The position numbers were made by a program, and so were the translations under genes. A stretch of DNA of 59,010 bases, the filler included, from Sphacelaria rigidula (taxonomy: Eukaryota), in assembly GCA_964200075.2 (NCBI GenBank). It is 7 parts of 7 records of this genome, joined end to end, with 100 filler letters (N's around TTAATTAATTAA, not from the genome) between each part and the next. Parts side by side here need not be neighbours in the genome. Positions count along the whole stretch, not along the records: positions 33,781 to 42,124 come from CAXNAA020011446.1; 6 more parts are not named here. One strand, written 5' to 3'. Positions 1 through 59,010 of the stretch are shown here, piece by piece. The notes under the pieces are model-generated. The model was given only the letters and a program-made list of their open reading frames with translations, had not been told where the DNA came from and ran no database searches. Numbering within the stretch: position 1 is the stretch's first letter; the number at the start of each line of letters is the position of its first letter.

Positions 1-1610
1 TTTATATACTTTTAATTTTTAATTTTATTTTTTAATTTTTATTCATGTATGGGATTTCGTGCCCCCCCCCCCAAAAAAAAAAAACACCTAGGATTCGAAA
101 AATCGGCATAGGGCCTCGCTGTTGTTTTTTTGGGCACTCCTGTGTGCACTGGTATTTGTTTTTATTATGCCCTGTTCATTGTCCATACCAAATTTCAGGG
201 TCCAACTCTAAATGTTGGCCGGTGAATGGGCCGGCAAACTACAAATTCGCTTCTGGGCTGGCCCAGCTTGTTCATTTAATTGAAACGGGCGAAGCCTGCA
301 ACACAAGCCAGATCTCCCACACACAGTTAATGGTAACTCAACGCGCGATTACGGCCGAGGGCCGAGGGTTCAAAATCGGCACTTGCCCAAAATTGAGGAC
401 TTTTTCAAAATCAGACGAAGGTCTCAAGCATGGGACATGTCTTGTTTCACTATACCGCAGCACAAACACACTCCCGCCTCCTCTCATGTGCTGGAGCTGT
501 AACTGTACTGTGGTGTGTTCACGCATTGCGAAGACGGTTTGGATTACCTGAGCTGCGACATTGTCGTTGTGTTCGTCTCTGTAGAAAATAAATGTAGTCG
601 GCATGCCGTGCTGTCTGCACACTTTTGAAAACTTCATGGTGTGTTGGCTGTTTCGTCTTCCGTAAAACGAGCAAGGCGCTGCCCGCTGCTGCAGCATCTG
701 TTTTGCTGGTGCTGGGCGTTGCGGCTGTGTATTACTTGCGTCGGAACATGTGAATGTGTGCATGATTGGCTGTGAGATTAGACCGCACGATTAGTAGGTT
801 TCAGACTACCCTTCAAGTAGTTTAGTTTCCAAGGAGAATGGAGCGATCTGATTGGCAGTTACCAAGTGAAACTGTTGCGCTGGCTCTTCAGTCTGCCGAG
901 ATACGAAAACGTTCAAAATCCTCCTTTCGTTGTTCAGCGCACTCAGTACAATTTAGTACTACTGTTTTCACGCGCTCTTACCCACTCATAAAATAACAAT
1001 ATAATAGTAAAATCCAGCTGCAGGTCCAATCTCTTTTCTGGGGATTATTGAGAAATGTTGCTCCCTTGACCGGTCGGAGTGGAAGCTCAATGTTATGGAT
1101 AGACTCTGGAATAGACTATCCAGGCAATGCCCAGTAGCACAGCGCAGGCAGGGTGTTTGGTGTGGTGTTTGTACGGAGCAACCGCTGTCGGTTGAAGAGT
1201 CAAATGCAGGACTTTTCTTTCAGTCCTGCGCCGAAATAAAAAACAAGAACATATCGGAATGTACGCACTATATTTGTGAATGGCCGCATTTGGCCCGCAT
1301 ACAAAACTCATTGCACTTTTGAAAACGAAACTTCGCTTGTTTATTTCTCGACTTTGGGTAGAGTCACCACCATGAAACTTGTGCACTAGTCGGACACAAC
1401 ATAGACAGCACGTGCATCAGTCGGCGGCACGTTCAGGCGTTCAGGCAAGTTGAACAAAGCGATTATTTGGAGTCTCGACAATACCCGCGATGTGCCCTCA
1501 AACCGACTCTCTCGCAGCTCAGCTTGTACACCGTGAGTTAGTGCATGTCTGGGCACGCTGGTGCATCCACATGATGAGCACCTGGGGGGAGTGCTGCGCT
1601 CGCAAAGATC

Positions 1611-2189
1611 CAAGTTTGTGTTCCATAGGGTACGGGTATGTTCTGTCGGGTATGAGATTCCCTACAACACTTACAGAAATATCGGGCACCGGTATGAAAG
1701 TCTTGCGAAAATTACCAAATTGTCGGGTACCGCTTCGAAAGTCTTACAGAAATGACAGGACTTGTTGGGTACGGTGTTGGAGGCTGACAGAAAAACGGTA
1801 CTGGCAACCGGGTATCTCATCAACAGAATACCCGCGCTCCGGGTACGGGTAAATATTCTGCATAGAACCCACAGAACTGTCAGGTAAGGGTATGAGAGGC
1901 TTACATAACTCACAGAAACTGTCAGGTAGGGTATGAAGGTTGCACGGAAAACCGTACCGAAACCCAGGTATCCTATCAAGAGCGTACCTGTACCCCCCGG
2001 TAACGGTACAGGAGGCTTACAGAACTCACAGAATTATCGGATAAGGGTATGAAAGTCTTATAGAAGTCACAGAACTATCGGGTACCGGGATGAAAGTCTC
2101 ACAGAAATCACAGAACTGTAAGGTACGGTAAACACCCAGGAAAATACCCCTGGTACACAGAAAACTGTACCCTACAACACACGACCTTG
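1611..2189. mobile_element. ~580-bp non-autonomous TIR element with internal ACAGAAC/GGGTATG sub-repeats
   Basis: Imperfect terminal inverted repeat: left CAAGTTTGTGTTCCATAGGGTAC vs reverse complement of right end CAAGGTCGTGTGTTGTAGGGTAC. The interior is many copies of (C/T)TACAGAACT...GGGTATGA. The same family recurs at 46391-47430. No clean TSD. Confidence 0.65.
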
Positions 2190-3519
2190 GTACTATCATC
2201 ACCCCTGTGGTAGGACCTGCGTCACTACAGTCGCGAACTACAGATGACAGTTCACCAAAAATCTGAACGGCTTCACGGGGTTGATGGAGAAGTACTACAC
2301 GAACACTCGCAGCACTCGCACACTCACAGTAGTAGATGTGCACGGGGATCGTCAACACCTATCGGCTTCACGTACACTCCCACGTAGTACATGAAGGAGC
2401 ATTCACGGCTACCCGCTCTCTGGGAGCCCTTCGGCACGACAAAATTGTCGATAACCTTGACGATTTCCGGTGGCAGCTCATACTCTTTGCTGTGCACGTC
2501 GATAACGACCTGGGCCTTTATGGCCACGACACAACCACCATCAACGTCGCTCACCGAAAAGCTGTTCACACGTTGATCACGAGATACACGGCGCGCGACA
2601 CACTTCTCGATAGTCCCTGATCCACAAGGCTGAACAAACGAAAACACAGAAATCAGTCGTGCCGCATTTTCTCGTCATCTATTTATTTTTGGTAAGAGAC
2701 GCCCTTCCCTGATAAAGTTTGGCGGGTTTTACACCATGATTTGGGCATCCGCCCGCGTGATACTTGCCATGAAGCATTTTAGTGAAGGAAACAACCGCCG
2801 CTGTACTGCCGCTGTCAACGACTATCTAGGGTAATGTGCTCTACCTGTGCAGCTGTACTGCATGTACTGCACAGCGGTGCTCGCTGCACAGCAGTATTGC
2901 TGCACCGTACGCTGCATGTTGTCAACTCTTCTGAGTGCAGCTGTACTCCATGTGTGCGCTGTCTGCACCAGCTAGTTGCACTGTGCTGAATAGTAAGCGT
3001 TTGAAATAAATCCTTTTTTCCGACGACGCAGACAGACGGAATCTTGGGCCCAGGTTCCTGGAGTAACTGCGGTACTGCAACAAGTGTGCAGTGAAGATAT
3101 ATCGAACTGGGAACGTGACCACAAAATATTAGGCAGCGCAGGGCTCCGTAGATTCGAGATTGGACGCATGGGTCTTAGGCCGCTTCTTCTGGCAAACAAA
3201 GAAAATACAAGCTCAGAATCTTTTTCAAGAATACCAACTGAGGTCTTCCGACTTTATCTTGATTTGACAGAGGTTGGGGGGGGGGCTAGATATCTGAGGC
3301 TCTAGTCCACGGAGCCCCCTGAGTAACCCGCTAAACACCGCGAGCTGTCGGCCGTGACCATCTCTGCTCAAAAGCTGTGATTGCGGGGCATTTTTCTATG
3401 TAGTATTTATCCCGACGGTGACATGTTGCACGCTAGCTTGTGAAATCAAGCGGCATCTCTGTTGTTATGTCAGATGTAAGGCGGGACGATTAAAATCCGC
3501 CACACGCTCTCTGTTTCAG

Positions 3520-5754
3520 CGGCATATTCGTATCTCGCGTTGGTGTATAACTGGACTCATTGACCGAGGCGAAGCGTTGCCTGAGATATCAGTCCCTGAA
3601 AAATATATAGTGGATGTCAGCAGTTATTGCGGGCGCACCTACGCTCCAGCATGCCGACATGGTGAGCAACGCGAGCAAACGATAGGAAAGGGCGGCTCAG
3701 GTTTGAATGTGTGCTGAGCTGCGCCCCGACAAAACTCCTTGCCACGCGCATTTTTCACATCCCAGTAATCGCTCGGCCGCCTGAGGCGAAGTCAGGTTCG
3801 ATTGGATGAGCTCATTACCGACAAGCTCTTCTCCTCCACGGTGATGTGCGTCGTACTTCTCACGGGACATTGGAGCTTATGACACTCAGCATAGCTACGA
3901 ACATATCACCTAGATTTCGGGGCCCACCGATTTACACAAAATTGCGCTTCAGATCTGTTTAAACCACCCGTGAGTATCATTTTCCGTTCAATCGCCCTGC
4001 ACATATTGTACTTTTCTTCTCGAGATTCAGGGTGTCAGTGCCATCCAACTGCCGCCCATGCGCAGGTAGCATCCATCTATGCTTCCAAAAACAGTCGAAA
4101 AAGTCGCGGGACGATCAACCATGAAAAATCGGAACAATTAACACTAGCCGTCAAGGAGTCAGAAGTGCAATGTGTGCACCCATGGAATGGCCATCGACGA
4201 CACTGTACTCGTGCGGGTTAGGGTAGATATGTACAGTAACCCTCGTGGTGTGCGCGTCTGGGGGGTAGGTTGAGTGAGGTGTCAGCCTAGCACCCCAGTG
4301 TGCTACGCAATTTTGTTTTGCTGAGAGTAGCCTACATGGGGAATGGTTGCAGCGTAATTCAACGAGGTAATAGTAAAAGCCGGCATTGTTTTTCCTATAG
4401 AATTTTTGGTCGTTTGCACGAATCAATCATACTATTCATGCAAGGCTGGTGATCCGTACACCGTTTCTACCTGTGATTCATGCGGCATAAATCAAGTTTA
4501 TACTGAAGGTCTCCCACCCTTCTTCGTGCGCAGGAATGAAATGTACATGCTTGCCCATGGGTGGTTCGTACGGCATCACTTTTTCGAACGTTTAGCCCAC
4601 CCGCTATAATCCAGGATGGGGACGCCACAATCTGGCACGTAGCTACTTTCGTGCAGATTTTGACAACCTGACCAGCGGGGGCAATTGCCGACCGCGTTCA
4701 TTTCGCGGCTGAGCGATAAACCGCTGGAAGTTAGGGTCATGTCGGTGTTCCTCGCGCAACCGCCTGTCTGGGCAGCCACCACCTCGTGCCAGTACGCGCG
4801 TAGAGCGCTCATATCGATCGGATTTGCACTTTCGCAAGAGGCTGCCTAATAAAGCAAATCAATATTTTGTCGCATATATCCCTTCGATAACTAAATTTGC
4901 GCTGTAGGCTTGGGAATAGGAAATGCCAGCACACCGCTTTCAAAATTGACCTCTGCAAACCTGCTCAAGTGCTTTTTTGTATTATCTGTTCCTTGACAGC
5001 ACCAATTCCTGGGTAAGACGGAAAAGGCCGGGGAATCCAACAAAGCGGGCTGGCTGGTGATGAAGAACGCAATCGTACGGCAGGTGAGGCCGCCGTTGCA
5101 CTAGTGCCGCGGACGCGAGCAGTCCCAAGTACTCACTATAGCAGGTTTTCCTCCGGCTGTACATTGGTTTCCCTTCGACCTCATTGGGCGATGATTCAAC
5201 TGTACCTTGAAATGCAGGCCGCATTAGCTCATATCAGGGCTCAAGAGTCCGTTCAATCGCGCAATTGGGACACGATCTCTATTGAAGACTACATGGATAC
5301 GATAGAACGGCTTCTACCAGACATGGATGTGGACATGGATTCGCTGGAGGATGATGAGCAGCTACAGATCATATCTGCCCAGAAACAGCGACATACTCTG
5401 GAAGACATTTTCGAATGCAAGGGCACTGCAGTGAGCAGTCTCAAGATTCGCTCGCTGCTTCATGTAAGTGGATGATCCGCTGAAAGCATTGTGATGTAGG
5501 CGTCGTATATAGTGATACAACCGTAGGGCCGTGTTCACTTGGTGTGCTTGATCGCCCCGTAGCCGCGCTCGTGGTGTTGCTTATGGCGTGTGGTATCTAG
5601 CACATCTTTGCATTTTTTTGTACGTGAGCGACTGACCTGTCGGCGCCTGTTGTCCCCTGCATAGGAATACTCCCTCGAGACTTTCAAGAAGCAATTAAAG
5701 GAGTTCACATATACGCTGGACAGAGCACTGCTGTCGGAGCCAAAGCTGGTGCAG
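3520..5754 (+). pseudogene. Decayed multi-exon gene, possibly a P-element/THAP9-like transposase
   Basis: GT-AG bounded exons at about 3520-3661, 3766-3840, 4031-4216, 4533-4840, 5218-5463 and 5665-5754; the last two are open and phase-0 compatible. Upstream exons carry stops and frameshifts. Motifs HGMAIDDTVLV and RVMSVFLAQP loosely resemble P-type transposase N-terminal catalytic motifs. Confidence 0.35.
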
Positions 5755-6054
5755 GTGAGTGACGTTGATGAAACGATCTACCCACTGAAGTACTTACTAT
5801 ACGGTAGCAGGGAAGTAAACGAGTGAGCCAACGAAATACACTACCGCAGTAAACTAAGCAATCGTTTCACAGTTTATACAACTGATGAGGTACTTTATTT
5901 TGAAGTAAACATGGTCCGCCGGCTCCACGTATTATAGCAGTCTTCATGTTTCAGCAAATACATGATCACCGACATCCTTTTTTGTAGCTGTGCAGCATTT
6001 AAAAGGGGTTATAGGATCTAATTTACCGTCTAACTACGTGGAGGCATGTTTGTC

Positions 6055-6980
6055 TCAGGGCTGTCGCCAAGAAACAGTCTGTCTTCTTTTCTCCGCGTGC
6101 TTGCTTTGTAAACGGAAGGCCTTCTCGTTTACGTAGTGGAACGTCGCGCGGTCTATGACCTGCGAGCGGGTGAGGTCGGCGTAGTTGAGAGAGTCTAATC
6201 TCTCACCCTCCCTCCGCCGACGCCATACTGCACGCGTCTTGATTGCTGCGATCAGACATGCAGGTGAGAGGGGAGAAAGGGGGCAATTGCGGTGGATTAT
6301 GGTAAGTACGATTCGTGTTTCCCAAAAACAAAATCGTTGTGAGTTGTGAAACCCCAAGAAAAAAAAAATCATGACAAAAAATGGGTACAATCGAGTGCTA
6401 TCTATGACACAGATTGGCGCAAGCACCAGGTGCCTTGCGGTAATTGCATTCCGTCTGCCGCCGCATACTCATTCCAAGGGCTCATTTCGCGTGCACTTTC
6501 GAGGACTCTCACCTTGCAGTTGCGTGTTGTATTCGAGGTCGGAGCAGACGTTGCACGGGGCAGGAACGGACTCCGTTCTGGTGCATATGCCAGTACAGCC
6601 CGGCGATGTTGGGGTCTTCAGCGCGTGCTGATACACGGCTCCACCAGCGCACGACAACGACCACGGTGGGGAGGTAGAAGGCTGCGTGTGCAACTCCTAC
6701 GGATATTGGTCCACAGGGGTGAATTCGGCGTCTATACCCTCAACGTGGTACGGATACCCCGGACAACGGGCCCCAAGACTTAAAACATCACAGTCAGGCG
6801 GGGCTTCAGGAATCGACAAGTCGCACACGTTTGCCTCCTCAACTTCCTCTTCTTCCTCTCCTCTTCTTCCTTTTCCGCTTCTTCTTCATCCTGTACAGTG
6901 CCTGCGACTCGCACCTCGGCGGCACCCCCCTCCTCCTTCATAGGTTCGCCCTCCCGATCATCATCAGCCACGACCACAGC
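6055..6980 (-). pseudogene. Decayed Cys/His-rich protein fragment, probably transposon-derived
   Basis: Frameshifted reading CATC...CPGYPYH...QYP*ELH...W...GCTGIC...PCNVCSDL, followed by LNYADLTRSQVIDR and a basic stretch; in-frame stops present. Confidence 0.3.
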
Positions 6981-8346
6981 CGAGTGCAGTTGGTTGTGCT
7001 GTGGATGGCACGGCGGGGTCTGCCCCCCTTGTTGTGGCGCCGAAAAAGGATGTAATGTTTCGAGTATTATCTATATCTCTTCTCCTGCGTTCGGCGCGCT
7101 CCATCGATTCCCTGATGGATATGTTCACCGTGGATGCGACGGGGGCAGGAGATGTTGAGCTTGAAAATAGATAAATATCTGGTACTAGAGAGTTTCGGAA
7201 CACAAACATCTTGACAAAAATAATCAGGGATAATCATCCTTTTATTGGGTGATAGAATGAAGGCGCACGCTATCCCTTCAGTTTCGGGCTCAAAATTGTG
7301 TTCTCCGAAACTTCAATAATTTTTTGTCGCCATGATATCGTGTTCCCTTTTCCCCCCAAAATAGTAATCCGACCCCAACATCCACATCCAACCAACCAAA
7401 TAATTAATTGAATACATGAATTTAATGAATTTAGTAATTTATTGAATTTAATTATTATACGAAAACATTTAAATTAACTTTTATATTCGATTGTAGTACC
7501 TACCGTTGACCTCTCAAGATCATCTCCTGCGAATTTACTGTATCCTCTAGTTCCTCTGCACGAAGAACGCTGCACTCTCCGAATATCCCGTGCATAGGCA
7601 CATGTCCACAACAGTTCATCTATCACTTGTCTACGACGTAAGTTTCGCCGTCGCCACAGGTTAGCATTACCGTATGCTTCGGAATATCGCAACAACCCGT
7701 GGTGGGGGTGTCATCCACCGTCATCTCTACAGGCCGTGATGTTCATCGGCGCTTCACTTGGCAATGATTTGATATGTCACTCATGTCTCACCGGTGGGAT
7801 GCTGATGCCGTGTGCTGTAGTACGTTATGCCGGAGGCGATTCCCATCGCCGAAGGTATGACCGCAAGAGCACGGCCATGCGTATATCTCGCGTTCACCCT
7901 TCCCAATCCTTGTGGCACCTGTGGCACACTTCCAGCGCCTGTGCCCCCAGCGCTTTCATTTCCACTACCTGAATCTACGGACATGTTCTTCTCGACTTGC
8001 CTAGACGTTGCTCAGCCAAGGCTCGACGTACCCCTACCACCTGCCGTGCAGCCGTAGCACACACAACTTGTACACAAGCCTGGCACAAGCCGGGAAAAGC
8101 CGTTCATGCACGTGCTGCACAGTACAGTACAATACCTACTATCCTCATTATCCATCTGATCAGGGGGGTACCTACCCCTCCACGATGGGGTACCCAGCCG
8201 TCGCCCAGAAAGAGGTTTTCGGGAATCGGGGGCGGTGAATAACGTATTTTAGTCTGTAAGGCCCCTTGTCGCGAGCAACGTGTTTTTTTCCCGTGTTTTG
8301 TTCGAGGCCCGGGTGCCAACGCATCCCCCCCCCCCCGAATGATGTG

Positions 8347-8446
8347 NNNNNNNNNNNNNNNNNNNNNNNNNNNNNNNNNNNNNNNNNNNNTTAATTAATT
8401 AANNNNNNNNNNNNNNNNNNNNNNNNNNNNNNNNNNNNNNNNNNNN
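8347..8446. other. Artificial contig linker
   Basis: 44 N + TTAATTAATTAA (stops in all six frames) + 44 N. Confidence 0.98.

Positions 8447-8503
<57 letters not shown>
8447..8503 (+). repeat. (TAG)19 microsatellite at contig start
   Basis: Direct reading. Confidence 0.97.
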
Positions 8504-8505
<2 letters not shown>

Positions 8506-9589
8506 ATAATGGAAATGGGGGGGGAACAATAAATGAACACGAAAGTTGAAAAAATTATACGAATATTGATGTGACTAGAGACCAACAGTTTCGCTGACGT
8601 GTTTGTTCCGAAACGGGGCATGGTATGTGTCGCCAGCTAGCATCATACGTTTGGCCTACCCTACACCTCACGTCGCAGGGGCGAGTCTGCGTCGTTGACG
8701 AGTGTGATCTAGCAGCCGGGGAGAAGGACGGGGTCGCTATCTCGCCGCATGATTCGAAGGACGTCCAAGCGGCCAGCGCAAGCGATCGTAAGTTCTGTAC
8801 TCTGTACTCTCTTCCGTACTGTACCGGACAAGACTTTGTACCATGCACGCGCTTATGACTGACTATCGTATAACATCACGTCTCAGAGCATTATGTTTGC
8901 AAAGAACTCTTCCCAAGAAGAGATTTTCTCTGACATGATGCATGTGTTTGCGCGATGAACATACCAGAAACCGGCCGTTTGACGCTGCGATGTTTTCAGT
9001 GAGGCTACTGCACCCCAAACCAGTCAGTGTTCAAAGCGAGCTTGCTCCCAAGGAATACGTCCTGTTGGGTTCAGCTCTTTGCTGTGTACGTGCATTTGGG
9101 CAGCGCACGGTAGAGTATGCTGGGGGGACGCTTCCCCTCCCCCTCCCCTTCCCCCCAACCATAACTCTCTCAGATTTAGTCGTTCTTATGAAATAGCCAC
9201 ACCCATGGTAGCGTTATGTCAACATATTATCTCCGCTTGCTGCCGGTGACAAAATGACAGCAGACACCCCCACCGGGCATGAGTCGAGTGGAGTGCCGGG
9301 TGCGGCGATTGACCACAGCACTGAGCGGAAAATGTCGGATGATGGAGCGGGAGTCCCCGTCGGGGTTTTTGAGGTGCTGGAGAGCTCTGCTTCATCTTCT
9401 AGCAGTGAGAGCGGAAGGTGAGTTCGTCTACGGTAAACAGGTGCACGTCTCAGTTGAGATACGCCCAAGGTGTCTAGCTGTGATATTTCTGTGTCGCGGG
9501 AATCGTGGGGCGCAGAGTGACACCGAGGGTATCCCAGAGGTGACTTCTTCATGGAATGGTAGTATAATAGTAGTGAAACCCATTGCACG

Positions 9590-10050
9590 GGCACTAGGGG
9601 AGTACGGCGCGTCTGTCATGTGCAAAGCAGCCACAATGCCCGCTGTTTGAATATGGTCATCGATACTTTACCTTGCAGTCGATCCCACGCGAGCCTGGGG
9701 CTTTCAGACCTTTCCTTTGGGGACAAACAAGCATAAAGCATTGGTAATCACGTTCCCCAACCATGAAGGGCAAATGGAACTATCCGTTGCTGAACGTTCT
9801 GCGTTCTACTTTTGTCGGATCAGCATTCGGCGCTTTTTTTCTGTGTTCAGACCGCGGAGCCAATGCACTGTTGGTTCATTGTGGATAATCGACAGCACAA
9901 CTCAACTCAAGGGCAGAGGCTCACATATATTTTCATCGTCGACGCGCCCAATGTATCTAAAGAAGCGTCTGGCTCCCACGAACCACGCAAACCATATCAG
10001 CCGTGCACTGATGAAGTCTTCCCCGAGCTATGGACGATTGAACACAGGGG
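9590..10050 (-). pseudogene. Ulp1/SENP-like (peptidase C48) domain remnant
   Basis: His motif VLSIIHNEPTVHWL (9857-9895) followed by GLNTEKK, and Cys motif PYSNSGHCGCFA (9621-9656) resembling QxNxxDCGxF; stops and frameshifts between them. Confidence 0.55.
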
Positions 10051-11339
10051 TATCTTGACTGGCAGTTCATCTTCACGGGGGCGCATAGTCTGGGAAAACG
10101 ATAACGGAACGGGGGACCCGGGGGGTGAGGTGGGGTGAAGTTGATGATGGTGTGGAGCCCTTGCGATCTCTCAGGTCTTGAGAGCTGTTAGCGGTGTTTG
10201 GCATCGCCATGGTGACACCCCCCCCCCCTCCTCAAGTGACGTCGTTTCGCAGATAACCAATACTCGTGCGCGCAGCTGTGGACGATGGAATGGCCAGTCT
10301 CTCTATCATCAGTGTGTCTCTTTTGATGATGGACGGCAAGTCAGAATCGAATTCGCTGACGTATTGCTCCTCGTCTACAGCAGTTGCACAGTTATCAACG
10401 GTTTCTGGGAAACCTTGTGCTCCACGTCCTACCGCCTCTACTTCCCGCCCTCCGACTAGCGTCCTGCAACTACCTCTCGCTGCTGTATTTGTTCCCCCCA
10501 AGTGCCACATTAACCCTTGCACTGTGCCCGTTTCCCCCCAAACCCCGTCCAAGGCCTACCGCCTGGCATCTACCCCAAGAGTAAGCACGACGACTCAAGT
10601 GCTAGCCCGACGCCAATATCGTACCGTTGACCTCAGGTCCAACTTCAGCACTGACCCGGGCCTCGACCCCCGAACTGCGCAACCTTATGATAGGACCGGC
10701 GAGGGTGTCGGCCACGAGAGTGATGGTGATGAGGGAGAAGGTACGAAGATCGAGGGGCCCCCGTCGCTTCACTCACACTCCGAGACTTGCGAGGATATGC
10801 CACCGCCCCTTCACTCGGGGTTTGAAGGGGAGGGACAAATGCTTGATGATGACAGTGATGTCTCAGGTTCGGTCGGTTCGGAGTCCGAAGAGGACGAGGA
10901 GGACGAAGATGAGGACGATGATGAGGACGAGGTAATGAGACAAACAGAAGGAGCAACCCTGTTATCTTGCCAGGCGCGAAAGAAACTCGACGCTCCTGTG
11001 TTTTGGGTTTCTGGGGAGTCGGGGTTGGGGTTGAGGGTAGTAGCTTCGTTTGCTTGCACCGTATGTTCTCATCTCAGAGAGCTCGTCAGCCGGCGAATTG
11101 TCTTGAGATGTAGCATTCTCGGATATTTCTCCCGTCTTTCGGTTTCCAGCTACTGCTGTTGCAGAAAGCATTGACCGACTGGATTGCCCCCCTTTTTCAA
11201 CCACCTTTCTTCTTACTCCGGAATTATCAACCAAGGCATAACCACAGAACGCCTCAAAAATCTTGAAAAAAATGGACCACCTCTCCTTGCCTCGACACGT
11301 TCCTCTCCCTCGCCGCTGCGCCGCTAGCCCTTTCTTCAA

Positions 11340-13850
11340 CGGCATGGGCATTGCGAAACGCATAATACCCACAGCATTATAGAATGCACCGCAGCACTCT
11401 CGAGCATTTCATAATTGTTCAAAAAGAGTATGTAGACCAACTAACGGAAGCCGAATTTGCAGGACGAGCCCTTGGACTCCTTCATCGTCGATTGTTTCTA
11501 CGATCGAACCCGCGAGAGACTGGATTGTGCGGGAGTGGCATTTTTGGCCGACGCCGCAAAGCTGGGCAGCGACATTGTCGTAGAAGGAGAGCGGATGGGA
11601 CAAGGCGCTATGGCTCAGGTAAAGTGTAGACTATAAGGGCACACTCGTAGGGTAAATATGTGTTCAGCGCTTTTGCACACCAGAAACTGTACGGTATGCT
11701 GTTCATGCTACGTCGAATCTCCTCCTCATGACTGGATGAATTCATGTACGCGTCTCATGTGAGCATTTCTTCGAGGTAGCCCAAGTAATTTTTTGCTTGT
11801 CCGGTACTCTTTCTTCGCATCTCTTTATACGTTGGCATGTTCTATATTTCGCTCGATGTCTGCGACTGAGTCGACAACTCGCCCCATGTTAGCCCATTCC
11901 CAGGATTGTTTTCCAAGTGCCGCAAAATGATACTGGTCGGTGATACTTGGCGTCACCCGAGGAAGGACCAATCCACCCCCTCTTGACCCAATCCTCGTGA
12001 AACGATGACCTATGTGCAGATCACTGGAATATCCTACGTGGACAAGGCTAAAGATGGGAAGGTGCTCCAGCAGACGGAATATGACGGGTTGGTCGTCAAG
12101 CGGCTACGGCAGGCATGTAGATCTTTCGTGCCTGTCAACTTGGCAATGGCGTGGGATGAACTGTCTGTGTGAATGCTGTTGCTCTCATGACGCTCATGCT
12201 GCGGGGCTCGGGTGGTTTTGCAGTGTATTTTTTCTTCATGTTTCCGCTCGCCGATCGCCGTTCTTCGTTTGCGATCATGTGTTTCAGCCCACTAAATGTG
12301 GATGTTAATTAACAAGTTGCATTGGCCATCGGATAGAGACACAAGGTTTGGGGAAAAAGCGAGGCGAATCTCAGTCCATAACCCATGGGTTCATACCCGT
12401 TGTTATTGCCGTGTTTAGTACGGAATCCATGCTAGCTGACATGAGATTCCTACGGAACTGCAAATTGAAGAATGGCTATGATCTACCGTATTTGAGTTGA
12501 TGCCCCCTTCATAATCAGCGCAGTTGTTACACGCACCATTTCTATCCCAAAAAATACGTATAACTTATTTCGTGTGCCATTGACCCTCCCCGCACACCTA
12601 TTTGTTTTTCGAGCTGCGTCCCTCCCTGTCTGCACCGCTCTCGCCGTGCTCCCGCTCAAATGAAACACCTTGAACCTACTGCGACCAGGATACCAACCGC
12701 CTCGCGAAGCAACAGGCCTTGAACGAGATGAAGACCTTGATGACGTGAGTGGGGTACGGTAAAAGTGACCAATATCATTCTGTACCACGACGGTACCGTG
12801 GCTTCAGGTTCGCGCCACCCGCCGCTGGGACTACTTGTGTCTTTTGTCCGTCAGTTGCGTTCTCTAGTTCACTCAGATTTTGTCGTACATTTGCTTCTGG
12901 ATATGCGTTTTTACTTTGTGGTTGAAGGTTGCTGTTGCGTGTGCTTGAACCAAAGCGGTAAACTATTCGCGGCTCCCCGATCACCGCTTATCCTGCGACT
13001 CAAGATCTGAGTAGCCGGCTCACAAGTAGTGTCATCCCCCGGTGATCTGTGCTGCTCCTATCTCGATTGTGTGGAGAGGGGAAACGCCGCCAACAGTTAG
13101 AGACACACGAGAGAGGCAGGGTGGAATATTTTTTCCGACGAGAAACATGGAAATCATGCATGCTGTATACATGTCGTCTCGTTTGATGTCATTTGATGTC
13201 ATGTCATATCATGTCATATTATGTGCACACTCTCCGAGCCCATCGCGAGGAGGGGGCGCCTGCTTCGAACTCCACCACATGAATGCCTCTTCGTATGGCT
13301 TCTTTGACTGCATAGTTTCTCGACACAGACGGCAGTACCCAGTGCGCCCTGACTTGGACGAATACTCTCTGGTACACGAGATGGAGTGAAGGTTAGAAGT
13401 AGGCTTCTGCTCGCCTTTGGGGAAGTTCGAAATTTCCGCGGAAACAGATGTCGAACTGCAAGAGCCAGAAGAAAAGAGTGGGGTGGACAGGGAGCACACA
13501 AAAAAACTGTCCAAAATGCACAGCAGGTACCAGTTGATGGTGCATCCAAAGTGACAGCTTCGTTCACTTTTCAATCCGCGAACTGGGTTGAGTATCGGTA
13601 CGTAGTCGAATGTTTCGAAACCACACACCTAAAAACATACGGGTTTATTCGTTGGTGTGAGGTATGCATCTGCATTTTCATGTGTGTTCTTCGTCATCAC
13701 TATGATGTCGTCACGAACAAAGGTCATGCTCCAATCCTGGTCGCGACCAACGCCACGTTCGCCCGCCCACCAATCTCAGCCTTCGGTGTTTGTGGCGGAA
13801 ATTATCGCACGACAATCCATTTTGCACGACCTTCCAGCTTGTGCGTGTGA
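11340..13850 (-). mobile_element. Decayed Mutator-like (MULE) transposase
   Basis: Motifs in the expected order on the minus strand: FAR1-like RSCKMDCRAII (~13800-13830), first Asp DAARKTNR...VFFG (~12550-12620), second Asp IHTDSS (~12157-12175), frameshifted CW(E)H CxxH (~12061-12072), SWIM-like ECCGAFYNAVGI (~11360-11400). The Ulp1 remnant lies downstream. Confidence 0.55.
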
Positions 13851-14902
13851 AATGTTTCAGTCAGGACGTATTATTTTCAATGGGCACCGTAGTGGGCAGT
13901 CAGCACAACTGTAGAGTACAACACAATATCACACAGGCAGCGAATGTGAATGCAGACGGTCAGCTTTATTCAACCCGTTCTGGTCATGAGTACTATCTAG
14001 TATAACATATATTGGGTGTACAGACATGCGTACGTGAGCGTTATATTTGTGATCAGAATTGCGACAGATTTCAGAGGAACCGCAACCGCGAAATTGCAAC
14101 GTCACATGTTCTGAACATGTTATGAAGCTCAACCCTCAGGCCCTCCTCTGACGGAGTTCCCACTCTTCAATGCCGGTACCTCCGTCGTACTTATGTCCCA
14201 TTATGCTACACACCGCGGGTTGGAGATATGGCCTATGGGGTTGTGTCGAGGCGGATATTGAGTTTCTGATGAAAGCTCTACTGCGAGAAAAATGGCCACC
14301 TCAATATTCATGCTCCTACCTCCCCACTGAGGGTTGCTGCAGCTCCTTGGTCGAACCCATGTATATGGGAAAAAAAGGATCCCGGGAGCTTCCGAAGATA
14401 ACCAAAAATGCATGTAGCTCTACATGATGATTTTGCCGTGTACATACTACTCAATCTGTACTTGTCTGCAGCGCAAACGTTGAGTGGAGAACTCGCTGCA
14501 ACTAGGTCTGTCTCTCTTGCGTCCAGCAGTGAAACAGCTCGCAGATAAGCAGGTCTAGGCGGAAGTCATTCATCATCACATAGGTTTCGATACCAATGCA
14601 ATCGCTGCACCGTGGCTTTCAGAGAACGTTTGAGTGGGAAACATCATCGTCGACCTGTGGGTGTTTTGAACAGTAAACTACGGTAGCGATATATAGACGC
14701 CCGCGTATCACGCTAGACGCGCGTGGCAAGAGCGTACGTCACAGGGGAAGCACACGACCATGCTGGTACTCACGAAAATCGGATGATTTGAACAATCTGC
14801 CACAACAACGACACGCACGAGTTTTGCCATACTGCAGCAGTCGGATGTCAGGTGTTGAGTTTCTTGCCGTCGTCTGTAAATTACCGTTCCCTCTATCAGT
14901 AG

Positions 14903-15102
14903 CTACCAAATGCTCATGAGGGCAGTCACCTGGCCATATTCTCGAATGTGATATTCAGGTCCTCACCTGTTTATCGAGGGGGCCGTGCTGAAGCAAATGT
15001 CTCCTCCGGTTATAGGCGCGGTGAAGAAGTATATACTAGAAACATTAGTCCGTTGACGGCGAAGGGGCTCGACCTGTTGACATCGGACTCATCGTTCGTT
15101 TG
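14903..15102 (+). CDS. Protein kinase exon (subdomains I-III, atypical)
   Basis: Open frame FSNVIFRSSPVYRGGRAEANVSSGYRRGEEVYTRNISPLTAKGLDLLTSDSSFV ending TG|GTAGTG, phase 2, compatible with the next exon. The 5' boundary is uncertain. Confidence 0.5.
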
Positions 15103-15320
15103 GTAGTGGCCCGCTCGTTGGATGCAACGAAGGCTACAGCATCCGGTGACAAGCAATACAACAAAACAAACTGCACACACCTTCAATGCTCACACACGGG
15201 GCCGTTCACAAGCGTGCTATTGATAGTCGTATCTACTGGCATCACGTCGATCCACCATTCTCCCATCCCCCGGCGCCATGCTTATGCCTCCTGTGGTCTG
15301 TTCTTTTGCTAACATCGAAG

Positions 15321-15470
15321 GCTCAACAACGAGCACCCCAACCTGGTGCCCGTCTACTCCATGGACGCTGAGAAGTACACGATTGTGATGCGGCGGGCGC
15401 ACGGCGATCTGTTCCAGAAGCTGGCCAAGAAGGGTGGTCTTCGAGATGTCTCGATGGCAGCCCGCATGAG
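15321..15470 (+). CDS. Protein kinase exon (subdomains IV-V)
   Basis: TGCTAAC branch-like site and AG acceptor; LNNEHPNLVPVYS...IVMRRAHGDLFQKL; donor AG|GTGTGA, phase 2. Confidence 0.8.
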
Positions 15471-16443
15471 GTGTGATGAGATCGGGTACAGACCTGCCCG
15501 TCATGTTTATCTTTATATGCCGTGCCTATCAGATTTCTACGTTTTCTGTTGTAGCGGTCGTGTGGTCGAATCAACTCGAATCTACTACTGCTGCCTCGCT
15601 ACGTTCGTCGTCTACTGTTCCAATTTTCGACGTATCGTACGACAACGTCTCGATTCCTCGGGAAACAGTTGATAATTGTGCAACAATAGAGAGCTTTCGG
15701 AAACGCGTTGTCTTGTGTCAGCGTAGCTTTTGTCGGCATAGACATGCCATGAATTTGGCACTTCCGACAACTCACAATACCTCTCTCGGCATGTTGAGTT
15801 CAGCATGTATTGTGTGACAAAAGAGTGTTCGAAATCGTTAGCCTCATGAGATATAGACGCTGGTAATCGTCATGATGACGAGAGGAAAAAAATGAAACGT
15901 TCCCGAAACTCTCTTGTAAGTCGACCAATGAACCAATGAACCAATATAAAACCACGATCCCGACTTGTCGTATATGCTAGTGATTCCCTGCGGACCCAAC
16001 GTGTCGGAATCGTTATTCTCGCATGCTGTAGCACCTTGTCCCCACCAACTATTAGGAATAGCATTGGACAGTATATTTCCCTCATTGTGTCGAGATCTTC
16101 TCTCGTTCACATACATCTTCCTACACGTCGCTATTGTTGTCGGTGCCTTACCAGAGTCGTCTTTCGAAAGAAGGCAATTCGTCGAAAGAAGGAGATAGAT
16201 GTGTACGAGGTACAGCTTTGTGCTGTATTGTATCAGCCGTCAAGTGACCGGTGCTACAAATATAGTCGATGTTTTTCTCTGTCATGCCTGTAGCCATTCC
16301 GCACAATGATGGATCAAGACTTGGTATTATTGTTTTCTTCTTGAGTCAAAATATACTGGTAGCTCGGTAGTTTAGATGTCCAACTGCGCCCGTCTTTGGC
16401 GTGCCCTTACACCCGCTTTTTTTGTACTGGATGATACTAACAG

Positions 16444-16583
16444 GTTGATGGGTCATGCGATATCTGCCCTGAACTTCATGCACGAGCAAAAGCGATTGGT
16501 GCACGGGGACTTCAAACCTCAAAACATTCTCATCAACAACGACATGTCGCACACATGGCTGGCCGATTTCGGTGCCGCTGGCG
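16444..16583 (+). CDS. Protein kinase exon (subdomains VIa-VII), non-RD type; gene truncated by contig end
   Basis: TACTAACAG acceptor; SALNFMHEQKRLVHGDFKPQNILIN...WLADFG; donor G|GTGAG; in phase with the previous exon. Confidence 0.9.
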
Positions 16584-16792
16584 GTGAGCTGCTTCTAAAG
16601 GCTTTGAATAGCAAAGCTGATCAACCGATCGAGAGGGTCGTTGCGCCATGTTTTGCTGGAGATGTTCCAGCATCGAGCTCGTAATCATCGACTTTCGACT
16701 CCCAGCGAGTCGCGTGGCCATAAAATATGTAATTAACAACAAATTGTGAGAATTGAGGTTTAACTTCGAGATGAGGCTCAAGCCTAAAACAG

Positions 16793-16892
16793 NNNNNNNN
16801 NNNNNNNNNNNNNNNNNNNNNNNNNNNNNNNNNNNNTTAATTAATTAANNNNNNNNNNNNNNNNNNNNNNNNNNNNNNNNNNNNNNNNNNNN
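16793..16892. other. Artificial contig linker
   Basis: 44 N + TTAATTAATTAA + 44 N. Confidence 0.98.
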
Positions 16893-17298
16893 GCGAGATT
16901 AGTCTTTCTAGATCATGCATACTGTTTTTCACTTGAAATTGATGCCGATTCGACAGAAGACTAACCTCGCGGTCTAAGGGTTAACCCTTAGACTGCGGTG
17001 CAGGTAGTCTATCTGGGTCACAAATATTTTTTCAAATGAATATTGATGCCGATTCAGCAGGTGACCTACTCTCGCCGTCTAAGGGTCAACCCTCAGACCG
17101 CGGTGCGGGTAGTCGACCTGGATAACGCATACATTTTTCAAGTGAAATTGATGCAGATTCGGCAGGTGACCTATATTCGCGGTCTAACGGTTAACCCTTG
17201 GACCGCGAGGGTAGTCCATCTGGACCACGCGTACTTTTTGTTTAAGTGAAATTGATGCCGATTTAACAGATGACCTACTCTCGCGGTGTGAGGGTTGA
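16893..17298 (+). mobile_element. Tandem array of four ~100-bp piggyBac-type MITEs
   Basis: Units 16893-16980 (5' truncated), 16985-17085, 17090-17190 and 17195-17294, each close to CCCTTAGACCGCG...CGCGGTCTAAGGG, separated by a single TTAA, TCAA or TTAA. Confidence 0.85.
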
Positions 17299-17359
17299 AA
17301 ACAAACTAACTGATACCTGCCACTCACACACGATTATCGTGGGGGGGAAAGTGGGGAAT

Positions 17360-18190
17360 AATGCCACAAACATACCGTTGTGGGGAGTCCGGTCCCAAAA
17401 GGTTTACTGATTGTGGCGTTGGGGTTACTAACATGTGGTCGTGGCGTTCGTTAACGGCAAACGAGCGGGAAAAGAGCCGAATATGTGGGCCCAATGGTTG
17501 GAGTTGGCGCGCAGATTCTCTTGCGCGCAGTATCCCGCATCAGGTACAGTGTGGGAAACGATGACCCAGCACAGGTACTTTCTCCGCCGACAGGTGGCCT
17601 GGACAAAGTACGATTGAAGAAGAGTTCCTACATGAGGCATACCTGGCCGAAAGTTGGCCTAGAAAAGGGGAAGTGGTATCTGGAGGCAAGACGTCCTTCT
17701 GCGCATGACCATATCTCGCGAGTAAGATGTCTTTTTTTATTTTCTTTTTTTTCGAGGCGAGGGTGCCGAGGAGCCCCCCGATTGCTGTGCGTGAAAGATT
17801 CGGAGCAATATCGGTGTAGATTGTGTGTTCTGCTGTTTTCGCGTTTCTGGTCATTTTTCGTACATTTCTTCGGCGAAATACGAGAAGGTATACCTGTTCT
17901 AGGTCATTGCTTCTTCTTTTTTTCGGCGACAAGGATGGAGGAGGACCGGTCGTCGACGGATGGGTTAGGTCTGGTTGAGCCTCCTGGACGAGACACTTAC
18001 TACAGACCAGCACCAGAGTGCGTAACGAAGGAGAAAGTGTTTCGTCACGAAAGGAAGCAGAGGGGGCACTGTTTGGGATTATGGACACCGGCGAGGATGG
18101 CCGGTTGGGTTGGCCATGGACGCTGGTGAGGACAGATGGGAGCGTCAGGAGGTCAACTTCGAAGAAGACCTTGCAGCGTAGAAAAGCATA
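17360..18190 (+). mobile_element. Possible non-LTR (RTE-like LINE) 3' fragments
   Basis: Decayed peptides such as KRAGKEPNMWAQWLE and RKQRGHCLGLW...AGWVG loosely resemble the LINE ORF2 C-terminus. Confidence 0.25.
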
Positions 18191-19059
18191 GCAGTCGGAT
18201 AATTTCGTTGCGGGTGGAACATTATTTTTCTGTTAGGTTTGTGACAGTTGTTTGTTGTGGAAACTACATACAGACGGTATCCCGTGTTTTTATGGTTGAA
18301 TATAGGACACTCTGAACATATCCTGTTTTTTGCTGATAGCCTTATGCCTTGTGTAGGCTGGACACGCCCTGTATGTTGTGTTGCCATAGCGATGCTGCTT
18401 GACCAAAACCCGAGAGAGATTGTAGTTCCTAGCTTTTCCTCCTCGTTGCCATCGGCTCTTCCTGTCTTTTTTTTAATCTTCCCATCTGACGATGTTCAGT
18501 CTCCGGTGCGCAGGCTCTTTAGAGGATGTCTTGAAAAGCACTCCACACAGTACATCTATTTTGGGATTGGTCTCTGTTGTACGCGACAGTTTCGATTATC
18601 GGCTCACTCGCTGTTACTACTCTGTGTATACACCAGTACGTGGCAAGGTAGTCGGAGAAATGGCACGCGAGGACTATTTAGATTCCAGTAGGTATCCTGT
18701 AGTTCAATCGGTCTTCTACGGATCTATCGTAGTGTAGGTGCCCTTTTTCGTGTATGTTTCGTTTCTTGTCTTCCTCTGCGGGCTGTTTGATGTATGGGTA
18801 TGGGTGGTATGCTCCTTGCACTCTGTGACCACGGGTTCGAGAGATCGAGCTAATGTGACAAACATACTAATAGTGCCCTTTTTATTATTATGCCCTACTC
18901 ATTCTCCGTATCGAGTTTGAAGGTCCAACACTCAAACTTGAGGTGAGGCGGGGCCTGCAAACTGCAATTCCGCTTCTAGGCTGGACCAGCACGTATGGCC
19001 TCAATACTCCACCCAAATTTTAGGTAGATTGGGTGTGATGTGTGTGTTGTGTTATCGTC

Positions 19060-19272
19060 CCATCTATTCTGGACGCCGATCTACACCTTCCGGTATATGT
19101 GGGCGCACCCCACCAGCCGGGGTATCACAGGGGGAAAACCAACACAGGAGTTTTTTCTCTTGTGTTTGTTTTAGTCCCTCACCTTGCTTCTGCGGTGTTT
19201 GCCTTTATTTTTTATCGCAAGAGGAGCTCAGCCGTCCCTTACCCTCGTCGACCATAGAGTCAAATTTTGGAT
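19060..19272 (-). mobile_element. 3' part of a tRNA-derived SINE (same family as 49830-50102)
   Basis: Reverse complement shares GGTCGACGAGGG.AAGGGAC.GCTGA...AAAGGCAA.CACCGCAGAAG.AAGGT...AAAAACTCCTGT with the 49830 copy. Confidence 0.7.
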
Positions 19273-20446
19273 ACGACCTCAAATACTCTACCCAAATTTG
19301 GGTATGCCCTCTCAGCACTTGGGTAAATTTATGACCTCAATACTCTTACCCAAAAGTTGGGCAAGTTGGGTGCTATCTCTAATCCTCTGCCCATGTTTTG
19401 GGTACATTGCGTACGATTTCACCACTCTACCCAAATGTTTGGTTACCAAGAGTAGGACTTTTCAAAATACCCTACCCGACCTGACATTGCAATAATTCAC
19501 GGTTAGGACGAATCAGCACGACTAAGAATCACCAAATCCACGATTTATTCGGCCTAATTACCAAAAAGGGAGAAAAAAGTTGACCGCTGGTTCAAGGGGT
19601 ATCCACGCAACTTTTCGCTATTCCACGTGTCTGGGCTGCGTGTACCTGGGTTGCACCGCTGAAAACAAAGCCTAGGGATTGATTGATTCGTACGAGTCGA
19701 ATCAGTTATACTAGAACCAAGTAATTTCCAGACGAATCATCGATTCGTCCCACCCTTGCAATAATTGGACGGCTTCGCGCTTCGTAGTCGAACGGTGGGG
19801 CTCTTCCACTGCGGGAGCAACGGCACACGTAGATCAAAACAGAAAGGGGTGCGCTGGCATTCGTAATCTCGAACGGCTTCGCGCCACGACTGTTGACCCT
19901 GTGTAAAGATTTGGGATATTTACTGCAGAGGCAATGGAACAGCATCCTTCTTGTCCCGAGGCCACACTTTTCGAGACACCATCGCAGTCTAACTTGTAAG
20001 TAGGCCTCTTCTCTATTCACGCCTGAGGAGTGATGCGACGGTGAGGACGCACAAATATTTTCTGAGGTTGGAATCGTTAGCAGCCCGTTGTCTCTCATGC
20101 AAAACACGACATATAAAATATGTGGCAGTACGCCAGAATTGCCATTCCAATGTGCTAAAATAGGGATATCCCGAATGAATTTGCAAACGGGGATGCCCTG
20201 ACCCATATTCTTGTGCATCTAGAATCGTTAGGAGCCCTTGAACCAGACACGATTTTGCGTAAAAAGTGCCCCCCCACCGTAGCGTTGCTCTAAGGTTCAG
20301 AGAAACGCCTCTTCTCAAGTCGAGTACAATGCATGCCGTACGGTGTTGGCTCCTCAAAGGCGTACACAGTCCAGTCTTGGTACGCCGGTATGTACTGACG
20401 GGGAGAGTCGACCATTCATCGGGACTCGGGTTTACGCCGTTGTGAG

Positions 20447-20544
20447 CCCTTAGACAGCAAGAGTAGGTCGTCTGTTGAATCGGCATCAATTTCTGTTGAA
20501 AGAAGTATGCATGATCCAGATGGACTGCCCTCGCGGTCTAAGAT
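20447..20544 (-). mobile_element. piggyBac-type MITE (inverted copy)
   Basis: Reverse complement of the ~100-bp unit; abuts the next copy through TTGA (20545-20548). Confidence 0.75.
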
Positions 20545-20548
20545 TTGA

Positions 20549-21569
20549 CCCTAAGATCGCGAGGGTAGTTCATCTGGACCATGAATAATTTTTTCAACTG
20601 AAATTGATGCCGATTCAACAGATGAGCTACTCTCGCCGTCCGTAGGCTTTTGCTTCTTATGCGCGCATATAATTTCGCGCATAAGCATAAGCATAAGCAT
20701 ATGCGTTCTTTGAAGAACGTATGTTTGTGGAGATTTCAGCATGAGCAAAGGCATAAAAGCTAAGTTTTACGCATAACTTGGCGCATATACTACTCCAACG
20801 GGATTATGCACCCCATGTTCAGCAGCCAGTACCTGCCCACGCGGGTGCTCCATGTGGCGTGGTTCGTAGAGTCGTGGCGTTTGTGTTCGTAATTTCTTTT
20901 TTTGCACTCTGTTGCGGGTCTGATACCGGTTTTGGTTCTGTATGTGAGCTACTCTGTGTAAATGTGAAACTGATGAAAAAACAAATGTGTCATTTTCCCC
21001 ATCAAACTTGGCGGCTCCCGCCACAACGTCACACGCCAAACAGTCCAATCCACAACTGTACAGCGCACAGCGCACAGGACACAGTGCACCGACAGTACAG
21101 CAGTGAGCACTACACTACTCTGGCAGAGCAGAAAGAGGTCGAGGTGACCGAGGTGCGGACTCCGGCGGCCCAACAGCGCGACGCGCAGGATATCGCTGAG
21201 GAGCAGAGGGCGAGAGAAAAAGCGCAGAACTTTTTTATTACTATTTATTTTTCCTTTTTTTTTATTATTATCTCCGTTATGGCCTTCGAAGCCAATGGAC
21301 GAAGAATAAAACGAGCGAGCCTTCCTTCCAAGCAATCGTGAAATCTCGAAATGTTCAACGTGCAGTCTTGTCTTCTTGCCGGGAGGTACGTTCCATGGGC
21401 GGTGCCGCCAGGAACCCGCCAGGAACCATCTCAAGAACGACGCGAAAAAGGCACATAAGTCGCGCATACTTCACCAAAATACGCATAAATCGGCGCATAA
21501 CGTTCACTTCTGAACATGGAAAAAGGGGAAAAAATGCGCATGAGAAGCAAAAGTCTAGCCGTCCACGGG
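20549..21569 (+). mobile_element. piggyBac-type MITE interrupted in its right TIR by a hAT element
   Basis: Unit runs 20549-20642 and resumes GCCGTCCACGGG at 21558-21569. Confidence 0.75.
20643..21557. mobile_element. 915-bp non-autonomous hAT-type element
   Basis: 22-bp TIR TAGGCTTTTGCTTCTTATGCGC vs TAGACTTTTGCTTCTCATGCGC; 8-bp TSD GCCGTCCG/GCCGTCCA; subterminal GCATAA repeats. Confidence 0.85.
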
Positions 21570-21893
21570 TGGACCCTTTCACCACCAGGGTTCCTTTCTG
21601 TTGGGTCGGCGTCATTTTACGTTATTTTTCAAGTGTAGGGCGGGTTCTTATCGAAAAGGAGTATCTTTTTTTTTAAGTCCCCTGTTTCACAAACGAGCGC
21701 TGATTGGTCGCTGCGATACCGCCCCCCAGAAAACATGCCCGAAAAATCTCTTTGAAACGAGGATTTCAGGAAGTAAAATAGCACTCCCTGTAGTCCCCTC
21801 TTGAAGATGAGATTTTTGAGCAGCTCAAAGAGTAACATAAATGTGTCGTTGAGGGGCACACGCAAATATTTTCCACACAACCCAAAAACAATC

Positions 21894-22161
21894 CAGAGGC
21901 ACCGTAGGTAATGTACCGTACCGAGCGTACCCCCGGTATTTACCGGGGTATCCCATACCGTGGTATGCGTAGGTATCGTAGGTATGACATTTCAAAATAC
22001 CGGACTGGGCGGGTACGGTAGGTATTGGAATCTCGAAATACCTTGGTACCGTAGGTATCGTAGGTATATCATATCAAAATACCGGATTGGACCGGTATCG
22101 GTAGGGTATGAGATGTCCCAACTACCGGTACCGGGTACCTACCTTTCCTACGGTGCCTGTG
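21894..22161. mobile_element. 268-bp hAT-type MITE
   Basis: 15-bp TIR CAGAGGCACCGTAGG vs CACAGGCACCGTAGG; perfect 8-bp TSD AAACAATC; interior rich in TACCG/CGGTA. Confidence 0.9.
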
Positions 22162-22559
22162 AAACAATCAGAGCTTAGCCCCGCAAACCGAAGACACGCA
22201 GCTCGATACGTAGCTGCTGATCAGCTGAGCACCTCGTGCGTGAACTTGCTCAAATCTGTTCAGAATTCAATGGGAAACGATGATGTGTGTGAGACGAGCG
22301 CACAGCACACGCACACAAACCGTCTGCACGACACGTTTTCAATTGTAGCTTGACGCGCACGCGGCCGCTATTCGTCTAATACAGAACGAGTTTCCGCCAA
22401 ACAAAGCCTGCAGTGTGTAGATTTGCAAGGGCTAGAGGTGGAACTGATGCGCGTGAGTGGTGGGTGTCTGTGCGTGTTTATTCGGGGCTGGGTGTGTAGG
22501 TGTTGTGTTGCCTTGTTGCGTCTTGTCTGCAACAGTACAGAGATGTTGGGCCAACGACC

Positions 22560-22990
22560 ACTTCCATACCCACCGCATTTCTGAACCTTCGTGCTGATCT
22601 GGGCTTCAATCTAGATAAAACTGCTTGTCGATAAGACTAGGCTTTGGCTTCGTATGCGCGTTTTGTTTCCCCAATTGTGCTCATTTTTTTATATGCTGTC
22701 CCCCAGATTTTATGTAGGATCCAGCTGCGCGGGTTTGGAGATGAGGTCAACTGGTTTAAACCCGTCGACTGCGACCCCTCATCCAGATCGCCTTCGATCG
22801 CCTGTGGCACATTTGGTGTTTCAGCGTACTCATGTTTCAAGTAATGCAGAACGTCTATGTACATGAAGACATCGTTTTTGAGCATGTGTACATTTCCTGT
22901 CGGAATCAGTGCTGGAGAATCCTTCACCGGTTTTTAGCCACCAGACAAGTGCGTATATAGGTATGTTTCCGCTTCCGCTGAGCCATGTTC
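22560..22990 (-). pseudogene. piggyBac transposase remnant
   Basis: WW...PALIPTGNVHMLKNDVFMYIDVLHYL...LHKIW...STIGETKRAYEAKA*SYRQAVLSRLKP resembles the piggyBac pattern YW..P...MSRNRF..I...LHF...KIRP...SIDE.M..FKG...KQY...KP. Confidence 0.45.
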
Positions 22991-25236
22991 GCGAGGCACA
23001 TGCGTTCGTGCTTTGCGAGGAAGTGGTGCACGCCGGGCAGCTACTGCTACTGGAATAGTTCGAAAGAAATGCATACTCTCTTCGTGTCCTTTTGGCGTCT
23101 TGCTTCTCTTCTTCAAATCGTGTGGCGTTTTTTCGTTGCCTCCGGCGCTGGGCCCTCACCAGCCTGTGGAGTTACGTGCAGCTCTGGTGTGCTACTCATT
23201 GTAGCCTGTGAGCTAGCGTCCGCCCTCCTGTTCGGGGTATACCGTGACAATTAGATCCATTCATGACACTTGAGGGCTACGCCCGCAGTGTAAAAAAGGA
23301 GTATGATATTGCTCGACTGTCCGTCGGGTGAAGACACGAGTAAGTCTGACCGATGATACTTGCGTCAAACCAACCGACTCCTATCAAAGAAAACACTCGC
23401 TTGTTGCGTCATTCGTGCGCAGGCTGGCCCCGGTGTGCGATGCCCGGAGTGCTTTCGTTGCTTCTCGTTCAACTGCGTGGAGGCAGTGCCAGTGTCTGCT
23501 GCTGCCCTAGGGAAAGCCGAAAATGGGGCGAGTGGTGCGGAGGCAGGACCGAAAGAGGGAACTACTCAACAACCTGACGAATCGGGGTGAGCTGCTCTTG
23601 AGGACATTATTGGTATCATTTTATTGTATGCTTGTAGGGGACACACGTAGTAGTATCATTATTTTTTCCTTTCGTCGCATTCCTCCCCCCTCATCCCCCG
23701 TGTCCGCTTCCATCGAGAGGAGTCTGCAATCCCAAGAGTTTCAGCCCATAGCTCCCCCGATATTTTATATCAAAGCCACGACAGTACGTTTGGCGCTTGA
23801 GCCCTGCAGACCCGTAGAGGCCGACCTTGAAATGTTGTGTTTGACCCGGTGCAAGGAGCTCAACCCCCTTCAGCGTTCGCGCCCAGATCCTTGGTTGAAA
23901 TTCAGCTGGATGCATTTTTGAATGGGGGAACTCGAGACAGCTGTTTTTGGCGACGATAACGCTCACGTAGAAGGTGCAGTGGTTGCAGCTATCATCCTGA
24001 CGCTAAACCCGGAGGGTGCATGAAAAGGGGACCATGGTACCCGCCCCCGCGGCCATGTCGCAAAGCTACTGCAAGGTCATTGACTGAAGCTGGTGCATTT
24101 GAGGAACTCCTGTACGCGCGCCCGTGTCCATTTCGCGTCCATCTACGGTGACGTTTTGAGTCATTCTCCAGTATCAAGTCACTTTCCAGACCACCCCGTC
24201 GGGGGTTGGTGGGGGGAGGGGGGGGGCAGGAGTGGTCGCTGTGAGCAGCAAAATATTCAGAACAATGAGTACGGACGCTTCGAGTGTCGATTGAGTGCTA
24301 CTGTCTCAACTGCATCGTGTTGAAAACGGCTGAAACCCCGCGTTTCGTTTTTCAAGACTCGCAGATGCGGGCTCATCGATTCGAAGCACAACCAATGTTC
24401 TCGTGCTAAGTGACTCAAGCCTCGCATGTGAATGTGAACCCCATACGTGCACCCACACTTACTGAACCGCACAGGCGTGATTTTTCCCCGCCAACGCTAC
24501 CGAAACACACAACACACAGGACCGTTCCCGGAAGAACCGGTACCTCTGCAAATAGCTACGAACGGCGCCTCTCCAGGCCCCCTTTTGCTATTTTCGGACC
24601 GCGTGTGTACATATGCGTACCACTGACCCAAGCCTTGAGTTAACTATACGTGGTGATGGGCTTTCAACGGGTATGATACGGAACAACAATCGAGAGTCTC
24701 AGAGTGCTGTGGGCCCTTGCTCCTCTACCGTGCCGGGGAACACCGTGAAGCCCCCGAGAGCCGGGGCGAAATATACCCAGCTTTCTTTTCTCTCGCCCTC
24801 CTGGGATACGGTCATGTTCCAACATGCACATGAGACTACTGTCACCTGGTCCCACTCATGGATGTGCGGAACCCATCATATTTCGACCACGGGTCTGAAT
24901 AATTGAGTTAGTGCAATGGAAACGAACAACGAACCCACGCAACCAATGTAGCATTAGCTTTCACCGTTTCTGTATTATTAACCATGGCTCTCTGTGTACT
25001 TTGTTAATTTGTCGCGTTTGTGAGGTACTCTTATACTACAGTCTTTAATTCTTGAGTCCATGTCTTCGTTTTCCCTGATTGACATCGACTTCGTTCTGAT
25101 GTGCTACAGGCTGGGCCAGCAAAGAGTGCCGCTTTTGCACCTCCAACCATAACTCGTCAAGTTTACCAAATCACTTCGACTTGAGCATATCGCTGTAAAC
25201 TGCAGACCAACCTGGTGCTGCACGGCACCGCCGCTG

Positions 25237-25336
25237 NNNNNNNNNNNNNNNNNNNNNNNNNNNNNNNNNNNNNNNNNNNNTTAATTAATTAANNNNNNNN
25301 NNNNNNNNNNNNNNNNNNNNNNNNNNNNNNNNNNNN
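25237..25336. other. Artificial contig linker
   Basis: 44 N + TTAATTAATTAA + 44 N. Confidence 0.98.
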
Positions 25337-25399
25337 CTGACAGCTTGCCTCAACCCTATTCTCAATCGTATCGAAGATTCTCAATCTCACGAAAACATT

Positions 25400-27640
25400 G
25401 TTATAAGCGCCAATATCCAACATCAGTCTTTTCGACAAGCAAGTGTCCTTTACCGCTACTTCGTGCTGGCTCTGTGCATCTCCTTGAAATATGACACCAC
25501 ATCAAGAACTGCCTCGTTCTTTCATGTTTTTTCACTCTGCATGTCAAGAAGGTCTCCACAAGGGTTTGATCTCGCTCAAACACACATCCAAAGTGGCCTG
25601 TGGCAGGCTGTTGTGGTCGGGCGCCATGATGGTCAGGTATGTCAGGATAAAATCAACGATGAATAACACCCCCATGTTCTAATCGGATCATCTGTTATAT
25701 TTACCGCAGCGCACCATCCTTGCTGGCATGTGTGTGACAGAGAACAGTAGTAGCGGTGACGGGAACATTGCCCTGTTTTCCAGCGCACAGAAGCGCGTCC
25801 TGTCCAAAACGAAATGCAGAGAGAAATCGATCTTCGCATTGGTGAGCTCCAGAGACAAGAAGAGACGAAATCTCTCCACAGCTCGATGTTCTTTGGGGAT
25901 ACCTACCGGCACATGAGAAATTCGGTACGTGCTGGTAACATGCATGATGCCAGTCTCTCGAGCGATTAGTAATCGCCCAGCGAGGGCACACAAAGGATAC
26001 GGGCGAGGAGCTTCCTCTCTATCGTTGCTTCTCTCTCTAGTGATATCGTCATCGACACGCGTGTACACCGCAGTCGCTCGGTGCATTTAGCCACAACTGA
26101 TGATTCACTGGTGCAGAGTTTGGGGGGGAAATATGGTTTCGCTCTGTGTTACTGTTTCGCGTCATCCCTGCCAAAAAGATATACCACTTGAACCCCATTT
26201 TTGATATTGATCCCATTTTCCAGGATCCGCTATTAGTCAACGCGCACTGGGGGGGAGAGGTCACATCTTCATTTTCTCGATCGTCATTTACTCTGCCGAG
26301 GCCACCACAACTTTTGCTTGACGCGAGATATGGTTCCACGACGGGCAGGGGCATTCTCGTAACATATGGCGTACTTGCCGTTTCATTTGTGGCCCACGTC
26401 GTCGAGGGCTGACCCAAATATTATTGTCTAAGACAGGTTGGGTTAGGTTTCAAGGAGCGTAGCAGCAGCCCAATGTTGTTGCTCTCCTCTCTAAATCCCA
26501 TACGATTCATTGGGGCTGGCTGTACCCAGCGATCGGCACGTGCCAAAGTGTTTGGGTATGTGAAATGACAATGAATTGTTTCGAAAAATATTCTTCAGAG
26601 CCCCAAATCCGCTGCGAAAAGGTCGTAAAAGGCGCTTTCGTCGGCGTCCCAAGGACGTGAAGGAACACCACACTACAGTTTTTCAAGCCCCTGTTATAGG
26701 TGAAATCGTAAAGCATAGACACTTTTCCATGAATCCCCCCGTTTTTACCTTCATGAAATGTTTCCAACGACGAAATTTCGCTTCAGAGACACGAAATTTG
26801 CGCTTTACCATTCCGCATGTATCATTTCCGGGGATGATTGGAACGATTGCAATCATTTCGGGGAAGGGGTGCCTTGGTGAGCGTCTCGGTAGTCCTGATG
26901 ATTGTTCGACACGCTCATGCCGAGGGGATGAAAAATTTCAGCAGCACGACTGCAGCTACTGTACGTACAAACAGGCAGACTGTCGCAACCTGAATCGGAG
27001 CATAGCGCTTCATCTATCGATCCACGACCGCTGCAACGTAGATATGTTAGGTGCTCGGCCAACGCAGAATGTCCAGATTACGCTCTGCCGGGGTATAGTA
27101 GATAGGGTCCATCGGTTGGCGTATAGATCTCAATGCCTGCTACGTTGAGCGGGTGGATTCAGTTTCAGAATCGAGTAGGGTACGAAGTCCGTCACAAAAT
27201 ACGTGGTTGATCATTTCCGCCGCAAATAGGAGACGACCGACGTACAGGTACGTGTCTAGGAGAAAATAACCATCAAAGACATCCCTTGGTCTGGAATTGT
27301 CGTCACTGCTATCAGGTTTTTTACTGCTTCGTTTCAGCAACCAAATGGTAGCAGCAGTGTATGGAACACACTGAGTGTCCTTCTTGAAACATACCGGGCA
27401 ACACAATTTACTTAGCGTCTGGAAAAGTCGTGATTTCCTGCATGATAATGCGCAAGTATAACTGTTTCTGGAGTCCCACGTACATACATTTTCGACAGGA
27501 GTCACGCTCCTATTGCGTGTCGAGAGACATGGCTCAAGGGACAGACATGATGTCTTCAATTCGACATATATTGGACAGGTCATTCAAGGCACCAAAGTGT
27601 GACATGCTCTCTGGAGACATGTACGTATGCATGTAATAAG
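25400..27640 (-). mobile_element. Decayed intron-containing Helitron RepHel N-terminal region (DUF6570 / Helitron_like_N-like)
   Basis: Ordered motifs CPVC, YTPAERNL...IY (~27040-27097), LPRRSP...IAIV...KFRVSEAKFRRWKHFMK (26750-26892), NETASTPYV..P.P...PY...GGLG...RE..VT...FKWYIFLA (26160-26390), and VSPKNIELW (~25875-25905). The HUH and Pif1 parts would lie beyond the contig end. Confidence 0.55.
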
Positions 27641-29759
27641 TGATTTATAGCGGGACGATTACTTGCCTTTCTCTATTCCTCTGCCGTAGTCGAGCTACTT
27701 TATCCAGTGTACTCCGCTCGAACGTCACACACTCCACGTACCGACTGAAATAATTTAGACAACCTTTTTGCTGGACACCCTAACGACGCCCACCGGCGAG
27801 GGCCTATGCTGGCATCCCTGCCTACCGAACGATGTCTTCACGTGATCTGCTTCGGGTCCTAGCATGTAGGATCCCGACTCGACGCTCATGAGGCGAGCAA
27901 GGTTCTGATACGATTTTTCCCGCTGAGCGAAAAGTGCTCGGACGGCTGCGGCTTTCTGAGCCTGTGCTGTAGCTCTCGTTGACTGCTTGCTCAAGTCTAC
28001 CGAAATGTCCTGTGAAGAAGACGGGGAAATTTTGTTTTTGCTGTTCTTGTTCCCACTGTTTTCCAAATGAGTACCATCACCACAAATATCGTCACGAAAT
28101 TGCGCGGAATTGTTTGCTGTCGGGCAGTCCCCCAAGACGCGCTTGAACAGTGCTATACTCTCACGCCTGTTCTGCGGACCCCTGTTCCCCTCTAGGCGCG
28201 ACATAAACAGCTCCGCTTTGGAGGACTTCCTCCGTTGCCTGCGACCATCACATCCACCGCTTTTGTGTCCTACAGTTCCCCCGGATCCTACGCCTTTCCC
28301 TTCCCTTCGTCCGTCATGTCTTCCTTCTTTTCTCCTCATCGTCCCTTCTGACGCTACCGTTGCTGGGGCGGCCGCAGCCGCGAGCTTCACTGGAGCCTGC
28401 TCTATATAACGAGATAGGGCACATTGCTTTCTAGCAGCAGCGCCGCCAACGTGAGTCGTGCCGTCCGCAGGGGGCTTATTCCCCTTGCTCCTACAACTGC
28501 TGTTGTCGACAGTGCTGTTGGTGTTATTGACGGTGCTTCGGGCGCATGAGGACGCCAACTGACTGGCTTGGATGTCGTTGTTTGGCGGGCTCGTCTGACG
28601 GGATTCCCAATGAAGCCGGTATCAAAGCACGCAAACGACGAAAGGGGGATTTAGCAGGCGATGAAACAGGGTACTATTATACTGCGAACCCTCCCGCCTT
28701 ACTGTGTCGGCACTACTAACACGAAGTCCATCAAGTTGTGCATATGTCGCGATACCCGTTGCCTCCGGGAGGGTCACGACGTCACTACCGGGTTAAAAAC
28801 GACGAATGATAAAAGGTAAGTCTCTGAGCATCATACAGCAGCTGGTCTATAGGGCCCGTCGCTTTCAGCCACGCGCGGAAACCTTGCCACCGCAACTCGT
28901 GCCGGGAAAATTCGCGGCATAGCTCTAACTAAACGTGTCCAGGGTATTCTTGCCCGTCGTTCATGATTTTGAACCAGCGGTGCTTCCATATCTTATGGAC
29001 GACCCAAACTAACGTAAGAAAATCGGCCATCAAAGCTCCACTGTTCTTTCGGTGTCCACTTAAGAGAAGGGAGGATATCATGATCAAACGGAATTCCCGT
29101 GCAAACAACAAATATATCATATGGTACACCTTCCGGTTGAGTGTTGTTTCTTGAACTCCATCCATCCGGAGCTTTATCATGGCCTCGTGGAACTCTCGGG
29201 TGGCGTGTCCCCACTGACCTACCTCGCGATCGGTTTCTCGCCATTGGCCTGTGCAACAACGGATCGGTGCAGTGCCCGAAAGGGATAGATAGTCCATTGT
29301 TCGGAAGAACACACATGATATGACCAATTCTAAACCACCCAGGGTTGACCTGTCAAAAATATGATGGCTCAAGTTTCCTCGGGTCGGCGGTAGATCAACG
29401 TACGAAACGTAGCAGCTATGATTATCGTCTCAAGACATTAGGAAACAAAATGCCCAGCATAGATTGCTGTCCTGTACATTCAGGGGGTAAAGAACTCGTC
29501 TGACTTACCGTCCGGGATGACAGGATCATAATTGTCAGGAAATCTACGCGTATGTTCCATTCGGTTGTACTGGGAATCTGGCTCACCTGGTATGTAATTG
29601 CTCATGTCTATCTTTATCCAGACCCTGGTGTCTATGGCGGACCTAAATATTGTTTTTTTTATTTCAAGAGGCGATGGCGTTCTGTTACCGTCTGGAATTA
29701 TAGAAAGGGGATCACCGGGTACCTTGCTGCACGGGTTCTCTCAGCTGTTTTTCAGATAT

Positions 29760-31500
29760 CCTTGGTTCACAATGTGTGTGGTATCAGGTCACCTGTATCT
29801 TATGTTCTCTGTGTCGTACCATGTGTACATGATACCGCGAACAGGGTGTAGGGGCAACGCGTGACGTCACGACAGCGCTAAAAATGAGGCGGCTTGCAGA
29901 CCAAAAAGTGTATACCTGAGTGAACGTCATTGCAGTAGGGTATAATACACGCGTATTAGATGGGTACAGTATGGCTGTCCACTTAATGAAGCACTCATTA
30001 CGTGAAGGGCAACATCGTCATCGCATACGGAATGGTGCATCGAATAGGACATTTTCGAGACACAACTGCACAGCGCAGTACAGTGGGATAGCGCGGAAAA
30101 GGCAAACGGAGCAAGTGTAAATTGCACTACTGTAACACAACCATATTTTGTGTACATCGCCGAGTTGGCTTCATGAACAAATGTATTCTTTGTGACACTT
30201 TATTCTCTATTACCAATGAAACCATTGATGAAAGGGAGGTCTCGTGCTGGTAAGTGCAGCTCCTAAATACTTATTCGCGGTCACAGAATGAACGTGGACT
30301 ACACCTATCGCGGAAATCGCCGCTCGTCGAACTTGCCTACGATGCTAGCTCCTGGGCTTATGCATCGTCTCATAACGTTCACCCCACAACTACCAAGTGC
30401 TGATGGCCTATTCGGTCTTGCAGGAGTGCACGGTTGGTGGTGCGCGCAGTCAGTGGTTAACATCTTTCTCATGGTGCAGCAGTTACCGGGAGAGGCTTTG
30501 TGTGGGCTCACCTGACAGGAACACAGGATCGACTATCGGTATGACATCTCTGGAGTGCATGTACGTCGCAGGCAGTCGAAATGGTTCATGCCTTGGGGGT
30601 GGGCTGCATACCGCGTCCACGCCAGTGATTGCACTGCTGCGGTTAACCGCTACTCCAGGGATCTACAGCGTATTTTACAGCGATCAGACACAGAATTGAG
30701 CATTAAAGATGAAAATGTGCTGGATCCTGGAAACTATAAAGTAGGTTTGTCTATATTTGGGTATTACTGCCGTAACTCAATACACAGAACTACACAATAC
30801 GGCACAGTACCGTGCTGCTGTTTTGCACTGACGGTGCCGAAGTTGCTTCGTTAGCATATTGTGTATGGAGATTGAAGATATCCTGCTCATATTAGTTCCC
30901 TGCAGACTATCGCTTGGATGCACTTTGTTGAAAGCATACACACTGGTGAGGGCCACACTCTGTGTATGATCACAGATATGCAAAACTCGCAAGCTACCCG
31001 GCAAATTCTGTGTCTGTGGTCTCAGACGGTAGCCGAATGTTTTTTTTCGTGCTTCCCTCTTCGAAAAGTGCATGTTATAGCACAAACCGACAACGGTGCT
31101 GCAGTATACGCAATTGCTCATTGAAAATGACGATGATATCGACAATACGCACGCTTGTCACGTTGTAGAAGCAGCAGAGTTATGTTAGCTCCAGGGACAT
31201 AGACCCTCGATATGTTGGGATTCTGATCCATAAACACAGGCAATTGTTGGCAGCGGCGGGACCACGGTAACTTTTGCATGTTTGCTTGATTTCAATACGG
31301 CGTTGGAATACCCGCCCACTGTGCCGTTTGCATTTCGCGGAGGCATCGAGCACACATACCACTTACACTCCGCCAACTGGTGCTCATGTCTTGGGATGCC
31401 AAGTGGTTATCCTACGGACGCTGCGCAAACGAAGTGAGATACCAAAGAATCGTGGAGGGTCGTTTGCGAAGCGTTTTCGACCCTCGAAACTCCCGTACCT
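29760..31500 (-). pseudogene. USP/UCH (peptidase C19)-like domain remnant across several exons
   Basis: Cys-box-like FRGSKTL...ILWYLTSFAQ (31421-31490; catalytic C would be W), PSAL...VMRR...KFDERRFP (30310-30410), His-box-like YTLFAVSCTHG (29815-29850); correct order and strand. Confidence 0.4.
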
Positions 31501-32828
31501 CCACAGCCGTCAAGAACGACCCTGACTCCCCAAGTCTGGGAGCTTTCTCACACGGAAGTACGTCTCTACGGAGATTGGTCGTTGTAGTTGTGCTTTATAG
31601 CGGATAAATATAAAAATGGAGGAGAAATACATGTCACAAGTGCTTATGCCCACGTGGACTCCGGCGATTGAGGTACGTTCAAACTCGTGCGTGCATGTAG
31701 AGGGCTAGCTGCACAGACAACGTTCCTGGTCGTAGGTATTGTTGTTATATAGGAGAAAATACGCTCTACTGAATCCTACTGCTCAACCCATGGCGCACAC
31801 CTCACTCGGGAAGGACACTGATTGGTTCCTATGCGAAAACTTGAGAGACCGTCTGGAAGCCGACACATTCCGATGACGTATGTGACTAATCATATTGCAC
31901 TTGTTGTAAACACTGTACTTGATCGCGGCTGAATGACGATACCAAAGCACCCGACACCAATATCATATCCGCCAGGTATCAGCTGCACGAATGGAAGAAC
32001 GAACGCACAGTTATGGGCGCGCCTGACCTCCCAAAATGGGCAAAAAAAGCGTTACCGACTAATATCACGAACAGACACGAACAGACCGACTTCTGGGGCT
32101 TATCCAGGCTCGTGGAGTAAAATGCGCCTTACGTCATCGGAAGAGAACGGCATGGATCCAAAATTCATATGAAAAAAAAGTGGACTGCCGTCTAAAACCA
32201 GAACCCTACCGTTATTTCCGTTGTTCCTCCTATATTGCATGCCACTGCGTCACCTTTCGTCCACGCTTGCGATACCCTGGCATGCAAGGAGGCTGATTGG
32301 GTTGAACCAACCCAACGCACACCGAGAACATCCGAGCAAGGGCGGTACATACATTCCCTGAAGAAAGTGAGGCCTTGGTAGACCCCAAATCGGCTTTCTG
32401 TGGCGCAGATTTCAACGAAAACGCGTTGTGCGCACCCGAGGAGTACACCGGACCGTCAGCCCTGCTAAAATTTTGATTCTCGTTGTACGCACTCATATCA
32501 AGTAATATCAACCATGAACATTTGTAGCCCAACGCCGGTAAGTGAAGCCAGGAAGCTGAACCATTTTTGGGCGGATCAAAGTTGGGTCAACATGATGTGC
32601 TCAACATACGACAAAGCCATATGTACAGACGAGTGGAGTGCAAATAGTCACCGGGTGTGTAATGTGGGCTGGGCGGGAGTTGGTCCACCACCTCGTCATG
32701 GTTTGAGGAGCTTGATTTATCGGCCGCCATGATTCCAAAACTTTTATCGGACGAATGACTCGCGTTTCAAAGTGTATTTGTTGTTCCATGGGCATGGCTT
32801 TTCATTTGATGAATATAATATTAATTAG

Positions 32829-32928
32829 CTCTTTGCCTGTGACGGTTTGGTCACATGCTGAATCGGCATCATTTTCCACTTGAAAACATTATGCATCGTC
32901 CAGATGGACTACCCTCACGGTCTAGGGG
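32829..32928 (-). mobile_element. piggyBac-type MITE (diverged)
   Basis: Reverse complement of the ~100-bp unit, flanked by TTCA. Confidence 0.7.
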
Positions 32929-33680
32929 TTCATCGGACTCCAAAGATGTTGTTTTGCAAGAGGGAATGAAAACAAACGGTCGTCCATCACCCACCATTGC
33001 CGATACAACAGATGCGTGCCTTAGGATGGGTGGGTCCACTGAAAGACATGGTTGGGGCTTCGATGCCATGTGGCTTCAGCGAAAGTGGGCCAACGACTTT
33101 GTGTCGTCTTGGCGCAGTATACTTTCCCATTCGGGAGCGTGAGTCGGTCAATCTTGATCTTGGTGTGAAAACTGAAATCCGGATCTTTCATGGGGGCTGT
33201 GCTCCTAGCATTCTACTAGCGTCCCTGAACGCGTTCTTGTCTAAATCGGCGCCCCAGGCGCCGATTCGAGGTCTGGCAACGCACCCTTCGCCTACGAAAT
33301 ACGTTACATCCGCCTTGCCCGATGGTTCTCGTGCCTTCGTTAGGGCCAGTTTTATAATTTGTTCTCTCCGCTGCTGCGAGGTCGCGGAGATAATTCTTGC
33401 TTCTGGGGGCTCGGTCGAAGGTTCAAATTCTGCAACATTCCACATGTCCGATGTATCAACCATCTGCACTATCACGAGTCATTCATGAGTGTCATCTATT
33501 CCGAGGCCGTTACACAGGGGTGAGATTTTCGCGTTTTGTCGAGACCGGCGAGGGTTGGGGGTGCGTGTGTGCGATCACAGCCCAATCTGTTCCAGAGAAT
33601 ACTCATCGCCACGGCCATCGATTGGGATGCGACTTTTTGCATCATCTGCGCCAAGACGACAGCTACAATTATACGGGTTG

Positions 33681-33780
33681 NNNNNNNNNNNNNNNNNNNN
33701 NNNNNNNNNNNNNNNNNNNNNNNNTTAATTAATTAANNNNNNNNNNNNNNNNNNNNNNNNNNNNNNNNNNNNNNNNNNNN
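33681..33780. other. Artificial contig linker
   Basis: 44 N + TTAATTAATTAA + 44 N. Confidence 0.98.
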
Positions 33781-33853
33781 CAAAGTAAATGAAATTTCGA
33801 TAGTCCGTTGAACCTCAGTTAAATGTTGAAGCTCAAAAACGAATCCAGACTGC

Positions 33854-34095
33854 TAAACGGTACATGGTCACTCGTGCACAGTACAGACAGTCTGTACTGT
33901 CTGCACTGCTTACAAACAGTGTCGTGAGTGCGTGCGTGCGTGTTTCGTACAGGAGGTTATTTAGAGAAGCAGGCAACGTGTAGTGCAGACAGCCCAAGAC
34001 TATCAGTGCACTCTGCTGACAATGCGACGTGAAAAGAACTTCAGCAATGTGCAGCTCTGTACTGCCTGCACTGTCTATGAGCGTGCACGCAACTC
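33854..34095 (+). repeat. Dispersed repeat, second copy at ~50257-50510
   Basis: Shared AAACGGTACATGGTCACTCGTG.ACAGTACAGACAGTCTGTACTGTCTGCACTGCTT...ATGAGCGTGCACGCAACT. Confidence 0.9.
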
Positions 34096-34529
34096 GGTTG
34101 CCCACCGTACCACACAGTTCCGTCGCTGAACCCTTCCATGAAGGAAGATGCGTAAGTTTTCGCTAACAAAAAATATAAAGGATACAAAATAATTGCAGTG
34201 TATCTATTTATCTCTGGGCTCAACTTGTGCTGTATGCTGCAGGGTTGCGTTGGTAGTTGAGAATGAGTTGGATGGAGTTCGCATGGTCCTGTGAACAGGT
34301 ATCATCTGGCGTGGTACTTTGTAAGATAGGAGTCAAGTGCCGCTTCGTGCCTTTCGTCCGCATGCTTTCTATCGAACATGATTAATGTTTTTTTTGTCAA
34401 ATAATTTTTCTGTGCGCGCCGCTAATTACAATTTCGAGTTAAAGCCTTCAAGGAACATAAGTGCGGTGAACCTATTAAAGAGGCAAACAAAAAATAACCA
34501 ACGGACGTTTTCGACCGACAAAAAAAACG

Positions 34530-34755
34530 TGCCACGACTCACGCCCTGTGGAAAGCCCCTAGCACGTTATTTTTCGGTCGAAAATATGCGGGTGACAAGG
34601 AAAACTTCGATCTGACAGGTCGTTATTATTAAACTATCGAAAGGACGATAGTTGAAATCACGACCTGTCAGATCGGATTTTCTTTTCGTTTTTCACGGCA
34701 CTTTTCGATCGAAAAATAATGTGCTAAGACACGCCCTCACCGCCGAGGCGTGGCA
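34530..34755. repeat. Imperfect ~110-bp-arm inverted repeat
   Basis: GATCTGACAGGTCGT...AACTATCG, loop AAAGGA, CGATAGTT...ACGACCTGTCAGATC; outer TAGCAC.TTATTTTTCG.TCGAAAA also mirrored. Confidence 0.8.
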
Positions 34756-34866
34756 ATGCTGTTAGATCCCCAGCGCCACATCGTCGAGGGATGAGGGTTA
34801 GTGAGCTTCACAAAAAGTTGCTCATGAAGGGGCATGACATATACTCCAGTTAGCATTGTTACAGGA

Positions 34867-35684
34867 TGTGACGGTTTAAGAGACAACCAACTAGACTACT
34901 AACTAGTCAGCGCTGACTAGTCAGTGCTGGCTGATCAGTAGTCTAGTTGGTTGTCTCTTAAACCGTCACAAAATGTCAACCGTAACAAAAGTTAGTCGTG
35001 GGGGTTCGATCCCCGTCACTTTCACTCCGAGGAGGGCGACTCCCCTTGCCAACGCTCTATCGGCTGTGATCAGGACCTCTAATGTTGTCGCTTTCACGGT
35101 ACCCTTGAGTAACTCGTCTCCCCCACTCATTTCCAGAGTGTGAGCACTGGGGTCCTTAGCAGTATACTCCGAACATAGCCACCAGGCTATACCCCACCCT
35201 TTTTCTTAGGGCCAATTTTTTACTGAGGATTTCTCTCCTGGGTCACTGATTGGCCAGTAGTCTAGTTGGTTGTCTCTTAGACCGTCACAAAAGTTTGTCG
35301 CTGGTTCGATTCCCGTCGATCGCACTTTCTTTGAAGAAAAAAGAGGAGAGAAAATCTCTGTAAAAAATCGGCCCTAAGAAAAAGGGTGGGGTATAGCCTG
35401 GTGGCTATGTTTGGAGTATACTGCTAAGGACTCCAGTGTTTACACTCTAGAAATGAGTGGGGAGACGAGTAACTCAAGGGTACCGTGAAAGCGACAACAT
35501 TTGAGGTCCTGATTGCAGTCGATAGAGCGCTGGCAAGGGGAGTCGCCCTCTTCGGAGTGAAAGTGACGGGGATCGAAACCCCATGACTAATTTTTGTGAC
35601 GGTTCGAGAGACAACCAACTAGACTACTAACCAGTCAGCGCTGACTGGTCAGCAGTCTAGTTGGTTGTCTCTCGAACCGTCACA
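34867..35684. mobile_element. Fold-back element made of two inverted tRNA-headed SINE-like units with terminal hairpins
   Basis: Arms 34867-35239 and 35344-35684 are reverse complements. A box TAGTCTAGTTGG and B box GGTTCGATCCC are present. Termini TGTGACGG...CCGTCACA are flanked by AGGA on both sides. Confidence 0.85.
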
Positions 35685-36315
35685 AGGATCTCACCCGAAC
35701 CAGAAGCGCCACCCACTACTGTAGTGAGTCAGTAGTCGTACCCTGCTGTCTCACGCTGATGTCGATTGACCCGTATAATGTCTCAAGGACCCTCAATGAA
35801 TTGTCGACTCAGGTGGAGGAGACAGCTTCTACGCATAAGCAGGGAGGTGTGAGACCGGTAGGCCGTTCATTGTGCCTCGACATCGCGCACAAGGCGCGTG
35901 CGTCATAATTCTTCGTGCATAAACATGGCTAGCTGTGCACGCACGCTAAACCCTTGGAAATTGTCATGATGATGATCGCGCAACCAGTACGCGCACTATG
36001 GCGTAAACCCGAATATGTGCCGAGTGTGGCTATGCTGTTGGCGCCCCGCCTTCGCTAGGCAGATACAACTTAGACTCACTGAACTCCCACTCGCCCGGTC
36101 AACTATGGTAGGCGTATATCTCTTGTCGGATCCTATATGAGCATCCACGACGAGAATGATCACGTGAAGTGGACCAGACTGATGCCGCGATAGCCCCCCC
36201 CCGCATCACTCATCACTCCAAAAACGCGACCAAAGCACTGGCGATACAAGGCATTGAGCTGGTTTCAGACACCCCGAACCGCCTCATCATGTGGACGGCA
36301 TTGGCGAAAAGAATC

Positions 36316-36560
36316 TGTAACGAAATTACACCGTTACGTTGAGTTGATAGTAATTATCTAAATAATGACCGGGGGGCACGGGGGTTCCGGAGGATTCTGG
36401 GACGATTCTGGATAATGGCCGGGGACACGGGGATGATACCCTGCGGGTCTATAAGGCTGTGCGTGCAAGATCACTCCGGATAATGAAATGTTGTGAAGTC
36501 TGACAACTGAAACTGAGGCCAGTGAGACTGGGAGTCCCTCAACAGCAGTGATCCAACAGT
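36316..36560 (+). mobile_element. Probable 5' LTR of the Gypsy element (3' boundary uncertain)
   Basis: Starts TGTAACG; TATA-like TCTATAAG at ~36448; lies directly upstream of gag. No matching 3' LTR in the contig. Confidence 0.4.
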
Positions 36561-36699
36561 TCTTCTACTGGCTGGCGCCACAGTGTCGATACAAGTGCTA
36601 GAGCTAGTGCCTGGCGAAATCTGCTGGAAGAATTTCGACGGAAGAGCCTGGTAGCTGGGAACAACCTGATTCACCACGGACGCGTGGAGGGTGTTCAAG

Positions 36700-39600
36700 C
36701 TGAGGTGGTTGGCAGAAAGGCGGTTAGCCTGTGATTGATCCAGACTGGAGACTTGCTGAAGTTGCGTGCAACGGGAGTTTGGAGGTCCCTACGACTGTGT
36801 GATGCGGCGACGAAGCAAGGGTGAAGTATGCAATTCGCGACGATCCGCTAGCCTGCGAAAGGTTCGCAGGTAGCCGGCTGCTGCTACGGCGACCGGCTCG
36901 CGTGCTGCGTCCAGCGTGACGCCCGTGGTTATGCGGGAAGAGTTGCGACCTCCCCAGTACGGGGACAGGTAATCCGAGAGTGCATCTCGCACTTTCTACA
37001 CACCAAGTACTTGGAGTACAGAAAGCGTGTGAAGCACGCTCACGCAGGGGATGCTGTGCGACATCACGTAGTGTCGATGGCTCAACAAGTGCCGACGCAT
37101 GTGGAGAGTGCTTGCTCGTGTGGAACATGATGAGAGCACAATAATCCCGCCGCAATTGGTTGGGGTGATCGAAAAGCATGCTGGGCATGTGGCTGGCGCC
37201 GGGGTGGAGTTGACCCAAGCGTCTGCGGCCGTGGCGAAAGCTGTCGCCATGAAGTCTCGGGAAAAGACGGTGCTAGAGCGGGTGCAGTCAATTCTGTCCA
37301 ATCTGCAGAAATACTTATAAGAAAATCCGAATGTGGAAGTAGTATATCGTTCCCCCGATGGTGAGTCCATTCCCGGCCCGGCTGCAGTAATCACCAAGGC
37401 TTTGGTAGAGGGGTTGGCGCCGAAACATTCAAGCAAGCTGTGCTTGTTAAGTTGCAGCACGAAACAAATTGGAAGACCGACTCTTACCTGGTAATGGACA
37501 CCGTCGTGGCCGAGGCGTTCGGGGGGCGGAAGATAGAGGTGTTCGGACAGTCGTCCACCTCCACGCCAAAATCTTTGCACAACCATGACTCGAAATCGAA
37601 ATCGGCCGGCCGCACCACGACCATCACCTGCCGCCGCTGTGGCCAGGTCGGCCATTACGCGCGCGATTGCCCAACATGTTCCGGTGGAGATTCCGGGCAG
37701 TCTCATGCCGCGCGCCATCAGCATCGTCAGTACAAAGCAAATCACGAGGTGATTGGAGTGGTGGTGGCGGCGGATCTTCCGACGGTGGAGGGTCGCAGTC
37801 GAGTTCTCAGCAGGAGCAGCAGAGGCAGCGGCGTCAGCATGGGGCTGGTTCTTGGTTCGGCACCACCGTAGGTGCTACTGCTCCGCAACGGGCGGTACAG
37901 GTGGGACTGACTTCTACAGTGTCGAGCACTGCACCAGCGCCGGTGGTGACGCCGGCAGCGGCGCCAGGCGCGACGCCTGCTGACGCGCTGGTCGGAGCTT
38001 CGCCAAATTCTCGGTCTGCTAGTTGGGGGTCGTACCCGCCGGCGATGCCGTTTGAACCTGCCGGGGCGACTTTGCATGCGCAGCTTGCGTGGCCGTGGCG
38101 TCAAGTGAGACTAGCGGCGCATAGGTCAGCGGAAGAAGTTCCCGTGAAGCTTGCCGACAAATACATTCCGGCGGAGTTACGTCTTCCGAACCAACGGGAG
38201 CGTGGAGCCATTCATTGCGGTTCGGGCTGTGTTGGGTTTTGGCGCCCACTTCACGAGTCTGTCGGTGCAGATTGTAGAGATTTCTGAGCGTCTTCTCCCG
38301 GGTGTGCCGCTGCGCATTCCGTTTTCGCTCGGGGCGCGGCCGTCATCGCGTCGGGTCAGCATGTTTACGTCACGGAGCGTACTGTTCCGCTGTAGCTGAC
38401 TTTGACGACTTCATGGGGGCCGGCGCAGTTGCCTCCGATCTCGTTTGCGATCATGCCGGGGTCGGATGGTGTTATTCTTCCGGGGCTGCCGACGCATCAG
38501 GGTATTGGAGTCGACACTCGGCGGTTGCGGGACTCCATGAAGACGCGGATGTCTCCGCCTGGCCCGCGCTTGGAGACGCCCGCCGGTTTGGACAGTCGTC
38601 GCGTGAGCTTGTCGGTGGATGTGTTTCAAGACGCTGGGGGGCAGGTGACCGAGGCGCGAGATGAGGCGGTGGAACGCTTGGTAGAGCGCGGCCCGGAGAT
38701 GTTTATGGATCCGACGGAAGAGGAGTCCGCTCGGATCGTCGCGCTGAAGGAGAGCGTGACGGATGCTGTGCACGAGTGGCCACTGGGTTGCCTGTAACCT
38801 CAAATTTGGACGTTACAAACCTTGTGCAACGTCTATAACGTCCAAATTTGAGGTTGCAGGCACCCCAGTGGCCACCCGTGTGGCGAAGGGCCTCAGCTTC
38901 TCAAAAGCGGAGTGCCTGTGCAGCATCTTGCATCGCCGCGTCAACGCGTTTCGTCGTGCGCTGCGGGGTGATCCTCCTGCGCGCGTGGAGCCCATGCGTG
39001 TTCAGCTGAAACCTGGGGCGTCCGCGGTGAAGACGAAGCCGCGGCGGTACGATCCAGTGAAGTCGAGTTGGTTGGCATCGTGCATCGTGGCTCTGATGGC
39101 GCTCGGGTTGGTGTTACGGAACTTGCAAGCGGTGTGGTTCAGTCCAGCTATGGCGATTCCAAAGAAGGATTCGCTCCACCTGGTAAGCGACTACGAGGCC
39201 GTGAATGAGCAGATTGAGAAGTCGCCGGGTTTGATGCCCAACCAAGAGTCGGGCATCCTTGATCTGATGAGTGCTCGTTTAGAGAGTGCTGGTTTGTTTG
39301 CGGCTGCGCACAAGTGTACCTTTTTGCTAGTGAACTCGTGTGGTGGGGGAAAGTGTACTCACACGGTCGCGTATCTCATGACCCTGCCAGATTGCAAGGC
39401 TTGTCTGGCATGCGGCGCCCGGAGACGGCCGCAGAACTCATGCGATTCCTCAAGACCGTGGGTTGGCTGCGTACCCCCTTGCCGCGTATGGCAGAATTCG
39501 CAGCTCCCTTGCGTTGTTTCCTCGAAGAACTCATGGCGGGTGCTGCGAGGCGGACGAAGCGTGTAGCGAAAAACCGCGCTATTCCGCCTGCATCGTGGAC

Positions 39601-41718
39601 GGAGGGTAGGCTACAGGCGTGGGCGGTAGCGAAAGATCTGGTGGCTCATGCCGTGACGCTGTTCCATTCTCGTCCTGGTTGTCAGGTGTTGATGTTTCGG
39701 GATGCATCTGAGTGCCATTGGAGTAGTTTCCTCACGCAGATGCCTGAAGTTGGAATGCAACAACGCTTGCCGGTCGAGGATATGACATATGAAGCGCGGG
39801 CTTTCCTCAGTGGTAGTTTCAAGGGTTCGCAGTTGCGTTGGGCCACAATTGTCAAGGACGGTTTTGCTATTGTGGGCCCCTTTCGTCCTTTGGAGCATTT
39901 TTTGTGGGGTGGCGTGCACATTTGTACGGATCACCGAAATCTCGTGTATATTTTTAACCCGGAGGCGTGCGCTACGTCTGTGTAGAAGGCGTTGGCACAA
40001 CGCTCGGAGCATTTGAAAGTTGTGCTTAGCCAGTATCGTTACTCGATTTGCCATATTTTGGGTGACCGTAACGCGTGAGGTAACTTCCTTTCGCGTTGAG
40101 TGAACATTCCGGCTTTGCCTGTGCGCGCTGTGGCTGTATATGGTTCGTGTGAACCTGATGACTCGATGCCGTCCAAATGTGTTGTCCGCCAAGCGCAACG
40201 GAAATACCTTGGGGCCGAAGATGTGGGTGTGCAATCTTTCGAATCGGACGTTGGTACTGCTATCTTGGACAATGAAGGCCTGTTTCGTGTGCATGTGTGT
40301 GGCCGAAACATTTTGTGGATTTCGAGTTCTGACAAGCAGTTGCAGGTACGTCTAATGATTTGCGCGCACATGCGCGACGCCAGACATTGTGATGTGGCTG
40401 CGACGCTTGTGCGCTTGCAAGAGTTTTGTGTTCGGCGGGGGATAGAAACCCATGTGTGCGAATTTTTCCGTCAGTGTCTTCACTGTGCTGACTTGAGAGC
40501 GGGCGACGTTGTTCCCCGCCCGTTCGGTGAAACGGTCCATGGGGCCATGCCAAATGAAGTCGTTCATTTTGACTTCTTGTACGTGGGCGAGAGTGGCCCG
40601 CTAGTTTCCCAAGGTTTGTCGAAAGATGCTGGGTTTCGATATATATGGGTGATCATAGATGATTTGAGCAACTTTGTGGCTCTGACACCAGTAGCAGTGT
40701 ACTGCTGAATCGACTGCTGCATGTTTGCTAAATCGGTGCAAAAATATGGGAGTGCCGCGTGTGCGGGTGAGTGATACCACCACGCATTTCAAGAATGCGA
40801 TCTTGGCCCGATTACGAGAGGCTTTGCACGTTGACCACAGTTTGCGGTGGCGAATTCTCTGTGGTCCAACGGCACGTGCGAACGCATGGTCAAGGAAGTA
40901 GTTCGTGCTCTTCGCTCTATTCTTCCCGAGCAGCGTAGAGCGGTTTCCGAGTGGATGGACGTGTTGCCTGCGGTGCAATGAGCGCTCAATACAGCGTATC
41001 GTCGTCGTTACGATAGTACGCCGTACCACGTGATGTTTGGTCGTGCCCCTCGGACGTCTTTCTCGGTGTTGGCGTCTTCGTCGGCGGGGGAATTGACGTG
41101 TGATGTTTTGGACGATGTTCAAATTAAGAGTACATTGCAAGGAGTCTTGGACTTGCAAGAACGTTTCCACGTTCAAGTGCAGGAACGTGTTGCCGCTGAA
41201 CGTGCCCGTAGACGTGGGGGGTCCTCGTCGGGGCTGGGACTACCGAATTTAGAAGTAGGCGGCTGTATCTTTTATGCACGCGTGCGTCGTCCGGGCGTTA
41301 CGCCCAAGTTGGTGGCGATGTGGACTGGTCCATGGACCGTGGTTGATGCTTATCACCCGCACGTGTTCGAGATCCAAAACATTGTTTCGGGTCGTGTTCA
41401 GACCGCCCATGTAGCTCGTTTGCGTTTTATGTAGACGCGCAACTTAATGTTCCGGCTGACGTGAAGGAAGTGTTCCAGCACGCTTTCAATCAGAGGCAAC
41501 TTCAAATGGCTGGTATTGTCCGAGTGGCAGAAGCAGACGATCGTTCGTTGGTCGTGTTGGTCGACTGTGATGGTTTCGAAGTTGAGAAGCGTACGTGGGA
41601 GCCTTTCAAGGATATGTTTGAGGCCGCTCCGAAATTTCTTACGAAGGAATTACGTAAATTGCGCGTGACTTATGCCGTTGCTGCTCGCATTACACGTGAG
41701 TTTGATATTCAATTGTGA
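36700..41718 (+). mobile_element. Decayed Ty3/Gypsy chromovirus gag-pol
   Basis: CCHC knuckle CRRCGQVGHYARDC (~37628-37670); protease-like AVLGFGAHFTS; RT WFSPAMAIPKK..LVSDY..VN; RNase H DAS...TDHRNL; integrase HMRDARH...CLHC, VHFDFL, IDDLSNF, VSD..THF, SNGTCERM; WTGPW; chromodomain LVDCDGFEVEKRTWEP. Many stops and frameshifts. Confidence 0.93.
38771..38880. mobile_element. 110-bp CAC...GTG MITE with 2-bp TSD (CMC/EnSpm-like) inserted in pol
   Basis: ~44-bp near-perfect TIR CACGAGTGGCCACTGGGTTGCCTGTAACCTCAAATTTGGACGTTA; TG duplicated; removing the element plus one TG restores ESVTDAV-AKGLS in frame. Confidence 0.88.
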
Positions 41719-42124
41719 CTTACTCATCGTTTTGGCGTTTTTTATGTGTCAAGCTTGTTGATCGACTTTTGTCCAACAACAAGGGATCTTACAAATTGGG
41801 GATGGGTTTTTTATTGGGGATGAGGAACCCGGAGAATTAAAACCTTCGTATCCACGCCAAATCTTCGACATATGGTTCCATTTTTCACCTACTGAAAGCT
41901 ATTGACAACTGCTACACGCCACAGAAAGTTGGGTTTCGATCACCCCAAATTTGGCGTCCTAGGTGGAAAGGCAATTTCGGAACCATTTTGGCGTTCATTC
42001 GGACACCCGAAATTTCCCAAAATTGGTTTTCCACCCAGGACCCCAACACCCCCCAAGTTCAAATTTAATATATGTGTTGTTGTGGTCGGAGCACCGCCCG
42101 TCCTGGCATGTGTGTGGCAGAGAA

Positions 42125-42224
42125 NNNNNNNNNNNNNNNNNNNNNNNNNNNNNNNNNNNNNNNNNNNNTTAATTAATTAANNNNNNNNNNNNNNNNNNNN
42201 NNNNNNNNNNNNNNNNNNNNNNNN
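42125..42224. other. Artificial contig linker
   Basis: 44 N + TTAATTAATTAA + 44 N. Confidence 0.98.
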
Positions 42225-43654
42225 GTCATGGATTACGGTAGGGACGGAGGTCCTCTTCCACTCTATCACGTCAGGCATGTGCGGTGGCGCGGCACAGCGC
42301 GCTGGCAAGAGAGCGTTGCCTTGCTGCTGCTGTTGTTGCTGCTGCTGTTTTGACCACCACTTGCTATTCCGCCGCATTTAAAAAAAAAAATCGCGCGGAA
42401 ATGACGGTTTCACGCCGCTTTCACGCCGCTTTCACGCCGCATCATAGCGTGCTGTGATTGGTCAGTTTCCCTTCGTTTGTACAACCAACTCTACAGGGCT
42501 TGTGGAGGGCTCTCTGTTGCAGCCCTGAACTCAAGGATTTCAGCAGTCTTTTCGGTTTGGGAAACGAGTTAGGAGCAGCAGAGATATGCTTGTCTGAAGA
42601 ATGTTAGCTTCTTGCCCGGCCCAGCTCGTACATGTTATCATTTCACATTTTCACCGCTTTCGCCGAGTTTCCTCTGGCGGCAAGGCTTTTTTTCCCACAC
42701 GTCCTATTGCAGCGCACCAAAAAGGCTCAGCGGTATATCACCGTTCGGGTTTGGGCGCCATCTAATACCTGTGGCGCGTGTTCTGGCCACCGAAAGTCGC
42801 TCAAACTGGCCCTTTTTCGCGCGATTTCGATATCGAACCACAAAAGCCTTCAAGATCGTGGAAAATTGGACAAAATATATATTTTCGACTTGCGTCACCC
42901 CCGGGAAGCCCGTACCAACCTCCCGAAGGGGAACCTTGAATATATATATTATATTGTATCATTGTTGATAGCACCGCGACTAGTTTAGGCGCGGTGCTCG
43001 TCCTTTGAGGATCCTTTTTTTTTCAAGGGGAGTCGGGAAAGGCACGACACGGGTTTGATTCGTGCGCAAAAAACATGGCACGGGCACGTTTCAATTCAAC
43101 ACCCACCGGCGGAGTACTGTCATCTTCGATTTTCAGAGCTCCCGTTACATTAGTTCAATTCTTTCACTACATGAGTTCTTATCTCCGACCCGTGGTCACG
43201 GGGTGCAAGGAACTCACCACCGATGCCCATAAAACCAAGAGTCGACAGAGGATGTCTTTGTACAAAAAACTGTACACGAAAACAATCACCCCGCCAAAAC
43301 CGATCGAGCAACGAGGAACACACTGCAAGCCAGTAAAATACCGGCGTGCGATCTAGACGACCAAATTACCACCTCCTGCTGCATGTACATGTAGGAAGAG
43401 CAAACGCAGGAATCGACATGTCACAGGCAGCGAGAACCACCCCGAAAAAGACTTGATAATATTGAAAAATATCCCAGGTTCAAGGAAATTAGGCGGTGGC
43501 TTCATCGACGAAACATCAACTGACTTGGCTCCGCATCAACATCAAGTGAGTTGATCACCCTAATATCAGCTCGGTGTAATTACCCAGAGCTAATCCAAGT
43601 TCGAAAACCTCAAATCTACCTGCCCTTTTGTTTTCCCTCACATTTTCAACCCCC

Positions 43655-43928
43655 CCCCCTTCTCGGAATGAGTCCGTGGTCTCGAGGGCTCAACCCACCT
43701 CTCCCCCGGTACGCGCCTTTCGTTTCGCTCTCGCGGATTGGGTCAGCACTTACGCACGGCGTCAACCCACGTCACACAAACCCCGTCGACTAATATTGTT
43801 TACCCACGTACTCCCCTTTTCCACGGTGGAGATCGTACATAACGAAAAAAAACCTCAATCAATCGAGAATCGAACCCACGTTCTCTCCGCCCCAACGGCA
43901 ACAGTCGGATCAACACACCACCGAGGCG
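43655..43928 (-). mobile_element. tRNA-derived SINE
   Basis: Minus strand CGCCTCGGTGG...ACGTGGGTTCGATTCTCG (B box), body related to the 49830 SINE. Confidence 0.65.
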
Positions 43929-45199
43929 CTAGAAGCGGATGTTTCCGTGATGTGTCGGGAGCAGTATAGAACGAAGGCAATATAAAACTGAGGACACACC
44001 CAATGCCCTCCAATCCTGGCCCCCGAAAGGTACTGGGAAAAAGACGTTGGTTCGACGACGTTACTGTACAGAAGACTACACAACGCCGAAAGAACCGGAG
44101 CCCAAAACGAGAAGAAACGACGCCGCTAAAAAGTCACAGAGACTGACGGAAGCTGACGTGGATGATGTCGGATTTGACGAAGTTCGTCACGTTTCGAGTG
44201 TAGACATCTGGTTTTGGAACGCAGCACGGCATCAAGAAGGTAGACAAGGGGAAGGTAAAGGAACGAAGAGGCGTGAACAAGCGTGCAGGCTGAAGATTGC
44301 ACTGAGGCATGTTGGAAGAAATAAAGAAAGAAAAGTCTGGTACCGACGAGAGCAATCATTGAAGGTGTGAGAGGGCAGGATGAAAATAAGACTACACATA
44401 GTTGAGAGGGAGTTGAACAGGGACAAGGAATTGCCACTTGTGGTACTTACCGTCAGCGGTGGTTTAGCTTCCAGCTACGCTCTTGGTGGCTGTGGGTCCG
44501 CTACCTTGTCGGGTCGTACTGTTTTTCTTCTTTTCGAGGGGAGGGGAGATCTTAGTTGGTGGCGTGACGGGTTGGTTTCCGGGAGGGGACAGGGAGTTAT
44601 GACTGACCCGCGGTGCTCTGCGCGGTGACAAATCGTCGTTTCTTGACGCATATGACGCTTTCTCCTTTCACAAGTGCCGTTGGAAATCAGACAGAAGCGT
44701 AGCACGCGTGTCGTAGAAACAGAGGTCGCACCTTGTGAAAGCTGAATCGCCATCCCCCGCCGAGAGATCATAGACTGTTGTTTGGGACAGGGCTGCTGTA
44801 CACTCGTAGCATGGATGAGTGCACTCCTCGGCCGCTTTCACGACGGTTTTTACGCACGCGCGGCCGTCCGCGTGGGCGTATACCCTGTCTTCACCGCCGG
44901 TAGGATCGGACATGCGGTGGAACGGGGTGTTGGCCCCGATCTCGCCACCACACGGCAAGCAGAGGAAGGGCAGCTGTTTCTGGAGCCCTTCGGGATTGGT
45001 TTTGTATCCTGCGAGACAGAGATGTGGGTGTTGCAGGTGGAGCACCTGTCAATGCCGAACGAGTTGGCAGGAGGACGAATCGACGGTTGCGGAAAGTTCA
45101 GCGAGAAAATAGTACGGAAGGAAAGATAGTTGCACTGTGAGCGAATGCGCGACGAACGGGTGTTGAAAGCAACGATGTCAAGTACGTTGAAAAGGGAGG

Positions 45200-46000
45200 A
45201 AGTGGGCTGAGAAGTTGCCTTCTGTTTTCAGGATACTTCTCGATGAGCCTGCACTGAGGAACTACGGCCTCCATGTAAGTGTGGCATGCTGTATAAGCAA
45301 GTCTAGCATGTAGCAGTGTATTATCACAAAGAAGGTGGGAGGTCCCCTGCTAGAGTCCCGTTCCTAATGTGTGTCGAATCGTGGGCTTGCAACGGTTGGC
45401 GCCAACTCCGGTGGGAAAGTACATCGAAAGCATCGAAGAAATGGGCTGGGGAGTGAGCCAGTTAAAAATCTATATCTTCATTGCTATTACTGGAGTTCAA
45501 CTGGAAATGGGTACGAGAGCGTCAGTTGTCCAGTGCATGTGGAGGTGTTGCGCCGCTTGTCTATACCGAGTAATTTTTATAGTAGTTCAATGATGGGGAG
45601 TTTATAAGAAAGAAACATTGTGTACAATTAGACTGTAAGGTTGAAGTCAGCAGTCTACGGCAGTCTAGGTCCCACAAACGTCGGTGGTACCCGGCTGTTG
45701 TGCAGTTTTTTTTATCGCCGACATCGGGTCGGTCGAAGGCTGGTAAGTCGAATGAGATAATCGAAGAAATGAAGAAGTGGGTCTCAGTTATGGTGGGACG
45801 CTTGGTGCTGAAGTGCCGAACTCCATACCCCAATCCACAATTGCATGAAGATCGATGTGAACATGACGCAGGAGATACTCACAATACGTCGAAGTAATGT
45901 AGCAAGTATGTACCTCATCCGAAGGAAAACATTCCGGTCACGGGCGATCACAAAACACACAAGCGTTCTATCGAATAAGCTGCGGTGAGAACCTGTTTAC
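45200..46000 (-). pseudogene. Second Ulp1-like remnant
   Basis: TITETHFF followed by QHLHMHWTT..LV...I.IFNWL, resembling FFNTFF...HWxLxV...IxxYDSL; heavily decayed. Confidence 0.35.
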
Positions 46001-46390
46001 TTCAATTGCCCATGGTACTGCCAGGGTGTGGCATGTTTGTTCCGATCCCCAGGTCCCCAAGAAGAGGGTCTGCTGCTGGATGGTGTAGAGAAATGATGTT
46101 CGAATCGCAACTACGTACCGAAGACATGTTAGAGTAGTACGAGGCTTGTATCAGCTCGCAGTGAGTGGTTATATTATTCACAACCAATCACGGGTACCGC
46201 AGGAAAAAAAGGTCAAACACGGGAAAAAAATCTGACTTGGGCGACGCTCCTGAGCGGGACCCCCTACGAGCCGGGAGGGGCGATTATCTAGAACAAGTGG
46301 ATGGAGTGGCAACTGGCGCGGCAAGTGTTGACGGAACTGAACAGAGCTGGTTATTCACAGCCCCGAGAATAAATTTGAGGTTTTGTGCGT

Positions 46391-47430
46391 TAAGGTGCAT
46401 TGAGTAGGATACGAGAGTTTTCGTGGATCATACAGAAGTAGGGGGTACCGATAAAAAATCGCTCGGAGGTCACGGAACTTGTCGGGTAGGGATAGGACGC
46501 TTACAGAGAATCCACTGGTGGTCTTGTGAGGGAAAAGGGTTGCATAGCAAATAGAACACGCACCCGGATATTTGTACAAGGGTGTAGGGTTAAACCGTGT
46601 GTACAGAAAGAAGAGAACTATCTTGGAAGGGTATGGTGGATCACAACAGTCACGCAACTTTCGTGGACCGGTAGGACAGTCTTCGACAAGTCACAGAACT
46701 GTCGAGGGATTAGGAAAGCGTTACTGAGATCGAAGATCTGTCGAGTAGGGGTATGCAAGTGACACTGAAGTCATAGAGCTATCAAGCTCGGCAATGAAAG
46801 TCTTACAGAATTCACTAGAAAAATCGGGTAGGCCAACCACAGTCCAAGAGAAGCTACAGAGCTGTCGGTTACGGGGATGAAAGTTTTCCAGAAGTCACCG
46901 AACGGCCGTAAAGGGATAATATCTATAAAGATACCCCGTGTATCCAACGAACCAGCCCCCATACGAGATAGGGTTGGACACCATAGCCCGTTGCCCTGCA
47001 AATTGATACCGATGGCGGCGCAGATGAAGGCCAGTCGGTCCGATACCTGTTGATTATCATGTTTCGCTTTCCGTTTCAACTCGTACCCTGTAACCCGTCT
47101 GTTTCCCGAACAGGAAAAAATATCCTGAAGGGTGTATGGAGTTGAATACCAAGGGGTGTTAGATGGATGGAGGTTGGGGAACAAGTGCGAGCTTTCAGAA
47201 CAAAGGTAGGGATTGAGTTTAAATCTTTACCCCTCGCGGGTAATACCCGCACTCTGCTTGCATCGCATATACGCACAAGGGCATATATGTTGAATCCGGG
47301 CCGGGATTACGGGAGGCTTACAGACATTGCAGAGTCGTCGACCAGGGGTATGAGGCAGTTTCAGATAATAACAAACTGGCGAGTACAGTTGAGAAAGGTC
47401 TTACACAGCTTCTGGGTACCGGTTTGATAG
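46391..47430 (+). repeat. Diverged copy of the ACAGAAC/GGGTATG sub-repeat element
   Basis: Same motifs as 1611-2189 (CTTACAGA, CACAGAACTGTCG, GGGTATG). Confidence 0.7.
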
Positions 47431-48899
47431 TTTTACACGGTTGAAAGGACTGAACAAAAATGACAGCAGGAGCCAAACGTCCTGGTGAAGACGCGATTCT
47501 CTTGTTTTGCCATATCATGCCGACAAGGTGTAGGTTCGTTTTAACCATACGTCGGACGACAAAACACACAGCTTGTTGACAGCACTGATGGGAATGGAAC
47601 ATGATGTCATCACTTCTGTACAGGATCAAAATAAAAGTGTTCGAAATGTACGAAATGCCAAGAGTGGAGGAAAAGCGGACAAGTTAGAGAGTAGTGAGGG
47701 GAAAGGTGGAGCCTTGTTCCAAGAAACGCACAGCGCGGTGTACAGTCTATAGTCGATGTCCCAGTTTCACTGTGCTATATCTAATGAATATGAGATAGAA
47801 CTGATATTCAACCGACACAGGTATTGAATCCTCGCGACAAGATATACCGACGTGTACGAAACGATTATCGAGAAACCGACTGTCTAGTGTCTTCTTGACT
47901 TTGATGTAAGGAGTAATTCGTGTCCGATATTGTCCTGAACAGATCGTAACACAAATGTAGGTAAAGGAAGCAGGCAGCAGCCAGCGTAGATCAAGGCCCA
48001 TTTGTTGGGATCAAACCCCCTCCGGTAATAGGCGAACAATGGTATCTTAAGTATCCGGTGGGGGCACTGTGTGTACCTGACATTTACAGGCGGTACGACG
48101 GGTACCAAACCAGTCACGAAGCAAAGGATACGGTGGCTTCATGAAACGCAATACACGCCAGGAAAAATCTCACATCTGTCCGAAGTACATCCCCGCCTCG
48201 AAGTTGTTGCTCATAAAAAAGGGCAGACCATGGTCTCCGCCTGCGCCGAGTTAAACTCTGCCGGAATCTTGGTCACGTCGACTTCCTGTTTGCGTTTAGC
48301 GGCCATCATGCACGCGAGGGGAGAGGGGGATCCGAAGGAAGAAGGAGAAGACATGATTCTGGGGACTGAGAACGGGCTTTGGAAGGAATTGATTTGGGGT
48401 TGAGTTGGGTTGGCTTGGGGGCAGGAGGAGTTGTGTCATGGTAGGGTGGGTGATACTTCAGGTAACGAGACGAGCACACTTTGGCCTTTTCCCCGAAGGA
48501 CCATGTTAAAAGCCATTCCGACGTGTCCAATGCGGTAGCCGTTGGTGTCTGGACATAAACTCCTTCCCAAAAATTTAACAACTGCACTTGAAAAACAAGA
48601 ACGTAACCGACAGGATCTTCACTCTCCTTCGAACGGTGCAAGAGAGTTCCGGTATTCAAGTGGCATTAGCCGTTTTGTTTTTACTAGCATATTTCGAACC
48701 GTCATCGATCGTCGTGGGAAAATAACAATATGACATAGGATAACAGTAGTGTTAGTTCGGTTTGAATCCGGGTTGAAATCTGGAGTTGACTGCACACATG
48801 CAAAAGCGTTTCGGAAATGGGCGAAAGGAGTTGTCGGGGTTTTGACATTTGACCCTACCGTTAGATTGGATCCTTTATTGGATCGTTGGCAAATATTGG

Positions 48900-49120
48900 A
48901 AAAATCACAACATGACCGCAGTGCCTACATTCGATGGCAAACGGGTAGAAGTCGCTCCGAAACCGGACATCCTTAGCCCGCGATAGTAGTCCAACTGGGC
49001 CATGTATAGAATTTTCATGCGAAATTGATGCCGATTCAACATATGACTTACTCTCGCCGTCTGAGGGTTGAGACGGTTGATGTGCACATGTAGAATCCGT
49101 CCGAGGAATGAACGGTGTAT
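48900..49120 (-). pseudogene. SWIM-finger-like remnant split by a piggyBac MITE
   Basis: RILHVHINR, MITE, then SDFYPFAIECRH (CxCxxF...GIxCxH-like), upstream of the Ulp1 remnant on the same strand. Confidence 0.3.
48971..49067 (+). mobile_element. piggyBac-type MITE
   Basis: CCTTAGCCCGCG...GAAATTGATGCCGATTCAACA...CTCTCGCCGTCTGAGGG followed by TTGA. Confidence 0.8.
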
Positions 49121-49310
49121 ACGCAACCCTGCGCAAAAAAACCGGAACTTGAAATCGGAACGAATTGACGTCGAAAACATGACCGGGTCGGGTCCAGGAG
49201 AAGAGCAGGACTTGGCCGGTTTACGGAGGTTTGTACGTCACGAGTTCGAATGGGCATCAAGTTCGATGCAAATGTTAGTGCGTGACTGAGGTCGCGTATA
49301 GTCCCGATAA

Positions 49311-49411
49311 CCCCCAGACCGCGGTGCCGGCAATTCATCTTGATATGCATACTTATTTCAGGTGAACATTGATGCCGATTCAGCTGGTGACTTACCCTCG
49401 CGGTCGAAGGC
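49311..49411 (+). mobile_element. piggyBac-type MITE
   Basis: ATAA, CCCCCAGACCGCGG...TTGATGCCGATTCAGC...CTCGCGGTCGAAGGC, TTGA. Confidence 0.75.
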
Positions 49412-49829
49412 TTGAGCAGTCAATTTTTCACCTCGAAAGGTGGAAACGATCAATGAAAGCCCACGAGGTCGAAATCGTATGTTAGAGTAGAAGCGTTATT
49501 CACCGAAGAATCACAGTAAAGGAAAACAGCGTGCATACATACCGGCTCTGCACGCAATTGGCTTCAGGGTCAAACTCAGTTACCGGTTCCCCAGGATAAT
49601 TCCCATATATATATGACAAATATTGACGTGTTCATGAAACGTATCTTGCGTAGCGAGAGAAGAACAGTTCTAAATCTCAAATGTTGCGCCGTTGAACTCG
49701 ATCCACCCACGGGGGTGTCGTTGTCGACCAGGGGTGTGATGGACTTACAGAACATACAACCCTGTCGGGTGCCGGTATAAAAGTTTCACAGGGGTGACAG
49801 GATTGAGGAACACACAGCAGTAGCCGGTC

Positions 49830-50102
49830 GCCCCGGTGACTGAGATGGTAACCTCGAAACCTCCTGACGGTTGGGACGTGGGTTCGAATCTCGGGAAGGC
49901 CTGGGATTTTCTCCCACACCATGCCCAACCGTGGAGAGCGACCATGTCATGAGTACACACAGTTCGACTTCACGGTCGACGAGGGAAGGGACCGCTGAAA
50001 CCTTCTCTCGGTAAAAAGAAAGGCAAGCACCGCAGAAGGAAGGTGGGGTGCTCAAAAGAATTAAAAAAGAAAAAAACTCCTGTTTTAGCCTTCCTCTGTG
50101 CG
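49830..50102 (+). mobile_element. tRNA-derived SINE (3' truncated)
   Basis: A-box-like TGACTGAGATGG, B box GGTTCGAATC (49881-49890), no closing acceptor stem, body shared with 19060-19272. Confidence 0.75.
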
Positions 50103-50567
50103 AAAAAAGTATTTTCAGGGCCTGTCTTAGCACTTTCCTTTTCGATCGAAAAAATGAGGCGGTGGAATTGATTCGAGCGAAACATTCTCGTTTTGATGCA
50201 GTTGGATCCGGATGGATTTTAAAGCTTTCGATCGAAGAAAGACAATGAAAATGGTGAAACGGTACATGGTCACTCGTGTACAGTACAGACAGTCTGTACT
50301 GTCTGCACTGCTTGCAAGCAGGGTGTCTTGAGTGCGTGGGTGCGTGTTTCGTGCAGGAGGATATAAAGGAGAAGCGGGCAACGCGCAGTGCAGACTGCCC
50401 AGGACTATCAATTTTCTTTGCTTACAATGCAACGTGAAAATGACTTCATTCAGCAACGTGCAGCTTTGTACTGCCTGCTGCACTGTTCATGAGCGTGCAC
50501 GCAACTTGGTCTGCAGTTCACAGCGATATGCTCAAGTCGAGCTGATTTGGTACACTTGAGGAGTTAT

Positions 50568-50667
50568 NNNNNNNNNNNNNNNNNNNNNNNNNNNNNNNNN
50601 NNNNNNNNNNNTTAATTAATTAANNNNNNNNNNNNNNNNNNNNNNNNNNNNNNNNNNNNNNNNNNNN
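50568..50667. other. Artificial contig linker
   Basis: 44 N + TTAATTAATTAA + 44 N. Confidence 0.98.
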
Positions 50668-51073
50668 CTATTGCCCATATCACGCACATCGAGAACGCCT
50701 TCCATTTAAGCGACTAATATCCGCCGTCACAGGCCCTCCACACCGACCACGTTTCGAAATTTTTCTCGTACCCGCTTCTCGTGCTGGCGTTAACTGGCGC
50801 GTGGGCTAGTATTTCTACTAGCTTCGCAACGCCCTTCTCGTCTCTGGCGGGGCCTCCCTTTTGTCCTGCGAGAGTATCACGAGTTCAGCGCGGGTTCAGT
50901 CTGCTTGTCGGGACATTATGTTCCAGATCTGTGCATCTAGGCTGTGGTCCAGGGGTCTTTTTTGCAGAATCAATTCGAGTATCTCTCTGCCTCGATTTCC
51001 TAGCTCTAGCCGCTTCCAATTGAGATTTCCTGTCAACGGTGCTACCCTCTCGGCCACCTCCGACTCCGGCCAT
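50668..51073 (-). pseudogene. 5' end of the tyrosine recombinase ORF, overlapping the RNase H end
   Basis: The frame of ORF 51073-50885 continues past a stop into VNASTRSGYEKNFETWSVWR, the STxxxYxxxWxxW N-terminus typical of DIRS/Ngaro YR; truncated by the contig end. Confidence 0.6.
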
Positions 51074-53188
51074 CTCGAGATGCCGTCTGCTAGCTCGTTT
51101 TCAACGCCAGGTATGTGTTTCGCTATAGTACACCACCCGGTGGCGACTTCCATGCGGCCCGTCATTCGCATCAGGAGGGCGGCGCGTCTGTCTTTTGATC
51201 CCCGGCATTTATTTACCCAGTGTACAGCCGACGAGTTGTCGCCGCGCATCAGGATAGGATCCCCTCTCTCTGTGGGCCTTTCGCCCTGAAACATTTGGAT
51301 TGCGCAGGCGGTCATGAACATTCCACACAGTTCTAGAAGATTGATAGTGATCGCGCAGCTTTCTCTTTTTTTGCTCTTCAGTTCGCATGTGAGCTCATGG
51401 GGTAAAGAGTACCGCCAGAATAGCCCGAGCTCTGGGCAGTACCCGCCCACCGCTGCCAGGCTCGCGTCGGAGATGTATCCACGAGATGCGGTGCGTTTTG
51501 TGTGGGCAAAGAATGGAGCGCTAAGCGATTGCCCGCGATGCACCAGGTTCTCCGCGATAGCCCATTTCCAAAAGGCGATATCCTCGTGAAACTCCCAGCC
51601 AAGGTTCACTGTTCGTCTCACCTTACGTTTCTTTTTCGCGGCTACGTGTAGGTTGGCGAGACGTTGTAGTTGCCACACAAAGTATTTCCCGGGTCTTACA
51701 ACGAACGTGAGGTTCCAGAGTTTTCCAGCTATGCTAAGTACGTCTTGCGCGGTCGTGCGTGTCTTGCCCGCGGGCCAGTCGCGCTCCAGCGAATCTTTGA
51801 TAGCTTCGACCTTTTCTCGAGTGACCGCTATCCGCATGGTGTGCGTGTCGATCGTGAATCCCAACGAATCTACGCTGGTGTCCCAGTTTGTATTTTTGTT
51901 AGGTGCAAGGATGGGTATCTCACCCGGCTCTCCGGGACCAAATAGGCTGATGTGATCTGAGGCTAGCGAAGCTGACGCGACTAGCGCCGATTTATCTTGC
52001 GCGCCGTGCTGTACCCTTGCAAGGATATAGCCGTCCACATACACGCTAAAGAAAAAGGGGTCGTGGAATCCCCCCCCGGTTGCTGGGGGAATGGCAGCAT
52101 CGGGCGGGACCTTTGTAGGTGTCCCTTCTGCCCAGGGCTCGACTATGGTCGTGTGTTTCATCATCTCCCTACCTTCGTCGAGTATTACGGCGTCGAGTAT
52201 TGTGGTATTGCAGTGTTCATGTTCAGTAGCCTGTGATAAGAGTCCCCAGTGGCCGGGGGACCCCGTCCATCCAAACGTGAGCCGAAAGTCTGCTACTGTA
52301 ACGTCGTCTACCACGTAGCAGCAGTTTTGCGCCTGGTCGAGCGCGATCCTGACATATCTTAATGCATTCGAGATATCCGCCTTTGACAGTAGGATTCTAC
52401 TATCCGGAAACTTGACACGTAACCTCAGGACTTCATTCAGTAGTTTTGGGAGTGCCTCTCCGCAGAGGCATTGTGGCACCTCGTCCACAATCGTGTCCCG
52501 GTTGAGACCGCCTTTTTCTCCCTTCGATCCGCTCGGGTCAAACGAAAAATCGTTGATAATCCTGACTAGTTACTACTGCCCCAAGGGGGGCCACTCTGAG
52601 GCCGCTGATTTCAAGCGCCGCCCCTTTTTCAAACACCAGGCATCTGTTTCTTTGTACATCCTCAATCAACTTCTCCCAGACTTGAGGCATGTGTTCTTTG
52701 ATACTGCGGTGATTACCGTATTTCAGTGCTCCTCGAAGATCGGGAACGCTAGGCGATGTGCTCATTGGTACTCCGTACTCAATCATGTGCAGAAGTTCTC
52801 GTATCCGAGGGAAGTGTTTTTGGTTTGCGAAATACTCGTGGAGGTCTCTCAGGTTCATCGGCGTTGACACCAGAGTGCCGTCGAGCCCCTTCGCTACATC
52901 TCCGATTCTTCCATGGTTGAGTCGGACGAGACTCGTGCAGGTGGCGGCTAGGTCTGTGATCATGCGTTTCATTTCTGTTAGGTCTATGTGTGTATTCGAG
53001 AGTTTTTTCTGTTGCTGTTTCCACCGGGTATTGAGGTTTTTGCTTGTGTGGTCTGTGTGTCCGGTTGGGCTTCGGTGGCGTGTGGTCCCAACTGGAGGTG
53101 AGATTCTCACCGACCCGAATTTTCGCCTACCGATGATCTCCTTACTATCGGTGCTGTTCTTTTTCTCTGCTGGCTTCTCACTCGTCAA
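50896..53188 (-). mobile_element. DIRS/Ngaro-type RT-RNase H (frameshifted, catalytic YVDD changed to YVDG)
   Basis: NHRSIKEH...APLGAVV, frameshift, IINDFSF, SKADISNA, LTFGWTGSPGHW, YVDG (52030-52041), SLGFTIDT, ISDAS...GGY, INLLEL, GDNSSAV.WVN, HIPGVENELADGISR. Confidence 0.9.
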
Positions 53189-54149
53189 CGTGTGCGAGCC
53201 GTTGTCTGGGGTTACTTGTGTGTAACTATAATCAACGGTTTTGCGTTAGTGCACCGGGTGCTGTTTTGAACTCGTGCACGCTTTGCGCTCGTCAACATGG
53301 ACGTGCCGTTGTCCAGGGTTCCCTCGGAACGGCCAGACAACGGGTCTTCTTCTGCACCTCTATGTTCCTTTGCTCCCCTGAAGTCACAGGTTATCGAGGT
53401 TGCACGCTTTGCGCTCGTCCACATGGACGTGCCGTTGTTCAGGGATCCCTCGGAACTGCCGAACGCCGGGTCTTCTTCTGCATTGGGTGTGATTCGAATT
53501 TCACGGGGAGCGTGAGTTCTGTTATTGTCTGATCTCCCGACGTTCAGGGTTACCTGTGCGTAACTGCCGACCGCCGGATCTGCTTCTACATGTCTCCTGT
53601 CTGTGGGGATGTGCGAAGTGGTGTTGGCGTGGTGTCTGCGTGTACTACTGTTGTTTTCGTTAGTCATGGACGGGCGGATTACCTGATCTTGTTGCTGACT
53701 TACCTGTGCGCGTTCGTGCTTTCCGTTGTACCTCAATATCGACCGATTACAGTGATCGTGCGGGCCGTCGATCGTGTGATTGTTGTTTTTCGTGTCATTG
53801 CGCAGGGCGGTGATCTCGTCGAGTATTTCATGCATGTGAGCTCTACCATCCAATCTAGTGTACCCTGCCGGCCTTTGCTTGTTACAGTACGTCTTGATGG
53901 GGTTGGTCATGGAAGTTTTTTTCGGTTGTGGGAAATGCGGAATGGAACTACGTGGTCTACCGCTGTGACGCGCATATGGTTTGTTACGTGCGTTGGTACT
54001 TCTGCTTTCACCGTGAAAGAAGCTTGCCGCCACCGACCCCGGTTGGGGGGCCTGGGCGATACCCACCGACCTCGCTGAGTCCATGACCGGTGTTCCTCCT
54101 CCCCCCAGACTGGTAGGCCCCGCCGACTGGCGGAGCCCGCACCCTCAGG

Positions 54150-54880
54150 TGCCCCGCCCAGCTCCGCCATTTCCGCCGAAGTTGTGGGGAAAACGCGCCA
54201 CTGTACTCGCTGCGGTCGCCGGTGCTGCTGGCGCTGATGGTTTCGCCGTCGCCGCCGTCGGGGCTGTTGGAGTTATCTGGAACGCCGCTGGCGGCTGGAG
54301 GGGAGGGCCTCCGACGGCTTCATTCCTGCTGGTGTGGTCCGGGAGGCGGCAGCCGCACCCCCGTGGGCATGTGAGGCCCTGCCAAGCTCATAAGCAGACG
54401 CCCGCCGGCGGGGCCCATTACGCCAGTTCCGTGTTGAAATCGGTCTTCGGTGGCGTGAGGTGTTGCCACTGGGGCGGGTACGGCGGGGGTGGAGGAGCGA
54501 CGCGTTTGACCGCGTTGCTCGTGCCCCCGTCGGGGAGTGCCTTTCGCTTGACGGCTATCTTGGGGGCGGGCTGCGCGAGTGAGCCTGCTACCGCGAGCCC
54601 GGGGTTTTGGCGACCGATGAGGCTGCTGGGGTGGCCGCCGGCGGTTAGCGTTTTCACACGGGTGAACGATGGCACCGGCACCGCGGGGCCCTGCCCGTTG
54701 GCGGGTGGGGCGGCGGGAGACTCCATGCGTAGGTTCAATCCCGCGTCCCTGCATTCGGTGAGCCACCTGTTGATGTCGTGGTTGAAATCAGTGACTATGC
54801 AGGTTTTGACGGCCGCCTCGTCTCTGTGTAGAGCGGCGTAATTTTTCCCCGTATACGCGTCCAGCGCCGACGCCATCCCC
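54150..54880 (-). pseudogene. Ngaro-like gag with CCCH finger
   Basis: Pro/Ala-rich ORF 54876-54418 continues past stops into VCL*AWQGLTCPRGCGCRLPDH. Confidence 0.6.
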
Positions 54881-55435
54881 GTCAGCTCTCCTGTGATGAA
54901 AATCGATCAAGTGCCAGGGACTTCTGTACTACTGAGACTGCTGGCATGTCGCTGACTGGTCAACTGGTGTCGGGTGATACTGTCTGCTTCTTTGGTGCTC
55001 TTGCACCAGACCAGTCTCGCCCGCTTGAACCAACTCTGCGGCGTTTGCGCCTTGGACACGCGATCCCTTATATCTTATTTCAACTTCGGCATACGCCAGA
55101 GTACATCCCTTATAATTCGTCATCCGCCAACAGAAACCTCGTATTGATACTGAATGCACCCAACTTGACAGGGTATTGTCCCTTCGACCCTGCCGCTGTA
55201 GCCGAATGTCCACCTGTGCACCTTTTGAACATGAATCAGTGATACGAATGCACTCTTCTGTAATGTGAACATACTATTAATAGGTGAGGTAGAAATAGTC
55301 CTGTATACAAGGCTGCATCTACCGTGCTGTTATTATACAACAGTCCAACTGCTCATTTTCAAGAGACGTTTATTCGGTAGTTCAACGCATCACAATGGTT
55401 GGGGAAGAAACATTTACCACTGTCATATATATTAA

Positions 55436-55533
55436 CCCTTAGACCGCGAGATTAGTCTTTCTGGATCATACATACTCTTTTTCATTTGAAATTGATGCCG
55501 ATTCAACAGAAGACTAACCTGGCGGTCCAAGGG
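55436..55533 (+). mobile_element. Complete 98-bp piggyBac MITE
   Basis: TTAA on both sides; ~27-bp TIR CCCTTAGACCGCGAGATTAGTCTTTCTG vs CCCTTGGACCGCCAGGTTAGTCTTCTG. Confidence 0.93.
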
Positions 55534-55949
55534 TTAAACACTCCACGAAAGCATGTTTAAATTATCAAAGTTGTATCTCAAACTCGGACTGAAAAAAATA
55601 GAACAAAGAGCTAGCGAATAAACCAAGAAACCGAGGGCAAAGTTGGATATACCTCTGTTGATGATAAGATGAAAAGAGTAGATATCCATGCCTCGTCAGC
55701 AAGTGACCTGCTGTCGTGGTCAAATAGTTCAAACTGTACGGTCATGCGAACTCCACAGCCGTTGCTGTTCTACGTCGACGAGACATGCGAATAGTCGTGA
55801 TCATATTCGTTGACCAGAATCGGTCCTGTCCATAGAAACTTCTGACCACGAGGAAAGTTCCTCGGGTGTCGGATTGACTGCTACAAAAAGGTTTTCGAGA
55901 AATGGCGAGTAGAGCGCCTATTGAGAGTGACTTTGATCAATCGATTACA

Positions 55950-56460
55950 CTTGGCCAAATTCTCATTCCGTGTGTACTCTTCCTTGCCTCTATTACCGGC
56001 ACATGCTTTCAGTGACACGTTCACATCATAATAAGGGATATCAAGGGCCACAGTGGCAAGCTACTACAGAAAGCATATTGTGCGTCGTGATGGTGCTGTC
56101 GGAACGTGAATAAACCACCCACATATTGACCGCATTACGCTCTCTCTGTGTAATATTTACTCTCTCCAGCTCACGAAAACACTGTTATGCCGAGAGCACC
56201 TTCGATCATTCGCTTTCACATGGGCAAATATTCATTCCGTATGTTCTCTTCTTTGCCCCCATCATTGGCGTTTGCATCTAGCGACACATCGATATCATGC
56301 TGAGGGATATGAACGGCATCAGGGACAAGCTACCACAGATAGCATGTAGTGCGTGGTGGAAGTGCATTTAGGATTTGAAATAAATCATTCACTGACTGAC
56401 CGCTATACGTTTTCACTGTGTAACATCTACTCTCAAGCTAACTAAAACACTGTTCATCCT
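55950..56460. repeat. Diverged ~270-bp tandem duplication
   Basis: TCATTCCGT.TGT.CTCTTC, AGGGATAT.AA.GG, CAAGCTAC.ACAGA.AGCAT and AAAACACTGTT recur at ~270-bp spacing. Confidence 0.8.
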
Positions 56461-57810
56461 GCATGCAGAGCTATTTGTGAACTGTCAGTGTACCTTGGTA
56501 GCACCAGTTATGAAAGTCCTGCATACAGAGCTACACCTCACACGTGGACAGATAGTACCCTGTGGGGCGCACTGTGCAGGGTCCGTAGAGGGTCCTCCAC
56601 AGTCTTTGTGAAAAAACCCTGACAGTGCAATGCAAAATCTGTACCCATCGCAGCGTTTTGATAAGGTTTCCCCAGGGTTGAATTTGCAGCCCTGTGTAGG
56701 CACATCGGCAAAGCCCTGCACAGTCATGTGGTCGTGTTTTGGTAAAAAAAAACTCCATTTTATTTTTCGAAAATTCCAAATATTTTGGTACAAAATCTGT
56801 AAATGTTTTATATCTTCAATACCTTGTCCTCCTGTCCGAGGTAAATTCTTCTTCACCCGATTTGAGTCGAGCGAAAACGAATTTATTTTGGACAGCAGGT
56901 CAAGCTAGATCCAAAACAGATCCTTTCCTCGCCCGATTAATTTCGGCAAAGAAAAGGATTTACTTAGAACAGCAGAAGAAGCTGTTCAAGATCGATCCTT
57001 TTTTCGCCCATTTTCGAGATGAGCGAAAAGCGATCTATTTCGAACAGCTCCTTTTGCTACGCAAATCCCATGCACACTGGCAGATTCGGAATTTGACCGG
57101 CAGAAGAAGCTCGAAATGAATATTTACTTTTCCCTCAAATTCATCCAGAGATTGAGGGAAAGGAAACTCATGGTGAGCAGCGTCAGCTGCTGGGCAAATC
57201 CCGCATACTGCATCGTCACCGGCGCATGGGATCCGACACGCAGAAAAAGTTGCTGAAAGGTATTCATCCTTTTACCCCCGAGTCCATGTGTACATGGGCT
57301 GAAGGATAAATAGCTCTCAACCGCTTTCGCTGAACAGAGATCCCACACGTTGGATACGTGGGTATGTCCACACCTGTGCATCGTGTGGAGGCCCCTGGGA
57401 AGGTGGGAGTGTGCGGACTGTTCGGATATACCTCGTGCATCTATTTACATTTTCCCCAAAACCCCGTCTTCCATTGTCTACTAACACGAACCATGTTTAG
57501 AAAATATCACTCAATCAATCGTATATGAATATAGTATATATCTGGATCATATCACTCCGTGTATTTATCACCACACACAAATCGAACATCACCAAAAGCA
57601 CCCGCCCGCACAACGGTGATATTATTCCGCCCAGCTATACGACCACAACCCCGCAGCAAAGAGCACGCGGATTGGGCACAGGGATACAGACACATACACG
57701 CACTGCCGTGCGGCGGGTGGATATGATGTATTTCTCGTTGGTGGAAACTTGAGCACCTACTTCTTTCATGGTCGCGACATCGCGCGCGGCGACGACATAC
57801 GCGGGGTGCG

Positions 57811-57834
57811 TATATATATATATATATATATATA
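57811..57834 (+). repeat. (TA)12 microsatellite
   Basis: Direct reading. Confidence 0.95.
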
Positions 57835-58847
57835 CAGCAGGCACGGGTGCGAAGAACAACAATCAACCGGCCGCCTATGGTGTGCATATACATACTCACC
57901 ACCACATGCATGCTGCGGGTCGCAGACGCACCGCGATATAATATATACTGTAGTGCAGCATATACAGGCCGCGCGTACACGATATTATGCTGCACGTTGT
58001 TCAAGTCGTTTTCACGTCGCACTGTAGGTAGAGAACATACGTATACACATTATCCTGCGCTGTCTGTACTGTATACGTTTCCCCTTCCCTTTCGCACGCC
58101 CTATTTACTGTACTGCAGCAGCTGTGTGCGCAAATATATGATGTGGACCGGGCGTGAAAAACTGGAGTTCGTGACGGTATATAACACCCGCCCCATATAT
58201 CAAAATGAGCTGCAGGCATCTATACATTGTATTTATAGCCAGCCATCTACAGTACATGGCGCCGCACGTATAAGCACGGCGGTATAGCGCACTGTCCCGC
58301 ATGCAACGGTATTGTACAGTCCAGTATAGTCTATTGTTATGAATATACATCCTGATTACGCAGTATGCGATAAGATCGATGTTTCATTATCCCCTGTATA
58401 TTGTGTTAGTTTCGTCGACGCGGGACTACGGGGTTTTCGTCAGGTGTATGTATCTATTAGCGAGGTCAACTACCCTCCGTCATTATGGCATCAGTTGCAA
58501 CAAAAGCTCGTTTGCAGTAAGTAGGACTTGAACAGCTGAAGCTGCTCGCGAGTAAGTTCTTTCTCCACCCAATTTCAGGTGTTCTTGGTGGTGTACAAGA
58601 TATACAGTGTATATATAGGATTGTCTGTACAGCTGAAGCTCTTCGAAATGAATCCTTCCTCATCTATATTCCAAGTTTGGAATTAGGATATATTTCGAAC
58701 AGCAGCGGTTGTCCAAATTTCAGATTTCCATTAAACTTGTGCCTTTGAAAACAATTCGGGGGATTCCAGTGTTATTGACACGGACCTTCGAGGGCCGCTC
58801 CAAAATTCAGAAGTACAAAAACCTCGCCCGATCCTTAACGACTACCA

Positions 58848-58930
58848 CGCGTAGCTCCGTGTTTTACCCGCGGGCGACATGATTGTGAAGCCGAGGGTTC
58901 GATTCCCGTCCAACCTGATCAGTTCTTTTT
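58848..58930 (+). mobile_element. Degenerate tRNA-like SINE head
   Basis: GCGTAGCTCCGTG (A-box-like) ... GAGGGTTCGATTCCC (B box); no canonical cloverleaf. Confidence 0.45.
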
Positions 58931-59010
58931 ACCGCCAGTACCTTGCGCCCGCAGCTGCATGTGAAGAGTAGTGTTTGTGCGTAAACACACTGCACAGCAT
59001 TCCCAGGAGC

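Follow-up and report, generated by a model that had tools for sequence, protein, structure and literature searches.

The window is a 59,010-nucleotide stretch (filler included) of the genome of Sphacelaria rigidula (GCA_964200075.2), joined from seven parts (contigs of ~8.35 kb, separated by N spacers). Sequence inspection places in it an element of 818 bp (34867–35684; positions 1087–1904 of contig C11446) that starts with TGTGACGG, finishes with CCGTCACA and has AGGA on both sides (Table 1), as an earlier note on this DNA had stated; the A-box and B-box motifs reported there are also present. The element consists, in order, of a palindrome, the inverted 3′ half of an interior, a half palindrome, the full interior and a second palindrome, with a third tRNA-like head in its middle (35246–35317, + strand). 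What had been described as ~34-nt caps are ~45-nt arms of a 90-bp palindrome, enlarged to 104 bp on the left by a central duplication of 14 bp, and the inward-pointing units, thought to be two SINEs placed tail-to-tail, represent the same half of one ~487-bp element in opposite orientations (34988–35238 is a fold-back copy of 35345–35594). A decayed Gypsy copy lies further right; its 5′ LTR is followed by RNase H and a gag zinc knuckle, and the copy extends at least as far as ~41400.

Table 1. Features of the 818-bp copy and of the nearby Gypsy copy (positions in the window)
Feature	Position	Strand	Remarks
Left 4-bp target site duplication (TSD), AGGA	34863–34866	.	Sequence inspection
Left palindromic terminal repeat	34867–34970	.	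104 bp (90 bp in the family); A-box-like motif at 34939–34950
Partial duplication of the repeat's inner end	34971–34987	+	17 bp; private to this copy
Inverted duplicate of the interior's 3′ part	34988–35238	-	Segment b, then core; B-box-like motif in segment b at 35003–35013
Half palindrome (inner arm, U5-like)	35246–35289	+	Starts at the palindrome centre; A box at 35258–35269
Interior start (segment a)	35290–35344	+	B box at 35303–35313 plus purine tract; proposed self-priming site directly behind the LTR's CA
Non-coding core	35345–35546	+	Internal CAGCGCTG-like motif, also found in sister families
Interior end (b′)	35547–35594	+	Complementary to segment a; finishes in a T run (35591–35595) at the right LTR edge; may serve as primer and as Pol III terminator
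Right palindromic terminal repeat	35595–35684	.	90 bp; TGTGACG...CGTCACA
Right 4-bp TSD, AGGA	35685–35688	.	Sequence inspection
5′ LTR of decayed Gypsy copy	36316–36582	+	~267 bp

The 818-bp form, previously taken for the mobile unit, is instead a fold-back derivative of a family that is, as claimed, non-coding. The basic unit measures 487 bp (family A) or 470 bp (subfamily B), and its ends are identical and perfectly palindromic (90 and 88 bp, respectively); in family A, two copies of the palindrome enclose an interior of ~307 bp. The A and B hairpins differ at ~10 sites per arm, and each of these changes has its mirror image in the other three arms. Both have kept the 16-bp centre, the A-box consensus and the interior start, and they hardly differ in segment a and in the final ~70 nt of the interior. 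A DNA search of the genome gave 640 candidates, 40 of which were scored, and the exact 30-mer of the arm occurs 227 times. We grouped 224 loci (the best or first listed, and thus biased to intact ends) into 198 distinct clusters, of which 86 are two-ended.

Tabulation of these copies bears out the fixed TGT/ACA boundary and the 4-bp duplications: the TSD is exact in 51 of the 86 two-ended copies (permutation mean 1.7, maximum 9), matches at 3 of 4 bp in 15 and at fewer in 20, and no two-ended copy has an exact TSD of 5 or 6 bp. Exact TSDs occur in solo repeats (15/24), simple units (16/26) and other forms (20/36; i.e. tandem units, rearranged units and units with internal duplication). Tandem arrays have one palindrome in common between units, and two of them (L021 and L201) carry a TSD. 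The target site is about TGN[GRYC]NCA. No joint that removes the element was found among 15 joints listed of 77. Contig C9142 was considered as a 6.6-kb autonomous copy and rejected, as it seems to carry two truncated hairpin insertions that are unrelated to each other. By eye, nothing obvious unites the few copies whose interior has a different sequence. In five copies (L010, L022, L028, L164 and L368) the hairpin is interrupted at a TTAA-like site, and three of these (L010, L164 and L368) hold the same ~130-bp insert with CCCTT...AAGGG ends, which we take to be a piggyBac-like MITE.

The family thus has two direct terminal repeats (TG...CA, left repeat identical to right), a length below 1 kb, no coding sequence, a TSD (4 bp) in the 4–6-bp range, solo LTRs and tandem arrays, all of which are traits of TRIMs. 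It also has an identifiable autonomous LTR partner. The earlier note had suggested searching for an autonomous element with the same terminus, and the resident Gypsy family (964 candidates, 40 scored) has LTRs of ~267 bp that start with TGTGACG and finish with CGTCACA, i.e. with 7-bp ends identical to those of the element. RNase H precedes integrase in this family, which is the Gypsy order. Among its six two-LTR copies, the 4-bp TSD is exact in three, matches at 3 of 4 bp in two and at 2 of 4 bp in one; the solo LTRs L258, L261 and L268 have an exact 4-bp TSD and L256 matches at 3 of 4. Scored on the target matrix of the element, 49 Gypsy flanks reach 1.72, close to the 1.66 of the element's own 276 ends (random −1.68 ± 0.30), and the two target profiles correlate at r = 0.80, this being the sole LTR family compared and a bias that other Gypsy families may share. 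Beyond the termini, the first 60 BLAST matches listed include no similarity between the element and the Gypsy loci. Complete Gypsy families of Ectocarpus have 4-bp TSDs and Copia families 5-bp TSDs (PMC12477816, supplement file 1).

The termini, the 4-bp TSD and the target profile common to both families point to an LTR role for the palindromes, in an element of TRIM-like kind. The element is thus very probably a non-autonomous LTR retroelement with a perfect ~90-bp palindromic LTR, mobilized in trans by the resident Gypsy family, and the identity of this helper is well supported for families A and B. The earlier claims of fixed ends, of 4-bp TSDs throughout the family and of insertion by a retroviral-type integrase hold; as helper, an LTR retrotransposon seems to fit better than Ginger, which had also been named. 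The Gypsy family itself (window 36582–36593; L219–L278 and L339–L344) has no tRNA-type primer site, and its polypurine tract (PPT) is a short G run. From the last A of its LTR runs a 12-nt palindrome, AATATCGATATT, which is perfect in 10 of 26 junctions and degenerate in the window copy, and which is possibly a non-tRNA priming site or a dimer site.

A generic tRNA-loop pattern gave 25 matches, and the 15 examined all belong to three further families, C, D and E (L345–L378). These have palindromes of ~78 bp with TGTTA...TAACA ends that share the central CAGYCAGCGCTGRCTG; the A box is canonical, and AAAG and a B box follow the left repeat. They are older elements with the same layout. Their TSD looks 5 bp long (two exact, 7/18 at 4 or more of 5 bp, null 0.66, with imperfect end calling), which hints at 5 bp as the probable length. 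On the A/B target matrix their flanks score low (−0.73, 37 ends), which suggests another helper, probably Copia. In the layout common to all five families, the LTR edge divides a tRNA-type promoter and the two ends of the interior can form a duplex; neither a tRNA primer site nor a polypurine tract beside the right LTR was found. Together they make up a real, ordered group of families, a variant of the Pol III TRIM kind. A conserved motif (35515–35575 in the window) lies ~40–70 nt before the 3′ end in the five families and consists of a CAGCGCTG-like octamer (equal to the palindrome centre), a short GGG/CCC hairpin and GG(G/A)GT(G/A)A; several rearranged copies are joined at its equivalent. 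A separate tRNA-headed, SINE-like repeat was also found (L346:1470–1900; L121), and a family-C copy appears to be inserted in one.

In A and B units the A box lies inside the LTR and the B box ~14 nt outside, and both boxes are conserved in the five families. In families A and C the LTR end falls at the anticodon-loop position, with the same distance of 24 nt from the T of the A box upstream but with different end letters. An ARAGORN scan of the window gave no tRNA. Among 67 tRNAs, those that scored best with the heads of the 818-bp copy were Asp(GTC) tRNAs, most of them organellar; over 10 heads of the five families compared with 25 tRNAs from non-organellar contigs, Asp is only 9th of 12 isotypes, and no isotype is favoured across families (12 nuclear isotypes, from an incomplete tRNA set). 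A tRNA-Asp origin of the element end was therefore rejected. The terminal letters match the resident Gypsy LTR ends at 7/7 positions and read TAACA in the three sister families, which suggests that they follow the helper integrase and not the Asp anticodon. Of the idea that the termini were carved from a tRNA-Asp anticodon arm, the position within a tRNA-like sequence survives and the Asp origin does not. Convergent promoters, likewise, do not seem to be part of the design: in the inspected full copies of C, D and E just one end carries a B box, and in A and B the additional one is the complement of the terminal duplex described below. A tRNA-derived SINE would have a 5′ head, a body, a simple-repeat tail and a variable TSD but no terminal repeats; the element instead has fixed TGT/ACA ends and a 4-bp TSD. 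The assembly also contains one plastid-sized contig (C1, 131.8 kb) and two different tRNA-rich contigs of ~38–45 kb (C5 and C13), each of the three with its own tRNA-Asp, so that two mitochondrial-type genomes are possibly present (C5 and C13).

Behind the 5′ LTR no tRNA primer binding site (PBS) was found, i.e. no TGG start and no perfect complement longer than 7 nt among the 67 tRNAs of the incomplete set. No PPT adjoins the right LTR; the preceding sequence is pyrimidine-rich, with purine runs of at least 10 lying over 200 nt upstream. The last 12 nt of the interior pair with the 12 nt that begin at the last A of the left LTR, and the 3′ side of this duplex ends in TTTT (T4), the last T being the first base of the right LTR. 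At least 11 of 12 pairs form in 13 of 16 copies from the five families; T4 stands at the right LTR edge in 13/16, and the duplex partner, picked by best match, lies at that edge, within about a base, in 16/16. Duplex positions 6–12 vary between families while pairing is kept (compensatory changes), with energies of −24.8 kcal/mol for same-family and −14.3 kcal/mol for cross-family pairs.

Relying on these findings, we propose the following cycle. Pol III would start near the palindrome centre, directed by the A box within the LTR and the B box just outside, and would stop at the TTTT abutting the right LTR. The RNA 3′ end would then form a ~12-bp duplex with the sequence that immediately follows the CA of the left LTR, priming without a tRNA, and its extension would proceed to the TG end. 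The strong-stop DNA could either fold back at its self-complementary centre or transfer to read-through RNA; both routes would rebuild full LTRs, and the Gypsy integrase would insert the product with a 4-bp TSD. Given a Gypsy-mobilized TRIM, we lean slightly towards a Pol III RNA that self-primes reverse transcription, and a Gypsy-mobilized palindromic-LTR TRIM that primes on its own RNA is, as a whole, a reasonably probable explanation. The helper's primer region has the same geometry as that of the element, namely a 12-nt palindrome from the LTR's last A. A broader reading, offered tentatively and at somewhat less than an even chance, is that at least five families form an undescribed class of LTR-machinery parasites without tRNA primer, PPT or R region, in which (i) the Pol III transcript primes via its 3′ oligo-U end; (ii) the palindromic LTR lets the cDNA fold back; (iii) the LTR edge sits at the anticodon-loop position, with letters re-tuned to the helper integrases (Gypsy 4-bp, probably Copia 5-bp); and (iv) the helper Gypsy may itself prime through its 12-nt palindrome. 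If true, this would add the RNA's own 3′ end to tRNAs and the own 5′ end as ways to prime LTR-type reverse transcription, and would show how an LTR parasite can arise from a tRNA or SINE-like promoter. The predicted RNA of the element would be ~350 nt long, a size that makes the self-priming model directly testable in vitro.

Several observations fit less comfortably. Among the 33 tRNA terminators of the genome, 6 have T4, 22 have T5 or more and 5 have none; T4 is the weak end of this range and is probably leaky. A T4–T6 run lies ~45 nt inside the interior of all five family-C and all three family-E copies examined; it should stop Pol III early and counts against self-priming. In 23 A/B copies, T4 runs number 3 in sense and 82 in antisense; this asymmetry was rejected as proof of Pol III, since composition alone explains it (P = 0.72–0.82). 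In 23 elements, variants shared directly between left and right number 6 in U3 and 11 in U5 (null ~1.2), mostly from L328 and L191; inverted sharing is weak (4 and 4; null 1.65 and 1.13), and intra-hairpin sharing reaches 11 and 9 (null ~1.6). A separate count finds intra-hairpin sharing at 31 of 276 variant sites (null 6.2 ± 2.2), and 55 of 108 hairpin breakpoints fall at positions 41–55. Intra-hairpin sharing and central breakpoints fit fold-back but also DNA-level palindrome repair or instability. Direct sharing agrees with LTR transfer of the ordinary kind, from read-through RNA. A strict one-arm-makes-four model is contradicted by the direct sharing and by left–right differences, with inverted sharing weak.

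These data leave some room for a Gypsy-mobilized TRIM with ordinary strand transfers, in which transcription continues into the right LTR, priming relies on an outside molecule (helper RNA, or a fragment of a tRNA missing from the set) or on a piece that the RNase H of the reverse transcriptase cuts from the long panhandle, and the palindrome is kept by DNA-level conversion. The asymmetric variants of L328 and L191, the leaky T4, the internal T runs in C and E, and the local homogenization of arms shown by intra-hairpin sharing all speak for it. It leaves unexplained, however, why the interior 3′ end is complementary to the site behind the LTR in five families and why TTTT stands exactly at the LTR edge, and it has to do without a PPT next to the right LTR; we regard it as unlikely.

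Less likely still is a Ginger-like MITE, a DNA transposon with ~120-bp terminal inverted repeats (TIRs) whose outer 90 bp are palindromic and for which a solo hairpin would be a minimal MITE. In its favour, the inverted ends are long and both PBS and PPT are lacking, and the element's TGTNR ends, 4-bp TSD and inverted repeat length (40–270 bp) agree with Ginger1 and Ginger2 as far as the accessible part of their description goes, where they also encode a transposase (PMC2836005). Neither solo repeats nor palindromic ends nor Pol III boxes are mentioned in that part. The target of the element, on the other hand, resembles that of the resident Gypsy and not CCGG/CCGT (Ginger1) or RTATAY (Ginger2); no longer transposase-bearing element with A/B ends occurs among the 198 clusters of an assembly that is fragmented at hairpins; conserved Pol III boxes and a terminator are unneeded for DNA transposition; and the curated Ectocarpus table contains no autonomous Ginger. 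We therefore consider the Ginger reading improbable and retain the Gypsy-mobilized TRIM.

For the 818-bp copy itself, the fold-back lies far beyond chance (z = −57 against 20 shuffles). Its two long arms have 8 private variants in common over 260 columns, as against a mean of 1.7–2.1 and a maximum of 5 in 56 other copies, which indicates that one arm is a fold-back copy of the other; the arms also differ at 19/260 sites and are thus not a collapsed duplicate. Contigs of public runs X1 (possibly the source sample) and X3 contain both junctions without a single difference, and the right junction also occurs in run X4. Our analysis suggests that the copy probably arose by an aberrant fold-back or template switch that left its ends and TSD intact; long dsRNA from it is plausible. 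A chance pile-up of SINE insertions or a misassembly has in its favour that the short-read assembly breaks at hairpins (many matches lie at contig ends) and that no public contig among those listed crosses the 818-bp interior, but it is refuted for the family by the fixed ends and TSDs in 51/86 copies and is, for this copy, extremely improbable given the junctions in other runs, the differences between the arms and similar inverted forms elsewhere (L002, L003, L012 and L292).

The autonomous Tf1/Sushi, Tcn1 and TAR elements prime with the cleaved 5′ end of their RNA, in contrast to the 3′ end proposed as primer for the S. rigidula element. Their reverse transcription is described as self-primed by their own RNA without a tRNA in the accessible part of PMC6317226. 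The closest known kind, judging from the consulted sections of Kojima 2024 (PMC10886601), is Helenus/TRIMp3, which likewise is <1 kb and non-coding, with two LTRs and with A and B boxes that derive from a tRNA but belong to no functional one; it, too, occurs as solo LTRs and in tandem arrays. According to those sections, Helenus TSDs are 4 bp with Gypsy and 5 bp with Copia helpers, a tRNA-like sequence not complementary to the PBS lies within the LTR, a tRNA PBS and a PPT are present, and the group is known from fungi, animals and plants only. The S. rigidula element differs in its perfectly palindromic LTR, its interior ends that pair with each other, the lack of any PBS or PPT found, and a promoter split by the LTR edge where Helenus has both boxes inside the LTR; it is the PBS, the PPT and the box positions that keep us from filing it as Helenus. 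Cassandra and Ajax, in the same sections (PMC10886601), are non-autonomous LTR elements that also have a Pol III promoter, here 5S-derived, and use a tRNA primer; the Cassandra RNA has an R region of 18 nt and ends within the 3′ LTR. Retrozymes, so far as the consulted portion of PMC4918200 describes them, are non-coding with a 4-bp TSD and have only short terminal boxes in common with Gypsy helpers, as does our element among the first 60 matches listed, and their RNA intermediate is unusual, as that of our element is proposed to be; they carry a tRNA-Met PBS, a PPT and hammerhead ribozymes. Rfam assigns the element to no family at the gathering score, and hence no hammerhead ribozyme to its LTR; the matches were all sub-threshold, mostly to miRNA-like hairpins.

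The curated Ectocarpus table (PMC12477816) lists no palindromic-end family, and a motif search of five of its supplement files, which may not include the consensus sequences, was negative. Among the titles and abstracts that searches of the open literature listed, none describes a palindromic-LTR TRIM and none a palindromic primer binding site; an earlier deposition in Repbase or Dfam under another name is possible. If the proposed reading is true, one element would join TIR-like with LTR-like architecture. Elements of this sort could easily be filed by mistake under SINEs, miRNA hairpins or Ginger MITEs, and they break short-read assemblies. An exact-pattern scan gave no match in viral or metagenome contigs. 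Among the listed public runs containing element sequence, algal and marine ones included, none is recorded as RNA; run X6, RNA by guess only, holds short element pieces.

Two other features of the window were noted. On the minus strand, 50896–54144 contains long open reading frames that by eye resemble the reverse transcriptase and RNase H of a DIRS/Ngaro-type element, one of them (556 aa) with no Pfam match at 1e-3. An abundant repeat of high depth with nested inverted repeats lies at 34508–34740, just left of the element, and at L062 a hairpin is inserted in this same repeat.
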